Of a DNA stretch of 64,000 nt, positions 1 to 64,000 are shown piece after piece. Positions within the stretch are counted from its first letter, which is position 1. Each line of letters begins with the position of its first letter. A program made the translations under genes and the position numbers. Source of the DNA: Ostreococcus lucimarinus (lineage: Eukaryota). The stretch lies in the NCBI GenBank assembly GCA_000092065.1, contig CP000600.1; one strand, given 5' to 3'. The notes beneath the pieces were generated by a model. It had not been told where the DNA came from and did not search any database. It saw nothing but the letters and a program-made list of their open reading frames with translations.

Positions 1-1590
1 CGTCTTGAGCCTGAGGGCGTCCGCGTCCGCGGGCGCGTCGAGTCGACTGAGATCGATGTTGAGCGAGCCGACGGTTTCGCGGTGCGCCTGCTGAAGCACG
101 TCTACGAGTTCTTTTTCGCTTTGCTGCGCGTCCACACCCGCGGTGAGAAAGATGTCGTCTTCTTCGTCTCCACCATCGGTCGCCAGCGCCGCGGCGGTCG
201 CCGCCGCGGCTTCTTCTTCTTCCGCCGCCGTCGCCGATCGCTCGGCGGCGCCCGCGCCCATGTCCCAATACGTCGTCAAACGCGTCGGGCGACGACTGAA
301 TGGATCGCCTGAGCCCGTGTTCAACACGCCCGCCTTGAGTTTCGCCACTTGCTCGGACGCTCGCTTCGAGAGCTTTTCGCTGTTTTGGATTTCGTTGCGG
401 CGGTTGATGTTCGCGAGGGCGTCCTGCGTCGACCCGCTTCTCTGCTGCAATTTGTCCTTTATCTCTCGATCGACCTCGTCGAAACGTTGACGAAGCTCTT
501 CAACTTTATCTAAATCGTTTTCCGCCTCGGCGTGCGCGATCGCCGCCTTGATTTGCTCCTTTTCAAACAATAAGTTGTGACGCGTCCCTTGCTTTTCGCG
601 CTTCTCCGCGAGAATCTTCGTCACGTCGTCGCTCGTGTATCGGTAATTTTTCGCCTCTTCCAACCCTTGAAGACACTTCTTCACATCGCGCGCGGTGATG
701 GGGGTGCACCCCGCCTGCGCGCAGTGCGCCACCCAGGCTTTCCACTCGGCGTCTTGCACGTCGGAGTTTGAAACCTCGCTCAGTCGAAACGTCTTTTCAG
801 ACTTTCCCCAGCGCAAAATCAACCACTTTTGCGTCGGCGGTTTGTTGGCCAAGTACTCGTACTTTTTGAGCGAGTATTGCTTGTACTTGCCGTCCGCGAC
901 GCCCGCGATCTCGACGAGGCGATAGACGTTTTGCCCTTCCTTGTTGAGTCCTATGCCGACGCGCGTCAAACAATTCGTCACCGCGGCTTCAAAGTACGGT
1001 TCGTTCACCCACTGCTCGAGCTGATGTCTCTTCACCGTCACCGACGCGATCTCATCGCGCGTCGCCGGAACGTCGGACGACGCGTATTCAGCCTCAAGAT
1101 CGACGTCCGCTCGGGTTTCGCGTTTCTTCCGCCGAGGTCTCGCGACCCTTTCTTTGTCTTCCGATTCGGAGGCTGCCCCGCCAAATTCTTCCTCGTCCTC
1201 GCTCAGATCACCGAACACGCGTCGACTGCGTTCTTTTCGTTTCTTCGCCTCCGCGATGCGTTCGAGCGCCTCTAACTCGTCCCGCTGTTTACTCGAAATC
1301 GCCCGCGCCCCCGTCTTCTTCCGAGCCAGCTCCAATTCCTTCGATCGCGCCGCCGCGATGATCGCGCGTCGCGATTCCAGCCTCTTTCGCGCGTCCGCGC
1401 GTTCGAGCATGATCTCTTCCCGCTCGAGTTCGTTCAACGACGCGAGGCGCGCGCGATCGGCGGCGTCGCCCATCAAATCTGATCCGTACCCATCGTCGAA
1501 ATCGTCGGCGTCGGCGTCGTCGTCGGAGCTCCCGGCCGCGGCGAGGACGTCGAAATCGTCGTCATCGCGCGCTTCGTCGTCGGACGCCAT
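1..1590 (-). CDS. RTF1: RTF1-like Paf1-complex subunit with Plus3 domain; start codon at complement 1588..1590; C-terminus runs past the left window edge (3' partial)
   Basis: My own minus-strand translation gives MASDDEARDDDDFDV... and a clear Plus3 domain (VNEPYFEAAVTNCLTRVGIG...YRLVEIAGVADGKYKQYSL...KWLILRWGKSEKTFRLSEVSNS). It is absent from the ORF track because the ORF is open at the edge. Confidence 0.7.
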   Translation of the reverse strand, partial: MASDDEARDDDDFDVLAAAGSSDDDADADDFDDGYGSDLMGDAADRARLASLNELEREEIMLERADARKRLESRRAIIAAARSKELELARKKTGARAISSKQRDELEALERIAEAKKRKERSRRVFGDLSEDEEEFGGAASESEDKERVARPRRKKRETRADVDLEAEYASSDVPATRDEIASVTVKRHQLEQWVNEPYFEAAVTNCLTRVGIGLNKEGQNVYRLVEIAGVADGKYKQYSLKKYEYLANKPPTQKWLILRWGKSEKTFRLSEVSNSDVQDAEWKAWVAHCAQAGCTPITARDVKKCLQGLEEAKNYRYTSDDVTKILAEKREKQGTRHNLLFEKEQIKAAIAHAEAENDLDKVEELRQRFDEVDREIKDKLQQRSGSTQDALANINRRNEIQNSEKLSKRASEQVAKLKAGVLNTGSGDPFSRRPTRLTTYWDMGAGAAERSATAAEEEEAAAATAAALATDGGDEEDDIFLTAGVDAQQSEKELVDVLQQAHRETVGSLNIDLSRLDAPADADALRLKT

Positions 1591-1789
1591 CGCGAGGAGG
1601 GCGTCGAAGGTCGCGTCGTGACGCGTCGTGACGCGGAACGCCGGAACGTCGCGCGCCGGAATCCCGAACACGCGAACACGCGAACACGCGCGTCGCCCAT
1701 AACATTGACGCTAGACAGTCGATCGGGGTGGGGTCGATCGTGTTTTCAGTTTTCCCGGTATGTAGCGTTCACCGAACGTTAAGTACGAA

Positions 1790-1950
1790 GGTCCTGTGGC
1801 CCAATGGATAAGGCGCCGGTCTACGGTTGTAGTCACGGTACTTTACCGTGATTTAGAGCCATGAGTGCCGAAACGCACACACAACACTCCGTCGAACGAG
1901 CCGTTCGAGTCGCAAACCGGAGATTCCAGGTTCGATCCCTGGCAGGATCA
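1790..1950 (+). tRNA. tRNA-Arg (anticodon ACG) with an ~88-nt intron (about 1827..1914) at the canonical 37/38 position
   Basis: Acceptor GGTCCTG/CAGGATC with discriminator A. D-arm GCCC-AATGGATAA-GGC. Anticodon stem CCGGT/ACCGG with loop CTACGG|intron|A. T-arm CCAGG-TTCGATC-CCTGG. The fold was done by hand and coordinates are +-1. Confidence 0.6.
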
Positions 1951-2269
1951 CGATTTGTCGCGCACCTGTTAACTTTTTACCTTCGGGAAGCGCGGCGATG
2001 TCAAGCGTCGCTTGCGCGAACGCGTCGCGATACGCCTCAAACGACTCAAATCCTTTCATCCCGACGCGTCGCAAGCGAGCGTTCGCTGTCTCTTGTTCGG
2101 CTTTTTTTCGACTGCCAGAGTTTCCAGGGCGTCCGCTGCTCGATCACGTATAACTCTTCTTTTTTCCCAATATTTTACACATTTTTTTATTTATTGCATC
2201 TCCACAGTTGATCAATACCGTCGTGGTTACAACCGCGGCGCGCGCTGCTACGTCGCGAGGTTCGGTTCG

Positions 2270-2956
2270 CTATTCCATGGGCTCGACGCTCGCGCACCCG
2301 TCGCTCATCTGCGACGCGCCGCCGAGACCGCATCGCGAGATGCCGGCGTACAACGCGTCCGGTCCGGTGTCGCTGAGACGCAACAGCGTCACTTCGTATT
2401 TCAACGCGCTGTTCGCGGGAATCGTCGCGTACGGCGACCGCGCCGCCGCCGACCCGAATCCCAACTCGGGCGGCACCTCGAACGTTCTCGTACCGCCGAC
2501 GCGCATGCCGCGTATGCCCAAGCGCAAGCCCTCGGGCACCCCGGGCACCGGGGCGTCCGAGCTCAGATTGACGACCACCGGTCTCGCCGCCGCGGGCGCT
2601 ATGCTCACCGAGCCCACGCCCGAGGAGCTCGTCGCGTACACTCGCCCGCCCAGGGTGGTGTCGAACACCGCGCCGTCGCTCGCCAGCGTGCCCTCGTACT
2701 TGACCAACACCAAGCTCTTGCTCGTCGCCTCCTTGGCGCCGAATCCCGCGACGTCGCGCACTATTTTCACCGACGCTTCGTCCGCGAAAGCCGCGCGGCG
2801 TCCCAGCGCCGCGGCGACGGACGGGGCGAACAGCAAACACGCGCGGCGGGCGACGTCGCCGACGGCGTCGCTCGAGTCCCGAGCTCGCGTTCCAGCGCAC
2901 GCGACGCGGCGTCGCGGCGTCACCGCGACGGGCGGCGCGCGCGCGACGGGCGCCAT
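2270..2956 (-). CDS. FKBP-type peptidyl-prolyl isomerase domain protein with a transit-peptide-like N-terminus and long inserts (resembles thylakoid-lumen FKBPs)
   Basis: ORF 2270..2956 (-). FKBP signatures VKYEGTLASDGAVFDTT, GMRVGGTR, IPANSALKYEVTLLRL. The plus-strand ORFs over this region are antisense artefacts. Confidence 0.75.
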   Translation of the reverse strand: MAPVARAPPVAVTPRRRVACAGTRARDSSDAVGDVARRACLLFAPSVAAALGRRAAFADEASVKIVRDVAGFGAKEATSKSLVLVKYEGTLASDGAVFDTTLGGRVYATSSSGVGSVSIAPAAARPVVVNLSSDAPVPGVPEGLRLGIRGMRVGGTRTFEVPPELGFGSAAARSPYATIPANSALKYEVTLLRLSDTGPDALYAGISRCGLGGASQMSDGCASVEPME

Positions 2957-3056
2957 GGGTCGAGGTGTGAGGCGTCCGAAAACGCACGCGCGGCTAACTA
3001 GGATTACAATCGCGCGTCGTCGTCTAAAACCACGGACGGGCTCGTTCCGTCTTCCG

Positions 3057-3611
3057 TCAATCGTCTTCCAAGGGAACCTTGACCGCGGGGAGCGTGTCGA
3101 CGCGCGCGAGCAGCGCCGCGAACTCCTCGAACGTCACCCCTCCCGCGTCTTCCTCGCCCCCTCGCATCTTTCGCAGCTCCCCGAACGCTTTAGAGATCAA
3201 TTGATCGAAGTCTTCCTGCGAAATCGAGCTTCCGACCAGGTGTCTCGTGATGGTTTCTAAGTCGCTCCTCGACACGACGCCGTCTCGATCGACGTCGTAG
3301 CAATGAAACATAAATCTCAATCGCTCCTCTCGCGTCGCCTTGGAGCTCAGAGCGCTGATCATGCGCACAAAGTCTTTAAAGTTTTGGTTTTGGAACATCT
3401 GCACGATTCTCGGCGCGAGCGGGGAGATGGCGAGCTCGGGAATCGCCATGAGTTCGTCCTCCGTGATGAATCCTTTGTGCTTCTTGTCGAGCGCGCGGAA
3501 GCGCTGATACAGCGCTTGGATCTCGCGCGAGGTGAATTTACCGCCGCAGTGTTGCTGAACGTCCTCGATGTCGTACTGCGTGAGATTGAGCGAGCTCGCG
3601 GTGAGACCCAT
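3057..3611 (-). CDS. Calcineurin-B homologous protein (CHP)/calcineurin B-like EF-hand Ca-binding protein, probably N-myristoylated (MGLTASS)
   Basis: ORF 3057..3644 (-). I trimmed the start to the MG at 3609..3611, which gives an MGxxxS myristoylation motif. EF-hand loops DKKHKGFITEDEL and DVDRDGVVSRSDL are present. Overall it parallels CHP1 (PELAISPLAPRIV). Confidence 0.7.
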   Translation of the reverse strand: MGLTASSLNLTQYDIEDVQQHCGGKFTSREIQALYQRFRALDKKHKGFITEDELMAIPELAISPLAPRIVQMFQNQNFKDFVRMISALSSKATREERLRFMFHCYDVDRDGVVSRSDLETITRHLVGSSISQEDFDQLISKAFGELRKMRGGEEDAGGVTFEEFAALLARVDTLPAVKVPLEDD

Positions 3612-3740
3612 GGCGGCGAGCGCTTTCGGGCGAGAGGCGCGCACTGCGGGACGCGCGTTCGACGACCGCGTTCGACGACGAGGAGGACTTGGGAGTTGTG
3701 TTATTAAAAAATAACTCGTGATTCGTTCGCGCCCGTTCGC

Positions 3741-4988
3741 TCAGAGCTTGCCCGTGATGGACTCGATGAAAATTTCCAAGCTGTCCGGGTCTCGGCGCTC
3801 CGAGCCGAGCTTGACGTACCCCGAGCGGCCTTTCGGGAAGAGCAAGAGCGTCGGGAACGATTTCATCGACAAGTTTTCTTGCGACCACTCCTTTTCGTCG
3901 CGATCGGCGCGGAACTTGGCGAATTTCACGCCCTTCGGCCCGAGACGCTCGGCGGCGGTTTCGAAACCGCTCACCATGCGCTGACAAAACGGACACCACG
4001 GCGCGTACAGCACCGCCAGAGTGGTCTCGCCGTGCGTCTTTTCGTCCTTCAACGCGGCGATGTCGTCTCGAGACAAGTTTCGAATCGAGTCGTGCTCAAA
4101 AATGTCTTCTTCCGTCGCCTCGCGATCGTCTTGCTTCGCCTTTTCCTCCGCCGTCAAGTTGCCGCTGTGCAAGCCGCACTCCTTGTCGCTCGCGTCTTCC
4201 CACCACCACCGTCCTTCGCGCTCTTGCTGTCCCGGAAGCACGGCCCGCGTGCACGGCGCGCATCCGATCGAGACGTACCCACGCTCGTGCAACGCGTTCA
4301 CGGGCGTGCCCATGACGCGCAAGAAATCCCACACCTCTTGCGACGTCGCGTCCGTGAGCGGGTTAAACTTGACCAAACTTCCCGCGCCCCCGGCCGCGCC
4401 CTCGAACACGGGATCGATCTGGCACGCCGGCACCGCGTTTCGCGTACCGGGGCTCTGATCCTTCCGCTGCCCCGTCACCCACGCCGTGAGCGTCGCCAGC
4501 TTCGCCCGCAAAGGCTTCACCTTGCGCACGCCGCAGCACTCCTTGTGTCCGTCCTCGTAAAACGAAAACATCCCCTTCTCGTTCACCAGCGCCTTCACCG
4601 CCTCGCTCTCGGGAAAGCAATACTCAATCTTTATGTCAAAATGTTTCTCAACCTTATCGAACAGCTCGTACGTCTCCGGATTCAACCGCCCCGTGTCGAG
4701 CGAGAAGACGCGATACGGCCGCCCCGTGAGCGCCGCGTACTGAATCACCGCCACGTCCTCCGCCCCGCTGAACGCGATCGCCAGCCCGTCGCCGTGCGTT
4801 TCCAGCGCCTTATCCATGATCTCCAGCGGCGTCGCGCGCGCGCGCTCGAGCGCGTCGCGCATGCCGTCGACGTCCGCCTTCGTCGCGCGCGAGGGCGCGC
4901 GCGTCGTTCGCGCCTTCGTCGTCGCGCGTCGCGCCGCGCGTCGCGCGCTCGGGCCCCGGAGCGCGCCGCGCGCGCGCGCGCTTCGCAT
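3741..4988 (-). CDS. APR: Plant-type adenosine 5'-phosphosulfate (APS) reductase: PAPS-reductase domain plus C-terminal thioredoxin-like domain (WCPFC), with an R/A/S/T-rich transit peptide
   Basis: ORF 3741..5828 (-), trimmed to the in-frame ATG at complement 4986..4988 ([12 protein letters not shown]...). Further upstream the ORF is low-complexity and overlaps the divergent helicase gene. Motifs seen: [26 protein letters not shown]. Confidence 0.85.
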
Positions 4989-5088
4989 CGCGCGCGCCGT
5001 CGCCGTTCGCGCGCGTCCCGTTCGCGCGCCGCGTCGCCGAGTCGCGACGTCGAGGGCGCGGCGCCGCACTCGTCGACGCGTCGCGACG
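4989..5088. promoter_or_regulatory. ~100-bp bidirectional promoter region between the divergent APR and DHX16 start codons
   Basis: Head-to-head ATGs at 4988 (-) and 5089 (+). This is an inference from gene arrangement only. Confidence 0.3.
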
Positions 5089-8000
5089 ATGGCGGCGTCC
5101 CGCGCCGCGGTCGTCGTCCGCGACGGCCTGCACGACCTCCTCGGGTACACCGCGAGCGCGCTCGAGGCGTTCGTGCTGGACAAGGCGCGAGAGAGCGGCG
5201 GCGACGCGCGCGCGCTCGAGGCGGCGCTGATCGAGTGCGGATGTCCCGACGACGAAAAGACGCGCGCGTTCGCGCGCGCGGTGTGCGCGAGCGCGTCCGA
5301 CGACGCGAAAGGGAGCGCGGCGGACGCGCGCGGAGGCGCCGCGGCGTCGACGGGCGTCGCGAGGGCGGCGACGAGGGATGATTGGACGGCGACGCGCGCG
5401 GCGGCGACGTACGAGTTGTTGGCGGAGGAGAGCGAGAGCGAGCGCGAACGCGAACGCGAGGAGGACGACAGAGCGAAGCGAAGGGCGACGAAACGAGCGA
5501 AAAAGATGAGGAAGAAACGAGGGAAGGGCGAGGGGGCGAGCGAGAGCGAGGAGGACGCGGAGGCGGTGGAGACGCGTCGGCGAGCGCTCGCGGGGGAACG
5601 CGAAGACGAATCGTACGAGGCGCCGTCGGCGTCGGAGGAAGACGAAGAGACGAGGAAGGCGCGAGAGATGGAGGAAGATTTGCGAGAGCGCGATGAGTTT
5701 GAACAACGCCTGCGGGCGAAGGATGAGGCGAAGACGAAAAAGTTGAGCGGCGATCGAGGACCGACGGAGGCGGAGCGCGCGGAAGCCGAGCGTCGAGGCG
5801 CGCATTTGGAGACGGATGAACAGCGCACAGATTTAGTGCCCGAACTCAGAAAGGTATCGCGGCAAGAGTACTTGAAGAAACGCGAGCTTCAAAAGCTCGA
5901 GGAGCTGAAAGAATCGATCAAAGAGACGGAGTACTTTTACGAAGGCCAAGACGTGACGGAGGAGCAGCGCAAGGATTTAGAAAAGAGGAAGAAGGTTTAC
6001 GAGCTCGCGATGGAGCAAATCAATAGCATTAACGACGCCTTAGAGGAGCGTTACTCTATACCCACGGCGTACGACGATCCGAACAAGCCGAAGTCCACGA
6101 ACGAACGGTTCGCGGTGGCGAGACAACGATACAAGGAGCCCGACCCCGAGGACGACGCGAATCCTTTCAAGGATCAAGACCAGTGGGAGGCGCATCAAGT
6201 CAAACAAGCGCAGGCGCAGTTCGGAGCGAAGAATAAGAAATCTGAAGTCAAGGAGTACGACTTGGTGTACGACGATCAAATCAAGTTCATCAAGGATGAA
6301 ATCATGGCGGGCGACGGCGTGTCGAGCGGAAGCGAGAGCGAGAGCGAGAGCGAGAGCGAGAGCGAGAGCGAGATGGACGAAGAGAAACGCACCAAGCTCG
6401 CTTTGGCGGGAAAACTCGGGAAAAGGGCCAAGATAGAAGCCGATCGCAAGTCGCTTCCGATTTTTCCATACCGCGAGTCTCTCATCAAGGCGGTGGAGGA
6501 TCACCAAGTCGTCGTCATCGTCGGCGAGACGGGTTCGGGCAAGACGACGCAAATTCCGCAGTACATGTGGGAAGCTGGTTTCGGTGGCAAGACGCAAAAA
6601 ATCGGTTGTACGCAGCCGAGACGAGTGGCGGCGATGTCCGTCGCGTCGCGCGTCGCGGAGGAAGCGGGCGTAAAGCTCGGTCACGAGGTTGGCTACACCA
6701 TTCGTTTCGAGGACTGCACCAACGACAAGACGCGAGTCAAGTACATGACGGACGGGATGCTCTTGCGCGAATTCTTGGGTGAGCCAGACTTGTCGTCGTA
6801 TGCGGTGATGATGGTGGACGAGGCGCACGAGCGCACGCTGCACACCGACGTTCTTTTTGGCCTCGTCAAGGATATCGCCAGATTCCGACCGGAGATCAAG
6901 CTTCTCATCTCCTCCGCCACGCTCGACGCGGAAAAGTTTAGCGAGTACTTTGATTTCGCACCGATTTTCAGAATTCCCGGTCGTCGATTTCCGGTGGATA
7001 TTCTCTACACACAGCAACCCGAGGCAGATTACGTGGACGCCACCGTGGTGACGGTGTTACAAATTCATCTCACCCAACCCGAGGGCGACATTTTAGTCTT
7101 TTGCACCGGTCAAGAGGAGATTGAAAGTTGTGAGGAACTGTTGAAGACGCGCATCCACGAGATGGAGAAGAAACCTCCCGAGCTTATCATCGCGCCCATT
7201 TACGCATCGCTGCCAAGCGACATGCAGGCGAAGATTTTCGAGGACACGCCCAAGGGATCGCGAAAAGTCGTCCTGGCGACGAACATCGCCGAGACGTCGC
7301 TCACGATTGACGGCATCAAATACGTGATTGATCCTGGGTTTTGCAAGCAAAAGAGTTATAACCCACGCACGGGGATGGAGTCACTCGTCGTCACCCCCAC
7401 ATCGCAGGCGAGCGCGTTGCAGCGCGCCGGTCGCGCCGGTCGTACATCGGCGGGAAAGTGTTTCCGTCTATACACGGCGTGGAGTTTCCAAAACGAACTC
7501 GACCCGAACACCGTACCCGAAATTCAGCGCACGAACCTCGGGAACGTGGTGTTGATGTTGAAATCACTCGGAATCAACGATTTGATGCACTTCGACTTCA
7601 TGGATCCGCCCCCGGCCGAGACGTTACTTCGAGCGCTCGAACAACTGTACGCCCTCGGCGCGTTGAACGATAGAGGCGAGCTCACGAAACTCGGGCGCAA
7701 GATGGCTGAGTTCCCTCTGGACCCGATGCTTTCGAAGACGCTCTGCGCGAGTGACAAGTACAAAGTAAGCGATGAAGTGATGACGATTTGCTGCATGCTG
7801 TCGTGCGGAAACACGGTATTTTATCGTCCCAAAGACAAGCTACAGCTCGCCGATCACGCGCACAAATCCTTTCACATCGGCAACGTCGGCGATCACATCG
7901 CGTTATTAAACGTATACAACTCATGGCGTGACGCCGACTTTTCTGTCACGTGGTGTTACGAAAACTTTGTGCAGCAGCGGACGATGAAAACGGCGCGAGA

Positions 8001-8394
8001 TATTCGAGAACAGCTCGAAAAGCTCCTCGAGCGCGTCGAAATCGAGCCGTCGTCGAACACAAACGACCTCGACGGCATTAAAAAGTGCATCACGAGCGGA
8101 TTCTTCTACCACACCGCCAAACTGCAAAAGAACGGCAGCTATAGAACGGTGAAGAATCCGCAAACCGTGGCCATCCATCCGTCGAGCGGGCTCGCGAAGG
8201 AGCTTCCGCGCTGGGTCGTGTACTTTGAGCTCGTGTACACGTCCAAGGAATACATGCGGCAAGTAATTGAAATCAAGCCCGAGTGGCTCGTGGAGATCGC
8301 GCCGCACTATTACAAACGGAAAGAAATCGAAGGAGAAACCATCAAGACCGGCAAGGCGGCCGCGGGGAAGAAATCAGACGTCGTCTTGGCGTGA
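5089..8394 (+). CDS. DHX16: DEAH-box pre-mRNA splicing helicase, Prp2/DHX16-like, with a charged Glu/Arg/Ser-rich N-terminal region
   Basis: ORF 4816..8394 (+), trimmed to ATG 5089 ([13 protein letters not shown]). Motifs [46 protein letters not shown], plus the HA2/OB C-terminus. A (GAGAGC)n run encodes SESESE. Confidence 0.85.
6331..6375 (+). repeat. (GAGAGC)n hexanucleotide microsatellite inside the DHX16 CDS, encoding (SE)n
   Basis: agcgagagcgagagcgagagc... visible in the sequence; the protein reads [12 protein letters not shown]. Confidence 0.7.
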
Positions 8395-8542
8395 CGCGCG
8401 CGCGCAAAGTAGAAAAATTAGCGAAAATTTGTAGAAAACGTTGAAGGAATGTAGAAAGATATCATTACGGTGACGAAAGAATCGCTCTGCTGGTTGCATG
8501 GTGGTGGTGATGAAACCTAATGAATGAGAAAAACGATATCGT

Positions 8543-9256
8543 CTACTGCGCCGCGTTGGAGATCGTCTCCGCGAGCCCGAACAACACCGGCGGCACGGCC
8601 AGGCACGCGCCGACGACGCCGGCCCCGACGGCCCACTCGGAGGCGTTCTTCATCTCGCCTCGGAGCGCCTTGGCGAACGAAATCTCCGCCGCCGCATCGA
8701 TCGTCGTATCGATCGGCTTCACGATGAACGGAATCGCCGCCAATCCCAACAACGTGGGCAAGATGCGTTCGACGTCGAGTCCCTGCGCCGCGAGCGAGTC
8801 GAACGCGCTCACGTCCGCCTTCGCCAACGCCAAATTCGTCGTCGCCACGACGACGCGAATGAACGATCCCGGCCAAAACACGCTCGCGAGCATTTGCCAA
8901 GTCAGGGTTTCCGTCGCCACCGCCGCGGCTTGGTTCGCGCGATCGCTCGCCCCCTCCGCCTTGTTCCAGCGCTTGACGCCCTTATCCACTGTGTCCGCCA
9001 GCACGTACGTCGCCGCGATTCCATACGTCGCCGGCACGCCCCAAACCGGCAACCACGCCACGAACGCTTCACCGCACTCATTCGCGTACCCCATGTACCG
9101 CAGCAGCGAGTCCCGGAACACGTCGTACTCCTTTTCCTCGGAGACTTCGTGCGGCGGCGCCGCGCCCACCGCGCTCTCCCGCGCCTCCCGTCGCGAGTCC
9201 GCCTCGACCTCGTCCTCGGTCGTCACCGCTCGCGGCGTCGCGCCGCGCGACATCAT
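8543..9256 (-). CDS. MTFP1: Mitochondrial fission process protein 1 (MTFP1/MTP18)-like
   Basis: ORF 8543..10204 (-), trimmed to ATG at complement 9254..9256 (MMSRGATPRAV). The MTP18 signature LLRYMGYANECGEAFVAWLP is present and the C-terminus is hydrophobic. The upstream part of the ORF is GC-rich read-through. Confidence 0.6.
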   Translation of the reverse strand: MMSRGATPRAVTTEDEVEADSRREARESAVGAAPPHEVSEEKEYDVFRDSLLRYMGYANECGEAFVAWLPVWGVPATYGIAATYVLADTVDKGVKRWNKAEGASDRANQAAAVATETLTWQMLASVFWPGSFIRVVVATTNLALAKADVSAFDSLAAQGLDVERILPTLLGLAAIPFIVKPIDTTIDAAAEISFAKALRGEMKNASEWAVGAGVVGACLAVPPVLFGLAETISNAAQ

Positions 9257-9839
9257 TCGCGTCCCGAACGTCGCGCGTCGATCGCGCGCCGTCGCGCCGC
9301 CGCGTCGATCCGTCGCGCATCGCCGCGCCGCCGCTTGGCCTCGAGCCCCGCGCGCCGTTCGCGTCGCCCTCGCGGCGACGACGGCGAGCGCGCGCGCCGA
9401 AATCGCGGTCGTCATCGAGCGCGTAATTCTCCCGAGCGCACCGCGGCGCGCCGTTCCCGATCGACGCGTCGACGCGCGCGCGCGGGTCTGACGACGGCCC
9501 GCGCCGCTTCGACGTCGACCGCGCGCGAGTTCACGAAGATCGACCGCGCGCGTCGTCGTCGCGCCGTCTCGCGCGCTCGAACGCGCGCGCGCGCCGGGAA
9601 TAATTTTGACGCGTCGATCGGCGCGGCGCGCGCGCTCGGGCGCGGCGCGGTCGACGCGCGCGAGGACGCGCGCGGCGCGGTCGACGAATCTTAGACTCTC
9701 GTCGCGTATTGTAGCGCGCGCGTTCGAATCCGACGCCGCACTCGACGCCGCCGCGCGCGCGCGCGTCCTCGAGCGCGCGCGGCGTCGAACGCGACGGCGA
9801 CGACGGGACCGCGCGACGGCGACGCGACGGCGCGGCGCG

Positions 9840-10075
9840 ATGGCGACGAACGAGACGGTGAAGGTGGTGAGAAAGGTGCTGCGCGCGCGAGAGCAAAAGG
9901 CGACGCGCGCGAGCGATGCGGTCGACGCGGGGGACGCGCGCGCGCGCGCGACGGCGACGAACGATGAGTTGGACGCGACGGTGACGGTCGCGGCGCGGGA
10001 GGAGGCGTATAGGTTGGCGCGCGAACGCATCTTTGGCGACGGGGACGAAGGCGAAGGCGACGACGTCGCGGACGA

Positions 10076-10128
<53 letters not shown>

Positions 10129-10502
10129 ACGATGGGAACGATGGGAACGCGCTGGACGTGAGAGGCGATGGCGCGGACGCGTCGATGGGGCGGGAGCGCG
10201 GCAACGGTGGGTCGGGGATGTCGGCGAGCGCGCGGGCGTTCGCGCCGAAGAAGGCGACGCGGAAGGATCGGTGGGCGGACTCGTTCGATCCGGATTTTAT
10301 TCGCCGCGATCCGAGCGTGGGGTCGGCGAGGATGGTGCCGATGAACGTCCCAGGGGTGATGCCGATGATGATGCCGCCGCCGATGGGTGGGATGACGTGG
10401 CAACAAGCGGCGCCGAGCTATTTCGCGCCGCCCATGCCGCCGCCCATGCCGCCGGGACCTCCGCCGCCTCGCCCATCGCGGGAACGAGGCGACGACGTCT
10501 GA
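9840..10502 (+). CDS. SUZ-domain protein (SZRD1-like) with an internal 17-residue poly-Thr tract and a Pro/Met-rich C-terminus
   Basis: ORF 9606..10502 (+), trimmed to ATG 9840 (MATNETVKVVRKVL). The SUZ-like motif EEAYRLARERIFG is present. The family assignment is tentative. Confidence 0.4.
10073..10130 (+). repeat. (ACG)n trinucleotide repeat encoding poly-Thr
   Basis: acgacgacg... run; it translates to T17 in the SUZ protein. Confidence 0.7.
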
Positions 10503-10845
10503 CCTAGCCGATACTGTAATTTAGTAAGTCAATCTAGTGTTGTCGCGGTGCGTGCGCGCGTGCGCGCGTTAATGAAACAATCTTTGCGTTCCGTTACAAA
10601 GCGTCGAATCCGCGCCTCGCTAAGAGAGGGCGCGTCTCGTCGTGTCGCGCGGCGTGTGACTGTTCTGGTCCCGCGAGCGAATGTAGCGTGACGCGTCCGA
10701 GATGTTCGTCGTCCGCGTGCGCTCGCTCGCCGGTCTTCACCGTGCTAAATGTGTCGCCCCGTTTTGTACAAATGAATTCGCTACGTCGCGACGAATTCTC
10801 CGTGGAGAGCCCCGAGCGCTCTCTTTTCCCCTCAAACGTCCTCAC

Positions 10846-12412
10846 TCACGCCTCGCGTCGCACATTCACGTGACCTTCACGAATCAATTCATCCAAATTC
10901 AACGTTTCGACGTCAGACGTCGCGTAAAGTACCTTGGCGGTGCGATTACGCTCGTTGAGCGAAATCACCTCCGCGCGATACCACAAGTTATCGTCCGGCC
11001 AAAACAACTGTGGAGGCGGCGCGCGCGCGCGATCACGTCAGTCTTCGCATCCTCGTTCATCTTCTCACGCGCATCGCGTCTTGTCGACGCGTGACGCGAC
11101 GCGTGACGAGACAAATCGCCTCGAGTGGGCGTCGGGCTCCCTCGTCTCGAGGGTTCCGAAAACGACGGTTCGCGCTCGCACCTCAATTTGCGCGTTCTTC
11201 AGCGTCGTCAGCGCTTGATCGGGGTCTAGGATGAACCCAGGGGATGGTTTCTTAAAACCTTGTGCGTCCATCTGCGCATCGAACCGAGGCGTCGATCGCG
11301 TCGTCGTCAGTCGTCGTGGTCGTGGTCGTCGTCATCGTCGCGAAGGAGCGAATCGCGTCACGCGCGCATTCGTCACGAAATCGCCGCCAGCGCGCTTCGT
11401 TCGCACGCACCGGGTCCACTTTATGCTTCTTCACCTTGGAACTATTTCCCTTGACGTCCGCGAGCGCGGTTTTCGCGCCCTTCCCCGTCGCGTCGCGCCC
11501 GTTCGCCTGCGCACCGCCATTCTGACGCGCGCCCGCGCTCGTCGGTTTCTCTTCGCGTCCGTGCGCCGCGCTGAGCGTTTCGTACACCGTGGGCACGGCG
11601 TTGATCTGCGCGAAAAGTGCATCACTGATCGTCGTCGTCGTCCCGCGTCGCCGTCAGTCGCGCGCGTCGTCGTCGAACATCGCGTCGCTTCGTCACCCGC
11701 GAGGGTCGCATTCGCGTCGTTTCAGCGGCATCGGCATCGACGACGACAACGCGCTCGACGCTCGACGCACCGTTTCTTGGCGTCAAACTTGGCGCCGTAA
11801 TAAAACGCCACCGCCATCAACCACGCATCGCTGTGCACGGCGACCAACGCGAGCCAATCCTTACGCTGCGTCGTCGAAAGCACCGCGCATCGCGACTTCG
11901 TCAGTCGGTCGTTCGCGCGCGCGGTCGAATCGAATCAAATCGCATCGTCGCGCCGCATTCGCGCCGCGTTCGCGCCGCGCGCCGCGCGGATTCGCGCGCA
12001 TCGAATTTACCTGCATCCCATCGCGCGCGAAATTAATCCCGAGCGCCGGTTCCGGGAGCTCGGGCGGGACTTCTTCGGCGGGTAATTGCACGTCCCACGT
12101 CCCGTCGGGATTGCCGTACAGGCACAAGTTTTCCTTGTCCGGGTCGCACTGCGCGTAGAACGCCTCGACGTCTGCGTGGTTCGACGCGGGTTAATCGTCT
12201 GCGTCGTCGTTCGCGTTCGCGTCGCGCGCGCTTCGTCGCGCGCTTCGTCGCGCGACCGCGATCGCGTCCCGGTCGCGTCCCGGTCGCGCGACGTGCGAAT
12301 CCGTCGATCGGCGCGCGCGCGCGTTCGTACCGCGCGTCAGGGCCTTGACGAGGCCGTCGCGTCGACGGGAAAAGTTTGCGTGGACCTCATCGACCGTGCG
12401 CGGGGCCTCCAT
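10846..12412 (-). CDS. Alfin-like PAL-domain chromatin reader. Six-exon model: complement join(12331..12412,12011..12171,11771..11865,11411..11624,11182..11271,10846..11007). The C-terminal exon encodes a Tudor/Agenet-like domain rather than the usual PHD finger.
   Basis: Manual splicing. Exons 1-4 give [132 protein letters not shown], which is near-colinear with plant Alfin PAL domains. Introns are 139-174 nt with GTRMGW donors, CTGAC branch and CAG acceptors. Exon lengths sum to 804 nt, in frame. The last exon ([47 protein letters not shown]) ends at TGA 10846 and is followed by AT-richer 3'UTR. Exons 5-6 are less certain than 1-4. Confidence 0.6.
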
Positions 12413-12587
12413 GGGCGCCGGGCAGGCGAGGCAGCGCGGGAATGTCGCGACGGCGCGGTGGGATTTGAAATACGTTTGGGAAACACGTGGATTCGCCATC
12501 ATTTGGCGAAATGTCGATTTGGGACGGGGACTTCGCGTCGCGCGCGCGGAGACGCGATCGGAGAGGGAAGGCGCGCGAAAGCGTGCG

Positions 12588-15500
12588 TTACACGTCATAC
12601 GCGAGTAAATCGTCGACGTCGCCGACGCCGATGGCGATGAAGACGAAGTCGCACAGCGCGGCGACGAGGCGAGGATGGGGGAGAGGGGGGCGGCGGGCGA
12701 GCGTCGCTGCGAAGCGCTCGCGCGCGGGATGGATCGGTTCGAGGGCGTCGATGGCGGTGATGATCCAGGGTGTGACGACGTCGGGGGCGGTATGGAGTAA
12801 AGTGGCGAGGAATGAGGCGGCGGGGCGGAGGCAGGCGCGAGGGGTAATTTCGGCGCACGCCGCGCGGAGGATGGCGTTCGCCGCGAGCGGGCCGCGGGAG
12901 AGGAAGTATTCGTCCACGCGACACGCATTGGCGACCCAGGGTGCGGATCGCTTGGCCTTTTCACCGGGAGAAACGATCGCGTTCAGCAGCGCCAAAGAAG
13001 CGCGCACGGGGGCGTACTCTCGCAGCTCGAGCGCGGCGACGGAGAGATCGAGCACGTCGAACAAGGTTTCGTTCGCCAATCCCTGCGCCGGCGCGAAGAT
13101 AACGAACGCCCTAGCGGTGGAAAATAAAGCTTCAGCGAGATCCCAATCATCTGATCCCGATCGCACGCCACGCACGGTCTCACATGCTATTTGGGAGAAA
13201 GCCGCGCTCAACGTCGCGCCGACGTGCGGGGCGCTTGGCAACAACTCGCTCGTGCCACTCTCGGGCGAGCTGATCGACGCCACCTCTATCGCGGTGGCGA
13301 TCGGCTCGAGCAAGGACGCACACTTAGTCGCCATGAACGTGCGCGCGATGGATTCGAGCATGGGCACGATCATGTTGACTGAACTTTCCTTGGCGCTCAG
13401 AAGCGCCGCGACGTAAATCTCCGCCGCAGCTTTAATCACGCTCGGCGCTTGCCACGTTCGCTTCGCGACGATTTCTTCCAGCGTCGGCCACGCCGCGGCT
13501 AAAACAGAGATGGCAGGGTGCTCACAGCTCGACGCGATCGTCGCACTCGGTAAAAATTCTAAGAATCTCACCGACGCCGCGATCAAGGCGAGTTCAGCCG
13601 CCATCGCTCTCGCCGCCGAGGCGTGCGCGATTTGGTTCGGAGGAATCTGCGGCGCCATTTCGGCAGCGATCCGTTTGCATCGCGCAAGCACAGGAGCTAT
13701 TAACCTCGCGCTTGCTTCCGACGCTTGCTGCACGGGCATCGCCGCAATCACCCGCGCCAATCCTTCGGTGACCGACGCGCGACCGTCCTCGTCGTCTTCG
13801 CTTTCAAAAGTCAATCGCACGTCCGCGATGCATCTTTCGGTGTGTTCTAACAGCGCCGCAAACGTGGATGGTTCCTTCAAATGTCGCGCACACCGCGAAC
13901 ACACTGATTTAAACGCTAAAGCCGCCCGCGACCACGCGGGAGGATGCGGAAAAGACGACGTGATGTACATCAAAACGCCGCGCGCGCGCGCGGCTTGCGC
14001 CGCCGAGTTCGCGGGAGGGCCGCGACGACCGAGCCAGTTGGCGTAAGACGCGATGAGGCGACACGTACCCGCTCGAACGAGCTGATGCGATGAGAACAGA
14101 CCGCTGTTGTCGGTCGTGTGCTCAGAAATCGTCGATAGAAGTTGCGCGAGAAACGTTTCGATCTCCTCCGAGGGTGCGTCTTCCAAATCGTCGTTGACGC
14201 GACTCGCGGGAGCGCGCAATGCGAACGCTCCCGCCTCAGCGGCTTGCCAATTTTGCGCGGCACCTAACGCGCTACCAATTATGCTAAAGTATTGCCCACG
14301 CAAAACGCCGTAACAGTTGTCGAGAAGATCGGCGACGACGTGTTCGCGAAATCGCTCAAACGTGTCCTCGTCCTCGTTCGCGACGGCCCAGGTGGTGAAA
14401 TCGTCGGGCAACGTCGCTTGTTTCAGTAACACCTCCGTCAAACGCGCGTGCATGGGCGCACGCAAGCTTTCGTGCCTCGAAGACACTCCCACAACATCCA
14501 TCATTAAGAAAAAATCAACCGCCACCTCGGTCACCTCGCGACCGTGGCGCTCCATGAGCGACAAGATGAGCGACACGAGCGCCAAGGAATCTTCGTCACC
14601 GCGCGCGAGCACGCTCACGCACCGTTCGCTCAACGCAACGGCGACGAGACAAATATTTCGCGCGAGCGAAACGCCGTCGTCGGAGTCGTTTGCCGCGCTC
14701 GCGTGCGCGAGCAAACCTCGCGTCACCGCGTTCATCGCCTGAAATTCCTCCGCCTCGCCGCCGCTTCGTCCTTGGTGTAAATCCACCAAAAAGTCCACCG
14801 CCGCCGCTCCGCACCCGCCGCTCTCGATCGCCAAGCACTGCAAGACGTCCCCGAAAAGTTGGCCGTGTCGCACGGCGAACTCAGTCGGGGACAATCGCAA
14901 TCCGCCGCCGACGTCGCCCGACGGATCCAACTTTAACCACCCGCGCGCCGCGCGCACGCACGACGCCTTCAACGCGTCCGTCTGTCGCGACCGCGCGCTT
15001 CCACACGCGCTAAACACCTCACGCACCGTAATCAAAACCCTCTCTCCCTCGTTCGCGCACGCCATCGCGAGTTCCCGTCGACTCGACGTCTCCGCCTCGT
15101 CGCACGCCTCCGCCGCGAGCGCCAACAACTCCATCCCCGCCCGCATCGCGCTCGACCCCACCCCGCTCGATCGCACCGCCCCGAACGCCGTCTCCACCAC
15201 CTCCCGCATCTTCGCGCTCCCCATTCGCGCGCCTCCGCGCGCCAGCGCGAGTCCCAACCGTCTCGCCGCCGTCTCCGTCGTCTCGTCGTTCGCCGTCGCC
15301 GCGAACGCCGCCGTCGTCCGTCGCATCATCGCCTCCCGCGCCCCCTCGCTCGCCCCGTTCCACCGCTCCCTCGAGCGCGTCGTCGCGCTCAGCGCGTTCG
15401 CCGCGTAATACGCCACGCACGCGTCCCCTCGCGCGCGTTCGAGCAGTCCGAGCGCGACGCTCGCCGCGCGCGGGTCCTCCGACAGCGCCATCAGACGCGC

Positions 15501-15599
15501 GTTCGCCTCGTCTCGCGTCGCTCGCGTCGACCGCGCGTCGTACAGCGCGACGACCGCGGCGCGCGCGCGCTCGATCGACGCGTCGTCGGCGTCGCGCAT
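12588..15599 (-). CDS. Importin-beta family nuclear transport receptor (transportin-3/importin-13/Mtr10-like), all-helical HEAT/ARM protein
   Basis: ORF 12588..15758 (-), trimmed to ATG at complement 15597..15599 (MRDADDASIERARAAVVALYD...). This is an importin-N-like N-terminus followed by ~1000 aa of HEAT-like repeats. Confidence 0.6.
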   Translation of the reverse strand: MRDADDASIERARAAVVALYDARSTRATRDEANARLMALSEDPRAASVALGLLERARGDACVAYYAANALSATTRSRERWNGASEGAREAMMRRTTAAFAATANDETTETAARRLGLALARGGARMGSAKMREVVETAFGAVRSSGVGSSAMRAGMELLALAAEACDEAETSSRRELAMACANEGERVLITVREVFSACGSARSRQTDALKASCVRAARGWLKLDPSGDVGGGLRLSPTEFAVRHGQLFGDVLQCLAIESGGCGAAAVDFLVDLHQGRSGGEAEEFQAMNAVTRGLLAHASAANDSDDGVSLARNICLVAVALSERCVSVLARGDEDSLALVSLILSLMERHGREVTEVAVDFFLMMDVVGVSSRHESLRAPMHARLTEVLLKQATLPDDFTTWAVANEDEDTFERFREHVVADLLDNCYGVLRGQYFSIIGSALGAAQNWQAAEAGAFALRAPASRVNDDLEDAPSEEIETFLAQLLSTISEHTTDNSGLFSSHQLVRAGTCRLIASYANWLGRRGPPANSAAQAARARGVLMYITSSFPHPPAWSRAALAFKSVCSRCARHLKEPSTFAALLEHTERCIADVRLTFESEDDEDGRASVTEGLARVIAAMPVQQASEASARLIAPVLARCKRIAAEMAPQIPPNQIAHASAARAMAAELALIAASVRFLEFLPSATIASSCEHPAISVLAAAWPTLEEIVAKRTWQAPSVIKAAAEIYVAALLSAKESSVNMIVPMLESIARTFMATKCASLLEPIATAIEVASISSPESGTSELLPSAPHVGATLSAAFSQIACETVRGVRSGSDDWDLAEALFSTARAFVIFAPAQGLANETLFDVLDLSVAALELREYAPVRASLALLNAIVSPGEKAKRSAPWVANACRVDEYFLSRGPLAANAILRAACAEITPRACLRPAASFLATLLHTAPDVVTPWIITAIDALEPIHPARERFAATLARRPPLPHPRLVAALCDFVFIAIGVGDVDDLLAYDV

Positions 15600-15693
15600 G
15601 GCGCGCGCGTCGCGCGTCGCGCCGCGATGTGCCGACCGATGGTCGCGGATGGATGCGACGCGACGCGACCGCAGACGCCGACGCGGCGCGCCG
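15600..15693. promoter_or_regulatory. ~94-bp bidirectional promoter region between the divergent importin-beta-like and MTH1-like genes
   Basis: Head-to-head start codons; inference only. Confidence 0.3.
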
Positions 15694-16310
15694 ATGCCGC
15701 GCGAGGTGCGCGAGGGCGACATCGCGCTCGCGCGCGGCGCCGCGCATCGGGCGTTCACGCTCGTCGTCGTGCGCGACTACGAGGGCGGTCGAGTGCTGCT
15801 GGGCGAAAAACTGCGCGGATTCGGCGCCGGGTGCGTCCGCGACCGAGACGAGGCGAAACGCGCGATGACTGACGAATGCGCGACGGGCGTAGGTATTACA
15901 ACGGATTCGGGGGGAAGGTGGAGCGCGGGGAGACGGTGGAGGCGGCGGCGGCGCGAGAGCTGACGGAGGAGGCGAACGTCGAGGCGACGAACATGACGCG
16001 GCGAGGGGCGCTGCGATTCGTGTTCGACGATAAACCGCTCGAACCGTGGTTGGTGCACGTGTTTCACTGCTCGCGGTACGACGGGGAGATCGCGGCGAGC
16101 GATGAGATGCGACCGGAGTGGTTCGATTTGGACGACGTGCCGTTTGAAAATATGTGGGCGGACGATCCGTACTGGTGGCCGTTGTTTTTGGAGGAGAAGG
16201 AGTTCGTGGGGACGTTTACGTTCACGAACACGACGACGCTCGTGGATTATTGGATTCGGGAGACGAAGGATCTGATGCTCGACGTCGAGGCGATGACGGC
16301 GAACGAATGA
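15694..16310 (+). CDS. NUDT1: Nudix hydrolase, MTH1/NUDT1-like (oxidised purine nucleoside triphosphatase). Two exons: join(15694..15830,15893..16310).
   Basis: ORFs 15598..15963 and 15876..16310 lie in different frames. They are joined by a 62-nt intron (GTGCGT donor, CTGAC branch, TAG acceptor). The spliced product ...LLGEKLRGFGAG|GYYNGFGGKVERGETVEAAAARELTEEA restores the Nudix box and parallels human MTH1 (RGFGAGRWNGFGGKVQEGE; MRPEWF, FENMWADDPYWWPL). Confidence 0.75.
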
Positions 16311-16387
16311 CGGTTCGTCGTCGACGACGGCGGAACGCGCGTTCGCGCTCGAATGTAAATCATATGTAAATCATCGCGTCGTCGAAA

Positions 16388-17236
16388 CTAAACGGGCGCG
16401 CTCGACGTCAGTTCTTCGAGCAAGCGCTCGACGTCGACGCGGTCGAGCACGAGCTTCACGCCGACCTGCGCGGCGAGCTGCTCGCGAAGGAACGAGATCG
16501 ATCCTTTCCATTCGATCTCGTCGTCCCGCGTCGCGACGAAAGCCGCGGCGACGCATTCGGCTTGCGATTCGGACGCTTCCCCGTCCGCGGATCGCGACCC
16601 GCGTCTAATAATACCGAGTCGCTCGGGCGAGATGGAGTCCCCGCTTTCGTCGGCGTGCGGCGCCGGCTCGAAGGCGTCGAGAGACTCGCCTTCGATCTCG
16701 CCGCCTTCGATCTCGCCGACGTCCTCGGGCGGCGACTCGTCGATCGAAGATTCCCCGCGATGGACCTCGAACAGCGAATACACGCTCTCCGAAACCCCAT
16801 CACCGTCGTCGCCGTCGTCCTCGATCGCGTCGTCGACGACGCCGCGCGCGCGTTCCGGGCTCTCCGCGCCCACCATCGCGCGCTCCGCGCTCGTCACGTC
16901 GACGCGATACTTTCGCGTCAGCATCGGCGGCGCGTCCGCGCGCTCGTTTCTTCTCGCCACGGCGCCCACGCCGTCGGGCGCGAACGTCAATCGCTCCATG
17001 ATCGCCGATCCATCGACTCGTTTCATCGGATACGCGCGCGCGATGCGCAATCGAACCTCCGCCGTCTTCGTCTCGTCGTCGCCCTTCTCGTCGTCGTCGT
17101 CGCGCAGCACCTCCAGCGGTTTCACGGTCACCGCACGCCTCGACGTCGCCAGCACCAACCCCGCCCAATCTTTATCGTGCTTCCGCATCGACCCCGCGAC
17201 GAGGACGACGCAGTAATGCCGCGATCGCGCGTTCAT
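16388..17236 (-). CDS. Hypothetical protein with an acidic central region; function unknown
   Basis: ORF 16388..17236 (-). The amino-acid composition is protein-like, but I recognise no family. Confidence 0.4.
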   Translation of the reverse strand: MNARSRHYCVVLVAGSMRKHDKDWAGLVLATSRRAVTVKPLEVLRDDDDEKGDDETKTAEVRLRIARAYPMKRVDGSAIMERLTFAPDGVGAVARRNERADAPPMLTRKYRVDVTSAERAMVGAESPERARGVVDDAIEDDGDDGDGVSESVYSLFEVHRGESSIDESPPEDVGEIEGGEIEGESLDAFEPAPHADESGDSISPERLGIIRRGSRSADGEASESQAECVAAAFVATRDDEIEWKGSISFLREQLAAQVGVKLVLDRVDVERLLEELTSSAPV

Positions 17237-17481
17237 CGGGTACGCCGCGCGCGCGTCTGCGCTCGGCGGCGGCGACGCCGCGCGCGCGGTGAGTCCGAGC
17301 GTCCGCGAGTCCGCGCTCGCGCGCCGCGCGTCGACGCACCGTCGAGGAGTCGCGCGCGATGCGCGCGCAGGGACGAGGACGACGCCGCGTCGCCGTCGCG
17401 TCGCGTCGTCGGCGCCGACCCACGCATGGTCGTCTCGCGCGCGCGAGTGCGCTTCGCGACGCCATCGCGCGACGCGCGGCC

Positions 17482-17765
17482 ATGGCCAAGGGCGCGACCA
17501 AGGCGGGCGCGATCCTCGTCAAGCTCGTCAGCGCCGCGCGCACGGGATTCTTCTACGTCAAGCGCAAGAACCCGAAGAAGACGCCGAGGAAGCTCGAGTT
17601 CGTCAAGTACGACCCCAGGGTGCGACGACGACGCGACGGCGTCGCGACGCGAACGCGAGAGCCGTGTAGCGCGGTGACTGACGACGACGCCGCGAAACGC
17701 GGGACGTCGCGCGCGCGCAGGTTCGACGGCACGTGCTGTTCACGGAGACGAAGATTAACAAGTGA
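17482..17765 (+). CDS. MRPL33: Mitochondrial ribosomal protein bL33 (MRPL33-like). Two exons: join(17482..17619,17721..17765).
   Basis: [46 protein letters not shown]|[15 protein letters not shown] 101-nt intron with GTGCGA donor, CTGAC branch and CAG acceptor. It matches the Cys-less eukaryotic bL33 pattern (TGFFY..KLE..KYDP.V..HVLF.E.K). The start could instead be the upstream in-frame M at 17359. Confidence 0.75.
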
Positions 17766-17899
17766 GCGCGCCGAGCGACGACGACGACGACGCGAACGGG
17801 ATCCGTCGCGAACGCGCGCGCGTCGACGACGCGACCGCGAGCGCGTGTATGAATAACTAACGGAGAAATGAAATCGATCGACGAACGACGAACTTGGCG

Positions 17900-18415
17900 T
17901 CACGCGAATTTGACGCCGTCGTCGCCGAAAATCGCGCACCCGGGCGGACGCGCGTCTCGCCGGCGCTCCGCGACGGCGCGCGCGCGCTCGCGATCCGTCC
18001 CGAGCGCCGACGCGAGCTCGTCCATCGTGCACACCTTCCCGCTCAATCCGTACTCTTCGACGCGCGTCGTCAGCGCGTCGTCCAACGCGGCGAGATCGCG
18101 CGCGTCGACGACGCGCGCGCGCGTCGACGCGTCGTCCAACCACCTCGCGTCTCCCGACGCCACCAGCGCGTCGATCACCGCGCGTCGCGCGTCCAGCGGC
18201 AGCGCGCGCGCGAGCGTCGCGTTCACGAACGCGTCCTCGACGTCCGCGCGCACGATGGGGCTCGCGCGGCGCTTCACCGCGCTGTTTTCGCGCGTCCCGA
18301 CGGCCGTCGCGTCGGCGTCAGTCGCCTCGTGCGTCGCGATTCGCGCCTCGATTCGCGCGTCGCGCGCGCGCACCGCTTCAAGAGTTCGCCCCACATCGCG
18401 CGCTGCGCGCGCCAC
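17900..18415 (-). CDS. Hypothetical small protein (171 aa); weak call
   Basis: ORF 17900..18415 (-) has a more protein-like composition than the Arg-rich plus-strand ORFs over the same region. No family recognised. Confidence 0.25.
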   Translation of the reverse strand: MARAARDVGRTLEAVRARDARIEARIATHEATDADATAVGTRENSAVKRRASPIVRADVEDAFVNATLARALPLDARRAVIDALVASGDARWLDDASTRARVVDARDLAALDDALTTRVEEYGLSGKVCTMDELASALGTDRERARAVAERRRDARPPGCAIFGDDGVKFA

Positions 18416-19008
18416 GCCTGTTCGCGCGGCTGTCGCGTGTACGACGGCGCGTACGCCGCGAACGCGTCGAGCGCGTCATCCATCGCGCGTCCGCACAGTG
18501 ACGCGCGCGATGCCCGCGACGGCGACGCGCGTCGCGGACGCGCGCGCACGGGCGAACGCCACCGTCGCGCGCCGCGTCCGCGCGCCGCGTGCGGCGCGCG
18601 GGGCGACGCGCGCGCGCGCGACGCGCGAACTGCTCGACCTCGCCGCGCTCGTCGACGTCGTCCCGAGCGACCTCGCGCTGAGCGACGCCGAGGAGGCGCT
18701 GGGGAAGTGCGCGTTCGCGGCGCTGAGCGCGTCGAGCGCGGCGTTCGCGGGCAAGGTGCGGACGCGCGCGACGACGACGCGCGAGCGACGAGGGACGGGA
18801 CGCGCGACGACGGCGCGCGAGGGTTATGCGCGCGAGACGACGAGACGACGAGACGACGACGCGCGATGAAGACGCGAGCGACGCGCGACGACGACGGGAA
18901 AAGACGATAAAAAATACGCGAGACTGACGGGAACGAACGCGCGGCGATGGGCGCGCGCAGGCGATTTTTACGGATGAGAAACGCGCGGGACGGGGCGAAC
19001 AGATTGGA

Positions 19009-19896
19009 ATGTACGTCGGGAACGCGTCGCTGTTCGGACTGCTCGCGGCGCGGTGGATCGAGAGCGGACACTTTCCGCTGAGTAATATGTACGAGTCGCT
19101 GTTGTTTCTGGCGTGGGGGATCACGGCGGTGCACCTGGTGGTGACGGAGCGCGACGGGTTCTCGGAGAGCGCGATTCCGGGGGCGCTCGCGGGACCGACG
19201 GCGGCGCTCACGGTGGCCGGGGCGACGTTAGCGCTGCCGGCGGAGCTGCAGCGCGCCACCGCGCTCGTGCCGGCGTTGAAGAGTAATTGGTTGATGATGC
19301 ACGTGAGCGTGATGATGCTGAGTTACGCCACGTTACTCGTCGGTTCGTTGTCGTGCGTGTCGTATTTAGTCGTCGACGCGTCTCAGGATTGGGCCGCGGC
19401 GAAGGGGGCGCTGGAGAAGCTCGATAAGATGGTGTCCAACGACGGCGAGCGCGTGAGAAATAGGCCAAAAGTGAGCGTCGCCGCCGACGGCGAAACCGTG
19501 GCGGTGGAGACGATGAACGCGAGCGAGGATTACGGCGGCGAGCTCGCCATCGAGGCGACGCGCGACGGCGAACGCATCCTCACCGAGATGGACAACTTGG
19601 CCTACCGTTGCTTGGGCGCCGGTTTCACTTTGCTCACCGCGGGTTTGGTTTCCGGCGCGGTGTGGGCCAACGAAGCCTGGGGTTCGTACTGGTCCTGGGA
19701 TCCGAAGGAGACGTGGGCGCTCATCACCTGGCTCGTGTACGCCACGTATTTGCACTCGCGTCTCGTCGCCGGTTGGAGTAAAAAGGACTCGTGCGCCGTC
19801 GGTGCCGCGGGCTTTTTGGTCGTTTGGGTGTGCTACGTCGGCGTCAACCTCTGGGGCGTCGGCTTACACTCGTACGGTTGGTTCGCCAACAAGTAA
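19009..19896 (+). CDS. ccsA: CcsA (cytochrome c-type biogenesis protein, system II heme-handling WWD-domain protein), nuclear copy. It starts inside the region equivalent to plastid CcsA TM2.
   Basis: ORF 19009..19896 (+). GLLAARWIESGHFPLSNMYESLLFLAWGITAVHL and the WWD domain WANEAWGSYWSWDPKETWALITWLVYATYLHSRL...HSYGW are unmistakable. GC content and codon usage match the surrounding nuclear genes. An in-frame stop at 18925 precedes the ATG. Confidence 0.8.
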   Translation: MYVGNASLFGLLAARWIESGHFPLSNMYESLLFLAWGITAVHLVVTERDGFSESAIPGALAGPTAALTVAGATLALPAELQRATALVPALKSNWLMMHVSVMMLSYATLLVGSLSCVSYLVVDASQDWAAAKGALEKLDKMVSNDGERVRNRPKVSVAADGETVAVETMNASEDYGGELAIEATRDGERILTEMDNLAYRCLGAGFTLLTAGLVSGAVWANEAWGSYWSWDPKETWALITWLVYATYLHSRLVAGWSKKDSCAVGAAGFLVVWVCYVGVNLWGVGLHSYGWFANK

Positions 19897-20134
19897 AAAA
19901 GTGAGCGGTCTGCTCGCGCGCCGCCACCACCCCGCGGCGCACGAGACCCACCCGATCGCATCATCATCATCATTGTTATTTTTTATATGTTTTCCTCGCG
20001 ATTATCAGCATCAGCATTGTCAATACGACGAACCGTTTAGTTTGCGCCGAGTCCTTCGCCGCCGCGCGCGTTCGCGTGACCCCCAGAGCGCGCCTCGCGC
20101 GTCTCTCGACCCCTCGTCCGCGCGTTCGAGCGTC

Positions 20135-21088
20135 ATGCCAGTCATAGCCATCACCCTCACCGTCGTCAGCGCGTGCGCGATCAACGTCGGCAAGGGAATC
20201 CAGAAAAAAGCGTCCAAATCGCTCCCGAAGCTCAGCCTCGCGTCGCTCCGTTCGTACCTGACGGACCCGAATTGGCGCCGCGGGTTGGAGTTGGACGTCA
20301 TCGGCGGCGCGGGAATGCTGCTCGCGCTGTCCATCGCGCCGATGAGCGTGGTGCAGCCCGCGAGCGCGAGCGGGGTGGCGATTTTAGCCGTGGTGAGTCA
20401 CGCGTACTTGGGAGAGAGCCTGACGCTGCGCGAGTGGAAGGGCGTCGCGTCGTGCGGGTTCGGCATCGCGGTGCTGTCGAAATTCGCTCGAGGCGGCGGT
20501 GAAACGCGCGCACTGGGAGCGTTTAGATTGATGGTGGCGATCGGCCTCGGATTCGCGTGCCTGGCGACGCCGAGCGTGATCTCGCACAGGTTTAGAAGCG
20601 GCGCGTCGGCGTCGGCGGCGAAGCGATACGAGTTAATAAAAATCGGTGCGCAGTGCGGGACGTGCTTCGCGCTGAGCGCGTTCAGCGTGAAAGCAGCGAT
20701 GGGATTCTTATACGCGTGGCGGTTGTTCAGCGCCCCGATCGCGTTCGGCGTGAGCGGGACGTTGACGGCGATGGGGCTGTACTTTCAAACAGCCGGCTTC
20801 AGAGAGGCGGGCGACGTCTCCATCGTCGTCGTCTGCGTCGCCGGAAACGTCGCGCAGATGTTCGTCGCCGCGCTGTACGGTCTCATCATTCTCAGCGAAC
20901 CGCTGCCGGAGACCATTCCAGCGTTCATCGGCTGGATCATGTCGTGGGTGTTCATCACGTACGGCGTCGTCGCGCTCTCCGGCGCCGACTCCGCGTCTTC
21001 GTTGGTCAAGGCGCGCGAAGTTCGCGGGGCGCCCATCTTACCCACCGCCATCGGTCCCGGCGCGATGCCGCCTTTCAAAACCAATTAG
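20135..21088 (+). CDS. NIPA-like/DUF803 multi-pass membrane (Mg2+) transporter family protein
   Basis: ORF 19802..21088 (+), trimmed to ATG 20135 (MPVIAITLTVVSACAINVGKGIQKKASK...). About 9 hydrophobic helices with NIPA-like N-terminal motifs. Confidence 0.6.
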   Translation: MPVIAITLTVVSACAINVGKGIQKKASKSLPKLSLASLRSYLTDPNWRRGLELDVIGGAGMLLALSIAPMSVVQPASASGVAILAVVSHAYLGESLTLREWKGVASCGFGIAVLSKFARGGGETRALGAFRLMVAIGLGFACLATPSVISHRFRSGASASAAKRYELIKIGAQCGTCFALSAFSVKAAMGFLYAWRLFSAPIAFGVSGTLTAMGLYFQTAGFREAGDVSIVVVCVAGNVAQMFVAALYGLIILSEPLPETIPAFIGWIMSWVFITYGVVALSGADSASSLVKAREVRGAPILPTAIGPGAMPPFKTN

Positions 21089-21222
21089 CCCTGTACAGTT
21101 GTAGTGTTGAGCGAGCGGCTCTCAGCTCTTTTCGCTCGCGCGGCGCGTCCAACCGTCGTCGCGCGCGCGCGCTCCCGCACACGCCGTCGCGTCGCGTCGC
21201 GTCGACGCGCCGCGCGAGCGCG

Positions 21223-23433
21223 ATGTCGAAGGCGTGGCTCGATCACGATAAACTCTCGGCGACGGCGGCGGCGATGGGCGCGAAGCTCAAGGCGCAGGCG
21301 TCGGCGACGGTGCGCGAGCTCGTCGACACGAACGCGGTCGAGCGCGGCGTCGCGACGACGACGACGCGCGCGGACGACGCGATGGACGCCGACCCGCGCG
21401 CGCGCGAATTGACCGAGCTCACCGAGCTGCTGCAAGCGAAGGACGAGGAACTGATGGCGCTGAAGGATGCGCTGCGGCGCGTCGCCGAGGACGGCGGCGG
21501 CGGCGGCGGCGGCGCGACTCGACGCGACGCGGCGCTCGCGACGGGCGCGGTCGAGGGATACGAAAAAGAGATGAAGAAATTACGGGACGGTAAGGCGTGG
21601 GCGGAGGAGGAGGCGAAAGCGTTCGAGAAGGAGTGCGACGAGGCGCGCGCCGAGGCGAGCGAGGCGACGAGGAAGCTCGAGGCGTTGGAGAAGGAACTGG
21701 AACGGGCGCAGAAAGGGGAACGGGTCGAGAGCGAGGCGCGCATACCGAGTGATGGGAACGGTGACGACAACGCGGCGTCGCGTGAGGCGCTGGAATCGAT
21801 GACGAAGGAACGCGACGACGCCGTGGAGAAAGCGCAAAGCATGAAAACCGTAAACGACGGCGTCTTGCAGCAACTGAAGAGCATGAAAGGCGTAAATGAG
21901 ACGCTTCAAAAACAACTCAAAGAGTACGCCGAGCTCGTACCAACGATTCGGAAGGCACTGGATGACGCTCGAGCGGAGACGGCCGAATTGGCCGAGAGTT
22001 TGGCGAGCGCGCGCAAAGAAGCCGAAGACGCGACGACGGCGGTGTCTGATTCGCAAGCCTTGAAGAAGACAAACGAGGCGCTGGAAAGAAGACAAAAGAG
22101 CCTGGAAAACGAGATCGTGGTACTCAAGAATAAAATAGAGAATAGCAAACAGGTGCAGTCTGACGTCGAGGCGGCGAAGGAACGTGTGAGCGCTGGCGCG
22201 TTGAAGAAATCGCTCGCGGCGACGGAGGAGAAACTCGCGGCGGCGAACGCTCAAATCAAGACGTTAAGGACGGATTTATCAGTCAAACATAGCGAATCGA
22301 ACGCACTTGCTGAGTCGAAAGAAAAGGGTGAGTCGGAACTACGACGTCTTCGAGAAGAGTTGAAGTCGCTCACCGGCGCCGTCGCCGAGCGAAACGTCGC
22401 TATGACGGAACTCGCAGAACTTCGCACGGAGCTTGCGGACGCCAAGCGTTCGCTTGAAACGAGCTCATTTGCCGGTTCGAGTATAGAAGACGTCACGTCG
22501 GCGCGCGATAAGGCTGAAAGCGAGCTCTTGACGATGGCGCGTCGCGTCGCGAAGCTTGAGCAACAGTTGTTGGATGCGCAGCGCGCGCAAGACGACGCGA
22601 TGGCGGACGTTGCGAGTAAAGTTGATCAATCGGTGAGAAATGACCGAGACGAGATCGAAAAGTTGAAATCACGCTGCGATGAACTCGAGTCGGCTCGCGA
22701 CGACGCTGTGAAACGTGTGGAGAGCTTATCCGCCGAGGCCAGCGCGTCTCGATCAGCCTTAGCTGAGGCGCAAAAAATCGCCGCTGAAGCCGAAAGTGTT
22801 CGTGCGGAGCTCAATTCCAGAATTGAAGCGGCAGAAATACGCATCATGAACGCAAATGCCCTCGCAGATGCGTCGAAAAATGCGTTAGAGGAGTACAAAC
22901 GCAAATCTACCGAGTCCACTCGAGCGGTGCAAGACGCGCTTCGATCCGAGCGTGACGCCGCGATGACGGCTGCTTCGGCGGCGGAGCGCGATCGCGACGC
23001 GTGGAGTGAAAAGTGCACCGAAGCTCGCGATACGCTCGACAGATGGCGCGAAAAAGCACGCAAGCTAATGGCTGACAAGGATGCCGAACTCGAACTCGCC
23101 CGCGGCGCCGCGGCGCCGTTACGATCAAAGTCTAGACTCTTCGACGACGACGCCGACGATGGGTCAGACGATGCCAAAGTCGAATCTCCATCCATCGCAG
23201 ATGCGAGCAAGCCCGCTCGAGTCGACGACGTTCACGCCGAGTATCTCGCCGCCGTCGTCAAACGCTTCTTGTTGCTGCCGTACGACGCCTACGATCGTGG
23301 CGATGCCCTCGTGCCCGTCATTTGCACCATCCTCGGGTTCGGCAAAGAGGATGAATTTCGTATTCGCGCACACCGCGCTTCTCAGCGCGTCAAGTCATCC
23401 TCTTCCAAGTTTCTCGGCGGCGTCTTCGGTTAG
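21223..23433 (+). CDS. GRIP-domain golgin-like long coiled-coil protein
   Basis: ORF 20653..23433 (+), trimmed to ATG 21223 (MSKAWLDHDKLS). About 650 aa of heptad-rich coiled coil, then a C-terminal GRIP-like motif HAEYLAAVVKRFLLLPYDAYDRGDALVPVICTILGF. Confidence 0.6.
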   Translation: MSKAWLDHDKLSATAAAMGAKLKAQASATVRELVDTNAVERGVATTTTRADDAMDADPRARELTELTELLQAKDEELMALKDALRRVAEDGGGGGGGATRRDAALATGAVEGYEKEMKKLRDGKAWAEEEAKAFEKECDEARAEASEATRKLEALEKELERAQKGERVESEARIPSDGNGDDNAASREALESMTKERDDAVEKAQSMKTVNDGVLQQLKSMKGVNETLQKQLKEYAELVPTIRKALDDARAETAELAESLASARKEAEDATTAVSDSQALKKTNEALERRQKSLENEIVVLKNKIENSKQVQSDVEAAKERVSAGALKKSLAATEEKLAAANAQIKTLRTDLSVKHSESNALAESKEKGESELRRLREELKSLTGAVAERNVAMTELAELRTELADAKRSLETSSFAGSSIEDVTSARDKAESELLTMARRVAKLEQQLLDAQRAQDDAMADVASKVDQSVRNDRDEIEKLKSRCDELESARDDAVKRVESLSAEASASRSALAEAQKIAAEAESVRAELNSRIEAAEIRIMNANALADASKNALEEYKRKSTESTRAVQDALRSERDAAMTAASAAERDRDAWSEKCTEARDTLDRWREKARKLMADKDAELELARGAAAPLRSKSRLFDDDADDGSDDAKVESPSIADASKPARVDDVHAEYLAAVVKRFLLLPYDAYDRGDALVPVICTILGFGKEDEFRIRAHRASQRVKSSSSKFLGGVFG

Positions 23434-23520
23434 CGACGTCGTCGTTCGGCTCGCGCGTAGCGTTGTCGTCCCAGTCACCTCACTCTCTCGCGCAGCTTTC
23501 GAAACATCGCGCGTCCAGCG

Positions 23521-24441
23521 ATGTCGTTCAAAACATTCACGACGACACCCTCGCGCGCGCACGGCGCGACGGCGCGCGCGACGGCGTCGTCGACGCGAAT
23601 TGGACAAAAAAGTGCACGACCGGCGGCGGCTCGAAATCGCGGTGCCACGCGCGCGCACGCGCGCGATGACGCGCCCGCGAGCGAAGGACGCACCGTGGAC
23701 GCTCTGAATAAGCTCTCGTCGCTGTATGAAAGCGAAAGCGAACGAGACGAACGAATCCGGGCGACCCAACGCGAACGCGACGCCATGGAGGGACTGGGGT
23801 TAGCGGACGCGTTCAAGACGGCGAAGCGAGGAAGCAAAACGAGACGAGATTTCGCGCGAAAACGCACGTACGGCGTCACGCGAACGTCCTTTGGGGCGGT
23901 GGTTGAGCTTGGATGCGCGGCAGAAGTGGTGTACGGGTATTGGACCACGCCGGCGGCGTTGGCGGAGACGCTGCCGGAGCTGGAAAAGTGCGAGGCGGCG
24001 GCGGACGGCGGGCGGGCGCGGTGTGAGTGGGTGTACGCGTTCGGAGACATTAGGAAGAAACACGGAAGAACGGCGGTCGATGCGGTGGAGCGACATCTTT
24101 CGGTTGTGAAGGCGACGGAGTTGGAGGCGGGATCGAGCGTGCGATACGAAGCGACGGCTGGTATGCCCGTCGGCGCGGACATCGCGGTGACGTCCACGGG
24201 TGCGAATTCGTGCACTTTAGACATCGACGCGTGGGTGCACCTGCCCCTATCGCTCACGCACACGTCGGGAACGATGGCCGTGGCCCTGGACGTGCAAGAT
24301 AAGTTTTACCAAGCGTTGGCGGCGTTTAAGACGCTTTGCGACGAGGGCGACGCCGCGGCGCGACTGGAAGAAATCAAATCTAGCGCCCGCGACGCGTGCG
24401 CCGTCGGCGATCGACCGAATTTCCAGTTTCGAGGAAAGTAA
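23521..24441 (+). CDS. Hypothetical organelle-targeted protein, possibly an SRPBCC/polyketide-cyclase-like fold
   Basis: ORF 23521..24441 (+). Transit-peptide-like N-terminus. The fold assignment is weak. Confidence 0.4.
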   Translation: MSFKTFTTTPSRAHGATARATASSTRIGQKSARPAAARNRGATRAHARDDAPASEGRTVDALNKLSSLYESESERDERIRATQRERDAMEGLGLADAFKTAKRGSKTRRDFARKRTYGVTRTSFGAVVELGCAAEVVYGYWTTPAALAETLPELEKCEAAADGGRARCEWVYAFGDIRKKHGRTAVDAVERHLSVVKATELEAGSSVRYEATAGMPVGADIAVTSTGANSCTLDIDAWVHLPLSLTHTSGTMAVALDVQDKFYQALAAFKTLCDEGDAAARLEEIKSSARDACAVGDRPNFQFRGK

Positions 24442-24628
24442 ATCATAGCCAACGAGCGTCGTCGTGTATCTGACAATTAGAGCTGTTTTGACTCGCGTTC
24501 GTCGCCGGGCGCGTTCGCCTCGTCTCGCAGCGCAGCGCACGCGCCGCCGCACACACGCGCGCGCGCTCCGCCTTCGTCCTCGCCGGCGACCGCGCGCGTC
24601 TTCACCGCACTCCTGTCCACCGCGAACG

Positions 24629-25732
24629 ATGTCCGCGCCCGCGCGCGCGTCGCACGCGTCGCCGCAACGCGTCTTTTCAAACGCCGCGTCGAAATTTCGC
24701 GCGCGTCAAACGCCGTCGAAATCCGCCCGCGCGCGCCGCGTTCGCGCGAAGGCGACGCACGATGATGCCCTTCGCAAGTCGCAAGCGCTCGAAGCGCTCG
24801 ATGCGTGCGTGACGGCGTCGGATTTGGGCACGGGGACGAAGTACGAGGGCAAGGTTCGGGACACGTACGTGACGGGCGACACGATGATCGCTGTGACGAC
24901 GGATCGACAGTCCGCGTTCGATCGACACTTGGCGTACATTCCTTTTAAGGGGGCGGTGCTGAATCAGACGAGCCAGTGGTGGTTTAAACAAACCGAACAC
25001 ATCGTGCCGAATGCGGTGGTGGCGACGCCGGATCCAAACGTGACGGTGATGCGAAGGTGCGAGGTGTTCCCGATCGAGTTCGTCGTTCGAGGATATCTCA
25101 CTGGAAGCACGTCGACGTCACTGTGGACGCATTATAAAACCGGGGGTAGGAATTATTGCGGAAACGCGCTGGACGATGGGATGGTGAAGAACCAAAAACT
25201 GCCGGCGAATATCGTGACGCCGACGACGAAGGAGAAGGAACATGACAGACCTATTTCGTTAGAAGATATAGTGAAGGAGGGGTGGATGAAGCAAGATGAT
25301 TTGGACTACTGCGTCGCTAAGACGCTGGAAGTTTTCGCTTACGCGCAAGAAGTCGCGGCGACGCGCGGGCTGATTCTGGTCGACACCAAGTATGAATTTG
25401 GCCGCGACGCCGACGGCACGATTCGACTCATCGATGAAATCAACACGCCAGATAGCTCGAGATACTGGTTGTCGAACTCGTACGTGGAGCGCCACGCTGC
25501 TGGTATGGAGCCCGACATGATCGATAAAGAGTTCTTGCGTTTGTGGTTCGCGGAGAGGTGCGATCCGTACAAGGACGAGACGCTTCCAGAAGCGCCGGCG
25601 GATCTCGTCGCCGAGCTCAGCTCGAGGTACGTCAAGCTTTACGAAATGATCACGGGAGAAACCTTCGATGTGCCACCCGCGGGTGTTGACGTGAACAAAC
25701 GCATGCGCGACGCATTGAAGGGAGTCATTTAA
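24629..25732 (+). CDS. PUR7: Phosphoribosylaminoimidazole-succinocarboxamide (SAICAR) synthetase, PurC/PUR7, with transit peptide
   Basis: ORF 24464..25732 (+), trimmed to ATG 24629 (MSAPARASHA). Conserved GKVRDTY, SAFDRHL, YLTGST, LVDTKYEFG. Confidence 0.85.
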   Translation: MSAPARASHASPQRVFSNAASKFRARQTPSKSARARRVRAKATHDDALRKSQALEALDACVTASDLGTGTKYEGKVRDTYVTGDTMIAVTTDRQSAFDRHLAYIPFKGAVLNQTSQWWFKQTEHIVPNAVVATPDPNVTVMRRCEVFPIEFVVRGYLTGSTSTSLWTHYKTGGRNYCGNALDDGMVKNQKLPANIVTPTTKEKEHDRPISLEDIVKEGWMKQDDLDYCVAKTLEVFAYAQEVAATRGLILVDTKYEFGRDADGTIRLIDEINTPDSSRYWLSNSYVERHAAGMEPDMIDKEFLRLWFAERCDPYKDETLPEAPADLVAELSSRYVKLYEMITGETFDVPPAGVDVNKRMRDALKGVI

Positions 25733-25748
25733 TACAATCCTGTTCGTA

Positions 25749-27086
25749 TCATCGCCAAAGTCGAGATTCGACAAGAAACGCGCGCAACTCTTTCAACCCC
25801 TTGTCGACGGCCAGCGCGTCGCGCTTGAAACGCAGCGGCTGCCGCATGTTGGGATTCGTCATCGTTTGCATTTCCGACAGCCAATGCTCCTCGCGCTCGT
25901 CCGCCACGCCGGCATCCATGCCCGCCTCTCGAGCACGCGCCCACATAAATCTCAACCACGCGCGGCGAAAATGGAATTCGTGAATCTCATCGTCGCTCAA
26001 CGCGCTCGAGTCGTCCTCGCTCGCTGCGTTACGTGATATGCTCGAAATCGCCGACGCACGACGCACGTCTGCGAGCGAAACGACGACGCGCTCTTCTATT
26101 CTACGTGACGCCAGATAACGCATCGCGATTTCCACGCCGAGCGCGTCTCTGAAATTCCTCGGCCACGATGGGTTCAAACTCGGTGGAAGCGACGTGTGCG
26201 TGGGACCGGCGTGTTCATCGGGTTGCACACCGTTTTCATCGTTCTCTACGGGCTCTTCGGTGTCCATCGCAGACGCCGATGCGGTCACGAGCGAGGTGTC
26301 TACTTCGTACGACGCCACCGGCTTCGCGCCGGCTTCTATCAAGACGTCGCCAATCTTTCTCGCGATCGATGCGTGCGTGTCGTCCTTCTCGAGGGCGATC
26401 CCAAACGCCCGCGTCCACGTTTCGGCTTCTTGTTTGATGTCCTCATCGATCGGCGCTAAGCCAAGGGCAATCATGAGGTTAAAATATCGCGCGCACCATC
26501 CCGCCTTGAGCGAAAACTCTCTCCGCTGCGCGTCGTCTAATACGTACTGGGACGCCGCCATCTTCGCAGCGCGCACCTCATCTCGTGCCTCCTGATCCCT
26601 CGCTAACGCCTCGTTATCGCGCTCGTTCGCCGAGTAAATCGCCGCCTCAAGCTGCGACGAAAGCATTTCTCTATGCGCCTCGAACTCGTGCTCGCGTCGA
26701 CGCAATTGCGCCTCCAGTCTCGTCAACACCCTCGCTTCACCGACGTTCTCCTCCCTCAGCGCGCGCACGCGCTCCTGCAGCTCCACCACCATCTCCGCCG
26801 ACGTCTTCGCCTTCCTTTCCGCCTCCTCCAGCGCTTCCCGCAACCGCGCGTTCTCCTCTCTCGCCGCCCGCTCGCTTTCCCGTCGCCGCTCCGACTCTCG
26901 CGCCGCCGCGTCGTCATCCGGCGACCGCATCCCCTGTCCCTGCGCGCTCGTCCGCCCGTTCCCTCCACCTCCCGTCGTCGTCGTCGTCGCCCGTTCCCCG
27001 CCCGCGGTTCGCCCTCTATTCGGCGATCGCGCCTCGCCTCGTTCGCGTTCGCGTTCCCCAAACTTTAACCGTTGTCGCGCGTCCAT
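25749..27086 (-). CDS. Hypothetical coiled-coil protein
   Basis: ORF 25749..27341 (-), trimmed to ATG at complement 27084..27086 (MDARQRLKF). Central coiled coil; no family recognised. Confidence 0.4.
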   Translation of the reverse strand: MDARQRLKFGERERERGEARSPNRGRTAGGERATTTTTGGGGNGRTSAQGQGMRSPDDDAAARESERRRESERAAREENARLREALEEAERKAKTSAEMVVELQERVRALREENVGEARVLTRLEAQLRRREHEFEAHREMLSSQLEAAIYSANERDNEALARDQEARDEVRAAKMAASQYVLDDAQRREFSLKAGWCARYFNLMIALGLAPIDEDIKQEAETWTRAFGIALEKDDTHASIARKIGDVLIEAGAKPVASYEVDTSLVTASASAMDTEEPVENDENGVQPDEHAGPTHTSLPPSLNPSWPRNFRDALGVEIAMRYLASRRIEERVVVSLADVRRASAISSISRNAASEDDSSALSDDEIHEFHFRRAWLRFMWARAREAGMDAGVADEREEHWLSEMQTMTNPNMRQPLRFKRDALAVDKGLKELRAFLVESRLWR

Positions 27087-27562
27087 CCATTCGTTCCCTT
27101 TTTTCCCCCGTTCCCGCGCCTCGCTCGCCGATTTCGCCGCGGTCGCGCGCCGCGTCGCGAATCGCTCGCCGTCGCCCTCGCGCGCGCGTTCGCGCGGCGT
27201 CGGCGCCGGCGGTTCGACGTCGACCTTTCGCGCCAACCTGCGTCGTCGAGCGATTCGCGTCAGTCTTCCCTCTCGCGGCGTCGCGCGCGCGTCGCGAATC
27301 GTCGCGCGCGCCGCGCGCGCGTCGCGCGATGTCTCTCGCACCTCGCCGCGACGTCGCGCGCGCGATCGAGCATCGCGCGCGTCGCGACGCGCGTCGAGCG
27401 CGCGTGTGACGTCACAGTCGCGCGCTCAAATCGAACATGCGCGCGCGCGCGTGCGCCTCGCGCGCGATTCCGCGCGCGGCGATCGCGCCGAGACGCGCGA
27501 ACGCGCGGTCGACGACGCGAACGGCGCGCTCGATCGCGGCGCGGGCGTCGAGAGAGGAGGAA

Positions 27563-28535
27563 ATGATGGCGAAACTCATGGGGATGATGGGACTCGGCGG
27601 CGACGGCATCGTCGCCGCGGCGGACGCGCTTCCGGGACGCGCGCAGGCGATGCGCGTGAGCGATCAGCACTACGTCTTGAAGGGGCACGCGATGCGCGCG
27701 CCGTTTCCCGAAAATCTCGAGCGGGCGACGTTCGCGACGGGGTGCTTTTGGGGGACGGAGAAGGTGCGACGACGACGACGCGAGCGCGACGCGGTGAGGG
27801 CGAGGGCGACGATCGAGACTGACGGGAGATTGCGGTGCGCGCGATAGATGTTCTGGCGCGTGCCGGGCGTGTACACGACGGCGGTGGGGTACGTCGGCGG
27901 TCACACGCCGAACCCGACGTACGAGGAGGTGTGCAGCGGACGCACCGGACACACCGAGTGCGTGCAAGTGCTCTACGATCCAGCCGTGGTGTCGTTCGCG
28001 GATTTGTTGGCGATGCACTGGACGTGCCACGATCCGACGCAGGGTAACCGACAAGGAAACGACCGAGGGACGCAGTACAGAAGCGGGATTTATTGCGACA
28101 CCGAGGCGCAGTTGGCCGTCGCGAAGGACTCCGCCGAGGCGTATTCCGAGGCGTTGAAAGCGGCGGGGAAGAATGGGGCGATCACGAGCGAAATCAAGGG
28201 ACCGGGCGATACGTTTTATTACGCCGAGGACTACCACCAGCAGTAGTGCGTGCATCGAACGCTTTCGCGTCTCGTCTCGAGCGTCTCGTCTCGCGAGCGC
28301 GAAGCGCGCCGACTGACCGACGACGCGTCTCGACCACCACAGTTTGGCCAAACCGCGCAGCCGACCGTACTGCTCCGCGCAACCGACGGGCGTGCCCGTG
28401 CCCGAGGCCTGGCTCAAGGCTAACGGCGCCAAATTCGGCGCTGGTTACTGGAAAACCTTCGGCCCCGCGCCCGGCTGCACCATCAACGTGCCCAACGCGC
28501 CCGTGACGCTCGAAGAAGCCCTGGCGGCCAACTAA
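27563..28535 (+). CDS. msrA: Peptide methionine sulfoxide reductase A, copy 1. Three exons: join(27563..27763,27848..28245,28343..28535).
   Basis: Three track ORFs (27437.., 27848.., 28344..) are joined by introns of 84 and 97 nt (GTGCGA/GTGCGT donors, CTGAC branch, TAG/CAG acceptors). The spliced protein GCFWGTEK|MFWRVPGV...YHQQ|[17 protein letters not shown] is colinear with the intronless paralogue downstream. An alternative upstream in-frame start at 27437 would add a transit-like peptide. Confidence 0.8.
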
Positions 28536-28675
28536 CGCGCTCGAGCCGCATCACGCACTCTCGTTGTCATTCAAATCATTCAACGCACGCGAACGGACGA
28601 CGTCACGCGGGAACAACGCGACGCAACGCAATCCATCGTCCCGCCTCCGCGCCACTCTCCGCCTCGCGCGTCCCG

Positions 28676-29431
28676 ATGCAACAGTTGAAGAACATCTTCC
28701 GCGGCGCGTCCGCGTCGCAATCTCGCGCCCCGATCGTCGTCTCCTCGACGCATTACGTGTTGAAAACCGACGTGAAGCGAACGCCGAGCGGGCACGACGT
28801 CGTCGTCGTCGCCACGGGTTGTTTTTGGGGCGCGGAAAAGATGTTTTGGCGACTGCCGGGCGTGCACAGCACGTCGGTCGGGTACGTCGGCGGACGCGCG
28901 ACGAACCCGACGTACGAGGAGGTGTGCTCGGGCTCGACGGGACACACCGAGTGCGTTAAAGTGACGTACGACCCGCGGAAGGTGTCGTTCGCGGATTTGT
29001 TGGCGATGCACTGGACGTGCCACGACCCGACGCAGGGCGACGGGCAAGGCAACGACCGCGGGACGCAGTACAGGAGCGGGATTTATTGCACGACGGACGC
29101 GCAGTTAGCGATGGCGAAAGACTCGGCGAAAGCGTACGGGGAAGCGCTGCGGGCGGCGGGGAAGAGTGGGGCGATCACGAGCGAAATCAAGGGACCGGGC
29201 GATACGTTTTATTACGCCGAGGACTACCACCAGCAATACTTGGCCAAGCCCGGAAGCCGGCCGTATTGTTCGGCGCAACCGACGGGGGTGCCGATGCCCG
29301 TGACGTGGCTCGAGACGAACGGGGCGAAGTTTGGCGCCGGATTTTGGGCGAAGTACGGCCCGAAACCGACGTGCACGATTGGCGTGCCGAACGAACCGAT
29401 TTCGTCGGAAGACGCGTCCGCGGCGCGGTGA
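28676..29431 (+). CDS. msrA: Peptide methionine sulfoxide reductase A, copy 2 (intronless tandem paralogue)
   Basis: ORF 28676..29431 (+): [16 protein letters not shown]...[23 protein letters not shown]. Roughly 75% identical to copy 1 at the protein level. Confidence 0.85.
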
Positions 29432-29545
29432 ATTCCATCGACGTCGATCGCGGTGGGGTGTTGTTTACCATGTTTTTACTTTTTACACGTGAAAGCTCGA
29501 TCAGTTGTAACCGAAGATTTAGATCGCTAAGCGTCGCGCGCGCGC

Positions 29546-29618
29546 GCGTCGTCGAGGTCGCGCGGTTACAATCGCGTCGAGCGTCGTCGAGGTCGCGCGG
29601 TTACAATCGCGTCGAGCG
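29546..29618. repeat. Two direct tandem copies of a ~36-nt unit (cgtcgtcgaggtcgcgcggttacaatcgcgtcgag) in a convergent intergenic / 3'UTR region
   Basis: Seen directly in the sequence between the MsrA copy 2 stop (29431) and the Yos1 stop (29633). Confidence 0.5.
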
Positions 29619-29632
29619 TCGCGTCTCGCGGC

Positions 29633-29872
29633 TCACCCGAAGACCACCTTGACGAAGACGACGATCGCGTTCAGCGCGATCAGGGGCACGCGCAGGTACG
29701 TCGCGGCGTTGATGACGCCGATGATCTGTCCCTTGGCGCTCGCGGGCGCGACCGCGCCGTCGCGGACGTCGCGCGCGGTGAGTCCGCGCTTCGCGAGGAA
29801 GCGCGGCTCGTTGAGGATCGCGACCGCGTTCGCGGCGAGCAGCGCGCTCTGCGTGAGCGTCCAGAGCGTCAT
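29633..29872 (-). CDS. Yos1/IER3IP1-like small ER-Golgi membrane protein (79 aa)
   Basis: ORF 29633..30085 (-), trimmed to the internal ATG (MTLWTLTQSALLAANAVAILNEPRFLAKRG...QIIGVINAATYLRVPLIALNAIVVFVKVVFG). This parallels IER3IP1 (FTLYSLLQAALLCVNAIAVLHEERFL...MRVPLIILN). Confidence 0.65.
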   Translation of the reverse strand: MTLWTLTQSALLAANAVAILNEPRFLAKRGLTARDVRDGAVAPASAKGQIIGVINAATYLRVPLIALNAIVVFVKVVFG

Positions 29873-30181
29873 GACGCGCGCGGGCGCTCGCGTCGAGGCG
29901 CCGTCGCGGTCGAGGCGCCGCGCGGCGTCGCGCGCGGCGCTGTGGCGTCGCGACGCGCGTTCAACGAATCGTGCGGGGCAATCGACGAGTCGTGACTCGA
30001 GAGGTGGGACGAGAGACACGATGGTGTTCGCGTCGATCGCGCGCGATCGCCGCACACCCGCGCGCGCCTCGACGCGCCGCCGCACGCCGCGCCGAACGCG
30101 CCGCGCGCACGCCCGTTCGCCCGCGCGCTCGCGCGCGAGAGACGCACCGCCCGAGCGCAGGACGCGCGCGCGAGAGACGCG

Positions 30182-31610
30182 ATGTCCGTGCCCGTGTCCA
30201 CGGGATGCGAGGTGAACGTCGCGCCGCGAGAGTATAAATCGGGCGAGATGCAGGCCGGTCTGAGCGACGGTGATCGCGCGCGTAAGGTGGCGTTCATCAC
30301 GGGCGTCACGGGGCAGGATGGGAGCTATCTCGTCGAGCTGTTGCTGTCGAAAGGTGCGAATGGCGCGATGGATAGATCGACCCGGAAAAGTTCCCGCATT
30401 CGCGCGTCGCGCGCGCGCGTCGGGGCGCGGATGGACGCGCGGGGGGGAGAGAACGATGGGAAAGTTTATTATGTCGAAACGTGCGCGCGCGGAGGGCGCG
30501 AAACGCGCGGAGGACGACGTCGTGAGGGAAAGATTATGGGAATTCCGGAAAGACGGCCGCGGTTGAGGTTGAGCGCGCGCGCGAACGGCGACTGACGGTT
30601 TTTAATGTTGCTTGGCGACGCGCGCAGGGTACACGGTGCACGGGATCAAGCGACGATCGTCTTCGTACAACCACCCGCGATTGGAACACATCATGGAGCC
30701 CGGATACCCGAACGGGCAGAATTTCTTCTTGCACTACGGCGACTTGACGGATTTGCACGCCCTCGTGGCGATCTGCCGCGACGTGAGACCGACGGAGGTG
30801 TATAACCTCGCCGCGCAGTCTCACGTGCAAGTGTCGTTCCAAATGCCGATGTACACCGCCGAAGTTGACGGCGTCGGGACGTTGAACTTGCTCGAAGCGA
30901 TTCGCTTGTCCGGGCAAGAGAAGACGGCGCGATTCTACCAAGCGTCCACGTCTGAGCTGTACGGCAAAGTGCAAGAGATCCCGCAGTCGGAGAAGACGCC
31001 GTTTTACCCGCGATCTCCTTACGCGGTGGCAAAAATGATGGCTTTCTGGGCCGTGGTGAACTACCGCGAGTCGTATGACATGTACGCGTGCAATGGAATT
31101 CTGTTCAACCACGAGTCGCCCCGCCGAGGGGAAACCTTCGTGACGCGCAAGATCACCCTCGCCGTGGCGAACATCAAGGCGGGCAAGCAAGAATGCTTGT
31201 ACCTCGGTAACATGGACGCCAAGCGTGATTGGGGCCACGCGCGCGACTACGTCGAGTGCATGTGGAAGATGCTTCAACAAGACACTCCGGAAGACTTCGT
31301 CGTCGCCACCGGGGAAACTAACACGGTGCGACACTTCGTCGACCGCGCGTTCGACGTCGCGGGCATGAAGCTCAAGTTCGAGGGTGAGGGCGTCGACGAA
31401 GTCGGTATCGAAATCGCCACCGGCCGCACTCTCGTTCGCGTGCACGAACGCTACTTCCGCCCCGCGGAGGTCGATCTTCTCATCGGTGATCCGTCCAAAG
31501 CGTTGAACAAGCTGAAGTGGAACCCGCGCACGACGTCGCTCGAGGAGCTCATCAAGGAGATGGTCGAGGCCGACATCGCGCGCATCGAAAACCCGGGCTT
31601 GCGATTCTAG
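30182..31610 (+). CDS. GMD: GDP-mannose 4,6-dehydratase (GMD). Two exons: join(30182..30353,30628..31610).
   Basis: Exon 1 ...[25 protein letters not shown]| ends at a GTGCGA donor. A 274-nt intron has CTGAC branch and CAG acceptor. Exon 2 begins |[22 protein letters not shown], matching GMD colinearly; ORF 30612..31610 supplies the rest. The start could also be M23 at 30248. Confidence 0.85.
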
Positions 31611-31716
31611 GCTGTGCTAGTTTTGCACGTAATTAAAGAAATATTTTATAGACGAGACGGTTGTAATGACGCACGAGGTACACGTTTGAGATGCATTTGA
31701 TGCGATGTGAAAAATA

Positions 31717-33540
31717 TTACACGACTGCCGACGTGAAGGCGGTGAGCCAAAATGTGACGGGAATGATGGCAAAGACGTATTGGCGCAACATCAATGCCGC
31801 TAAGCGAGTCGCCAACGGACGCGTCGCATCTCGCAACTGCGTCAATAGCACGAGGTTCTGCGCCGCAGGCATGCACGACATGGTGAGAAGCACCAACGCC
31901 GCCGAGCGATCGCTCGGAAACCACGGCGAGTTGAGCGCTCGTAGGAAAAGTAATCCGAACAAGCACGCGCCAGGAAGAAACACGAAACGAACTAAACACG
32001 CGGAGACTAAGGCGAGCATGTCTGGCGAATCCAAACGAGTGAGATAGTTCCAACCCGCGCGAATCTTCCGCAAGGGGCGCATGACGAGCGCGAACGCTCC
32101 AGCGAACGATCCAAAGAAGACGTCCAAAACGGTGACGAACAAACTCTTCTTCTTCCTCTTCTTCGCATTCTCCTCCATTTCGTCGTCGTCGACGGGTACG
32201 CTGCGCTCTTTCGCTTTTTTAGCGCGCGCGATTCTCTTCTCGACGTCTTCGGGAGTAATCTTCACCAAACTCGACGCCAAGACGAGCATCTGTCCTGGGA
32301 GCGCCGCGGCACCGATGCTCGCCGCGAGCTCGAACAGCGCTCGGAAGATGACGGATATGAACGTCAATACCGCGGGAAACTCTGTCGTGGCATCCGCAAA
32401 GTTACCGACGAAGATTTCCTTCAAAGGCGTGGCGCCGATGAGAACACCCGCGATGATGCCCAGCAGCGGCGGGTTCAACAATTCTTTGCCGATGCGCGCC
32501 ATCGTCGCCTTTGCGGTCAAAAATGCATCACGCAACGCGTCCTTCTTCTCGCCATCTTTGCTCAAACCCGCCACCGCGACGGGTCCAGCGATTAACAAGA
32601 AACCGACCGTCCAAAGCACTGGCGTCCAACCGATGAGATAGAGAGCGATGTATCCCGCCGTTTCGTCCGCGCGCGCGCGGCCAAGGACTTCCGTCAAAAA
32701 TACCAGAGGAAGTGTGAACGTGTTCCCGAAAGAGCACGCGGCGATGCCTAGGCGCGACATGTCTCTCTTCTCTCGCTCGAGCTTAATCTCCTCTTCCTCG
32801 TCCAAGTCTTCTTCTTCCCGCGTGTGCGACGACGCGTACGCGTGAAAGCGGTTGACGAAGTACGTGACGCCGACGCCGATGATGGATCCAAATATGACTT
32901 GTGCCATCGCACTTATCGGTAAGATGGCCAACGCTTTGGTGAGAGGAGACAAATACAGCGTCGCCGCGACGCGCGTGCACAGATACGCGGGCAGCATGAC
33001 GTTGAACGCGAGCTTGGAGACGACGACGGGCGTCTCGAGCGGAAGCTTACCCTCGCGCATCAAACCCGTGATCACGGCGCACAACGCGACGACTTTAAAC
33101 GTCGCCGTCGACGTCGCGCGCATGATCCGTAAATCCAATCCAACGTTCGACGTCAACGCCTCGTACGCCGACACCGCGGTGTCCAAAGGTTCGAAATACG
33201 AGCACAACCATCCGACGAATTTAGGATACGCCGCGAGAAAGACAAAAATCGCGCCGAGCATAAACAAGCTCCGCGTCCACGTCGTCGCGCGCGTGTCCGT
33301 CTCCGCCCCGAACACTCGTCTCGACACTTTATTCCGCTCGCTCTTCTCCTCGCGCTCTCGAGCCTCCATCTCTTCCTCCGTCTCGTCGTCGTCGTCCGTC
33401 GAAGGCTCGCGTTCCGCCGTCTCCGCCGTCTCCGCCTCCTCGCTCTCCTCGCGCATCGCCGCCGCCGCCGCCGCCGCCGCGTCCATCGCGTTGGCAGAGG
33501 CGTCGCCTCGCGTCGTCTCTCTCGCGTCGCCGTCGTCCAT
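31717..33540 (-). CDS. Auxin-efflux-carrier family (PILS/Mem_trans-like) membrane transporter with a long acidic central loop
   Basis: ORF 31717..33960 (-). Two blocks of about 5 TM helices flank an acidic loop (EEEDLDEEEEIKLEREKRD), as in Mem_trans carriers. The start is set arbitrarily at M141 (33540); the upstream ORF is low-complexity read-through. Confidence 0.55.
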   Translation of the reverse strand: MDDGDARETTRGDASANAMDAAAAAAAAMREESEEAETAETAEREPSTDDDDETEEEMEAREREEKSERNKVSRRVFGAETDTRATTWTRSLFMLGAIFVFLAAYPKFVGWLCSYFEPLDTAVSAYEALTSNVGLDLRIMRATSTATFKVVALCAVITGLMREGKLPLETPVVVSKLAFNVMLPAYLCTRVAATLYLSPLTKALAILPISAMAQVIFGSIIGVGVTYFVNRFHAYASSHTREEEDLDEEEEIKLEREKRDMSRLGIAACSFGNTFTLPLVFLTEVLGRARADETAGYIALYLIGWTPVLWTVGFLLIAGPVAVAGLSKDGEKKDALRDAFLTAKATMARIGKELLNPPLLGIIAGVLIGATPLKEIFVGNFADATTEFPAVLTFISVIFRALFELAASIGAAALPGQMLVLASSLVKITPEDVEKRIARAKKAKERSVPVDDDEMEENAKKRKKKSLFVTVLDVFFGSFAGAFALVMRPLRKIRAGWNYLTRLDSPDMLALVSACLVRFVFLPGACLFGLLFLRALNSPWFPSDRSAALVLLTMSCMPAAQNLVLLTQLRDATRPLATRLAALMLRQYVFAIIPVTFWLTAFTSAVV

Positions 33541-34060
33541 CGCCCTCGCGACCCATCCTCGCGTCTCCGCGCGCGTCCCGAACCCGTCCCGCGCGCGCGT
33601 CCCCACCCCTCGCGCCCCCCTTGCGCGCGCCCGCGCCGCGCCCGCCGTCCCGCGCGCCCCTGGCGCGTCCCGCGCGCGCTTTCGCGCGCCTCCCGCGCGC
33701 GCGATCGCGCGCGCGCGCGTCCGCGCCGTCGTCGTCGCGCGCATCGCCCGCGTCCGTCCCGTTCGCGCGTCCTTTTTCGCGCCGCGCGCGCGTCGCGCGT
33801 CCGCTCGACCCGCGCGGCGCTTCGCGCGCGGTCGCCGGTCCGTCGCGCGCGCGCGCTCGCTCGCGCGCCGCCGTGCGGTCGACGCGCGCGCGAATCCGCG
33901 TCGAGGGACGCGTCGGGACGCGTCTTCGTATGGGTAAACAGTCAGACGACGACGACGCACACAACAATCGTCTTATCCGATGCGTCGCGTCGTCGCTCGA
34001 CGCGCCGCCGACGCCGGCGACACACGGCGACGCGCGACGACGACGACGCCGACGACGACG

Positions 34061-34741
34061 ATGCGCGCGCTCGCGGTGCGCGCGACGCCGACGGCGCGTC
34101 GAGCGACGACGCGACGCGCGAACGATAACGAAGGTGGCGCGCGACGTCGGCATGGCGACGGACGACGCGCGACGACGACGCGCGCGCGCGCGAACGAACG
34201 CGCGGAGGCGATGACGATCGCGGACAGGGCGCGCGCGATCGCGATCACGGCGATGACGACGGTGAGCGCGGCGGGCGCGGCGCGGGCGGACGCGCAAGAG
34301 GTGCAGGATTATCTCTTGGCGTTTTGGAAGTTTCGCACGGCGGACACGACGAGCTTTTTGTTGTACACGGTGGCGCCGATCATGGTGCCGTACGCGGTGT
34401 TCGCGGTGCTGATCAAGCGAAAGACGGAGGCGCAGCTGGAAAAGTTGGAGGGCGGGGGTTGGATCGCGTTCATGGCGGAGCGGGGACTGGACGCGAAGAC
34501 GCTCGAGCTGCCGCAGTTGAACGCGTTTTGCAAGGCGGCGGACGCGGGGGTGCTGGATGACGCCATGGTGACGGAGTTCGTTCGTAAGCTGAAGTTGAGC
34601 GAACAGTGGAAGAAGAGCACGATCGCGATCGATGACACTCGCGCGGAGGAAGCGAAGAAGCGCGCGCGCGCGGAGGCTATTCTGGAGGCGAAGCGCGCGC
34701 GAGGCGACTTTGAAAAGTCCAAGGAAGAATCCTCCGTGTAG
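34061..34741 (+). CDS. Hypothetical single-pass membrane protein with a targeting-peptide-like N-terminus
   Basis: ORF 33980..34741 (+). One TM helix (SFLLYTVAPIMVPYAVFAVLI) and a KR-rich C-terminus. The start (M28) is uncertain. Confidence 0.35.
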   Translation: MRALAVRATPTARRATTRRANDNEGGARRRHGDGRRATTTRARANERAEAMTIADRARAIAITAMTTVSAAGAARADAQEVQDYLLAFWKFRTADTTSFLLYTVAPIMVPYAVFAVLIKRKTEAQLEKLEGGGWIAFMAERGLDAKTLELPQLNAFCKAADAGVLDDAMVTEFVRKLKLSEQWKKSTIAIDDTRAEEAKKRARAEAILEAKRARGDFEKSKEESSV

Positions 34742-34861
34742 TCACGACGCCGCGAGTTTGCGCGCGCGCGACGCGGAGGCGTCGAAACGCGCCTGCGCTC
34801 ATCCTTTCGTCATTACGGATTTAATACACGACAAACCTTAAAGATCAATCAACGCTACAAA

Positions 34862-36790
34862 TCACAAATCGCCGTTCAGTCGAGCCGCCTCGACTTCCTT
34901 ACGAATCGTCGCCGGCGTCCACGGCTCGTAGCCCGGTCGCGTCTCGCCGGACACGAGCGCGCGCGCGCGCGCCATGTCTTGCCCGTAACCTAACTTTCGC
35001 AGCGCTTCCATAGTTTCGTTGTGGGACGAGCTTCTGGCTTCTGGCGTGAACGACATCTTTTGCCGCCGATAGCTCCATATGCCGACGCCGAGGGCGATCA
35101 TCACCGCCAGCGGCTGAAACCAAGGATTTTCGCCGAGTAAACTGGCCGGGGCGGCGACGTACATCGCACTTTCGTACACAAACACTGCACCTTCGTCGGG
35201 GTGGCTGATGACTATTTGGCTTTCGCCGTCGGACGCGATCACCGGCGCGTACTCGCCCGCCGTCGTCGGCGTCACGCCTTCGTCCGCAAGCTGCCAACGA
35301 TTGCTCGAGTGCAGCACGCGCTTAGCTATCTTCGTGTTGGTGATGTTTAAAATCTCCAATCCAGCATTCATGGCGACGACGACATAGCCTCTGAGGGCGG
35401 CGATCGTGGTGACGGATACTCGAGACTCGTGTGTCTCTGCGCCGCTGTAAATAACACACCCGGTCCTCGGCCCATCCAGGGCGACGAAACCCGAGATCAC
35501 GTGACCTTCGGTCGTGATACCCGTCAATCTCGAGCTCATTCGTGGATCAAACGTGGCGCTGGCGATGTCGTAGCGCATTAAACCATCGCACGCATACGAT
35601 TTGGTCGTAAACGCGTTGATGTCGGCGTACGCGACGCCTCGTCGAGTGAGCGCGACGACGGCTTTGTTGTACGGACGAAACGCGAAAACCTTGGAACCGG
35701 CGGAGAACACGCCGTGGACGTTCGCAAAATTACCCAGCGAGGGCAGGAAAACGACGACGCGACCGTCAGTGTCCGCCGCCGTGACGTATCGCTTACCCAT
35801 GATGCGATACATTCCCAACGCCTCGACCGGAAAGCTCTCCTCCACGTGTTCTAACGCCCCAGACGACGATGACGACGCCCGAGACGTTTTACCGAGCTCC
35901 CGAAGTTTCACTCTATACTTCGCATTCGCTTCCCGCACCGTCATCGCGGCGAGTGAAGACGCTCGCAAGGTGTAATCTGTTGGAAACGCGTCCGCGTCCG
36001 GGCCGACGTTTTCGACGACTTCTTGTTCAATCTTCGTGAACGCAACCGTGCCGTCGTCGTGCCCGGTGACCAACACCGTTGTGTTCAGAGCCAATAAATA
36101 CGCCGTCATCGATCGCACGCTCGCCGAGGTGTTCGTCTGTACTTCGCACTCGGCGTCGCCCGTCTCAGTTCTCCGCACCACGATTCGCCCGAATTCGTCG
36201 CCCGTTGCGTAATATCTCGCCTTACGCGCCTTCCCGTTTCTAAAAGGGAGCACGTGCACCGCAGTCACCTTGGTACTCACCCGCGCCGCGGACACACGAT
36301 CGAACGCGTCTGAAAACGTCTTCGAGCGTTTCGATTCCCCCGCGAGCGCCGCGCGCACGTGTTCCTCCGCCGCGCGACGTATTTCCTCCAGCGTCAATTC
36401 GCCCGACACGGGCATCGAGCTCGACGCCACGCGCTTCGAATCACCGTCGAAACTCATCTCGTCGTCCTTCGTCGGACCTCCGGCGTCGCATCGCGTCTCG
36501 TCCGTCGCCGCGACGCCCGGCGTCTTCACCAATCCGCCCATCCTCTTCAACGCCCGCTCCGCGCCGTGCACCGCCTTCCCGAGCGCCGTCGACGCCTCTT
36601 TCGCCTCTTGAAGCGCATGTCGCAGCGTCGAGAGTTCATCGCGAAGCGCGCGCGCGGCGGCGTCGGCGTCTTTCGCCGAGGTGCTTTCGCAACGACTCGA
36701 CCAACACGCGAGCGCGAGCGCGACGCACGCGACGAAGCGAGACGACGCGCGCGCGAACGGGCGTCGACGGCGCATTCTCTCTCGCGGCAT
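34862..36790 (-). CDS. Type I membrane protein: signal peptide, large possibly beta-propeller-like ectodomain, a C-terminal TM and a short cytosolic tail. Function unknown.
   Basis: ORF 34862..36790 (-). N-terminal hydrophobic signal (FVACVALALACWSS) and a C-terminal TM (PLAVMIALGVGIWSY). Confidence 0.5.
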   Translation of the reverse strand: MPRERMRRRRPFARASSRFVACVALALACWSSRCESTSAKDADAAARALRDELSTLRHALQEAKEASTALGKAVHGAERALKRMGGLVKTPGVAATDETRCDAGGPTKDDEMSFDGDSKRVASSSMPVSGELTLEEIRRAAEEHVRAALAGESKRSKTFSDAFDRVSAARVSTKVTAVHVLPFRNGKARKARYYATGDEFGRIVVRRTETGDAECEVQTNTSASVRSMTAYLLALNTTVLVTGHDDGTVAFTKIEQEVVENVGPDADAFPTDYTLRASSLAAMTVREANAKYRVKLRELGKTSRASSSSSGALEHVEESFPVEALGMYRIMGKRYVTAADTDGRVVVFLPSLGNFANVHGVFSAGSKVFAFRPYNKAVVALTRRGVAYADINAFTTKSYACDGLMRYDIASATFDPRMSSRLTGITTEGHVISGFVALDGPRTGCVIYSGAETHESRVSVTTIAALRGYVVVAMNAGLEILNITNTKIAKRVLHSSNRWQLADEGVTPTTAGEYAPVIASDGESQIVISHPDEGAVFVYESAMYVAAPASLLGENPWFQPLAVMIALGVGIWSYRRQKMSFTPEARSSSHNETMEALRKLGYGQDMARARALVSGETRPGYEPWTPATIRKEVEAARLNGDL

Positions 36791-37004
36791 CGACGCGATC
36801 GCGCGCGCGCGATGCGACGGCGGTCGAGCGACGGGCGCGCGTCGCGTCGTCGTGTGGCGCGAGTCGACGAAACCGACGCGAAGGCGAAGCGCGCGCGCGG
36901 CGACGAGCTTGACATTCGATTCGAGAGCATAATTTTAAACGTTTAGCGCGCGTGAACGCGCGAGGCGCTCTGGGAAGACGCGGTCGAGCGAAAGAGCGAA
37001 TTCC

Positions 37005-37519
37005 TCACGACGCGCCGCCGCCTTCGCGTTGCTCTCGATCCAACGCCTCGGGAACCCAAACCTGGCTCAGTAACCTGAACGACGGCCCGTATTGCAATCC
37101 AGCCTTGAGCATGCCTTGATACAGCACCGTCGGGTCTCTCGGCACCGTGCACCGCGCGCGCATGATGTCGCTCGAGTTCATGTCGTAATTCGAGTCTTGC
37201 TCGGCTTGGTGTCGCGCCTGCGATTCGCGCGAGACGCGCAAAGTCAGTCAGTCCCCGAACGCCCGCGCGCGTCCGAATCACGCACGATCGCCACCAGCTT
37301 TTTCAACGCCTCCTGCATCGCGCCCGTGTCCTCGCCCAGGAGCGCCTTCGCCAGCGCCTCGTCGCGCTCGATGTCCTTCAGCTTTTCCTGGTCCTCGAGC
37401 AGCGCCTCTCGAAACGCCACCGGGTCTTTCGCCGTGTCGTCCTCGTTCAGCGCGTACGGCCCCTCGCCCAGGCCGTATCGCGGTTTTTCGCCCTCCTCGC
37501 GCGCTCGCTCGCTCGCCAT
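37005..37519 (-). CDS. Hypothetical small protein (~148 aa). Two exons: complement join(37286..37519,37005..37217).
   Basis: ORFs 37244..37519 and 37005..37241 (-) are joined by a 68-nt intron with a GTGCGT donor, a doubled CTGAC branch motif and a CAG acceptor. The product is ...ALKKLVAI|ARHQAEQDSNYDMNSSDIMRARCTVPRDPTVLYQGMLKAGLQYGPSFRLL.... No family recognised. Confidence 0.4.
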
Positions 37520-37630
37520 GGCGCGCGCGCGTCGCTCAGTGCCGCGCGTCGCCGCCGCGCGCGGTCTCGAAACGCCTAAAAAACGCCTCCCCTATGCGCA
37601 AACAGTCACGCGGTCGTCACTTCGCGCGCG

Positions 37631-38155
37631 ATGGCGCCCCCGAGCAAGGCGTGCGCGACGCGGCTCACGCGCGAGCTCAGGCAGTTCCGCGCCGCGCCGC
37701 CGCCGCTCGCGCCCAGGGTGCACGTCGACGACGGCGACCTCCTCGAGTGGTTCGTCCTGATCCAGGGCGCGCACGACACGCCGTACGAGCGCGGTTGGTA
37801 CGTGATGAAGATTAAGTTCAAGCCGACGTATCCGTTCGCGGCGCCCGCTGTGAGCGTTCTGACGCCGAACGGACGGTTCGCGGAGAATCAGTCGATATGC
37901 ATGTCGATGACGGAGTGGCATCAGGAGAGCTGGAACCCGGCGTGGTCGTCGCAGGCGATCGTGACGGGATTCATCAGTTTCATGAGCGCAAACGAGCACA
38001 CGAGCGGAGGGGTGCGGACGACGGACGAGGAGAAGAAGCGATTGGCGGCGGCGTCGCTGGCGTGGAACGCGGCGCAGCCAGGATTGGTGAAGAAGTTTCC
38101 AGAGCTGGCGGACGCGGAAGCGATGAAGGCGTTGGAGACGGCGAAGCCGAGGTGA
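37631..38155 (+). CDS. Ubiquitin-conjugating enzyme E2, UBE2J2/UBC6-like (non-canonical UBC fold); no C-terminal membrane anchor visible
   Basis: ORF 37631..38155 (+). LEWFVLIQGAHDTPYERGWYVMKIKFKPTYPFAAPAVSVLTPNGRF...ICMSMTEWHQESWNPAWS parallels UBE2J2. Confidence 0.7.
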   Translation: MAPPSKACATRLTRELRQFRAAPPPLAPRVHVDDGDLLEWFVLIQGAHDTPYERGWYVMKIKFKPTYPFAAPAVSVLTPNGRFAENQSICMSMTEWHQESWNPAWSSQAIVTGFISFMSANEHTSGGVRTTDEEKKRLAAASLAWNAAQPGLVKKFPELADAEAMKALETAKPR

Positions 38156-38262
38156 CGACGCGAGGCGAGACGCGCGAGACGCGCGGACGACGATACGATA
38201 GCCAAGTAGTGAACACGCAAACAATACAGGATGGTACAGTACATTAAACAAACAAATCCTAT

Positions 38263-39699
38263 CTACGATATGAAGTCGCGTAAGACGTCGATGAACGCCT
38301 CTGGGCTTTCTTCGTGCGGCATGTGTCCACATTTAGGAAGGATGCGAAGCTCGCAGTTTAATAACTTGGCGAGCGTTCGCGAATTACTCGCGGGAACGAT
38401 GACGTCGTTCTCGCCGTGGACGATCAGAATCTTCGCACCGCTCTCGACGAGGGCGTTTACGGCGTCTTCGCGCTCTAACGTCGAGGGCTGCGTCGTCGCG
38501 CGAGCGCGCGCCATGGCGTCTCGCCAAATTTCGCGCGGCGAACTCGCGGCGACGACGGAGGCTAAGACGACGCGAAACATCCCTACGTCCCAGTCTCGCA
38601 CGACGGATGGTTTGCGATACCCATCGATCCAGTCGCTCGCCATCGCGTCGACTCGCGAAGGATCTATCGCGGCGCGCAAACCTTTCGTCCAAAACTCTTT
38701 GCTGCGCACGAGCTTGCGCAAGAGGAGGATGAGAAACGGCTTCACGGCGCACGTCAGGCACCACGCCGCCGTCGCCGCAGCCGCCCCGACGGCGGCGAAC
38801 GCGACGCGCACGAACGTCGGGAGCGAAAGAGCGGCGTCATCGCCGGCGTCGTTCTTCCTGAGCTTGCCGCCGATTATCGCCGGCGCGACGAGAACGACGT
38901 AGTCCACTCCACCCTGCGCCGCGGCGAGCGCCGCGCCGACGGCGCCTAAACTGTGACCCATCAGCGTGAGCGAACGAGCCGCGGCGTCGCCGCCGACCTC
39001 GCGCGCGATCGCTCGACACGCTTTCGCGTCGCTCGCGCGCGTGTACTTTTTCACGTCCCTCGGCCGCGCCGTCAATCCGAACCCGCACGAATCGTGCGCG
39101 ACGACTTCGGCGTCCAGCGCCTCGCTCGCGCGTCGCATCGTATCGCTCGTCGTCCACGACGACGCGTTCGCCCCGAATCCGTGCATGCACTCGATGAAAC
39201 GCTTCGCGTTCGCCCGTCTTGCGCGCTTATAGTGCACCTCCACGCCGTCGACGTCCAAAAACTCACCATCCGCGTCCGCCGCCTCTCGCGGCGACACGAG
39301 CGCCTCGGCGTACCGCCGCTCGACGAACACCGCGCGCGCGACCGCGTACGCCGCGATCGCGACCGCGACCGTCGCGAGCGGCGGCGTCGCCGCGCGCGCC
39401 GCGCTCGCCGCCGCGCCCGCCGCCGCCGCCGCCGCGCACGCGCACGCGCGCTCCGCCCTCGTGAGCTCGGGCGTCGCGTCCGAGTCCAAGTCGCGCGGCG
39501 CCGTCGTCGCGCCCGCGCGCGCGCGCGTCTCGCGCGTCTCGCGCGTCGCGCGCGGCGTCGAATTCGCGAAACGAAAAATCTGCGCGCGCGTCGACGTTCG
39601 CGTCGCCGCCGCCCGCGTCGTCGCGCGCGCGCGCGTCCGCGCGCGCGTCGTCGCCGCGACGCGCGTCCATCGCGCGCGCGCGCTTCGCGCGGCGTCCAT
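38263..39699 (-). CDS. Alpha/beta-hydrolase fold protein (GHSLG nucleophile elbow, HGFGA oxyanion motif) with an N-terminal hydrophobic anchor
   Basis: ORF 38263..40011 (-). The start is trimmed to M105 (complement 39697..39699) so that it does not overlap the divergent HAD gene; the true start is uncertain. Confidence 0.6.
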   Translation of the reverse strand: MDAARSARARWTRVAATTRARTRARATTRAAATRTSTRAQIFRFANSTPRATRETRETRARAGATTAPRDLDSDATPELTRAERACACAAAAAAGAAASAARAATPPLATVAVAIAAYAVARAVFVERRYAEALVSPREAADADGEFLDVDGVEVHYKRARRANAKRFIECMHGFGANASSWTTSDTMRRASEALDAEVVAHDSCGFGLTARPRDVKKYTRASDAKACRAIAREVGGDAAARSLTLMGHSLGAVGAALAAAQGGVDYVVLVAPAIIGGKLRKNDAGDDAALSLPTFVRVAFAAVGAAAATAAWCLTCAVKPFLILLLRKLVRSKEFWTKGLRAAIDPSRVDAMASDWIDGYRKPSVVRDWDVGMFRVVLASVVAASSPREIWRDAMARARATTQPSTLEREDAVNALVESGAKILIVHGENDVIVPASNSRTLAKLLNCELRILPKCGHMPHEESPEAFIDVLRDFIS

Positions 39700-39739
39700 C
39701 GCGCGCGCGCGACGCGCTCTGCCGCACTCGACGACGCGC

Positions 39740-40732
39740 ATGGCGACCGCTCGAATCGCGCGCGTCGCGCCCGCGCGCGCCGACGCGCGCGCGAGGCGCG
39801 CGCGAGGCGCGCGCGCGTCGTCGACCGCGCCGTCGACGCCCGCGCGCGCGACGCGCCGACGCGCCGAGGCGCCGAGGCGCGACGAGAGGCTCGAGGTCAT
39901 CACGTTTGACCTCGACGACACGCTCTGGCCGACGACGCCCGTGGTGAACGCGGCGAACGAGGCGCTGATCGAGTGGTGCTCGGCGCGATTGGGAGGGCGG
40001 TTCCCGCGCACGGCGCGCGTGCACGCGACGATGAAACGGATCCGCGAGCAGCGGGAGTGCGAGGCGGCGGCGCGAGGGACGACGGCGGAACCGATGTCGT
40101 ACGCGGCGATACGAATCGCGGGAGCGACGCGGGCGGCGATCGAGTGCGGGATACCGGAGAGCGATGCGGTGGCGACGGTGGCGCGGGGGTATCACCTGGC
40201 GTGGATACCGATGCGGAACGCGATGGCGCGGGAGTTGGTGTATCCGGGCGCGGCGGAGGCGCTGCGAGCGATTCGCGAGCGCCATCCGGGGGTGGCCGTG
40301 GGATCGATCACGAATGGATTCGGCAGCGCCGCGGGCGCGGGGTTGGGAGAGTTTTTTGATTTTGAAATCTCCGCCGAGGCGCTGATCGATGAACACATGG
40401 TGCACGGAGAGATGGCGAGGAAGCCGAACGCGTACCCGTTTCAGCTCGCGATGGGCATCGCGATCGCGGATCATGGGTATTCGGGCGACGCCGATTCGTG
40501 GACGCACGTCGGCGACGATGTTCTGAACGATTGTTACTGCGCGAAACAGTTCGACTTCAAGACGGTGCACGTGTGCGATCCGACGACGAAACCGTACGAG
40601 AGCGGAGGGGGGGCGCCTTACGCGGAAAAGTCGCTTCGAGGAGGGGTCGAGGCGAACAGCGACGCGGTCGTGGACGGCGTCATCTCGCACGTGCGCGAAC
40701 TCCCCGAGCTCCTCGATCGATGGTACGTGTAG
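39740..40732 (+). CDS. HAD-superfamily hydrolase with transit-peptide-like N-terminus
   Basis: ORF 39461..40732 (+), trimmed to M94 (MATARIARV...). HAD motif I VITFDLDDTLWP is present. Confidence 0.6.
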   Translation: MATARIARVAPARADARARRARGARASSTAPSTPARATRRRAEAPRRDERLEVITFDLDDTLWPTTPVVNAANEALIEWCSARLGGRFPRTARVHATMKRIREQRECEAAARGTTAEPMSYAAIRIAGATRAAIECGIPESDAVATVARGYHLAWIPMRNAMARELVYPGAAEALRAIRERHPGVAVGSITNGFGSAAGAGLGEFFDFEISAEALIDEHMVHGEMARKPNAYPFQLAMGIAIADHGYSGDADSWTHVGDDVLNDCYCAKQFDFKTVHVCDPTTKPYESGGGAPYAEKSLRGGVEANSDAVVDGVISHVRELPELLDRWYV

Positions 40733-40934
40733 TCGTCGCTCGAGATTGATTCTTTATGTAAAACATGCAAGCATTTATATTTTTGTCGTCCGGTAAAAAG
40801 TCGTTACAAGTCGATTTCTATTCGTTCACGCCGTCGCGTTCGCGTCGTCTCCTCGACGCGAATACAAACAGTCCTCCGCTCAACCCCTCGAGAACGAACA
40901 AGACACACGCCCAGTAACGGCGTACGCGATACAA

Positions 40935-41486
40935 TTATTCGCCCAACAAATCGTAGTCGTCCAATTTATCGTTGTACGCCGCCACTTTGCGTTTGATCTT
41001 ACTCGTGTCCACCCACGTGACGTAATCCTCCATATCTCGCGTAACGATGTATCCAGGATTACGCGTGACTTTCGCCCCCACGCGCACGTGCCCTTGTTCT
41101 ATGAACGTCGTCGCCTCTCGCAACGTCTCGCACATGCGCGCGCGAACCAAAACCGTCGCCAAGCGTCGTCGACAAAACGACGACGTCGACAACCGGTCGC
41201 ACAGCGTCAAAGACTTGGTCGACGGAATCGCACCAATATCGTACAATTTCGCCAACAAAGCCTCCGTCGTGTGCTGTCTCGTCTCATCTCGCGCGTCAAG
41301 TTTCTTCAACGCGTTCGCCAACTTCGTCACCGAACCGACCAACACGTTGAATCGCTTAAACTCGTCTCGATCTCGCAAGTGATACCTCCGAATCGTCGAC
41401 ACCTCTCGGTGCGAGTGTTCAGATTTCCACTGCAAGAAATCAACTTTTTTCAACAATTTACGTTCGTGATGCCGTAACTCCCGCAT
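40935..41486 (-). CDS. IMP3: U3 snoRNP protein IMP3 (S4/S9 N-terminal plus S4 RNA-binding domain)
   Basis: ORF 40935..41486 (-): MRELRHHERKLLKKVDFLQWK..., colinear with IMP3. Confidence 0.85.
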   Translation of the reverse strand: MRELRHHERKLLKKVDFLQWKSEHSHREVSTIRRYHLRDRDEFKRFNVLVGSVTKLANALKKLDARDETRQHTTEALLAKLYDIGAIPSTKSLTLCDRLSTSSFCRRRLATVLVRARMCETLREATTFIEQGHVRVGAKVTRNPGYIVTRDMEDYVTWVDTSKIKRKVAAYNDKLDDYDLLGE

Positions 41487-41632
41487 CGCGACTCCCTCTT
41501 ATCCTCCTCTTCGTCTCCTTCCTCCTAGCTCGCGCTTCGTCGTCGACCTCGCGCCGAAAGCCCTAACACAGATCTTCCCGCCCGACCTCGCCGACGTCTC
41601 GCGTTCGTTTCTCGTGACTTTGCTCGAGAATA

Positions 41633-41880
41633 TTACTTAGAGCGCTGGCGCATCTTTCTGCGTTTACGCTTAAGTCTGCGCGTGCGTTTCTTGCGCCACT
41701 GCGTGCGTTCGCGCGTCGTCGTCGTCGTCGTCAGTCGTCGCGTTCGCGCGTTCGCGCGTTCGCGATCGATGCCGCGCTCGCGCGCGCGTCGCTCGCCGCG
41801 CGTCGCGCGCGCGCGTCGCGATCGAGCGACGAAAACGTTCTCGCCCTCGCGTCGTCGTCGTCGCGCACCTTGGCTCTCAT
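41633..41880 (-). CDS. RPL41: Ribosomal protein eL41 (25 aa). Two exons: complement join(41869..41880,41633..41698).
   Basis: Exon 1 is ATG AGA GCC AAG (MRAK), followed by a GTGCGC donor. A 170-nt intron has a CTGAC branch and CAG acceptor. Exon 2 is WRKKRTRRLKRKRRKMRQRSK*. The track lists the exon-2 region only inside the longer ORF 41633..42025, and exon 1 is not in the track. Confidence 0.75.
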
Positions 41881-42073
41881 GTAACCGTGTTCGCGGCGAG
41901 AACTGCGGCGGCCGCCGACGCCGCGCGCGAGGGTTCGCGTCGTGGTCCGTGTTGCGTCTTCGGTATCGCGGCCGCCCCCATGCCCTCGTCGACGAGACGT
42001 GCGGATCGTTCGCGGCGTGGTTCAAGCCGCAGTAGAGTCTGCAAGAGTTTTAACATCAATGTAATGCATATAT

Positions 42074-43747
42074 TTAGGTGTTCATCGCCACCATGTAAAG
42101 TCGACGAGCGGGCGATCTAAAGACGAGCGCGAAGAGCGCCAGAAGGAAGACGAATTCGACGGCGCGAATCGCGACGGAGACGAGGGACGTGGATGACGGT
42201 CGAATCCCCGTCTTGAACGCCATCTTCGGTGTCATATTGAGCGCAGAAAACTTGCGAACGAGAGGACTGGCGTCTGGATCGGACGCCGTCCCCGCTATGG
42301 CGCGTCGTCCCGCCATGGCGCGCTGGAGGTCTTTAATCGCGCCCTCGTGCGGGACGACGGCGAGCCAGTCGCGAGCGGCGATCATCTCGTCGCGAGCTTC
42401 GCCACCGCACTCGACGGGCTGATCCCTTTTAGCCACGCCGTACCGCTTCTGAATCTCCGTAGAGGCGTCTCCGGTGCAAATCACAAACTTGTTTCGAGCG
42501 CTCTCCGTCAAGAACAACTTGCCGATGGACCAGAGCGCGGCGAGCAAGTACGGACAATTCGTCACGATGAAGTGCGCGAAAGGCTCTGGGTGAAACTCGG
42601 CGACGGCGAACTGCCTAGCGATGAGCGCGATGTTCGCCCTGGTGAACACCGTCACAGAACACTTTTTCACATCCACGATCATCGGCGGCAACTTGCCGCT
42701 CAAGTATTCGCTCGGTTGCGCCAGGGCGACTTCGTACATTTGGTTCACACCGTACCACGAATCCGTCACCTCGGTTCGTAAGAGATTCTTCATCCCGGCC
42801 GTGGTCATGCAACAAAATAACGCTGCGGGATGGCTCTCGCTCGCGGGCCAAATTTTAAACATATCGAAAGTATCCGCCAAGTCCCGCACCGCGCGCTCCT
42901 TTGTCTCGTCGGCGTCGATTTCTCGGTGCCTAAATCCGTGCTGTGGCGGAAACCTCTTGAGAAATCGCAACATAAATATTCTCGTGTATAAAGCGGCGCC
43001 TAAGTTCTTACTATCCTGTAAGTTTGCCAAGCACGCATCTTTCGTCTTATGCACGATGCGCAGACGACAATACACGCCGCCGTGACACGCCTCGCAAAGC
43101 CGCCGTAAAAATCTCTGACACGCCACCTCGGGGGGCGTATCGTGCCCTTCGAACACCTTCATCGCGAACTCAAACGCCACCGACTGCATGACGTCCGCTA
43201 TAGCGTTTCGCAAATGCTGTATCTGCCTCTCATTGCTCATCTTCAGCGTGCACGGCCGTCCCAACCCCGCGTCGACGTCGGCGCACGTCAACCCGTGTTC
43301 GACGACGTCTAACATCCGCGGCCCCGTCCACGTCTCCCCCTCCCACGGGTACAGCGGTATCTTCCCGTGCGTTCGTTTCAACTCGACGTGATCGTAAAAC
43401 TCCTCCTCTTCTAATTCGCACGCCATCGTCGGCGTCGGCGGTCCCGTCCACGGCGTCGGCGCCGCCACGCCCCACCACGGCTCCAGCGAGTCGAAGAATC
43501 CATCCTTCGTCGCGAACGTCTCCGCGCCCCGCCACGACCGCGCCACCGACACGAGCGCGGCGAACTCTCGCGACGTTCGCCGTCCTCCGTCGATCGACGC
43601 TCGCGCGCGCACCGTCGTCGCCGCGCGACGATCATCTCGACGAGATGCCGATTCGGACGCGTCCGTCTTCGTCGCGCGCGCGTCGCGCCTCGACGTCGCC
43701 CGCGCGCCGTCGTCGTCCGCCTTCGGTCGCGCGCACGCGTTCCCCAT
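42074..43747 (-). CDS. Sec14/CRAL-TRIO-like lipid-binding protein with an N-terminal MGNAC (myristoylation/palmitoylation-type) motif and a C-terminal hydrophobic anchor
   Basis: ORF 42074..44242 (-), trimmed to M166 (complement 43745..43747, MGNACARPK). A CRAL-TRIO-like core (LPPMIVDVKKCSV...HFIVTNCPYLLAALWSIGKLF) and a C-terminal VEFVFLLALFALVF. Confidence 0.6.
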   Translation of the reverse strand: MGNACARPKADDDGARATSRRDARATKTDASESASRRDDRRAATTVRARASIDGGRRTSREFAALVSVARSWRGAETFATKDGFFDSLEPWWGVAAPTPWTGPPTPTMACELEEEEFYDHVELKRTHGKIPLYPWEGETWTGPRMLDVVEHGLTCADVDAGLGRPCTLKMSNERQIQHLRNAIADVMQSVAFEFAMKVFEGHDTPPEVACQRFLRRLCEACHGGVYCRLRIVHKTKDACLANLQDSKNLGAALYTRIFMLRFLKRFPPQHGFRHREIDADETKERAVRDLADTFDMFKIWPASESHPAALFCCMTTAGMKNLLRTEVTDSWYGVNQMYEVALAQPSEYLSGKLPPMIVDVKKCSVTVFTRANIALIARQFAVAEFHPEPFAHFIVTNCPYLLAALWSIGKLFLTESARNKFVICTGDASTEIQKRYGVAKRDQPVECGGEARDEMIAARDWLAVVPHEGAIKDLQRAMAGRRAIAGTASDPDASPLVRKFSALNMTPKMAFKTGIRPSSTSLVSVAIRAVEFVFLLALFALVFRSPARRLYMVAMNT

Positions 43748-43856
43748 CGCGCGCCGCCGCGCCGACGCCCCCGCGGTGGCGCGCGCGCGAGGCGCGTCGC
43801 CGAGTGTCGTCGTCGCGTAACGACCGCATCGCGGCGTCGACGTCAGAACGCGTCCG
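43748..43856. promoter_or_regulatory. ~109-bp bidirectional promoter region between the divergent Sec14-like and RsmI genes
   Basis: Head-to-head start codons; inference only. Confidence 0.3.
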
Positions 43857-45017
43857 ATGCGCGCGCTCGCGCGCCTCGCCAGCGCGCGCGCGCTCCGAAC
43901 GACGCCCGCGCGCGCGTCGACGCGTCGCGGCGGCGCGGCGGCGCGACGATGGACGCGCGCGACGCGCGCGAGCGTTCGCGCCGCCGGGACGCCGATTGGC
44001 TCGGGCGAGGCCGGGACGCGCGCGCGCGACGACGACGCGGACGACGAGGACGACGCGGACGACGACGAGCGAGGCTTCGCGCGCGCGCTCGAGGAGGACG
44101 CGCGCGAGCGACGCGCGCGCGGGGCGTCGACGCTCGAGCCCGGGCTGTTCCTGGTGGCGACGCCGATTGGCAACCTGGAGGACGTCACGCTGCGCGCGCT
44201 GCGCGTGCTGCGCGACGCGGACGCGGTGCTGGCCGAAGACACGCGACGGACGAAGCAGCTGATGCGAGCGTACGATATCGCGACGCCGTTGGTGTCGTAT
44301 CACGCGCATAACGAGGCGAAGCGGAGGGAGTCGGTGCTGGGACGGTTGGCGAGCGGCGCGGCGCTGGCGCTGGTGAGCGACGCGGGAATGCCGACGGTGA
44401 ACGACCCGGGCGCGGATTTGGCGGCGAGGGCGGCGGCGATGGGTGTGAGAGTGTTTCCCGTGCCGGGACCGAGCGCGGTTTTGGCGGCGATCGCGGGCGC
44501 GGGATTGCCGACGGATGAGTTTACGTTTATCGGTTTCCCGCCGCCGAAATCTTCGCAGAGAGCGAAAAGATTTAAGAGTTTTGCGCGCAACAAGGCGACG
44601 CTCATCATGTTCGTGCCTCCGCATAAACTAATCGGGACGTTGGAAGACGCACACGCGGCGTTGGGCGATCGACGATGCTCGGTGTGTCGAGAGTTGACCA
44701 AGGTGCACGAAGAGTTTTGGAGAAGCACGCTGAGTGAGGCCAGAGCGGAGTTCGAGCGGCGCGCCCCGCGAGGGGAAATCACGCTCGTCATCGAAGGTTA
44801 CGATGACGACCAACCCGCGCTCGCGAGTGATGAAGACGATGACGACGACAATAGCGCGCCGAGCTCGTCGAACGTCGAAGACGCGGTGCGCTCGCTGTTG
44901 GAGGACGGCGCGTCTCCCTCCGACGCGTCGAGACGCGTCGCAAAAGAACTCGGCGTGCGACGACGGGAAACGTATGGCGTCGCGCAGAGACTTTCAGAAG
45001 AACTGAAAAAACGATGA
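43857..45017 (+). CDS. rsmI: Organellar 16S rRNA 2'-O-methyltransferase RsmI (tetrapyrrole-methylase fold) with a transit peptide and an acidic C-terminal tail
   Basis: ORF 43857..45017 (+). LFLVATPIGNLEDVTLRALRVL, ALVSDAGMP, CRELTKVHEE parallel RsmI. Confidence 0.75.
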   Translation: MRALARLASARALRTTPARASTRRGGAAARRWTRATRASVRAAGTPIGSGEAGTRARDDDADDEDDADDDERGFARALEEDARERRARGASTLEPGLFLVATPIGNLEDVTLRALRVLRDADAVLAEDTRRTKQLMRAYDIATPLVSYHAHNEAKRRESVLGRLASGAALALVSDAGMPTVNDPGADLAARAAAMGVRVFPVPGPSAVLAAIAGAGLPTDEFTFIGFPPPKSSQRAKRFKSFARNKATLIMFVPPHKLIGTLEDAHAALGDRRCSVCRELTKVHEEFWRSTLSEARAEFERRAPRGEITLVIEGYDDDQPALASDEDDDDDNSAPSSSNVEDAVRSLLEDGASPSDASRRVAKELGVRRRETYGVAQRLSEELKKR

Positions 45018-45136
45018 GACGAGCGCGTCGAAACGAAATTCAATTCAAGTGAACGACGGTCGGCGCGATTGGGCAACAACAGAAGCGACGTCGTGGGAGA
45101 GTTAAAAATAAATGACTCTCGTCTTCATATCTCCGC

Positions 45137-47899
45137 ATGCCCGAAGGCGTGGGTGATGGCTTACCGTTTGGAAGAAGCCGTCAGCGGGCGTACGGTGATA
45201 TCACGCGTGCGCTCACGCGTCCCCCCCGTGAAGACCTGAGCGCCGCGGCGAGCCACACCGAGAATCGCAACCACGACCGCGCGGACCGGCGCTCCGTGGG
45301 AGGCGAGATCGATCTCTTGAGGCGGGAAATCACGCGTGTACAGAAAGCCTTGACTGATTTGAAGGCGAAGAGAATCGAAAATAAATCGCCAAACGCTCTT
45401 CCGGAGCGTAAGCGATGGAGCGTCATGGATCGCTGCAGGCCAACGAGGAAGTGCGACGAAAAGGACGAGAGACATTCGTTGAAACCTTCGCTCGTTCGCG
45501 ACATGAGTGCTCGACAGCTCATCCTGCGGAAACCACCCGAGCCTGCAACGCGTGGAATGGCTATCATGCTGTTGCGACGGCTAGACGACGTCTTGCCAGA
45601 GGGCGCCATCGAGAACAAGTGCGCCGAGCTGAGCAAGATGGGCGGTTTGGGAACGGTGAGTGGAGCGCTCGCGCGGTACGCAAGCTTGCACATCGACACG
45701 TTTAGCGACGACTTTGAGATAATCGATACCGCGTTCCGAGAGAGTGCTCGGCAAGTGAGCGCTGGGTGTAGAGATCGAGGCGAGTTGTTGGATGCGATCC
45801 GCGAACGCTACGGAGAGCTCTTCTCCACGATGCGCAACGTGTGTGACCGGTGGCAGCGACGAAACGAGTCTCTCGTCATCGAGCTTGACGAACTTCAAGG
45901 CGCGCTGGAGACGAAAGAGAACGAGCAACTCGCGCTCACAGAGCGCGTTGCGAGATGTAAATTCGAAGCCGATTCTGCAAGACGACGGCAGCAAGTTGAT
46001 AACGAGCGGGCAGATTTAATGACTAAACGGTCGCGTGCGAGGGAAAACGAATTAATGATGATGCAGAAAATTGACCGTGCCGAGATTCATCGATTGCATG
46101 AGCGCCTAAAACTGATGGAGACTCAATCAAGGCGTGATCTTGAATTCGCGGTGATGTCGATGGAGCAGTCGCTCTACGACGCTCTCAACGACAGAGACAA
46201 TCTCTCGAAGCGCGTAAGGTTTTTGGACAATCAGCTGCTCCAGACGCGCATGATGCTTCCGGATAAATCGTGTTACTCCACTACAGAGACCCAAACCTTG
46301 GAACGCATGGATGGCCAGTCGACGTACAAGGGTGAAGCAGCAGCAACCGCGGGCGTATCGGCTGAGGTGCAAACCGACCACGTAGTGATCTCGAAGCGTC
46401 GACGCAAAGAAAAAGCTTCGAGGAGTGGAATGGATGGTAAAGATACGAGGTTGCACGCCCCAGATCTCGGCACGGACGCGGATCAATGGAAGCGCGAGAT
46501 TCTCGGCGGTTTCGCCACTCTCATAACTTCGCAAAAGATTGGTCGGCGGAAACCACGCGCTTGGGTACTCAAATGTATCGCGCACATATACACCGATAAG
46601 CTCACGCTCGACTCGACAGCGCAGATAAATGGCGACGACGGCGCGATGTGTGACGCCTCAGCGCAGCCACTCACGAATTTCGTGTACGATTGGCATCTGC
46701 ACAAGTTTGGGTTGAAGCAACTCGCCGAAACGAATTTGCACGACTTGATTGCTTCGACGTCGCATCACGCGGAGGAGTGCGGACTGATTTCCCAGTTCGG
46801 CGCGTTTTGTGGTTTCGGCGCACATCGAGCGCATCGAGCACCGGTCTTGACGGATTCGCCGACGGTGACGTTTTATTTACGTCTGCTCGAAGCGCTCGCG
46901 AGCGAAACCAACCTTGGCCAACTATTTATGGAGTTCGGCCTCGGGAACGATTCGAAGATCGACATCACGCCGACTATGACAGGTACGCTCGCACTTACAC
47001 GCGCTCTAGATGCCATCAAGCGCGTGTTTACGGAGTACAAAGACGACGCCTCGGCGCTGAAAGATTTTGTTGGTAAACAACTCGGGATCAAGCATGCGAC
47101 GAACTCGACGACGGTCAAGTTTGCCAGTTTAATGCGGGGGGCGATGGACGAGTACACATCTCGCCGACTCGCGAGTTTGGAAACATTGAAAGCTTTATTT
47201 CTTGCCGCTGATTGCGATGACGATGGCGCTTTGGTGCGAGACGAATTCGCCGCTGCGCTTCGATTGTGCGACTACAAAGTCACCGAACAGTTCGCGGCGA
47301 GGGCGTTCGAATCCTGCGCGACACGACGCGGCGATAAACCTTCAGAGCTATTCGTCGGCGTTGACGCATTTATCAAGTCGTGTCTCATGAACGGGATGGA
47401 GACCTTTCGCGTGATCCCCGAACGTCCGCCGGGCGAAACCGCGGCGACGACGAAAATGACGGCGTCGGCGACATCTTCTCACAAAAATCAAGGCTCATCC
47501 TCCCCGACGGCACCATCGCTCTCCATGTCATCGAACGCGTGGATGGCCCTCGTCGACCAGCACGTCGCCTCTCCCGAAGGCGCGGTCGCCAAACTCCGCG
47601 CCCTTCCGCCCGGCGTCTCCCTGGATCGATGTCGACGCCAACTCCGCCGTCTCGACCAACTCCGCGCCGCGCGCACCGACGGCCAAGCCGCCTACCTCGC
47701 CCTCAAGCTCCTCACCAACGACGTCCGAACCGCCACCGTCCGCGCCAAGGGCGGTTTCAAGCGTCTCGGCGCCACCGTCCTCCACCAAGTCTCCTTCTCC
47801 ATGCGCGCCGCGCGCGTCGAATCCGATCCCACCGTCGTCGCCTCCGCCTCGCCCGATCACCCTCGCGACGACGATTTCGACCCGTTAGCGACGTCCTAA
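45137..47899 (+). CDS. Large coiled-coil protein with an EF-hand-like segment; function unknown. Its first ~2.3 kb has markedly lower GC than neighbouring genes.
   Basis: ORF 45137..47899 (+). Many A/T-ending codons between 45300 and 47400, then GC-rich low-complexity to the stop; the true C-terminus is uncertain. Confidence 0.5.
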   Translation: MPEGVGDGLPFGRSRQRAYGDITRALTRPPREDLSAAASHTENRNHDRADRRSVGGEIDLLRREITRVQKALTDLKAKRIENKSPNALPERKRWSVMDRCRPTRKCDEKDERHSLKPSLVRDMSARQLILRKPPEPATRGMAIMLLRRLDDVLPEGAIENKCAELSKMGGLGTVSGALARYASLHIDTFSDDFEIIDTAFRESARQVSAGCRDRGELLDAIRERYGELFSTMRNVCDRWQRRNESLVIELDELQGALETKENEQLALTERVARCKFEADSARRRQQVDNERADLMTKRSRARENELMMMQKIDRAEIHRLHERLKLMETQSRRDLEFAVMSMEQSLYDALNDRDNLSKRVRFLDNQLLQTRMMLPDKSCYSTTETQTLERMDGQSTYKGEAAATAGVSAEVQTDHVVISKRRRKEKASRSGMDGKDTRLHAPDLGTDADQWKREILGGFATLITSQKIGRRKPRAWVLKCIAHIYTDKLTLDSTAQINGDDGAMCDASAQPLTNFVYDWHLHKFGLKQLAETNLHDLIASTSHHAEECGLISQFGAFCGFGAHRAHRAPVLTDSPTVTFYLRLLEALASETNLGQLFMEFGLGNDSKIDITPTMTGTLALTRALDAIKRVFTEYKDDASALKDFVGKQLGIKHATNSTTVKFASLMRGAMDEYTSRRLASLETLKALFLAADCDDDGALVRDEFAAALRLCDYKVTEQFAARAFESCATRRGDKPSELFVGVDAFIKSCLMNGMETFRVIPERPPGETAATTKMTASATSSHKNQGSSSPTAPSLSMSSNAWMALVDQHVASPEGAVAKLRALPPGVSLDRCRRQLRRLDQLRAARTDGQAAYLALKLLTNDVRTATVRAKGGFKRLGATVLHQVSFSMRAARVESDPTVVASASPDHPRDDDFDPLATS

Positions 47900-48085
47900 T
47901 ATCATCTTCGCTCTCGCGTCGAATCGCGGACCCGGACCCGTCCGCGTCGTCGTCGACGCCTCGCGCGGCGTTCGCGTCCCCTTCGCGAAGTGCCGACATT
48001 CCACGCCCGTGGCGCGCCACCCTCGTCGCTCGATCGGCCTCCGCACAACTCGACGTCACGCGCCGCGAGCGCTCCACCGATCGAC

Positions 48086-48874
<789 letters not shown>

Positions 48875-49322
48875 AGCTGAAGCGCTTTTGGGTTTGTAGC
48901 GAGGGAGGCCGGGGGGCGCGAGCGAGAGTGAGACCGCGCGCGTGCGAACGCGAGCGAGGGGGCGAGAGAAACACAGAGCGACGATGACGAGAGTGCACGT
49001 CGATGACGAGGGGCGCAGACAGACACGCGCGGAAAGGAGGACGGCGGTCTTCAGCCGACGAAGCCGCGAGCGCCGTGAGAAACGCGCGGCGCCGGCGAGC
49101 GTCTCCGACGCGTGAATTTAGCGAAGAGAATAGGCTCTTAATGTGTATGCGATACACCAGCCTATGTGCGAACGACCCGACCTGTCCGGCCGCGCCCCGT
49201 CGCGCGTGGACTCGCTTTCACGCTTCCCGTCTCGTCCCGTCCTCGTCGGTCCCTCGCCGTTCGCGCCGCGCGCCCGCCACATCACCGCGCGCGCTCGACG
49301 CCGCGCTCAACGCCCGCACACG

Positions 49323-50163
49323 ATGCGCGCGATCGCTCCCGTCTCCCTCGCCCCGGTCTCGCGCGTTCAGCGCCGTCGCGCGCGCGTGCAGGCGCGTCGA
49401 ACCACCGACGACGTCACCGCGACCGGCGCGGCCTCGCTCGGTCTCGCCGCCGCGGCCGCCGCCTGCGTCGTCCTCGCCGGACCGGCGCGCGCGGAATTGA
49501 ACGCCGCGGAAGCGAATCGAGGGGGCGAGTTCAACCGCGGCTCGGCGAAGCAGTTCGGTGGTTACGATTTGGTCAAAGTTGACATCACGAAGGAGTTCGG
49601 CGAGGACTTGCGACTGAGCGTGCGTGACGACGCTCGATTCGCTCGGCGAACGCGTCGATCGCTCGAAGCGCGATCGCTCGCGCCGACGTACTGACGGAAA
49701 TATACCGCGTTCCTCGTCGCAGAATTTCACGGGCGCGGATTTGCGATTCGCCAAGCTTCGAGGGGCGAACTTGCGCGGCGCGTACATGATGAAGATGGTC
49801 GCGCCGGAGGTCGACTTCACGGGGGCGGACATGAGCGATGCCCTCATGGATCGCGCGGTGCTCGTCAAGGCTAACTTCACGAACGCCATATTGAATCGCG
49901 TCGTGCTGACGTCGTCGGATTTGGAGGGCGCGATCGTGGAGAACGCGGATTTCACCGACGCGTTGCTCGACGTCAAGACGCAGCAGGCGTTGTGCAAAAC
50001 GGCGTCGGGGAAGAACCCGGAGACGGGGGTTTCGACGCGCGTGTCGCTCGGCTGCGCGGGTGGGCGCGCTCGAGTTTCGTCGCCGTCGAGGTACATGTCC
50101 GACGACGACACACCGAAACCCAAGGCGGAGTTTGACGAATCGCGATTCTCGATGTATCAGTAA
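49323..50163 (+). CDS. Thylakoid-lumen pentapeptide-repeat protein (TL15/TL17-like) with a bipartite transit/lumenal signal. Two exons: join(49323..49619,49723..50163).
   Basis: Exon 1 carries a transit peptide plus a hydrophobic lumenal signal (LGLAAAAAACVVLAGPARA) and GEDLRLS|. A 103-nt intron has a GTGCGT donor, CTGAC branch and CAG acceptor. Exon 2 reads NFTGADLRFAKLRGANLRGAY...VDFTGADMSDALMDRAVLVKANFTNAILNRVVL (pentapeptide repeats). Confidence 0.75.
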
Positions 50164-50222
50164 ATTCTTTTGTAAGCGGCGTTGACGACGAATTATTTTG
50201 CAAGTTTTTGAAATGCACGCGA

Positions 50223-51080
50223 CTATCTATTACCGACCGGCTTGCTCCCCGCGAACCCCACGCCTTTGGCCTCGGTCAAATCCTCGGGCAACGCGAAGAT
50301 CGAGTTCTTCTGAATGCCCTTCTTCCCCTTCTTCAATCCTTTGCTTTGGAAATTTTGCCAACTGCTCGCCTTTTGGTTTTGCTCGGCGCTTATCTCTTGC
50401 TGCCGCTGCTTATACTTGAACGTCTTCAACTTTTTCCGCTTCAACTCCCGCGTCTCCGAGTCATCCCCGGGCTTAATCTCCAAATTCTTCGGCGGCTCTT
50501 TCCGCACGAACTCCGTCTTTCGCGTCAACTCCACGCGTCTCGGTTCCGGCACGCCGCGATACACCTCTCTCGGCGGCGGCGGCGGCGGCGCCTTCGCCTT
50601 CGTCTTCGCCTGACCCCCGATGTCTATCCTCACATCGCTCGCCTTCACCGCGACTCGCGTGTGGCTCTCCGTCAGGTACACGTCCAGCGTACCGTCGTCC
50701 ATCGCTCGCACGCACCGTCCCCTCCGCCACGCGCCCTCGGCGTCGAGCGCGAGCACGTCCCGTCCCGCGAACGTCCCTCCCAGCGTCGTCGTCGTCGTCG
50801 CCGTCGCCGCCGTCGCGCCTCGCGCGTCGTTCGCGCCGTCACCCGCGCCTAACTCGTCGTCGTCGACGTCGTCCCGCGCCGCGAGCGTCGTCGCCAGGAC
50901 GTCGCGCGTGATTTCAATGACATCCTCGAGCGAATCCTTCAAATCGATCAATTCCTCGTCCCCCGGCGCGTCCGCGAGCGACGCCTCGACGTCCGCGAGC
51001 GAGCGCTCGTACTCATCGAGCTTGGCGCGCAGCTCGTCCGCGGTCTGCGGCGCGTCGTCGTCGTCGGCGGCGTCGGACAT
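50223..51080 (-). CDS. SMNDC1: Survival-motor-neuron-related splicing factor SPF30/SMNDC1 (Tudor domain)
   Basis: ORF 50223..51692 (-), trimmed to M205 (MSDAADDDDAPQTADELRAKLDEYERSLADVEASLADAPGDEELIDLKDSLEDVIEITRDVL). It has a Tudor domain and the conserved C-terminus KASSWQNFQSKGLKKGKKGIQKNSIFALPEDLTEAKGVGFAGSKP. Confidence 0.75.
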   Translation of the reverse strand: MSDAADDDDAPQTADELRAKLDEYERSLADVEASLADAPGDEELIDLKDSLEDVIEITRDVLATTLAARDDVDDDELGAGDGANDARGATAATATTTTTLGGTFAGRDVLALDAEGAWRRGRCVRAMDDGTLDVYLTESHTRVAVKASDVRIDIGGQAKTKAKAPPPPPPREVYRGVPEPRRVELTRKTEFVRKEPPKNLEIKPGDDSETRELKRKKLKTFKYKQRQQEISAEQNQKASSWQNFQSKGLKKGKKGIQKNSIFALPEDLTEAKGVGFAGSKPVGNR

Positions 51081-51120
51081 GACGCGGGGCGATGTGACGC
51101 GGCGGCGGCACTTCGTCGCG

Positions 51121-52434
51121 ATGGCGACGCGCGCGATCGCGCCGTCGCTCGCGCGCGCGACGGCGACGCGCGCGCGCGATGTCGCGGATCGCGCGCGCGC
51201 GCGCGCCGGGGACTCGGCGCGCGCGACGGCGACGCGCGGGAAGGGCGCCGCGCGCGCGATGGCGGCGGCGGCGCGACGACGCGCGGTGACGCCGCGCGCG
51301 CGCGCGAGCGACGCGAACGAGGACGAGGACGAGGACGAAGGGCCGGATAAAGATCTCGCGGACGCGTTCTTCGCGCAGATGCCGCGCGAGAACGAGGCGG
51401 AGGACGGCGCGCGGGGGGACGAGGACGCGCGCGACTTCGACGACGACGACGACGACGACGAAAACGTCGAGGTGCTGCCGTACATCGGCGGTGAGCTCCT
51501 GAAACCGGACCCGCCGGGACATAAGTCAGGGTACGCCGCCATCGTCGGACGACCGAACGCGGGGAAGAGCACGCTGATGAATGATTTGGTCGGGACGAAG
51601 CTGAGCATCGTGACGTACAAGCCGCAGACGACGCGGCATCGGATTTTGGGCATCCTGAGCGACGAGAACTCGCAGATGGTGCTTCTGGACACGCCGGGGG
51701 TGATGGTGGAGGAGTTTAATAAGCTGGATGGGATGATGCTGAAGAGCGTGCGGAATTCGATGGCGAACGCGGATGTGTTGTTTTACATCGTGGACGCGGC
51801 GCGGGATCCGTACGGGGCGTGGGAAGGTTTGGCGCCGAAGAAGGGTAAGCGCGTGCCGACGGCGTTGATTTTGAACAAATGTGACATGGTTGGCGATCGT
51901 GAGCGGATCATGGAGTTGATTGAGTACTTTCAAGCGCAAGAGGCGATCGACGAGGTGTTGCCGATTTCGGCGCTCAACTCAACGGGGACGCGCAACGTCA
52001 AAGAGTGGGCGCTGGAACGTTTACCGCTCGGCCCGACGCTTTACCCCAAAGACGCCATCAGCGAGCACCCCGAACGATTCTTCATCGCCGAAATCATCCG
52101 CGAGAAGATATTTTTGCAGTACAAACAAGAGGTGCCGTACAGCACGCAAGTTTGGATCGAGACGCACAAGGAACGCGACGGCGTGAAGAAGGATCTCATC
52201 CTCGCCAAAGTCTTCGTCGAGCGTCAATCTCAAATCGGCATCATCGTCGGCCAAGGCGGGGCGGCGATGAAAAAACTTTCGTCCAGCGCGCGCGCGGACA
52301 TTGAGAAGTTTTTAGGCCGCCCGGTATTTTTAGACATCCAAGTCAAAGTCCGCGACGGCTGGCGCGAAGACGACCGCAGCCTCGAAGACCTCGGCCTGGA
52401 CGACCCCAATAGATTAGAGAGCCCATCCATCTAG
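51121..52434 (+). CDS. era: Era GTPase (G domain plus C-terminal KH domain), organelle-targeted
   Basis: ORF 50620..52434 (+), trimmed to M168 (MATRAIAPSLA). M154 at 51079 would overlap the SPF30 start codon. G motifs GRPNAGKST, DTPG, NKCD, SA are present, and there is a KH-like C-terminus. A (GAC)n run encodes poly-Asp. Confidence 0.75.
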   Translation: MATRAIAPSLARATATRARDVADRARARAGDSARATATRGKGAARAMAAAARRRAVTPRARASDANEDEDEDEGPDKDLADAFFAQMPRENEAEDGARGDEDARDFDDDDDDDENVEVLPYIGGELLKPDPPGHKSGYAAIVGRPNAGKSTLMNDLVGTKLSIVTYKPQTTRHRILGILSDENSQMVLLDTPGVMVEEFNKLDGMMLKSVRNSMANADVLFYIVDAARDPYGAWEGLAPKKGKRVPTALILNKCDMVGDRERIMELIEYFQAQEAIDEVLPISALNSTGTRNVKEWALERLPLGPTLYPKDAISEHPERFFIAEIIREKIFLQYKQEVPYSTQVWIETHKERDGVKKDLILAKVFVERQSQIGIIVGQGGAAMKKLSSSARADIEKFLGRPVFLDIQVKVRDGWREDDRSLEDLGLDDPNRLESPSI

Positions 52435-52675
52435 ACGACGTTGTCGTGCGAACGCGCGCAGTTTTTCACCTCCGCGGCGTCAAAAACGCCGGCAACCGCG
52501 CGCCCTTCGCGTCTCGCAACCATCTCGCGAACATCTCGCGCGCCTTCGTCTTCGTCGCTTCGCGTCCGACCTCATCCCTCCCGTCGCCGTTTTCCATCGC
52601 TCTGCGCGCGTCTTTATTTTTTCCCGCGTACGTCTTCACCGGCATCCACCACAGCGGTCGATACGTCATCGCTTT

Positions 52676-55600
52676 ATGTCGTCTCGCGTTTCTCCGCGCG
52701 TCGCCGCGGCGTCGCGTTACCCTCGGTTGGAGGATTCTTATCCACTTCCTCTGTTCTCCACACGGCCGCGCGCGTCCACGCGCGCACGCCACGCGCGCGC
52801 GCATCGACGCACGATGCTCGCGCGCGCCGACGTCGTCGCTCGCGCGTCGTCGCTCGCGCTCGCGACGCGCTCGCGACGCGATTTCCCGACGCCGACGCGG
52901 TCGACGATGCGCGCGCGTCGAGCGCCCGCGGCGCGCGTGACGCGCGCGATTCGCGCGCGAGGCGACGCGGGAACGCGCGCGCGCGACGTCGCGCCGGGCG
53001 CGACGCGGCGCGGGGCGTCGGCGACGCCGCGGGCGACGCGACGGCCGAGCGCGAGGGAGACGCGGCCGGAGCTGTACGGCTTGGACGCCTCGTGGGACCC
53101 GCTGACGAGCGGCGATCGGCGGGAGAGCGAGGAGTCGCGAACGCCGCTTCCAGAAACGCTGCCGAACGTGCGATGGGGGACGAGCGCGAGCGAGGCGTAC
53201 GATTTGGTGATTGTCGGGTGCGGACCGGCGGGGCTGACGGCGGCGGACGAGGCGAGCAAGCGCGGATTGCGCGTGGCGTTGATGGATCCGTCGCCGCTCG
53301 CGCCGTGGATGAATAATTACGGGGTGTGGTGCGACGAGTTTAAATCGCTCGGGTTCGATGATTGCTATCGCGCGGTGTGGAACAAGGCGCGAGTTATTAT
53401 AGACGACGGCGACGCCGACGGGAAGATGCTCGACCGCGCGTACGCGCAGGTGGATCGGAAGAAGCTCAAGCAGAAGCTCATCGCGCGCAGCGTGACGCAG
53501 GGCGTGGAGTTTGGTATCGCCGCGGTCGATAGCTGCGATAACAGCGATCCGAACCATTCGGTGGTGACTTTGAGCGATGGACGCAAGGTCTATGCGAAGA
53601 TGGTTTTGGACGCCACTGGGCACTCTCGTAAGCTGGTGGACTTTGATCGCGATTTTACGCCGGGATATCAAGCCGCTTTCGGAATCGTGTGCACAGTGGA
53701 GAAGCACGACTTTCCGTTGGACACGATGCTGTTCATGGACTGGCGAGACGAGCACTTGAGCCCAGAGTTTAAGCGAGCGAACGACAGGTTGCCGACGTTT
53801 TTGTACGCCATGCCTTTCTCGGAAACTGAGGTGTTCCTCGAGGAAACGAGCTTGGTGGCACGACCTGGCTTAGAGTTTGACGACTTGAAGCTCAAGTTGA
53901 AGGAGCGTTTGGATTATTTGGGCGTGAAAGTAACCAAGGTACACGAAGAGGAGTATTGTCTCATTCCCATGGGCGGCGTGTTGCCGACGTTTCCGCAACG
54001 CACGCTCGGCATCGGTGGAACCGCCGGCATGGTCCATCCTAGCACTGGATTTATGGTCGCAAAGACGATGTTATGCGTTAGAACGCTCGTAGGCACGCTT
54101 GATGAAGCCCTTAAGGCGGGTAAGCGAGGGGATATTACCGGCGCCCTGGAAGCGGCGGAGGCGGCGCAAATGAACAACGGTAAATTCGACGCCGACGCCA
54201 CCGCGGCATTAGTGTGGAACTCAATTTGGCCGGAGAATGATTTGCGCATGCGCACTTTCATGTGCTTTGGAATGGAGACTCTTATGCAGCTCGATATCGA
54301 TGGAACGCGTCAATTCTTTGACACGTTCTTCGACCTTCCCAAGGACGTCTGGGCTGGCTTTTTGAGCTGGCGAATCCAGCCGGTGGGCTTGCTTTCGCTC
54401 GGGGTGAATCTGTTCGCGTTGTTTTCGAACTACATGCGAGTTAACTTTGTCAAATCCGCTCTGCCTTTCATGGGGTCGTTCTTCGCAAACTTTGCGTTCG
54501 CCGACAACAAGTTTGACTCGAGCAAGTGGGGCGGTTTCATCCTCGAAGATGGCAAAAACAACGCCTTCAAGTCGGTCGAAAACGGGCCTATTCCCGCCCC
54601 GGTCGGAAATCCCACTGCGAAACCGATCACAAGCAGCGCATTAGACTTTGAGAAGATCTTAGCCGAAGACACACTGAGCAAGCCGCAGGACATGAAGCCG
54701 GAGACGATGAAGGATGATCGCGAATGGATTGCGTTTCAACAGCGCAAGGTGTTTAGTGAGCAAAAGCAAATCAAAGAGTACCTCAGTGCTTTGAACGACC
54801 GCGACAAGGTCGACGTTCTCGTTGTCGGTGCGGGCCCCGCAGGTCTGGCGATCGCAGCGGAGACGGCGAAGAAGGGTCTTTCTGTTGGTCTCGTCGCACC
54901 AGACACCCCGTTCGTGAACAACTACGGAGTATGGCTCGACGAGTTCAAAGATCTAGGGCTCGAACACTGCTTGCTTCATAAGTATGACGACGCATTGGTT
55001 TGGTTCGATGATTCTGATCCTGCGAGTGGAACTGAACTCGGTCGACCTTACGGTCAAGTGTGCCGCAGGCGTCTTCGCGACCATTTGTTGAAGGAGTGCG
55101 CGGCGGCTGGCGTCAAGTATTTACCAGGCCTGGTAGATTTTGTGCGTCACGGTGACGTCGAAAAGAACGAGTTAGCCGAAGTTCGAGGCACCATCATTAG
55201 CGATTCCGATATTACCGCAAGCGAGAAGAAGTTGATCGAAGAAGAGGCAAACAGAGGCCAGCAATTCACGTTGAATTCGCGTCTCGTCGTTGCCGGCACC
55301 GGTCACAACCGCGACATGCTCAGCTACGAAGAGGGTGCGCCGCCGGGCTGGCAGACTGCGTATGGCGTTGAGGTGCGCATTCCGAACCACGGTTTTCCCG
55401 TGAACAAGGCCGTGTTCATGGATTTTCGTCAAAGCGATCCGGAGGCGATGAAAGAGGAACAAGACGAGGGCGTTTGGCGCGTGCCGTCTTTCCTTTACGT
55501 GTTACCCGTGGACAAGGATGTGGTGTTCGTCGAGGAGACGTGCCTCGTCGCGCGCGTACAAGTGCCGTTCGATGAACTCAAACGGCGATTGTATCGTCGT

Positions 55601-57142
55601 ATGAAGCGGATGGGTATGGAAATCGTCGAAGAAGACATCTTGGAAGTCGAGGCGAGTTGGATTCCACTGGGCGGTACCCCGCCGGTTGCCCCGCAACGCA
55701 CCATCGCGTACGGTGCAGCAGCCGGCATGGTCCACCCTGCGTCTGGCTACTCCGTCGTAAACAGTATTAGCAAAGCTCCGCGTGTTGCGACGGCCATGGC
55801 CGAAGGCTTGAAGGAGGGTGGCGAGATTGAGGCGAGCCGAAGAGCGTGGGAAATCCTTTGGGGTGCGGAGCCACGAAGACAAATCGGTTTCTACCAGTTC
55901 GGTATGGAGCTTCTCATGTCGCTTCGCATCGAGCAGATGCGCAACTTCTTTAGTACCTTCTTTGCGCTTCCAACAAATCTGAGCAGAGGATTTTTGGGTA
56001 ACAGATTGTCGAGCTCAGAGTTGATCATGTTTGCTCTCACTACGTTCGCAATTGGTAACAACGAACTTCGTGGGTTGTTGCTCGCTCACCTGGTTTCAGC
56101 TGGGGGTTCTGGCAGTCGGTTGGCCAAGGCGTATGCATATCCTTTGTTTCCGAAGGATGAGAGTGGTTTAGATGTGTTACAAGTCAACCGCAAAGAGCAA
56201 GCGGACGCGAAAAACACGACGAAGATGATGGCAGACTTTTACGAGTCCCAGCAAGGAGGCATGCTTCCCGGATACATGGGCCGAGATTGGTGGTCGATCG
56301 GGAGACGTGGAAACGGTGAGGAGCACGACGACGACGACGGCACCGACGGCGGTCGTTTCGGCGGCGGTGGTGGCGCTCAAGTTTCCGCTTCAGCGCAAAG
56401 AGAAGAGGTCACCATTGGCGCCATGAAGATGGACGCGTCCAACGAAGGTGCGGTCACGTTTTGGTCCAACGGAAGCGCTGCAATGATCGTAACGAGTGCG
56501 GTACGCAAAACTGGTCTCAGTCAAACTGATCTCTACGGCGAACGACGCAAAAAGTTTTTGCCGTCGGCGTTCATTTCCCAAGCGCCGAATGTCGTCCCGC
56601 CGCACCTCACCGGTTCTCTTCCTGGTGATATTGGATGGGATCCTTTGGCGCTCGGTGCGCAAAGCGATATCGAACGCTATCGCGCGAGAGAATTGATTCA
56701 CGGTCGATGGGCCATGCTCGCGTGCATCGGCGTGCTCGTCCCCGAATTCCTCGCGCACAACTCCATCTTCGGCACCCCGGACCAGCACTGGTGGAACACG
56801 CAAATCATCAACGACCCCATCGATGGCTTACAGCTCACCTACCTCGGGGAAACAATTCCTTGGGGCTTATTCTGGCTTCCCATCATCCACCTTCCGCTCA
56901 TGTTTGTCGCGGAATCTCTTCGCAACGGCACCTACGAGGTCGAGGCGTTCAAGGATTTGGACAAGCTCTACCCCGGCGGCCGTCTCTTCGATCCCCTCGG
57001 CCTCGCCGCGGGCCAAACCGAGGAAGATTTGAACATCTTAAAAACCATCGAGATTCAGCACGCTCGATTGGCGATGATCGGGACTTTCGTCTTCATCGTC
57101 GAGGGCTTAGCCGGCGGTCGCGGACCCCTCGATTTCTTTTAG
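52676..57142 (+). CDS. Tri-domain carotenoid cyclase fusion in one continuous ORF: a lycopene beta-cyclase-like domain (~53170-54600), a lycopene epsilon-cyclase-like domain (~54810-56350) and a C-terminal LHC-type chlorophyll a/b-binding domain (~56660-57139)
   Basis: ORF 52676..57142 (+). Two FAD-binding cyclase domains (DLVIVGCGPAGL and DVLVVGAGPAGLAIAAE, each followed by cyclase-conserved blocks). LHC helix signatures ELIHGRWAMLACIGVLVPE and EIQHARLAMIGTFVFIVEG. The start may instead be M47 at 52814. Confidence 0.85.
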   Translation: MSSRVSPRVAAASRYPRLEDSYPLPLFSTRPRASTRARHARAHRRTMLARADVVARASSLALATRSRRDFPTPTRSTMRARRAPAARVTRAIRARGDAGTRARDVAPGATRRGASATPRATRRPSARETRPELYGLDASWDPLTSGDRRESEESRTPLPETLPNVRWGTSASEAYDLVIVGCGPAGLTAADEASKRGLRVALMDPSPLAPWMNNYGVWCDEFKSLGFDDCYRAVWNKARVIIDDGDADGKMLDRAYAQVDRKKLKQKLIARSVTQGVEFGIAAVDSCDNSDPNHSVVTLSDGRKVYAKMVLDATGHSRKLVDFDRDFTPGYQAAFGIVCTVEKHDFPLDTMLFMDWRDEHLSPEFKRANDRLPTFLYAMPFSETEVFLEETSLVARPGLEFDDLKLKLKERLDYLGVKVTKVHEEEYCLIPMGGVLPTFPQRTLGIGGTAGMVHPSTGFMVAKTMLCVRTLVGTLDEALKAGKRGDITGALEAAEAAQMNNGKFDADATAALVWNSIWPENDLRMRTFMCFGMETLMQLDIDGTRQFFDTFFDLPKDVWAGFLSWRIQPVGLLSLGVNLFALFSNYMRVNFVKSALPFMGSFFANFAFADNKFDSSKWGGFILEDGKNNAFKSVENGPIPAPVGNPTAKPITSSALDFEKILAEDTLSKPQDMKPETMKDDREWIAFQQRKVFSEQKQIKEYLSALNDRDKVDVLVVGAGPAGLAIAAETAKKGLSVGLVAPDTPFVNNYGVWLDEFKDLGLEHCLLHKYDDALVWFDDSDPASGTELGRPYGQVCRRRLRDHLLKECAAAGVKYLPGLVDFVRHGDVEKNELAEVRGTIISDSDITASEKKLIEEEANRGQQFTLNSRLVVAGTGHNRDMLSYEEGAPPGWQTAYGVEVRIPNHGFPVNKAVFMDFRQSDPEAMKEEQDEGVWRVPSFLYVLPVDKDVVFVEETCLVARVQVPFDELKRRLYRRMKRMGMEIVEEDILEVEASWIPLGGTPPVAPQRTIAYGAAAGMVHPASGYSVVNSISKAPRVATAMAEGLKEGGEIEASRRAWEILWGAEPRRQIGFYQFGMELLMSLRIEQMRNFFSTFFALPTNLSRGFLGNRLSSSELIMFALTTFAIGNNELRGLLLAHLVSAGGSGSRLAKAYAYPLFPKDESGLDVLQVNRKEQADAKNTTKMMADFYESQQGGMLPGYMGRDWWSIGRRGNGEEHDDDDGTDGGRFGGGGGAQVSASAQREEVTIGAMKMDASNEGAVTFWSNGSAAMIVTSAVRKTGLSQTDLYGERRKKFLPSAFISQAPNVVPPHLTGSLPGDIGWDPLALGAQSDIERYRARELIHGRWAMLACIGVLVPEFLAHNSIFGTPDQHWWNTQIINDPIDGLQLTYLGETIPWGLFWLPIIHLPLMFVAESLRNGTYEVEAFKDLDKLYPGGRLFDPLGLAAGQTEEDLNILKTIEIQHARLAMIGTFVFIVEGLAGGRGPLDFF

Positions 57143-57408
57143 AATCGAACCCCGCCGACGCGTCGCCGACCGATCTCGCGTCCATCGCGCTTAAAGCGCG
57201 CGCGCGCATGTAGCAAAATTATAAATTCAATCGCAGCGATTCATTCTCGCGCCCATCGTCCGCGAGCGACCCCTCGCGCGCGCCGCTCTGGGGGTTCCCT
57301 CCCGAACGCCCCGCGCTCGCGCGCTCGATCGTCCCGGGAGATCTCAGAATTCCCATCCATCGTCTTCATTCCTTCGCGCGTCGCCGACGTTCGCGCCCGA
57401 TCGACGCC

Positions 57409-59162
57409 ATGGCCGCCATGCTCGACCAATCCCTCGACGCCATGATCAAGGACGCCGCGAAAGCCACGCCGAAGCGTCGCAACGCGAAGAAATCCGCCAA
57501 CGTCAAGGTGGGCGGGAAGAAGAATGCGCGATCGGCGATGAAGAAAACGAACGCCGGCCCGACGCCCATGGCGGTCGGTGGCGTGAAGAAGACGAAGAAT
57601 AACAAGAAGAAACCGGCGCGATCGAACGCGGCGACGGCGATGGCGGTCGACGGCATGATGCGCGGAGGCGGAGGACGACAGGCGAACGCGCAGGCGGGCG
57701 GACGCACGAAGCTCGTCGTCGGGAACCTGGACTTTAAGGTGAACGATAGAGATATCAAGGTAAGGAGACGCGCGACGTTAGCATGGGAAGGACCGTCGGT
57801 GCGCGCGTGAATAGAACTCGCTCGTAGAGCGAGGGCGCGCACCGATGGAGTGTGGGGGATGATATCGACGACGAATGACGATCGCGTCGGTCGAGTATCG
57901 CGGGAATTCGGATCGACTCGCGTGGATGGATCGACCAACGAAAGCGTTCGCGCGAGACGCGGTGGTGAGAGCGATGCGTCAACGCGCGACGTGCGGTGGG
58001 ATGTATTCCTCATCGGCGCGCGCGTGACGGTATCGCTCGTTTATTGAGACTTTAGAGCGTCGACGTCGCGTGGGCACCCCATCCGTTCGTCGCGAGGCGA
58101 AGAAGCGTTCGTCGTGGCTGCGAGCGACGAACCACGCGCGGATCGTTGTCGCCCGAACACACAGGGCTGGATAAAACAACGCGCGCGCCTCGGCAACGGT
58201 ACGATGGGGAGCGACGTCACGCGAGAGTTTTCAGAAACGCCGCCTCGAGCGCTCGCGCGAACAAATTTATTGCGGCGATGCGTTTCGCTCGAGCGAACGG
58301 CGATCGGCTCTGAACGCGACTTATTTTTTCAGTTTCGCGAGTTTACGACGCAAGCGGTGGGGACAAAATCCGCGCAAACGATGTCTAAACCACACAGAGC
58401 TCGAATCCGTCGTTCGACTCGAGCGAACACCCTTCATTGGAGAGATGCGGCTTGCGGATATTTCTGGCCGGCTCGGCGGTTTCCATTTTTTCAGCGAAAC
58501 CGCCGCTTGGTTGATCAATTCGCTCGAGATACGGAACTCACACTAGCCCTCGCGCGATGCGCCCCGAAACTCGACCTCGACTACGCTCACGTAGATTTAT
58601 TTTCGCTCGTTCTACGTGGCTCGACTCTCGCACTCTCGATTTCCTGAAGGATGAAAGTATTGATGATTTCGCCGCGGCTATTGCCCTTCCCCGTTTATCA
58701 CAGGAACTCTTCGGACAAGTCGGACGCGTGCTCAACGCTGGCATCAACTACGGCCCCAACGGCAAGTCCAAGGGTACCGCCGAAGTCACGCTGGCCACGC
58801 TCGAATCCGCGCTCAAGGCGGTGAAGACGTACAACGGAGTCAAGCTCGACGGCCGCCCGTTGAACATCGTCATCGTCGACGCTCCGCAACAACCCAAGCA
58901 GAAGCCGATCACCCAACGTCTTTCTGGCTTGAAGCAGCAACCGAAGAACAAGAATGGCAAGCAACAGCAAAAGAAGGCCCCTGTGCCCGCTCCCAAGCGC
59001 GGCAAGGCGACGCAAAAGGTTGTCGCCTCGGCCAAGAAAGCCGCGCCGAAGAAAAAGCCGGCGCGCAAGCCCAAAGAGAAGAAGGCGGCCCCCACCGCCG
59101 CGGACTTGGACGCCTCGTTGGACGCGTACAAGGCTTCTGCCGACGTCCAAATGGCCGCTTAG
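57409..59162 (+). CDS. ALYREF: ALY/REF (THO complex subunit 4) mRNA-export adaptor. Two exons: join(57409..57759,58704..59162); the RRM is split by a 944-nt intron.
   Basis: Exon 1 ends ...TKLVVGNLDFKVNDRDIK| at a GTAAGG donor. Exon 2 starts after ...cccttccccgtttatcacag| and reads ELFGQVGRVLNAGINYGPNGKSKGTAEVTLATLESALKAVKTYNGVKLDGRPLNIV, colinear with the ALYREF RRM. The C-terminus is K/A/P-rich. Confidence 0.75.
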
Positions 59163-59638
59163 GTATTCTAAGACGTCTTTGTGTATAAAACATCTCCGTC
59201 TCTTCTCAATCTGAGCGCCCCGAACCAACCTCCGATGAATTGTATGAGCGACATTACGCCGCCCTCGACCCGCCGCGCTCTCGCGCGCGCCATGCTGAAA
59301 ACGATCGCATCGCTCGTCGTCAAAGACAACGGCGAATACTCGCGCATTCACGTCTTCGCCTTCGTCCTCGTCGCCCTCCACGTCACCGCTCTCTTCGTCT
59401 GGATTTTCTTGACTGCCCGACAGCGCCCGCCGAGCGCGCGCGATCGCGTCGACCCGACGAAAGACGAGTGAGTCCGTCGGTCGCGCGGTGAGGGTGATCT
59501 CGCGGCGCCGCTCGCTCGACGGAGGTTTTAGCGTACTCTTAGTGTACTAGTACAAGTACTTGTAGCTCGACGAATTCTTGGAAATCTCTACTCGCTCTAA
59601 ATGGTTGGTTGACAAAGGTTGATAAGGACTACTCGCGA

Positions 59639-60646
59639 TTACTTCTTATCGGCAGGCTTGTCGTCTTGAAGGTTCAACAACAGAGAATCCGCGCTGAGCA
59701 TGACGCGATTGTTGGAGTTGGCCATGGTTTGAGCGATGGCGCGCGCGGCTTCAATTTTACGCAAGGTTAAAAACGCCGGATTGTTCGCGATGGCTTCGCC
59801 GATGAGCTTGGCGGATTTCGCTTCACCCTCCGCCTGAATCACCGCCGAAAGCTTGTCTTGTCTCGCCTTATCGACGACGAACTTGGCGCGCTCCGCCTCC
59901 TGTTGCGCCACTTGCTTACTCTCGATGGCCGCGGTGTACTCTCTCCCAAACGTCAACGCCGTGAGCGAGACGTCGTCTAGCACCATATTAAACTGCGCCG
60001 CTCGCTGCTTCAAAAGATGTCTAATAGACAACGACACTTGTTCCCGTTTCGTGATCAACTCGCTCGCGTTGTGTTGCGCCACGACGCTCTTCACCGTTTC
60101 GTGAATCACGCTCGGCAGCACGCGTTCGTTGAAATCCATCCCGAGCGTTCGATACACCTCCGGCAGCTTACCCGCGTCCGGCCGCGTCAGCACGCGAATC
60201 GATATGTTCACCATCTGCAAATCTCTCGATCCGCTCTGCGAGTTCACCTGATGCGCGCGCGCCCTGACGTCGTACACGTACGGCCTCTCGACCCAAGGGA
60301 TCATGAAGTGCGTCCCCTCCGCGTACACCTTGTCCTTCACCCCGACGAATCGATTGTACACGATCGCCCGGTGCCCGCCCTCGACGTTGAACAGACTGTT
60401 CGCGCGTCGCCCTCCGTCAGTCCTCCGTCGTCGCGTCGTCGCGTCGTCGCGTCGTCGCGTCGTCGCGCGCGAATCGCCGTCACCCTAATTCATTTCATTC
60501 GCGCGCGCCTTCGCGCGTCGCGCGCGCCGTCGCGCGCCCGCGCACCTGTTGTACAGCCCGTACGACGCCGCGCCGCCGTACACGAGCGTCTGCAGCGCCG
60601 CGCTCACGACGGAGGCGTTCGGCATCGCGTTTCGCGCGTTCTGCAT
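59639..60646 (-). CDS. PHB: Prohibitin (PHB/SPFH domain). Two exons: complement join(60546..60646,59639..60395).
   Basis: Exon 1 is MQNARNAMPNASVVSAALQTLVYGGAASYGLYNS|. A 150-nt intron has a GTGCGC donor, CTGAC branch and CAG acceptor. Exon 2 begins LFNVEGGHRAIVYNRFVGVKDKVYAEGTHFMIPW, and ORF 59639..60361 supplies the rest. Colinear with PHB1. Confidence 0.85.
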
Positions 60647-60703
60647 CGTCGCGCGTCTTCGTGTGCCGCGCCATCGCGCGTCGCGCCGCTCGAGCGCGCG
60701 TCC

Positions 60704-61621
60704 ATGGCGGCGTTCGACGGCGAGCGCGGCGAGTTTCGCTTCGCGTTCGGCGTCTCCGACGACGGCGCGATCGAGCGCGCGCGCGGCGCGGCGACGGCGA
60801 CGGCGACGGCGGCGGCGACGGCGACGCCCGCGGAGGAGATCGTCGCGCGCGACGTCGCGCGACGCGCGCGCGACGATCCCGCGACGTGGTCGGGGACGTA
60901 CGAGACGCACGGCGACGTCGAGGTCGTGCGGAGCGCGCACGGGACGACGGCGTCGACGCTGGAGGGGTGTCCCGAGGACGCGGACGTCGTGCGGGGCGTG
61001 TACGAGGGCGGGCTCAAGGCGTGGGAGTGCGCGAGGGATCTCGCGGCGCACGTCGGGACGGCGGCGTTCGACGTCGATGGACTCGTGGACGCCGCGGGCG
61101 GGCGGGTGCGAGCGATGGAGCTCGGGGCGGGGCAGGCGGGACCGGGACTGGCGGCGGCGCGAAGGCTGGGCGCGCGATGCGAGACGCTGACGCTGACGGA
61201 TTATAATCGAGACGTCGTGGAGGAAGTCACGGCGCCGAACGCGCTGGCGACGTTCGCGCTGATGGAGAGCGAGGGAGAGGCGACGCCGGGGAGATTGCGG
61301 CTGTTGTGCGGAGATTGGTCGGGGTACGACGCGTTCGTGGAGGCGGACGGAGTGGATTTGTTGTTGACGAGCGAATCGATTTACGACGCGTCGCAGTACG
61401 GGAGTCTGTGCGCGTTCATCGCGCACGCGTTAAGCCCGCGCGGGGTGTGTTTGCTCGCGGCGAAGAGTTATTACTTCGGCGTCGGCGGTGGTACGAACGC
61501 GTTCGCGTCGTACTGCGAGACGTACTTCGGCGCGCTCCGCGTCGAGCGCGTGAAGACGATTTCGGACGGCAAGTCGAACGTGCGCGAAATCTTAGCGATT
61601 AGAAAGATTAGTGAACAATAG
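60704..61621 (+). CDS. METTL18/Hpm1-like protein-histidine methyltransferase (class I SAM-dependent MTase)
   Basis: ORF 60017..61621 (+), trimmed to M230 (MAAFDGERGEF). GVYEGGLKAWECARDLAAHV and the ELGAGQAGPGLAAARRLGA SAM motif parallel METTL18 (GVYEGGLKIWEC). Confidence 0.6.
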   Translation: MAAFDGERGEFRFAFGVSDDGAIERARGAATATATAAATATPAEEIVARDVARRARDDPATWSGTYETHGDVEVVRSAHGTTASTLEGCPEDADVVRGVYEGGLKAWECARDLAAHVGTAAFDVDGLVDAAGGRVRAMELGAGQAGPGLAAARRLGARCETLTLTDYNRDVVEEVTAPNALATFALMESEGEATPGRLRLLCGDWSGYDAFVEADGVDLLLTSESIYDASQYGSLCAFIAHALSPRGVCLLAAKSYYFGVGGGTNAFASYCETYFGALRVERVKTISDGKSNVREILAIRKISEQ

Positions 61622-61634
61622 GGATTAATAATTA

Positions 61635-61649
61635 ACACACACACACACA
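61635..61649. repeat. (AC)n dinucleotide microsatellite in an intergenic region
   Basis: acacacacacacaca between the METTL18-like stop and the phosphatase stop. Confidence 0.6.
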
Positions 61650-61669
61650 TCTGGAATGAATCATTTTAC

Positions 61670-62749
61670 TCACGCGAGCACGCGCACCTTTCCGCCGATA
61701 ATTTCTATGACTTGCGCCGAGTTACCGTAAATGCCTCTTGACGCACCCACGTCGACGCGCCAGACCGTGCCTTTGCACCCACTCGTCACCCCGGTCGTTT
61801 GCGGGGTGTGTCCAATGACGAGTCGTTTCGCATCCGCGCCTTCGAGCGCGGATGCGAGGCGTCGGCAACTCTGCGCTTCGTATTGGATGCCCGCGTCTTT
61901 TCCGCCGTAGTCCCTCGTCCACACCACGCCGTCCGATTCGAGCACTTGCTTTGGAGGCATTTTCGTCTTACCCTCCATCCACATCGCGACTTCTTTATTT
62001 ATGCGTTCAAAGCCGTACTCGACGTGCGATAAATCAATCCCGGCGTGCGCGAACACAGTACCGTCGTCGACGACGAGCACCGTCGGTTGCTTCGCCAACC
62101 ACTTGGCAATCTCTCCACCCGGCTTGAACAACTGTTGCCTCGCGCGAATGCCCGCCGTCGCTTCATCTTCGTCGCCTCGCGTCGCGCTCGCTTCCTCTCC
62201 TTTACCCTCCTTCGCGTTCTCCTTGGCTCGTTTCTTCTCCGCGTATCGCCGACACTCCTCGAACGCCCCCGGCGTGGCGTATCGAAAATCCCCCATCACG
62301 TTCATGATCTCGTGATTCCCATTCATCGTGATCAAGTCTCCACCCGCTTCCTTCGCTTGCTTCGCCAGCGATCGTAGTTTACGCAGGATGGCGATTTCAC
62401 TATCGCCTCGGTCCAGCACGTCGCCGACTTGGACGACGACGGCGTCGCCGCCGTTCCACTTCCCGTTCCCATCGATCACCTGCGCGAGCTCGAGCGATTT
62501 CACCATGGCCAAAAAGTCACCGTGCAGGTCTCCGATGGCGATCAGGCGTCGGCCGTTGAGCGCGACGCGCGTGCGCGGGCCGTCGAGTTCAGGTTTCGTC
62601 GCCGTTCGCGGGTTCGCGGCGACGGCGCGCGCGTGCGCACCGCCGACGCGCGTGATCGCGGAGATCCCGAGCGCGGAGGCGGTGAGGAACGCTCTTCGCG
62701 ACGCGGCGCGGGCGAAGTTGGGGAGCGGAGCGGGCGATGGCGCGGACAT
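61670..62749 (-). CDS. Shewanella-like (SLP) calcineurin-like metallophosphoesterase with an N-terminal twin-arginine-type signal (SRRAFLTASALG)
   Basis: ORF 61670..62749 (-). Motifs GDLHGD, GDVLDRG, GNHE. The RR-x-FL motif is followed by a hydrophobic stretch and AHA. Confidence 0.7.
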   Translation of the reverse strand: MSAPSPAPLPNFARAASRRAFLTASALGISAITRVGGAHARAVAANPRTATKPELDGPRTRVALNGRRLIAIGDLHGDFLAMVKSLELAQVIDGNGKWNGGDAVVVQVGDVLDRGDSEIAILRKLRSLAKQAKEAGGDLITMNGNHEIMNVMGDFRYATPGAFEECRRYAEKKRAKENAKEGKGEEASATRGDEDEATAGIRARQQLFKPGGEIAKWLAKQPTVLVVDDGTVFAHAGIDLSHVEYGFERINKEVAMWMEGKTKMPPKQVLESDGVVWTRDYGGKDAGIQYEAQSCRRLASALEGADAKRLVIGHTPQTTGVTSGCKGTVWRVDVGASRGIYGNSAQVIEIIGGKVRVLA

Positions 62750-62834
62750 GGCGCTACGCGAGCGAACGCCGAAGGCGCGTTGTGCGGCGACGCGCGGCGG
62801 CGAGACGGTGGCTATGAGAAAGTCGCACTACACG

Positions 62835-64000
62835 CTAAAGTCCAGCGTCGTCGTCGATTAAATCGTCTTTGACTTCTTCGTTGTCGCGTATGAAAGCGTC
62901 GAGGACGTTGAGACCGGCGAGATTGAAGCCCATCAAATCGCGCGCCTCCTTGGCGCGCGCGCGAAGGAGCGGTCTGAGCTTCACGAGGGTGCGTCTCGTC
63001 TCTGGCGTGCGTCCGAACGAGTTGGCGTGTAATCGCATGACTAGGGCGGCGATCTTGCACGTCAGTTCGACTTTTTGGCCGGCGTTGAGCCAGGTTGTGA
63101 GATGGTTGAGGATTTCGTGGGCGAAATCGAAGGGGATGCACAGGATGGCTTGCTCGAGTTCGCTCGGGCGAATCTTTGCGATGGCGTTCAGAGCGTACGT
63201 TTCCGGTGACTGCCCTAACAGTAAAGGATTTGGCTGTATCGGTGCGAGCTTTCCGCCGGATTTGGCGCTGTCCGCAGCGTGTTCGGCAAGGCGCTTGGTT
63301 TCGTGCTCAGCGAGCTCGAGCGCCTCGACGATGGCGTCGGCGGCGGTCAACGTCTCCAAAGTTTTGCGACCCGCCATGCCAGCCTCGCCTTCAGCAGGAA
63401 GATCGGTGTTTGGGCGCACTCGCTCGTCATCAATGCCTTCGTCGAGCATAGATTCCAATCGCTTTTCCTGTTCTTCGTCAACGAAGAAGGGCTCATCGGT
63501 GCGCTCCCACATGCGAATTGAGCGATCGCCGCTGCCGGTGATGACAAAGTTTCCTCGCGTGCTCACCGCCAGGCACCACACCGGGCCGTGATGCGCCTCA
63601 AGCGTGAGCAGAGGATCAAATTTGTCGGCGTCCCAATATTTCACTAATTTATCCTTACCAACCGAGAACAAGTAATGCGTCTTTGGCACAAACTTCAACG
63701 CCATAACAGAGTCTTGATGGGCAAAAATTGACCTGTGACAATCGCCAAAGTCCAATCCCCAGATACGAATGTTCTTGTCCGCGCCTGCCGACGCGAGCAA
63801 CTGCGAATCACTGGATATGTCGTGGCACAACGCCGGAAGTCTGTGGCCATACAGCGACAGGTTGAACTTCAGGCTGTCCACGAAGAAGACCTTGAGCGTG
63901 TTGTCAAGGAGCGACACCGAGAGCAGCTTCCCATCGGGACTGATTTGGCAGCTCAACACATCTTCCGCCATTTGCAACGTGCGCATGTGGTTGAAACTAA
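62835..64000 (-). CDS. UTP12: WDR3/UTP12 (U3 snoRNP, SSU processome) WD40 protein; C-terminal part only, N-terminus beyond the right window edge (5' partial)
   Basis: ORF 62835..63986 (-), open upstream. WD repeats and a Utp12-like C-terminal helical domain. Confidence 0.7.
   Translation of the reverse strand, partial: SFNHMRTLQMAEDVLSCQISPDGKLLSVSLLDNTLKVFFVDSLKFNLSLYGHRLPALCHDISSDSQLLASAGADKNIRIWGLDFGDCHRSIFAHQDSVMALKFVPKTHYLFSVGKDKLVKYWDADKFDPLLTLEAHHGPVWCLAVSTRGNFVITGSGDRSIRMWERTDEPFFVDEEQEKRLESMLDEGIDDERVRPNTDLPAEGEAGMAGRKTLETLTAADAIVEALELAEHETKRLAEHAADSAKSGGKLAPIQPNPLLLGQSPETYALNAIAKIRPSELEQAILCIPFDFAHEILNHLTTWLNAGQKVELTCKIAALVMRLHANSFGRTPETRRTLVKLRPLLRARAKEARDLMGFNLAGLNVLDAFIRDNEEVKDDLIDDDAGL

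What the first reader, a model, noticed from the sequence alone, without database searches (positions are those of the whole stretch)
10846..12412. Alfin-type PAL domain joined to a Tudor-like C-terminal domain instead of a PHD finger
Manual splicing on the minus strand recovers a six-exon gene. The first four exons reproduce the plant Alfin-like N-terminal PAL domain almost residue for residue. Canonical Alfin-like proteins end in an H3K4me3-reading PHD finger. Here no Cys/His-rich PHD is encoded. The last exon instead encodes [47 protein letters not shown], which has the hallmarks of a Tudor/Agenet barrel (aromatic cage W..W.Y, then a ..V.Y..G.E..L motif). It ends at a clean stop followed by AT-richer UTR. 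All five introns are 139-174 nt with the same donor and branch signature, and the exon lengths keep frame. The overlapping track ORFs (11252..11596, 11065..11271, 10965..11186) are fragments of this gene in three frames. A PAL-Tudor combination would be an unusual chromatin-reader architecture.
Basis: inference. Interest (0 to 1): 0.6.

Follow-up and report, generated by a model that had tools for sequence, protein, structure and literature searches.

The report
Green-algal Alfin protein with Tudor reader
This is a real, expressed six-exon gene of the marine alga Ostreococcus lucimarinus whose Alfin-type chromatin adaptor ends in a Tudor histone-reader domain instead of the usual PHD finger; the form is conserved across green algae but overlooked or mislabelled in the literature.

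Summary
The six-exon minus-strand model (12412..10846, 267 aa) is byte-identical to the deposited O. lucimarinus CCE9901 protein XP_001422648.1 / UniProt A4SAQ0. Three spliced transcript assemblies lack exactly the five predicted introns. Residues 6-131 are a canonical Alfin/PAL domain (Pfam E=1.4e-66) with all seven acidic-pocket residues acidic. There is no PHD. Residues ~190-267 fold as a Tudor barrel (AF2 pLDDT 91). The best PDB match is the Arabidopsis RDM15/PDS5C H3K4me1-reading Tudor 7DE9 (TM 0.83). The cage residues W217/Y224/Y242 and the H3R2-binding Glu E248 are invariant.

The architecture is not unique to this window. About 109 of the 120 best database hits, from across the named Chlorophyta, share it. 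The same extended Tudor (54 % identical) also replaces the PHD in chlorophyte ING paralogues such as CrING2.

Published surveys say prasinophytes lost Alfin-like genes, or label orthologues "PHD finger proteins".

Most likely function (inferred): a dimeric adaptor that reads methylated H3K4 through the Tudor and recruits chromatin complexes through the PAL domain.

It is a new, undescribed variant of a known family, of moderate interest.

The parts
12331..12412 (-). Exon 1 (ATG 12412-12410; residues 1-27 plus 1 nt), start of the PAL domain
   Evidence: The start matches RefSeq XP_001422648.1 and the conserved M..PRTV start of homologues.
12172..12330 (-). Intron 1, 159 nt, phase 1, GTACGA..CAG, no CTGAC branch motif
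   Evidence: Absent from transcript contigs L004-L006.
12011..12171 (-). Exon 2: PAL core including the acidic P/E loops ([19 protein letters not shown])
11866..12010 (-). Intron 2, 145 nt, phase 0, CTGAC 35 nt from the acceptor
11771..11865 (-). Exon 3: PAL helix ([31 protein letters not shown])
11625..11770 (-). Intron 3, 146 nt, phase 2, CTGAC 29 nt from the acceptor
11411..11624 (-). Exon 4: end of the PAL domain (to residue 131, about 11570), then a disordered Gly/Lys-rich linker with a KVKKHK basic patch
   Evidence: Linker pLDDT is below 50.
11272..11410 (-). Intron 4, 139 nt, phase 0, CTGAC 35 nt from the acceptor; absent in the environmental relative L002/L003
11182..11271 (-). Exon 5: N-terminal extension of the Tudor module (KPSPGFIL strand, short helix, start of beta-1 ...AQIE)
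11008..11181 (-). Intron 5, 174 nt, phase 0, with in-frame stops, CTGAC 30 nt from the acceptor; read through in the deposited O. tauri model
10846..11007 (-). Exon 6: Tudor barrel, residues 215-267, plus the TGA stop (10848-10846). Cage codons are W217 11001-10999, Y224 10980-10978 and Y242 10926-10924. The H3R2-clamp Glu E248 is at 10908-10906.
10569..10845 (-). 3' UTR (minimum extent covered by all three transcript contigs)
   Evidence: the contigs end at 10569, 10426 and 10103.
12497..12502 (-). Two upstream in-frame ATGs that would add 29-30 N-terminal residues; it is unresolved whether they are used

Best explanation
The locus encodes the chlorophyte-type member of the Alfin family, a two-module chromatin adaptor.

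Shown:
- An N-terminal PAL domain (residues 1-133) with the partner-binding acidic pocket intact.
- A ~50-residue disordered basic linker.
- A C-terminal single Tudor barrel with family-specific extra N- and C-terminal strands (residues ~190-267), standing where land-plant AL proteins have an H3K4me3-binding PHD finger.
- The closest solved relative of the Tudor is the H3K4me1-reading Tudor of Arabidopsis RDM15/PDS5C.
- The three aromatic-cage residues and the glutamate that clamps H3R2 are invariant in the family.
- The same Tudor also replaces the PHD in chlorophyte ING paralogues.

Inferred:
- The Tudor docks the protein on methylated H3K4. The methylation-state preference is uncertain, because only one of RDM15's two Kme1-coordinating aspartates is kept.
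- The PAL domain, dimeric in plants, recruits chromatin-modifying or remodelling partners to those nucleosomes.
- The protein would thus do the job of PAL-PHD proteins with a different reader.
- RING1 and BMI1 are reported absent from O. lucimarinus, so the partners there are more likely non-PRC1 complexes (SWR1- or SWI/SNF-type).
For: Gene model:
- The product is identical to RefSeq XP_001422648.1.
- Spliced transcript contigs lack all five introns.
- A relative encodes exons 4-6 contiguously.

PAL domain:
- PF12165 scores E=1.4e-66.
- 5xvl and 5xvj score E~1e-57.
- The AL2 acidic-pocket residues D43/E45/E47/E66/E67/E71/E74, required for partner binding (bioRxiv 10.1101/2024.09.12.612777), map to D37/D39/E41/E60/E61/E65/E68.
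- All seven are acidic here. Six are ~85-100 % acidic across 100 family members; the first is Asp in 86 %.

Tudor:
- The profile hits 7DE9 at E=1.2e-7.
- PF21743 matches 28 of 43 members.
- AF2 pLDDT is 90.9.
- Foldseek's top hit is 7DE9, TM 0.83, rmsd 1.6 A, and nearly all other hits are Tudors.
- The RDM15 cage W616/Y623/Y641 and H3R2-binding E647 (PMC8184781) align to W217/Y224/Y242/E248, each 100/100 in the family.

Domain arrangement: two confident modules and a linker with pLDDT below 50.

Functional equivalence to the PHD:
- The same extended Tudor sits at the C-terminus of ING-domain proteins (23 of 38 scanned).
- It is 54 % identical to the CrING2 Tudor, E=7e-17.
- No protein among the 120 top hits has both a PHD and this Tudor.
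Against: - No binding data exist for any member of this family.
- The window protein's own Tudor scores are below Pfam gathering thresholds (TUDOR 16.2 vs 23 bits).
- RDM15's D643 is Thr/Ser in 82 % of members, so the Kme1-specific hydrogen-bond pair is incomplete.
- Single Tudors of similar fold read H3K36me3 (PHF1/PHF19), H4K20me2 or methyl-arginine, so the target residue cannot be deduced from the fold alone (PMC8184781 discussion).
- PRC1 partners are reported missing in O. lucimarinus (PMC6599366), so the PAL partner is unknown. That same survey also missed this gene, so its absences are not fully reliable.
Confidence: 0.6

Rival explanations
1. The architecture is as described, but the Tudor reads a different methyl mark. 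Candidates are H3K36me3 (as in PHF1/PHF19), H4K20me2, or methyl-arginine on a non-histone partner (as in SMN/TDRD3). On this reading the protein is not a functional analogue of PAL-PHD H3K4 readers.
For: - The SMN, TDRD3, LBR, PHF20 and PHF1 Tudors are the next-best sequence and structure matches.
- The Kme1-specifying Asp pair of RDM15 is only half conserved.
Against: - The best match by both profile and fold is the H3K4me1 reader 7DE9, about five orders of magnitude better in E-value than SMN/TDRD3.
- The H3R2-clamping Glu is invariant.
- The fourth aromatic residue and the Asn of the SMN-type sDMA cage (SMN Y130/N132, from my own knowledge of that structure) have no counterpart in the YATSDVE segment (alignment).
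- The module substitutes specifically for H3K4me-reading PHD fingers in two independent families.
Confidence: 0.25
2. The Tudor-like tail is a structural or protein/nucleic-acid-binding module with no methyl-mark reading. The protein would then act mainly as a sequence-specific 'Alfin-like transcription factor' binding GNGGTG-type motifs, as is often assumed for AL proteins.
For: - AL proteins are classified as transcription factors in plant TF databases.
- PMC13089224 treats the Chlamydomonas orthologue this way.
- Tudor/SH3-like barrels can bind nucleic acids. Weak Foldseek hits include relaxase and Lsm-like barrels.
Against: - Absolute conservation of a three-residue aromatic cage plus the acidic clamp across ~100 sequences is the signature of a methyl-lysine reader.
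- The PAL domain is documented as a protein-interaction and dimerisation module.
- No DNA-binding domain is detected by Pfam.
Confidence: 0.1
3. Exons 5-6 are not part of the mRNA. The real protein would be a truncated PAL-only product ending at the read-through stop at 11252, and the 'Tudor' would be a chance ORF.
For: - The deposited O. tauri model reads into intron 5 and lacks the Tudor.
- ORF 11252..11596 exists.
Against: - Three spliced transcript contigs join exons 4-5-6 exactly as predicted.
- A transcriptome-derived UniProt entry is 266/267 identical.
- A relative has exons 4-6 as one ORF.
- O. tauri carries an intact Tudor exon downstream of its mis-called stop.
- The tail is conserved in ~109 of 120 homologues.
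Confidence: 0.01

Closest known systems
Arabidopsis ALFIN-LIKE 1-7 (PAL-PHD; PAL structures 5XVL, 5XVJ)
   Same: - The N-terminal PAL/Alfin domain aligns over residues 3-131 with E~1e-57.
- All seven acidic-pocket residues are kept.
- The size is similar (~240-270 aa).
- The layout is the same: folded N-domain, disordered linker, small C-terminal reader.
   Different: - The C-terminal reader is a Tudor beta-barrel, not a Cys4-His-Cys3 PHD zinc finger.
- H3K4me3 specificity cannot be assumed.
- The PRC1 partners RING1 and BMI1 are reported absent in O. lucimarinus.
Tudor domain of Arabidopsis RDM15/PDS5C bound to H3K4me1 (PDB 7DE9; Pfam PF21743-type plant Tudor)
   Same: - It is the best sequence-profile match (E=1.2e-7) and the best structural match (TM 0.83, rmsd 1.6 A).
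- The cage W/Y/Y and the H3R2-binding Glu are conserved.
   Different: - D643 becomes Thr/Ser, so the Kme1-specific Asp pair is incomplete.
- Extra conserved N-terminal (P.P.G[RF].L) and C-terminal (EGH[MV].[LV]) strands are present.
- The host protein is an Alfin adaptor, not a cohesin regulator.
Chlorophyte ING-Tudor proteins (CrING2 Cre07.g357650, VcING2; noted in PMC6599366)
   Same: - The extended Tudor is essentially the same: 54 % identity, an identical [11 protein letters not shown] 11-mer, and the whole profile 3-81 matched.
- It sits at the extreme C-terminus, where the canonical family has an H3K4me3-reading PHD.
   Different: - The N-terminal module is ING (PF12998), not PAL.
- Named members come only from Trebouxiophyceae and Chlorophyceae, whereas PAL-Tudor also occurs in Mamiellophyceae, Chloropicophyceae, Ulvophyceae and Chlorodendrophyceae.
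Canonical chlorophyte PAL-PHD proteins (CrAL1 Cre10.g441050, VcAL; Nephroselmis and Pyramimonas transcripts)
   Same: The PAL domain is 72-77 % identical in prasinophyte examples. It co-exists with PAL-Tudor in Chlamydomonas.
   Different: These keep the PHD. No such PHD-type protein was seen for any named Mamiellales. PMC6599366 lists none for O. lucimarinus.

Membership tests
Alfin-like (AL) family, as defined in the literature: PAL + PHD | N-terminal Alfin/PAL domain (Pfam PF12165) | tested here: met
   E=1.4e-66, residues 6-131, profile 1-126 of 127. The AL2 and AL7 PAL crystal chains score E=6.6e-58 and 7.8e-57.
Alfin-like (AL) family, as defined in the literature: PAL + PHD | Acidic pocket of the PAL domain (AL2 D43, E45, E47, E66, E67, E71, E74) used for partner binding | tested here: met
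   These map to D37, D39, E41, E60, E61, E65 and E68, all acidic here. Six positions are ~85-100 % acidic in 100 PAL-Tudor proteins; the first is Asp in 86 %.
Alfin-like (AL) family, as defined in the literature: PAL + PHD | C-terminal Cys4-His-Cys3 PHD finger (PF00628) | tested here: not met
   There is no PF00628 hit. The only cysteines are C36 and C44. No PHD pattern or tblastn hit occurs anywhere in the window. 0 of the 109 tail-bearing homologues have a PHD.
Alfin-like (AL) family, as defined in the literature: PAL + PHD | Binding to H3K4me3/2 and interaction with RING1/BMI1 (PRC1) | not testable with these tools
   This needs biochemistry. PMC6599366 reports no RING1 or BMI1 in O. lucimarinus.
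Single Tudor domain, plant PDS5C/RDM15 type (Pfam PF21743-like) | Five-stranded Tudor/SH3-like barrel fold | tested here: met
   AF2 tail model pLDDT 90.9 and ~97 in the full-length model. Foldseek's top hit is 7DE9, TM 0.83, rmsd 1.6 A, followed by the PHF20, SPF30, TDRD3 and SMN Tudors.
Single Tudor domain, plant PDS5C/RDM15 type (Pfam PF21743-like) | Significant sequence match to a curated Tudor model | tested here: inconclusive
   The window protein alone is sub-threshold: TUDOR 16.2 vs 23 bits, Agenet 15.2 vs 27, LBR_tudor 12.9 vs 22. The family profile, however, hits 7DE9 at E=1.2e-7, and 28 of 43 members hit PF21743, best at 6.2e-5.
Single Tudor domain, plant PDS5C/RDM15 type (Pfam PF21743-like) | Aromatic cage (RDM15 W616, Y623, Y641) and H3R2-binding Glu647 | tested here: met
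   W217, Y224, Y242 and E248 are each 100/100 in the family. W217 and Y224 were partly pre-selected by my motif filter; Y242 and E248 were not. In alignment A3 they are invariant columns.
Single Tudor domain, plant PDS5C/RDM15 type (Pfam PF21743-like) | Asp643/Asp645 pair that coordinates the Kme1 ammonium (me1 specificity) | tested here: not met
   D643 becomes T244 (family: T 48, S 34, D 11). D645 becomes D246 (family: E 69, D 20, S 11). One carboxylate is kept and the other is replaced by a hydroxyl.
Single Tudor domain, plant PDS5C/RDM15 type (Pfam PF21743-like) | Actual methyl-lysine peptide binding | not testable with these tools
   Requires ITC, peptide arrays or a crystal structure.
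SMN/TDRD3-type methyl-arginine Tudor | Four-aromatic cage plus Asn (SMN W102, Y109, Y127, Y130, N132; residue identities from my own knowledge) | tested here: not met
   In the HMMER alignment to SMN, the segment equivalent to Y-T-G-Y-G-N is Y-A-T-S-D-V. It has no fourth aromatic residue and no Asn. The E-value is only ~0.01.
   E=0.03-0.17, 12.8-15.2 bits against a 27-bit cut-off. Only 9 of 43 members match weakly, against 28 of 43 for PF21743 Tudor.

The most novel reading that the evidence does not exclude
Early in chlorophyte evolution one extended Tudor module displaced the H3K4me3-reading PHD finger in paralogues of both classic PHD-reader adaptors, Alfin and ING.

On this reading, in Mamiellales such as Ostreococcus, which are reported to lack RING1 and BMI1, the PAL-Tudor form is the only Alfin-family protein left.

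If the Tudor prefers lower H3K4 methylation states, as RDM15 does, these algae read the H3K4 methyl code through a different state and reader than land plants. The PAL domain would then have an ancestral, PRC1-independent role.
Probability: 0.3. Interest if true: 0.55.

Novelty: new variant of a known kind. Interest (0 to 1): 0.4.

Why it matters
Alfin-like proteins are textbook plant H3K4me3 readers and are defined by PAL + PHD.

In the smallest free-living eukaryotes it may be the only form.

It corrects published statements:
- 'Prasinophytes lost Alfin-like genes' (PMC2997552).
- 'O. lucimarinus: no AL' (PMC6599366).

It exposes a truncated O. tauri gene model.

The parallel PHD-to-Tudor swap in ING proteins gives a natural experiment on reader-module interchangeability. 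It also offers tractable systems (Chlamydomonas, Ostreococcus) for asking what the PAL domain does where PRC1 is reduced or absent.

It is an incremental evolutionary and annotation insight rather than a new mechanism.

Tried and rejected
- I looked for a hidden PHD exon. tblastn with the CrAL1 and Physcomitrella PHD sequences, and a regex scan of all six frames of the 64 kb, found nothing.
- I considered the read-through product ending at 11252. It is rejected by the spliced transcripts.
- I considered Agenet and SMN-type sDMA Tudor assignments. They are rejected on profile ranking and missing cage residues.
- Exact look-up of the neighbouring SUZ-like ORF, tried for organism identification, failed because the start codon was guessed. 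The Alfin protein itself identified the organism.
- Literature searches for any description of an Alfin-Tudor protein found none. They found only the ING-Tudor remark and the mislabelled orthologue. The library lacks most subscription-journal papers, so absence is not proof.
- The ING-Tudor search gave no named Mamiellales hit, but it is word-indexed and shallow (37 hits), so absence there is not established.
Full report
**1. What is in the sequence**

Reading 10500-12900 on the minus strand and assembling the exons gives a six-exon CDS:
- 12412-12331, 12171-12011, 11865-11771, 11624-11411, 11271-11182 and 11007-10846.
- The total is 804 nt, in frame, encoding 267 aa.
- The five introns are GT..AG, of 159, 145, 146, 139 and 174 nt, in phases 1, 0, 2, 0, 0.
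- Introns 2-5 carry a CTGAC branch-like motif 29-35 nt from the acceptor. Intron 1 does not.
- Exon GC is 0.60 (GC3 0.74). Intron GC is 0.65-0.72.
- The 200 nt after the stop have GC 0.60.

- 11252..11596 is exon 4 running into intron 4.
- 11065..11271 is exon 5 running into intron 5.
- 10965..11186 is out of frame with exon 6 and is not coding. The true exon-6 ORF is 10846..11007.

**2. Is the gene model real?**

Yes, on four independent grounds.
- (a) The exact 267-aa sequence is deposited as XP_001422648.1 / ABP00965.1 / UniProt A4SAQ0. It is named 'predicted protein' or 'Alfin N-terminal domain-containing protein' and comes from Ostreococcus lucimarinus CCE9901. This also identifies the window's organism.
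- (b) A second UniProt entry from Ostreococcus sp. 'lucimarinus' is 266/267 identical over the full length.
- (c) Three contigs assembled from different public runs (SRR28369223, DRR699210, SRR28369150) align to the window at 99-100 % and are missing exactly the five predicted introns. They are spliced transcripts, so every junction is confirmed at the RNA level.
- (d) In an environmental Ostreococcus-like genome (L002/L003), exons 4, 5 and 6 form one uninterrupted ORF with the same junction residues (KVDP|EDALG......AQIE|LYWPDD).

In O. tauri the deposited model (BE221DRAFT_192483) reads into intron 5 and stops. An intact Tudor exon lies just downstream, at L001 ~5355-5498, past the annotated end at 5315.

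**3. Domains**

PAL domain:
- Residues 6-131 match Pfam Alfin (PF12165) at E=1.4e-66.
- They match the crystallised PAL domains of Arabidopsis AL2 and AL7 at E~1e-57.
- Seven acidic residues of AL2 form the partner-binding pocket, and their mutation abolishes most interactions (bioRxiv 10.1101/2024.09.12.612777). All seven are acidic here (D37, D39, E41, E60, E61, E65, E68). Six are ~85-100 % acidic across 100 family members; the first is Asp in 86 %.

No PHD:
- There is no PF00628 hit and no Cys after residue 44.
- There is no PHD-like coding potential anywhere in the 64 kb.

C-terminal Tudor:
- Alone, the tail gives only sub-threshold TUDOR, Agenet and LBR_tudor hits.
- A 43-sequence profile of the tail hits the RDM15/PDS5C Tudor (PDB 7DE9) at E=1.2e-7, then the SMN, TDRD3 and LBR Tudors at ~0.01.
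- 28 of 43 members match Pfam PF21743 (PTM/DIR17-like Tudor).
- AlphaFold2 on the tail alignment gives pLDDT 90.9.
- Foldseek against the PDB ranks 7DE9 first (TM 0.83 on the target, rmsd 1.6 A). Almost all further hits are Tudor domains.
- The full-length model has two confident modules: PAL at 1-133 and Tudor at ~190-267 (pLDDT ~97). They are joined by a linker with pLDDT below 50.
- The module is an 'extended' Tudor. A conserved N-terminal strand (P.P.G[RF].L; residues 196-198 here) and a C-terminal strand (EGH[MV].[LV]; residues 261-264) are predicted with high confidence.

**4. Functional residues**

In RDM15 the H3K4me1 methyl group sits in a cage of W616, Y623 and Y641. D643 and D645 hydrogen-bond the monomethylammonium, and E647 and Q654 hold H3R2 (PMC8184781). 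Through the HMMER and MAFFT alignments these map as follows:
- W616 to W217, Y623 to Y224, Y641 to Y242 and E647 to E248, each present in 100 of 100 family members.
- D643 to T244 (family: T/S 82, D 11).
- D645 to D246 (family: E/D 89, S 11).

My motif filter pre-selected W217 and Y224 but not Y242 or E248.

The cage and the R2 clamp are therefore under strict constraint, which is the signature of a working methyl-lysine reader positioned on the H3 N-terminus. The me1-specifying carboxylate pair is only half retained, so the preferred methylation state cannot be called. The SMN-type four-aromatic sDMA cage is not present.

**5. How common is the architecture?**

- Of the 120 best hits to the full protein, about 109 carry the tail, 6 carry a PHD and none carries both.
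- Named PAL-Tudor sources span Mamiellophyceae (Ostreococcus, Bathycoccus, Micromonas, Mantoniella) and Chloropicophyceae.
- They also span Trebouxiophyceae, Chlorophyceae (including Chlamydomonas CHLRE_07g320950), Ulvophyceae (Ulva, Ostreobium) and Tetraselmis.
- PAL-PHD proteins exist in other chlorophytes (CrAL1, VcAL, Nephroselmis, Pyramimonas) and in streptophytes.
- So the two forms are paralogous in at least Chlamydomonas. No PHD form was seen for any named Mamiellales.

**6. An unexpected parallel**

Searching 1.84 billion representatives with the tail profile gave 1326 hits. Only 8 of the top 150 have a PAL motif.

Among single-match proteins with the whole extended module at their C-terminus, 23 of 38 have an ING domain (PF12998). 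Chlamydomonas CrING2 ends in ...[15 protein letters not shown]...ARVLYSTGDFETLSLEE...HMVLI, which is 54 % identical to the window's Tudor (E=7e-17). Reciprocally, an ING-Tudor query finds PAL-Tudor proteins as its next-best hits.

PMC6599366 had noted that the PHD of CrING2 and VcING2 is 'replaced by Tudor'. It did not notice the Alfin counterpart.

Other hosts of the core Tudor match only profile positions ~20-70, without the extensions. These hosts are PDS5, bromodomain/DDT, FAR1 and nucleoplasmin-like proteins.

That one and the same module stands in for the H3K4me3-reading PHD in two unrelated adaptor families is the best indirect argument that it reads H3K4 methylation.

**7. Literature status**

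- Lang et al. 2010 state that prasinophytes lost Alfin-like genes (PMC2997552).
- Huang et al. 2019 list no AL, RING1 or BMI1 for O. lucimarinus (PMC6599366).
- Database names such as 'alfin-like PHD finger protein' (Chloropicon primus) are applied to PHD-less proteins.
- I found no paper describing an Alfin-Tudor protein. The searchable library is incomplete.

**8. Mechanism and verdict**

Shown: a real, expressed gene encoding PAL + disordered linker + extended Tudor, conserved across Chlorophyta.

Inferred (confidence ~0.6):
- The Tudor anchors the protein to methylated H3K4.
- The PAL domain, dimeric with an acidic pocket as in AL2, recruits chromatin complexes.
- In O. lucimarinus these are probably not PRC1.

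Rivals:
- Another methyl mark or methyl-arginine (0.25).
- A non-reader or transcription-factor role (0.1).
- An artefactual model (0.01 or less).

The finding is correct but not unique to this window, and the gene model was already deposited. What is new is recognising the Tudor, its relation to RDM15 and to ING-Tudor, and the correction of the 'loss' and 'PHD' statements. I rate it a new variant of a known kind, with interest 0.4.

Noticed in passing
L001 (O. tauri KZ155785.1) 4001-5498: The deposited O. tauri gene model BE221DRAFT_192483 (P0010) reads into intron 5 and ends at 5315 with a nonsense tail. An intact Tudor exon ([52 protein letters not shown]) lies at ~5355-5498. The model is truncated.
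   Followed up: yes
L002 357-983 and L003 70-696 (environmental Ostreococcus-like contigs) vs window 11008-11410: The relative encodes exons 4-5-6 as one ORF, so introns 4 and 5 are absent there. Both are present in O. lucimarinus and O. tauri. This is an intron presence/absence polymorphism within the genus-level clade.
   Followed up: partly
window 12497-12502 (minus strand): Two in-frame ATGs lie 87-90 nt upstream of the RefSeq start. Spliced transcript assemblies include them and yield a 297-aa ORF (P0123). Those contigs are also continuous with the upstream gene, so they may be merged or read-through transcripts. The true start codon is unresolved.
   Followed up: partly
window 12331-15534 and 10103-10845: Transcript contigs L004-L006 run without a break from the upstream 1056-aa ORF (12588..15758, minus) into this gene. 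L005 extends 3' to 10103, overlapping the convergent plus-strand ORF 9606..10502. This suggests overlapping UTRs or read-through in this compact genome.
   Followed up: no
window 9606-10502 (+): The convergent neighbour encodes a low-complexity protein with a run of 17 threonines. The syntenic gene in L002 is annotated PF12752 (SUZ). Gene order (large ORF, Alfin, SUZ-like, MTP18, HA2 helicase) is shared with O. tauri and the environmental relative.
   Followed up: no
P0001 (Tara metatranscriptome ERR1712216) vs window protein: All 12 amino-acid differences fall in the first ~45 residues, and the remaining ~220 are identical. The cause could be a chimeric assembly or an allele from another clade.
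   Followed up: no
Database and literature names of orthologues (P0022 Chloropicon primus, P0064 Tetraselmis, Cre07.g320950): [quoted passage not shown] These are transitive annotation errors.
   Followed up: yes
P0175-P0320 (tail-profile hits): The core Tudor subtype is highly promiscuous in the green lineage. It occurs in arrays of 3-13 copies and is fused to PDS5, bromodomain/DDT/PHD, FAR1, nucleoplasmin-like and AP2/NUMOD domains. Only the PAL- and ING-linked copies carry the N- and C-terminal strand extensions.
   Followed up: partly

Follow-up and report, generated by a model that had tools for sequence, protein, structure and literature searches.

The window analysed here, a stretch of 64,000 nucleotides from contig CP000600.1 of Ostreococcus lucimarinus, carries on its plus strand an ORF at 19009..19896 whose 295 aa product was recognized in the original prediction as CcsA. 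A profile search bears out this identification, the product matching PF01578 (Cytochrom_C_asm) with an E-value of about 4e-61 to 5.5e-61 and a score of 206.6 bits (gathering score 29.9), with profile positions 1-212 of 212 covered. The gene was said to begin inside TM2, and the first methionine of the ORF does align inside TM2 of cyanobacterial CcsA; an in-frame TGA at 18925-18927 also blocks upstream extension, just as had been claimed. The missing start is resolved because a short 5′ exon lies upstream of the ORF. We consider it highly probable that the locus is a complete, functional nuclear ccsA gene with two exons (18510-18755 and 18961-19896) and a 205-nt phase-0 spliceosomal intron. The CcsA protein here is not truncated, and its apparent start within TM2 is an artefact of calling an ORF across an intron. 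The features of the locus are the following.

18510..18755, plus strand: ccsA exon 1, 82 codons (ATG, transit-peptide-like leader, conserved mature N-terminus and most of TM1)
18510..18626, plus strand: probable chloroplast transit peptide, residues 1-39, from composition
18705..18755, plus strand: the part of TM1 coded by exon 1, K66-K82, from alignment, hydropathy and the AlphaFold helix of the O. tauri orthologue
18756..18960, plus strand: spliceosomal intron, 205 nt, phase 0, with GT..AG ends, a branch-like motif and a conserved site
18961..19896, plus strand: ccsA exon 2, 311 codons plus TAA stop (loop, TM2-TM8, WWD domain)
19000..19002, plus strand: CAG within exon 2 (codon Q96), not the main acceptor; its use would remove AIFTDEKRAGRGEQ
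19009..19011, plus strand: internal Met99, not a start codon; the 16 codons upstream are conserved, and the residue is Val in Ostreococcus lineage L007
19300..19302, plus strand: His196 codon (lumen-side axial, "P-His1"), invariant and aligned with the HVSV histidine of CcsBA
19663..19719, plus strand: WWD haem-handling domain, W317-A335 (WANEAWGSYWSWDPKETWA), in invariant columns
19753..19755, plus strand: His347 codon (membrane/stroma-side, "TM-His2"), invariant and aligned to CcsBA
19867..19869, plus strand: His385 codon (lumen-side axial, "P-His2"), invariant and aligned to CcsBA

The P-His and TM-His names given here to H196, H347 and H385 are those of the CcsBA literature. When the two exons are joined, the reading frame is intact and yields a precursor of 393 aa, which aligns to cyanobacterial CcsA from the latter's first residue. 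The spliced product has the PF01578 domain, the Trp-rich WWD motif and the three conserved histidines of the haem-handling family, one in the membrane and a lumen-side pair on either side of the WWD domain, and, once exon 1 is spliced in, the full polytopic architecture including the N-terminal TM1. The WWD motif reads WGSYWSWD and, like H196, H347 and H385, lies in invariant alignment columns, in agreement with the motifs on which the original identification was based; the WWD region also aligns with that of Helicobacter hepaticus CcsBA (7S9Y). Other Ostreococcus CcsA proteins match the exon 2 product with 90-93% identity. Looked up as an exact sequence, the 393-aa product had no entry in a large protein collection, and Rfam gave no match within the intron or the gene.

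The upstream exon had in fact been offered as a candidate in the original prediction, which pointed to an ORF at 18510..18755 ending in a GTGCGG donor in phase 0 and thereby picked the right exon and the right donor. Of its two alternatives, a truncated protein or a transit peptide and first helix supplied by an upstream exon, the O. tauri protein and the TM1 alignment show the second to be right. In cyanobacterial CcsA, the N-terminus and TM1 line up with the last ~30 residues of exon 1, F69 being invariant, and the exon 1 translation aligns with O. tauri CcsA (XP_022841283.1) with no gap at the junction. TM1 itself is made up of the last ~17 residues of exon 1 followed by AIF (18961-18969) from exon 2. 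The exon had been described as not hydrophobic, which is apt insofar as hydropathy finds TM1 weakly hydrophobic and rich in Ala, Ser and Gly; a TM1 homologue is nevertheless present, and in the AlphaFold model of the O. tauri orthologue it falls within a helix at 32-82, with pLDDT 93-95 at residues 61-80 (TM1). The TM1 part of exon 1 has a dN/dS of 0.36-0.63.

Ahead of TM1, leader residues 1-39 contain 11 Arg, 14 Ala, 5 Thr and a single acidic residue (1 D, 0 E), and from this composition they are probably a chloroplast transit peptide. The leader is absent from cyanobacterial homologues, is poorly conserved between species and is disordered in the O. tauri model (pLDDT <50). In-frame extension upstream of 18510 is broken in contig L004, and the start is therefore placed at 18510. 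A longer in-frame exon-1 ORF from 18255 was considered and set aside because of its overlap with the divergent ESCRT-II gene and because it is the one broken in that contig.

The intron opens with the donor GTGCGG at 18756-18761, directly after the AAG that ends exon 1, and closes with the acceptor CAG at 18958-18960, in which 18959-18960 is the first AG past a branch-like CTGAC motif at 18924-18928 (A at 18927, 33 nt from the 3′ splice site). The stop codon that blocks the ORF, TGA 18925-18927, sits within this very motif of the intron. The annotated O. tauri intron lies at the equivalent site, with the form GTGCGT...CAG, a length of 256 nt and a CTRAY motif 33 nt upstream, and the 388-aa O. 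tauri protein OUS45823.1 (P0004) is reproduced only by excising this 256-nt GT..AG intron at the homologous site. The intron position is common to five Ostreococcus lineages and two Micromonas loci. In the five Ostreococcus lineages and one Micromonas locus the site has the form of exon 1 ending in K, then GT(G/A)CG, and a CAG directly before A(I/F)FT(D/E)(D/E)KR; M. pusilla CCMP1545 has the same intron site with an apparent GC donor. Every locus has a single CTRAY motif, 20-59 nt before the acceptor, apart from L008, where there is also a second, distant copy.

Intron lengths range from 81 to 256 nt across seven other lineages, several of them not multiples of 3, and differ by 1 nt (204 vs 205) within a population, while the intron sequence is 45-66% alignable between Ostreococcus species. 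A Micromonas-type transcript contig (L013) contains an uninterrupted 460-aa ORF (P0019) that is spliced exactly at the shared intron site, i.e., it is without exactly the 67 residues found between ...YCYK and AFFTD in the genomic read-through P0022. For the spliced Ostreococcus product, a junction-spanning N-terminus search of the protein collection gave only unspliced exon-1 ORFs from metagenomic DNA.

Two other readings of the 5′ end of the gene have to be weighed against this model. A true N-terminal truncation, in which translation starts at ATG 19009 and gives a 295-aa protein without TM1 and half of TM2, the upstream ORF being unrelated, is in our estimation very improbable. It is true that ORF callers applied to metagenome contigs report exactly this 295-aa product and that a stop codon lies in frame at 18925, but the residues encoded by the 16 codons preceding ATG 19009 (AIFTDEKRAGRGEQIG) are conserved in every relative, and the position of Met99 is occupied by Val in lineage L007 (GVYVGN). 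Furthermore, the homologue of the cyanobacterial TM1 is coded by exon 1, the annotated O. tauri protein and the Micromonas-type transcript contain both parts, and a protein starting at Met99 would be without a targeting sequence. It is also very unlikely that exon 1 is joined to the CAG at 19000-19002, the acceptor first put forward for this intron, or that this CAG is a frequent alternative acceptor. That CAG is present and in frame with exon 1, and it may act as a minor alternative 3′ splice site 42 nt downstream. However, splicing there would delete 14 conserved residues (AIFTDEKRAGRGEQ), which are conserved across Mamiellales and present in both the RefSeq O. tauri protein and the spliced transcript P0019, and the AG at 18959-18960 is the first to follow the sole CTRAY motif. 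The two-exon model with the acceptor at 18958..18960 thus replaces the earlier choice; it corrects the splice acceptor by 42 nt, and the apparent anomaly becomes a missed short 5′ exon.

The annotated O. tauri CcsA (XP_022841283.1 / CEG01976.1; also OUS45823.1), a protein of 388 aa, is orthologous to the product of the ccsA gene in the window, the two being 86% identical over 354 residues, junction included. XP_022841283.1, named "Cytochrome c-type biogenesis protein CcsA" in RefSeq, has the same length as OUS45823.1 and belongs to the same 90% cluster. The two species share the flanking genes and the phase-0 intron after the TM1 lysine, whereas the leader and the intron have diverged (256 vs 205 nt, with ~57% of the intron alignable). 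The phenomenon is therefore already in the databases, since O. tauri RefSeq lists the same gene with the same two-exon structure, and the novelty implied for the locus does not hold. Nuclear CcsA is also on record in Micromonas, Pycnococcus/Pseudoscourfieldia, Chloropicon primus, Prasinoderma coloniale and Euglena gracilis, and the other nuclear green-lineage copies all have an N-terminal extension. The Chloropicon gene has a single intron that lies elsewhere, inside the WWD motif and in phase 2, and these introns were therefore gained independently; intron position was accordingly rejected as a marker shared with Chloropicon.

Comparison was extended to CcsA proteins outside the nuclear-encoded set. 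Plastid CcsA is presumed to act with CCS1 in attaching haem to cytochromes f and c6, and in most green algae and plants it is encoded by the plastid (PMC5526843). Plastid-encoded CcsA of green algae and land plants (e.g., Chlamydomonas reinhardtii, Fusochloris P0209 and Chlorogonium P0215) shares the WWD motif, the three histidines and the eight helices with the product of the window gene. In contrast to these, the window copy is nuclear, with a leader, a spliceosomal intron and GC-rich codons, and its TM1 is some 4-6 kcal/mol less hydrophobic on a Hessa-type scale with approximate values. Cyanobacterial CcsA, called "CcsB" in NCBI/JGI annotation, is 46-50% identical over the whole mature protein (e.g., Halothece PCC 7418, P0105), the alignment beginning at the mature N-terminus coded by exon 1 of the window gene; the cyanobacterial proteins differ in having neither leader nor intron and in having a strongly hydrophobic TM1. 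The CcsA half of Helicobacter hepaticus CcsBA (cryo-EM structures 7S9Y and 7S9Z) shares the fold and the WWD and His motifs, and the model of the O. tauri orthologue, which has eight long helices, matches 7S9Y in Foldseek with E = 6.6e-08 and a TM-score of 0.60 on the query. CcsBA is, however, a natural CcsB-CcsA fusion of ~900 aa, whereas the window CcsA is a separate polypeptide.

The precursor would thus begin with an Arg/Ala/Thr-rich leader, most likely a chloroplast transit peptide, and continue through a weakly hydrophobic TM1 straddling the exon junction into a core of TM2-TM8 with the WWD domain and three histidines. After import it would insert into the thylakoid membrane. Family membership suggests that CcsA and CCS1 would together form a System II cytochrome c synthase there, in which haem would be moved to the lumen side and then attached to apocytochromes f and c6.

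The original prediction placed the gene in a nuclear, GC-rich setting, and this is upheld by comparison with O. tauri. The gene order NUDIX / L33 / ESCRT-II / ccsA / NIPA is identical on the O. tauri nuclear scaffold KZ155785, and across Ostreococcus species ccsA keeps its place between ESCRT-II and NIPA. The GC3 of ccsA is 0.83-0.96, against 0.83-0.88 for the neighbouring genes, the coding sequence has 67% GC, and the same window contains an intron-containing tRNA. Synteny, neighbours, GC3, the intron and the leader peptide are thus all those of a nuclear gene. Compared with four other Ostreococcus lineages, exon 2 has a dN/dS of 0.03-0.12 at a dS of 0.7-2, which indicates long-term purifying selection and therefore a working gene and not an insert of plastid DNA. 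In the assembly collection, the index places exactly this exon-2 ORF in 876 blocks, and the five contigs examined are metagenome assemblies. Contigs L002-L006 were chosen by exon-2 protein identity, so that low exon-2 diversity among them is partly built in, and for this reason the between-species dN/dS was used and not a population comparison of L002-L006.

These results bear on two further readings, which concern where the gene resides and where it came from. That the segment belongs to plastid DNA, or is a non-functional NUPT of recent origin, which the original prediction had named as the finding that would overturn it, is next to impossible in our view. Most green algae and plants do encode CcsA in the plastid (PMC5526843), but here a GC3 and GC content like those of nuclear neighbours, a spliceosomal GT-AG intron and a leader peptide, an ESCRT-II/NIPA setting conserved across Ostreococcus species, the dN/dS and dS values given above and a full set of intact catalytic residues all contradict such an origin for the segment. 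Horizontal transfer, whereby the source of the nuclear gene was a cyanobacterium or the nuclear copy of another alga and not the alga's own plastid, is somewhat easier to entertain, yet still unlikely. The best matches outside green algae are cyanobacterial (~51% identity), a neighbour-joining (NJ) tree sets the nuclear copies beside cyanobacteria and does not nest them in plastid-encoded green-algal CcsA, and the nuclear copies of very distant green lineages cluster together with 77-91% bootstrap. However, this phylogeny is an NJ tree alone, on 293 columns, and the grouping of nuclear copies with cyanobacteria has a bootstrap of 12.5%. Dayhoff-6 recoding lowers the bootstrap of the nuclear cluster to 50%, and there is a marked difference in composition (GARP 0.28 vs 0.19), so that attraction from the AT-biased composition of plastid proteins is a sufficient explanation. 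Monophyly of the nuclear copies, not being robust to this recoding, was likewise rejected as proof of a single transfer.

Endosymbiotic transfer from the plastid is the default reading, and because the nuclear copies fall outside green plastid CcsA in the tree, it is the default and not a demonstrated origin. The phylogeny that had been proposed against plastid CcsA therefore gives a divided answer: the window CcsA clearly belongs to the cyanobacterial/plastid family, but the expected nesting within green plastid CcsA is not recovered by the composition-sensitive NJ tree. Most likely, the gene moved out of the plastid genome into the nucleus in an ancestor of Mamiellales or earlier. To our knowledge, the Ostreococcus plastome is without ccsA; in the text of the plastome literature consulted, no passage says outright that Mamiellales plastomes lack ccsA or that the gene is nuclear in this group.

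A separate observation concerns TM1 across the family, which is much less hydrophobic in nuclear-encoded green-algal CcsA than in plastid or cyanobacterial copies. In 20 of the 22 nuclear-clade copies, TM1 consists of Ala, Ser, Gly and Thr flanked by lysines, and the weakened form GK..FG.L...(Y/A)(W/.)GKA is common to nuclear copies except the euglenid type; TM2-TM8 are unchanged in the nuclear-clade copies. The Hessa-type sum for TM1 has a median of 5.1 in nuclear copies vs 0.96 in 91 plastid or cyanobacterial copies, where the scale values are approximate and the sequences compared are non-independent. The Kyte-Doolittle scale agrees in direction, though the gap is smaller (1.15 vs 1.5-1.8). 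Both copies of euglenid type, including one from a Euglena gracilis transcript, keep a hydrophobic TM1 (Hessa-type sum 1.6-2.0). The euglenid plastid import route passes through the ER. Tentatively, it is possible that the move of ccsA to the nucleus in primary-plastid green algae needed a weaker TM1, so that a polytopic protein now placed behind a transit peptide would evade ER capture, perhaps in one ancient transfer common to Mamiellophyceae, Pycnococcaceae, Chloropicophyceae and Prasinoderma.

For annotation, the locus illustrates how ORF-based calls on Ostreococcus metagenome contigs routinely yield a 295-aa fragment plus an orphan exon-1 ORF. For the biology of these organisms, it adds a further case, among picoplanktonic green algae whose plastomes are reduced, of a hydrophobic plastid gene relocated to the nucleus, and the weakened TM1 offers a testable handle on why some membrane-protein genes remain in organelles.

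The 295 aa ORF at 19009..19896 is present as originally predicted, and its identity as CcsA is borne out by a full-length match to the Pfam profile PF01578 (Cytochrome C assembly protein), which scores 206.6 bits (cut-off 29.9). In alignments with green-algal and cyanobacterial CcsA, the invariant columns hold the motif WANEAWGSYWSWDPKETWA as well as H196, H347, and H385 (numbered on the 393-aa spliced precursor), and both the motif and the three histidines align with their counterparts in the solved Helicobacter hepaticus CcsBA structure, PDB entry 7S9Y. Among the matches listed, the named protein nearest to exon 2 is the CcsA of Ostreococcus tauri, with 90% identity. CCS1 is the partner of CcsA in the thylakoid System II cytochrome c synthase (PMC5526843), and, going by family membership, the window CcsA should act with CCS1 in that role.

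The proposed nuclear context also holds. The window and the O. tauri nuclear scaffold KZ155785 share an identical gene order (NUDIX, unknown, ribosomal L33, ESCRT-II on the opposite strand, ccsA, NIPA Mg transporter); the GC3 of ccsA (0.96 for exon 1 and 0.83 for exon 2) matches that of the flanking genes (0.83-0.88); and a tRNA gene at 1790-1950 (+) (Rfam RF00005, 44.5 bits), which ARAGORN did not report, has an anticodon loop enlarged by an insert of about 90 nt and is probably an intron-containing nuclear tRNA. The locus is therefore nuclear DNA, from an Ostreococcus species that is near to O. tauri but not the same. An index of the assembly collection lists the identical exon-2 ORF in 876 blocks, and the neighbours of ccsA are unchanged in all five contigs examined, all metagenome assemblies. 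A nuclear ccsA is already known, being recorded in the public annotation of the sister species O. tauri. A second gene for a bacterial/organelle-type protein in this neighbourhood lies two genes before ccsA, at 17359-17856 (+): its ORF carries a Ribosomal_L33 domain (PF00471, E = 3.6e-08) behind a long N-terminal extension. At the corresponding place in O. tauri, L33 is annotated as 60 aa. The divergent ESCRT-II ORF, GTG-initiated as listed, and the ccsA start codon are separated by only about 94 nt (18416-18509), a very compact upstream region common to both genes.

The ORF appeared to begin inside TM2 behind an in-frame stop, and the original prediction offered either an N-terminally truncated protein or an upstream exon, one candidate for which (18510..18755) would be joined to a CAG acceptor at about 19000..19002. 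The window sequence does contain the stop (TGA, 18925-18927) and an upstream ORF that ends in AAG|GTGCGG at 18755/18756, and we arrive at the following gene structure:

18510-18755, + strand: ccsA exon 1, ending ...AAFAGK, homologous to the O. tauri junction
18756-18960, + strand: ccsA intron, 205 nt, phase 0, GTGCGG...CAG
18961-19896, + strand: ccsA exon 2, beginning AIFTDEKRAG

The O. tauri CcsA (OUS45823.1, 388 aa) can be derived from its locus only by excising a 256-nt GT..AG intron between ...AVFGSK and AIFTEDKRAG..., and RefSeq XP_022841283.1, "Cytochrome c-type biogenesis protein CcsA", has the same length and falls in the same cluster. The spliced 393-aa window product is 86% identical to the O. 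tauri RefSeq protein over 354 residues, with the junction ungapped. The two-exon arrangement recurs in four further Ostreococcus lineages (L001, L007, L008, and L009) and two Micromonas loci (L010 and L011), where the last residue of exon 1 is K and A(I/F)FT(D/E)(D/E)KR follows immediately after the acceptor CAG. GT(G/A)CG serves as the donor in every locus except that of Micromonas pusilla CCMP1545 (L011, GG663749.1, 2380-2545), where the intron apparently opens with GC (AAG|GCGCGT); the NCBI model there is labelled partial and runs through the intron end instead of taking in exon 1. A CTRAY motif lies 20-59 nt 5' of the acceptor and, except in L008, has no second copy within the intron. In the window it is CTGAC (18924-18928), of which the TGA stop forms part, and the first AG 3' of it is at 18959-18960. 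The introns measure 81 to 256 nt, in many cases not a multiple of three, and a difference of 1 nt (204 vs 205) occurs within the population itself. RNA-level support for splicing comes only from a relative, a contig labelled as an MMETSP transcript (L013, 1501 nt) with an uninterrupted 460-aa ORF, from which exactly the 67 residues between ...VYCYK and AFFTD of the genomic read-through ORF P0022 are missing.

Use of the CAG at 19000-19002 would delete AIFTDEKRAGRGEQ, which is conserved in all Mamiellales sequences and present in the RefSeq protein and transcript. Met99 (19009) itself is not conserved, being Val in lineage L007. We therefore reject both the truncated protein and the 19000 acceptor as the main product, although that CAG may be in minor alternative use. 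The ccsA protein is not truncated, and the upstream exon supplies its N-terminus. The upstream exon and donor of the original prediction thus stand, whereas its acceptor and truncation alternative fall to the O. tauri gene structure and the conserved AIFTDEKRAGRGEQ; its observation was largely right and its interpretation partly so. In comparisons with four other Ostreococcus lineages, dN/dS is 0.03-0.12 for exon 2 (at dS 0.7-2) and 0.36-0.63 for the TM1 part of exon 1, and only 45-66% of the intron can be aligned. By these sequence comparisons, ccsA is a functional gene maintained over a long time and neither a plastid-DNA insert nor a pseudogene.

Residues 1-39 are rich in Arg, Ala, and Thr (11 R, 14 A, 5 T, and one acidic residue), have no counterpart in cyanobacterial homologues, vary among lineages, and are disordered in the structural model, all of which agrees with a putative role as chloroplast transit peptide. 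The stretch of roughly residues 52-85, DLALSDAEEALGKCAFAALSASSAAFAGKAIF, aligns with the extreme N-terminus of cyanobacterial CcsA, with F69 invariant, so exon 1 supplies TM1. Modelled with AlphaFold from 36 sequences (mean pLDDT 76.8), the O. tauri orthologue has eight long helices, with the TM1 stretch at pLDDT 93-95, and the top structural match of the model is CcsBA. Among otherwise near-identical metagenome contigs, exon 1 carries multi-nucleotide polymorphism in two small clusters, 18588-18602 (codons 27-31) and 18692-18696 (codons 61-63), with the variants AEEAL, AESAL, AERAL, and AEETL just upstream of TM1; the remaining mature part of exon 1 is invariant except for one D/E change at codon 54.

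TM1 is much less hydrophobic in nuclear-clade CcsA, with a median Hessa-type sum (best 18-residue segment, approximate scale values) of 5.1 (n = 22) vs 0.96 (n = 91) in plastid and cyanobacterial copies (Mann-Whitney p = 8.5e-10, uncorrected for relatedness among phylogenetically non-independent sequences). TM2-TM8 show no such difference. The two euglenid-type copies still have a hydrophobic TM1 (1.6-2.0); the euglenid plastid import route passes via the ER. This pattern would agree with a hydrophobic first helix impeding post-translational plastid import.

Kinship with cyanobacterial and plastid CcsA is clear, and transfer from the plastid is the default explanation for nuclear ccsA; in the running text of the literature searched, we found no explicit statement that the Ostreococcus plastome lacks ccsA. 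Other nuclear copies occur in Micromonas, Pycnococcus/Pseudoscourfieldia, Chloropicon primus, Prasinoderma coloniale, and Euglena gracilis (a transcript, P0203). In an NJ tree of 118 sequences and 293 columns, which included plastid-encoded green-algal CcsA such as those of Fusochloris and Chlorogonium, the nuclear copies group at 77-91% bootstrap without nesting in the plastid-encoded group. The bootstrap falls to 50% with Dayhoff-6 recoding, and nuclear and plastid-encoded CcsA differ strongly in amino-acid composition, so compositional attraction is a sufficient explanation. Intron positions are uninformative on origin, since the sole intron of Chloropicon primus ccsA (CP060754.1, L012 3065-3178; 114 nt, phase 2) lies inside the WWD motif (GSYW|SWDP), a different position from that in Mamiellales. 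Many unnamed nuclear-type CcsA occur in marine metagenomes and transcriptomes (P0052-P0076; P0200, P0203, P0208); these proteins have long leaders and measure 440-500 aa, and the contigs that carry them reach 862 kb. One group of them is the sister of Mamiellales in NJ, with 97.5% bootstrap. The phrase "few exceptions" used in reviews seems to understate how widespread nuclear ccsA is, and the weakened TM1 and the choice between single and multiple ccsA transfers are modest leads.

Follow-up and report, generated by a model that had tools for sequence, protein, structure and literature searches.

The tandem pair of methionine sulfoxide reductase A (MsrA) genes of Ostreococcus lucimarinus raises the question of how two adjacent paralogues come to differ in intron content: the upstream gene (copy 1) is interrupted by two introns, and the downstream gene (copy 2) is a single open reading frame. 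A preliminary description of this DNA had offered two explanations, precise intron loss from copy 2 after tandem duplication or retroposition of a processed copy beside its parent. We analysed the locus within a 64,000-nt stretch of contig CP000600.1 (the window), whose sequence corresponds to strain CCE9901, and compared it with strain L002 and with other Ostreococcus lineages. The reading that we favour, with a probability of roughly 0.7, is that of an old tandem of functional MsrA genes, whose middles have been homogenised by gene conversion while their ends stayed distinct, and whose introns are young and ordinary spliceosomal introns. The gene family and the phenomena involved (tandem paralogues, spliceosomal introns, gene conversion) are already known in kind. 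The locus is a compact case for intron turnover in an intron-poor, well-sampled marine genus, with lineage-specific introns arising without repeat families. Full-text literature searches returned no paper on this locus or on MsrA intron turnover in Ostreococcus.

Two MsrA genes and their products

The locus is composed of the following features.

27437-27763, plus strand: MsrA copy 1 exon 1, with GCFWGTEK and the catalytic Cys at the exon end
27764-27847, plus strand: intron 1 (position b), 84 nt, phase 0, at the EK/MFWR junction
27848-28245, plus strand: MsrA copy 1 exon 2, MFWRVPGV...AEDYHQQ plus TA of a Tyr codon; PMSR E=5.6e-47
28246-28342, plus strand: intron 2 (position c), 97 nt, phase 2, within the Tyr codon (TA/T)
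28343-28535, plus strand: MsrA copy 1 exon 3, from the T of the Tyr codon to ...EEALAAN and the stop
28536-28675, no strand: intergenic spacer, 140 nt, from the copy 1 stop to the copy 2 ATG
28676-29431, plus strand: MsrA copy 2, intronless open reading frame of 251 aa, short N-terminus MQQLKNIF..., GCFWGAEK; PMSR E=1.3e-57

Copy 1 begins at the first ATG past an upstream stop, and its three exons are separated by two GT-AG introns. When both are cut from 27437-28535, an open reading frame of 918 nt (305 aa) results, which reads GCFWGTEK/MFWRVPGV and YHQQ/YLAKP across junctions that are contiguous in copy 2. Left unspliced, the introns produce in-frame stops (TAG at 27845-27847 in intron 1, and TA/G at 28244-28246 on entry into intron 2). 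An exact restoration of frame and homology by removal of two introns with published splice signals is far beyond what chance would produce. The preliminary description had placed two separate genes head-to-tail about 140 bp apart, required both introns in copy 1 and contrasted GCFWGTEK in copy 1 with GCFWGAEK in copy 2, all of which agrees with the structure given here. Its figure of about 75% protein identity lies between the 70% measured over all 251 aligned residues and the ∼79% measured from ATGCFWG onward.

Both introns have the splice signals that are canonical in O. lucimarinus for introns located outside chromosome 2 (Irimia and Roy 2008, PMC2483917, where 17,592 ESTs are cited). EST-confirmed introns of that set have GTGCGTG at the 5' end, and ACTGAC is found in 87% and GACTGACG in 66.5% of them (PMC2483917). 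Intron 1 starts with GTGCGAC, has the branch point GACTGACG 24 nt before its 3' end and terminates in ATAG. Intron 2 starts with GTGCGTG, the exact published consensus, carries GACTGACC at a distance of 25 nt from the 3' CAG and terminates in ACAG. Introns defined by these signals number 16 in the window, against 3.3 expected. Compared with the canonical set, the signals of the MsrA introns are thus ordinary, and it is their narrow distribution among lineages that stands out.

Evidence of splicing comes from the sister lineage, L008. Three contigs (L022-L024), from a lineage 91-93% identical to L008, are without exactly the position b intron, and also without exactly a canonical intron of a divergent neighbour gene on the other strand; all three end ∼50 nt past the copy 1 stop, before the copy 2 ATG. 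We infer that these contigs are RNA-derived, and on that origin they suggest that the position b intron is spliced in the sister lineage. For intron 2, splicing in O. lucimarinus is predicted from its signals and the restored frame. The spliced copy 1 protein of O. lucimarinus was absent from the protein collection by both exact look-up and homologue search, and an Rfam scan of 27000-29900 matched no RNA family.

Both products belong to the Pfam family PMSR (PF01625), with 194.8 bits for copy 2 and 160.3 bits for copy 1 exon 2 at a cut-off of 23.7. The solved structures closest to copy 2 are those of bovine (1FVA, 1.6e-56) and E. coli (1FF3) MsrA, which share with the Ostreococcus copies the PMSR fold family, the catalytic Cys of GCFWG, aligned in both copies, and the first recycling Cys (PYC vs GYC; E. 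coli Cys198/Cys206 type compared). The catalytic residue is Cys and not Sec, because its codons are TGC and TGT. The second recycling Cys is absent at the aligned position (GVPMP vs GVCLP), the GVC/GVSC of the E. coli and bovine enzymes being replaced by GVP(M/V)P. Unlike those enzymes, both Ostreococcus copies have an additional C-terminal extension of ∼43 aa, outside the Pfam and PDB matches, in which another, conserved Cys is found. Both copies are predicted to reduce Met-S-sulfoxide in the manner of their E. coli and bovine counterparts. The match to poplar MSRA (2J89) is weaker (E=6e-42 vs 1e-56), which places the Ostreococcus copies nearer the bacterial/animal type by sequence. The dN/dS values are 0.235/0.869 between the copies and 0.149/0.94 (0.16) between copy 1 and its sister-lineage orthologue, and by this measure both copies are under purifying selection.

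The two products differ at the N-terminus. The presequence of copy 1 (residues 1-37) is transit-like. In six lineages this extension stays in an open frame and measures 27-59 residues, of which 7-12 are Arg+Lys and 0-2 are Asp+Glu. Basic and poor in acidic residues, it is rich in Ala, Ser and Thr, ends at xRA before S(R/K)EEE, and is also present in the sister-lineage contigs that look RNA-derived. The transit-like N-extension that had been suggested for copy 1 was recovered in 6/6 lineages examined. Since the presequence appears cleavable, the copy 1 product is probably organellar; the short form encoded by copy 2 is probably cytosolic. In Arabidopsis, plastidial PMSR4 is distinguished from cytosolic PMSR1-3. 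Plant MSRA isoforms likewise include one with an N-terminal transit peptide and one without, but the Ostreococcus pair, whose localisation is a prediction, consists of adjacent tandem genes that still exchange sequence.

Age of the pair and exchange between the copies

In the window, L002, L008, L011 (O. tauri), L012, L016 and L014/L020 the pair lies among the same genes, namely SAICAR synthase, a 530-aa gene, Yos1 and GDP-mannose dehydratase, and the synteny of the tandem is conserved across six or more Ostreococcus lineages. The N-core and C-terminal segments fall into orthologue groups, copy 1 with copy 1 and copy 2 with copy 2; the C-terminal segment in copy 1 exon 3 clusters with the copy 1 orthologues of other lineages. 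At the C-terminus the two paralogues have a dS of 2.05, which puts their divergence before the species splits. Taken together, these comparisons indicate that the pair is old and that the duplication predates the split of the sampled Ostreococcus lineages. The species tree used here was built by neighbour-joining from three flanking proteins with an assumed root; the trees unite the window with L008 (88%) and L011 with L012 (99%), and the placement of L020 shifts between analyses. Viral contigs contained MsrA only as distant relatives, at 53-55% identity.

Two features bear on exchange between the copies.

28174-28242, plus strand: identical run in copy 1, 69 nt, equal to copy 2 29167-29235 and ending 3 nt before the intron 2 donor
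29026-29166, plus strand: polymorphic gene-conversion tract in copy 2, 141 nt, window vs strain L002

Over 2212 nt, 42 sites distinguish the window from strain L002; 31 of them lie in the 141-nt tract, and at nearly all of these 31 the L002 copy 2 carries the copy 1 base. The tract sits exactly between two identical runs (28981-29025 and 29167-29235), whose counterparts in copy 1 exon 2 are 27988-28032 and 28174-28242. At the observed 83.7% identity, the length of the 69-nt run was reached in 0.04% of simulations. The pattern indicates that the copies exchange sequence by gene conversion, visible as strain polymorphism. Ectopic conversion of this kind would repeatedly homogenise the middles of the genes and leave their ends distinct.

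Two database proteins have unusual combinations of copy 1 and copy 2 sequence. P0129 combines copy 1 exon 2 with the copy 2 C-terminus, and P0134 contains the 5' part of copy 2 up to YHQQ. They can be viewed as reciprocal chimeras over the identical run, either haplotypes from unequal crossover or path switches in assembly.

Gain, loss and the distribution of introns

Five distinct intron positions were found across lineages, none of them occurring outside a single lineage or a single pair of sister lineages.

Position a: both L016 copies
Position b: copy 1 of the window; in the sister lineage L008, both copies
Position c: window copy 1 only
Position d: O. tauri copy 2
Position e: O. tauri copy 1
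Intronless: tandem lineages L012, L014/L020 and L025; single-copy outgroup contigs L018 and L026

The position c intron is present in 1/7 copy 1 orthologues, in no copy 2 and in neither of the two single-copy metagenome contigs (L018 and L026) that made up the whole outgroup sample. It is also present, unchanged, in strain L002. L025 and L026 were the two informative loci among the matches listed by a metagenome search with copy 2, which were mostly bacterial MsrA.

The 97-nt intron, present in O. lucimarinus alone among the loci sampled, was most likely gained in that lineage. Intron 1 would have arisen in the ancestor that O. lucimarinus shares with its sister lineage, and copy 2 would either have lost its counterpart or never have acquired one. 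Since position b is common to both copies of L008, the absence of the 84-nt intron from O. lucimarinus copy 2 may be a loss. The direction of change is in each case that favoured by parsimony on a small tree.

The strongest competing explanation, which we consider unlikely, holds that both introns are older than the duplication, or in any case older than the species, and that copy 2 lost both precisely, for example through cDNA recombination or gene conversion. The presence of the position b intron in both L008 copies speaks for it, because the ancestral copy 2 may then have carried this intron, and active conversion between the copies could erase an intron, given an intronless donor. Against this stands the distribution of position c, which by losses alone would require at least four independent precise losses instead of one gain; positions a, d and e are likewise each limited to one lineage, and the N-core region near position b is without recent paralogue conversion. 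Loss from copy 2, as put forward in the preliminary description, thus does not serve as a general explanation, as the 97-nt intron is unique to O. lucimarinus copy 1, and it may still account for the 84-nt intron.

The positions shared by both paralogues (a in L016 and b in L008) are also readable as older gains followed by losses, and the number of losses would then rise. Global-alignment z-scores of introns at the same position were no higher than those of introns at different positions, and since there is no excess similarity, the sequences support neither orthology nor transfer of same-position introns. Two database proteins were set aside. P0122, a 196-aa copy 2 protein starting from MFWR, was tried as a sign of a position b intron in copy 2 and rejected as an artefact: one scaffold is interrupted there by a gap of 100 Ns, and the four contigs concerned start just 32 nt upstream. 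P0019, in which an L008-type copy 2 exon 1 meets a Bathycoccus-like remainder at EK/MFWR, is probably a chimeric unigene and was not used as evidence. The 217-nt intron of L016 gave only sub-threshold C/D-box-like Rfam matches.

Recent lineage-specific intron gain is known from the sister genus Micromonas, where it involves introner elements (Verhelst 2013, PMC3879977; Simmons 2015, PMC4540971). The Micromonas IE-C introners (∼67 nt) carry the GACTGACG motif, as MsrA intron 1 does. Introners, however, form multi-copy families, and the MsrA introns are unmatched in the 64-kb window and the fetched loci beyond low-complexity and splice motifs. An introner origin was rejected when blastn-short of eight introns against the window and the loci gave low-complexity GACGAC/CGCG matches only; an all-against-all comparison of the 16 candidate introns of the window likewise yielded only low-complexity matches and common splice motifs. 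Intron 2 is bordered by an imperfect 12-nt direct repeat (ACCACCAGCAGT and ACCACCA-CAGT), and 0.18% of random 22-mers score as high. Border repeats were absent from the other seven introns.

A further possibility, which we put forward tentatively and as less likely than not, is that the Ostreococcus MsrA tandem is a hot spot of new intron gain without introner elements. A gene of ∼250 codons would then have acquired introns at five positions, with seven occupied sites in all, inside a single genus, each intron having splice signals of full strength. Where both paralogues of a species share a position (a in L016, b in L008), the intron would have been copied, and elsewhere erased, by ectopic conversion. 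The youngest intron (28246-28342) borders a conversion tract and has the 12-nt repeat, which would fit insertion during double-strand-break repair. Because Ostreococcus is abundant in metagenomes and metatranscriptomes, intron polymorphism and the role of conversion in the spread and erasure of introns are directly testable.

Public gene models and less probable readings

The interruptions of copy 1 could in principle be insertions in a decaying pseudogene and not introns at all, which we judge very improbable. Both are of GT-AG type, carry the 5' and branch-point motifs peculiar to the species and have the branch point 24-25 nt from the 3' end. The exons are intact, with the low dN/dS against the sister orthologue given above, and contain only two differences between the window and strain L002; in addition, the position b intron is spliced in the sister lineage if the three contigs are indeed RNA.

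The public gene models present a different structure. RefSeq XP_001422479.1 of O. lucimarinus begins only at copy 1 residue 50 (MMGLGG) and is a chimera in which copy 1 exon 1 is followed by the 3' portion of copy 2; the model P0125 contains 64 aa of copy 1 and 198 aa of copy 2. The O. tauri RCC1115 model P0005 is a chimera of the same kind (98 aa + 159 aa), and at this one locus both XP_001422479.1 and P0005 run from 5' copy 1 sequence into 3' copy 2 sequence. Taken literally, the RefSeq model implies a single gene, in which exon 1 is joined to MFWRL of copy 2 over a 1077-nt intron (27764-28840) and all other copy 1 sequence is intronic. A GT at 27764 and an AG at 28839-28840 allow such a splice, and the public protein has precisely this structure. 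The claimed intron, however, holds a full conserved MsrA frame under purifying selection with canonical introns of its own, and the apparent RNA contigs of the sister lineage link exon 1 to copy 1 exon 2 and stop before copy 2. Moreover, in L012 and L014 copy 1 is an uninterrupted open reading frame of 320-326 aa, with copy 2 behind it as a gene of its own, and the fusion in O. tauri sits at a different, non-homologous point. Differing fusion points are typical of homology-guided prediction over tandem paralogues, and we give the single-gene structure very little credence. The two-gene structure supersedes XP_001422479.1 and P0005, and with it the chimeric models of O. lucimarinus CCE9901 and O. 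tauri RCC1115, in which the presequence form and the short form had been merged, are corrected.

Retroposition, the other origin proposed in the preliminary description, would account for the lack of both copy 1 introns in O. lucimarinus copy 2, but is effectively excluded because the pair is old and keeps its synteny across six or more lineages: copy 2 forms an orthologue group with its own conserved N-terminus (MQxLKN...) and C-terminus, is itself intron-bearing in L008, O. tauri and L016, has no poly(A) tract after its stop and has diverged from copy 1 at the C-terminus beyond the age of the species splits. The exact copy 2 protein is also encoded on a JGI metagenome contig.

Structure and public annotation of the MsrA pair

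Analysis of open reading frames shows a head-to-tail pair of MsrA genes on the + strand, next to a divergent gene on the other strand:

27437-29431, + strand: MsrA pair, head-to-tail
27437-27763, 27848-28245 and 28343-28535, + strand: the three exons of MsrA copy 1
28676-29431, + strand: MsrA copy 2, a single 251-aa ORF (Pfam PMSR, E=1.3e-57)
25749-27341, - strand: divergent neighbour gene, 530-aa ORF, ATG at 27373..27371

Copy 1 consists of three ORF pieces, and excision of intron 1 (27764-27847, 84 nt) and intron 2 (28246-28342, 97 nt), each with GT-AG ends, yields a 918-nt ORF of 305 aa. Splicing joins GCFWGTEK to MFWRVPGV and YHQQ to YLAKP, and copy 2 is contiguous at both points. Intron 1 is in phase 0 and its last triplet is an in-frame TAG, while intron 2 splits a Tyr codon (TA/T) so that a TAG arises if it is retained. 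A 140-nt spacer separates the genes, and the proteins are 70% identical over all aligned residues and ~79% identical from the catalytic motif onward. The preliminary description of an intron-containing copy followed by an intronless one is correct in every detail.

Public models fuse the two genes. Among the members of the copy-2 cluster at 90% identity is XP_001422479.1 (Ostreococcus lucimarinus CCE9901, "predicted protein"), whose first 64 residues equal copy-1 residues 50-113 and whose last 198 are identical to copy-2 residues 54-251. The RefSeq model therefore joins copy-1 exon 1 straight to copy 2 at MFWRL; judged from the protein, it would imply a 1077-nt intron (27764-28840). The O. tauri RCC1115 model (P0005) covers 1870 nt of its contig (L011, KZ155785.1, 6001-7870) and combines 98 aa of copy 1 with 159 aa of copy 2, and the actual O. 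tauri genes have introns at 6601-6702 and 7621-7682. The two chimeras are joined at different, non-homologous points, a typical outcome when gene prediction guided by homology crosses tandem paralogues, and the two-gene reading is better than either fused model. Corrected MsrA gene models are thereby available for both species. Two further proteins in the copy-2 cluster are reciprocal chimeras whose junction is the identical run that precedes YHQQ: P0129, from 13 contigs, has copy-1 exon 2 followed by the copy-2 C-terminus, and P0134 has the copy-2 5' part terminating at YHQQ, as though intron 2 came next. They are either genuine haplotypes from unequal crossover or products of path switching during assembly.

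Age of the pair and gene conversion

The order SAICAR synthase, 530-aa gene (other strand), MsrA copy 1, MsrA copy 2, Yos1, GDP-mannose dehydratase is found in the window, in two O. lucimarinus-like metagenome scaffolds (L002, L003), in the sister lineage L008, in O. tauri (L011), and in three further lineages (L012, L016, L014/L020). Another tandem pair is present on L025, and the contigs L018 and L026, where the gene context differs, each have a single MsrA copy. In all tandem lineages 91-122 residues precede GCFWG in copy 1, including a basic, acid-poor presequence of 27-59 residues that ends in xRA, followed by S(R/K)EEE, which bears out the proposed N-terminal extension. Copy 2 has 45-49 residues ahead of GCFWG in all of them and a MQxLKN-like start. 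In trees of the N-core and C-terminal segments, copy-1 genes cluster together and copy-2 genes likewise, and the C-terminal dS between paralogues (2.05) exceeds that between orthologues. Synteny, orthologous grouping and this dS together exclude that copy 2 is a recent duplicate or a processed copy retroposed beside its parent.

The middle of the genes behaves differently, with trees that group by species instead of orthology in several lineages and a dS of 0.54 between paralogues versus 1.4-1.6 between orthologues. The window copies share identical runs of 45 nt (27988-28032 and 28981-29025) and 69 nt (28174-28242 and 29167-29235); the latter ends 3 nt before the intron-2 donor, and simulations at 83.7% identity reached its length in 0.04% of cases. 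Over 2212 nt, 42 sites differ between the window and L002, and 31 of the 42 fall within copy 2 at 29026-29166, where L002 has copy-1 bases at nearly all differing sites, making its two genes identical over 255 nt. Window copy 2 retains residues typical of copy-2 orthologues in this tract (16 protein letters), so the conversion in L002 ran from copy 1 to copy 2. Neither the genes nor the processes at the locus are of a new kind; what it offers is a compact and testable example of fast intron turnover together with gene conversion in Ostreococcus.

Splicing, distribution and origin of the introns

Among O. lucimarinus introns confirmed by ESTs and lying outside chromosome 2, the unusual GTGCGTG is the 5' consensus, and ACTGAC occurs in 87% and GACTGACG in 66.5% (Irimia and Roy, PMC2483917). 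Intron 1 carries GTGCGAC and GACTGACG, with the motif 24 nt before the 3' end; intron 2 carries GTGCGTG and GACTGACC, 25 nt before the 3' end. The window contains 16 matches to the pattern GTGCG...ACTGAC...YAG, each at most about 300 nt long, against 3.3 expected from first-order Markov simulation. Four of these candidates lie consecutively on the - strand at 11008-12149. Compared with L002, a 98-99% identical strain, copy 1 has two exon differences and none in either intron. A pseudogene is argued against by the canonical signals and by an intact reading frame under selection (dN 0.149, dS 0.94 against the L008 orthologue).

Three contigs from other samples (L022-L024), 91-93% identical to L008, lack exactly its 61-nt intron between EK and MFWR and exactly the canonical intron (GTGCGT...GACTGAC...CAG) of the divergent opposite-strand neighbour gene, and all stop about 50 nt past the copy-1 stop codon. 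In the window the neighbour gene has a canonical 104-nt intron (27238-27341, - strand) right after its short first exon; the homologous L008 intron is precisely missing in L022. These contigs are most simply explained as RNA assemblies. The intron would then be spliced at its predicted borders, with a copy-1 transcript that ends before copy 2 and includes the N-terminal extension in frame; this evidence is confined to position b (table below) in the sister lineage.

Exact structures built for twelve MsrA genes revealed five distinct intron positions.

Table. Intron positions in MsrA coding sequences (position; site; phase; genes and intron lengths)
a; Gly codon before catalytic Cys; 1; L016 copy 1 (217 nt), L016 copy 2 (66 nt)
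b; between EK and MFWR; 0; window copy 1 (84 nt), L008 copy 1 (61 nt), L008 copy 2 (96 nt)
c; Tyr codon after YHQQ; 2; window copy 1 only (97 nt)
d; 5 nt downstream of c; 1; O. tauri copy 2 (62 nt)
e; 25 nt downstream of c; 0; O. tauri copy 1 (102 nt)

The inspected gene structures of L012, L014/L020, L025 and single-copy L018 and L026 contain no MsrA introns. A SAICAR synthase tree with outgroups placed the Ostreococcus loci in one group, and three concatenated flanking proteins gave (((window, L008) 88%, (O. tauri, L012) 99%) 93%, L020), a small tree limited to Ostreococcus lineages, with L016 assumed as root. On it, no position extends beyond a single tip or a single pair of sisters. A history of loss alone requires at least four precise losses at position c, versus one gain. 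Given this narrow distribution and parsimony on a small tree, the O. lucimarinus lineage most likely gained intron 2, as opposed to copy 2 having lost it. By the same reasoning the intron at position b would have been gained in the common ancestor of L008 and the window lineage, and O. lucimarinus copy 2 either lost this intron or never had it. Segment trees showed no recent conversion around position b. The preliminary interpretation is thus partly supported: the two genes, their introns and the N-extension hold, retroposition is excluded, and the suggested intron loss from copy 2 is unlikely for intron 2 and possible for intron 1.

Introns that share a position resemble each other no more than unrelated introns do. 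No repeat family was detected for the MsrA introns in the 64-kb window, the candidate introns or the related loci, unlike the introner elements of Micromonas (PMC3879977, PMC4540971), so elements of that kind are unsupported here. The borders of intron 2 carry an imperfect direct repeat (exon ACCACCAGCAGT, intron end ACCACCA-CAGT), whose score was matched by only 0.18% of random window 22-mers and by 0/56 mismatched junction pairs. This single case is suggestive of insertion during break repair. Within the 217-nt intron of L016 copy 1 (5761-5977) lie ATGATGA and CTGA boxes as well as a 20-nt direct repeat; an Rfam search of it gave only sub-threshold C/D-box snoRNA matches (E 0.5-0.8).

Protein features and flanking sequences

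Alignments of the two proteins to bovine and E. coli MsrA (~1e-56) show the catalytic and first recycling Cys to be conserved and the second recycling Cys to be absent at the aligned position. Each protein continues past the PMSR domain and the solved structures with a C-terminal extension of ~43 aa (28410-28535 in copy 1, 29300-29431 in copy 2), which has the pattern WL..NGAKFG.G.W...GP.P.CTI.VPN... and a single conserved Cys. Homologues from many algae and protists reach the query end, extension included. From these sequences we infer ordinary Met-S-sulfoxide reduction in two compartments. Plant MSRA isoforms occupy different compartments, and by analogy copy 1 would be expected in an organelle and copy 2 in the cytosol.

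The start codons of copy 1 and the neighbour gene are just 63 nt apart, with a TGACGTCA palindrome between them (27407-27414). An ACGTCA core is found at the equivalent place in L008, L011 and L016. Strains also differ in gene presence or absence: L002 and L105 have a ~1.5-kb segment between MsrA copy 2 and Yos1 (L002 10877-12378) encoding a 421-aa Cys-rich, signal-peptide-like ORF, for which no Pfam match is on record. L012 has a 353-aa ORF with a faint YHYH match at the equivalent place. In the window, two tandem 35-bp repeats (CGCGCGTCGTCGAGGTCGCGCGGTTACAATCGCGT) at 29543-29612, absent from L002, take the place of the segment.
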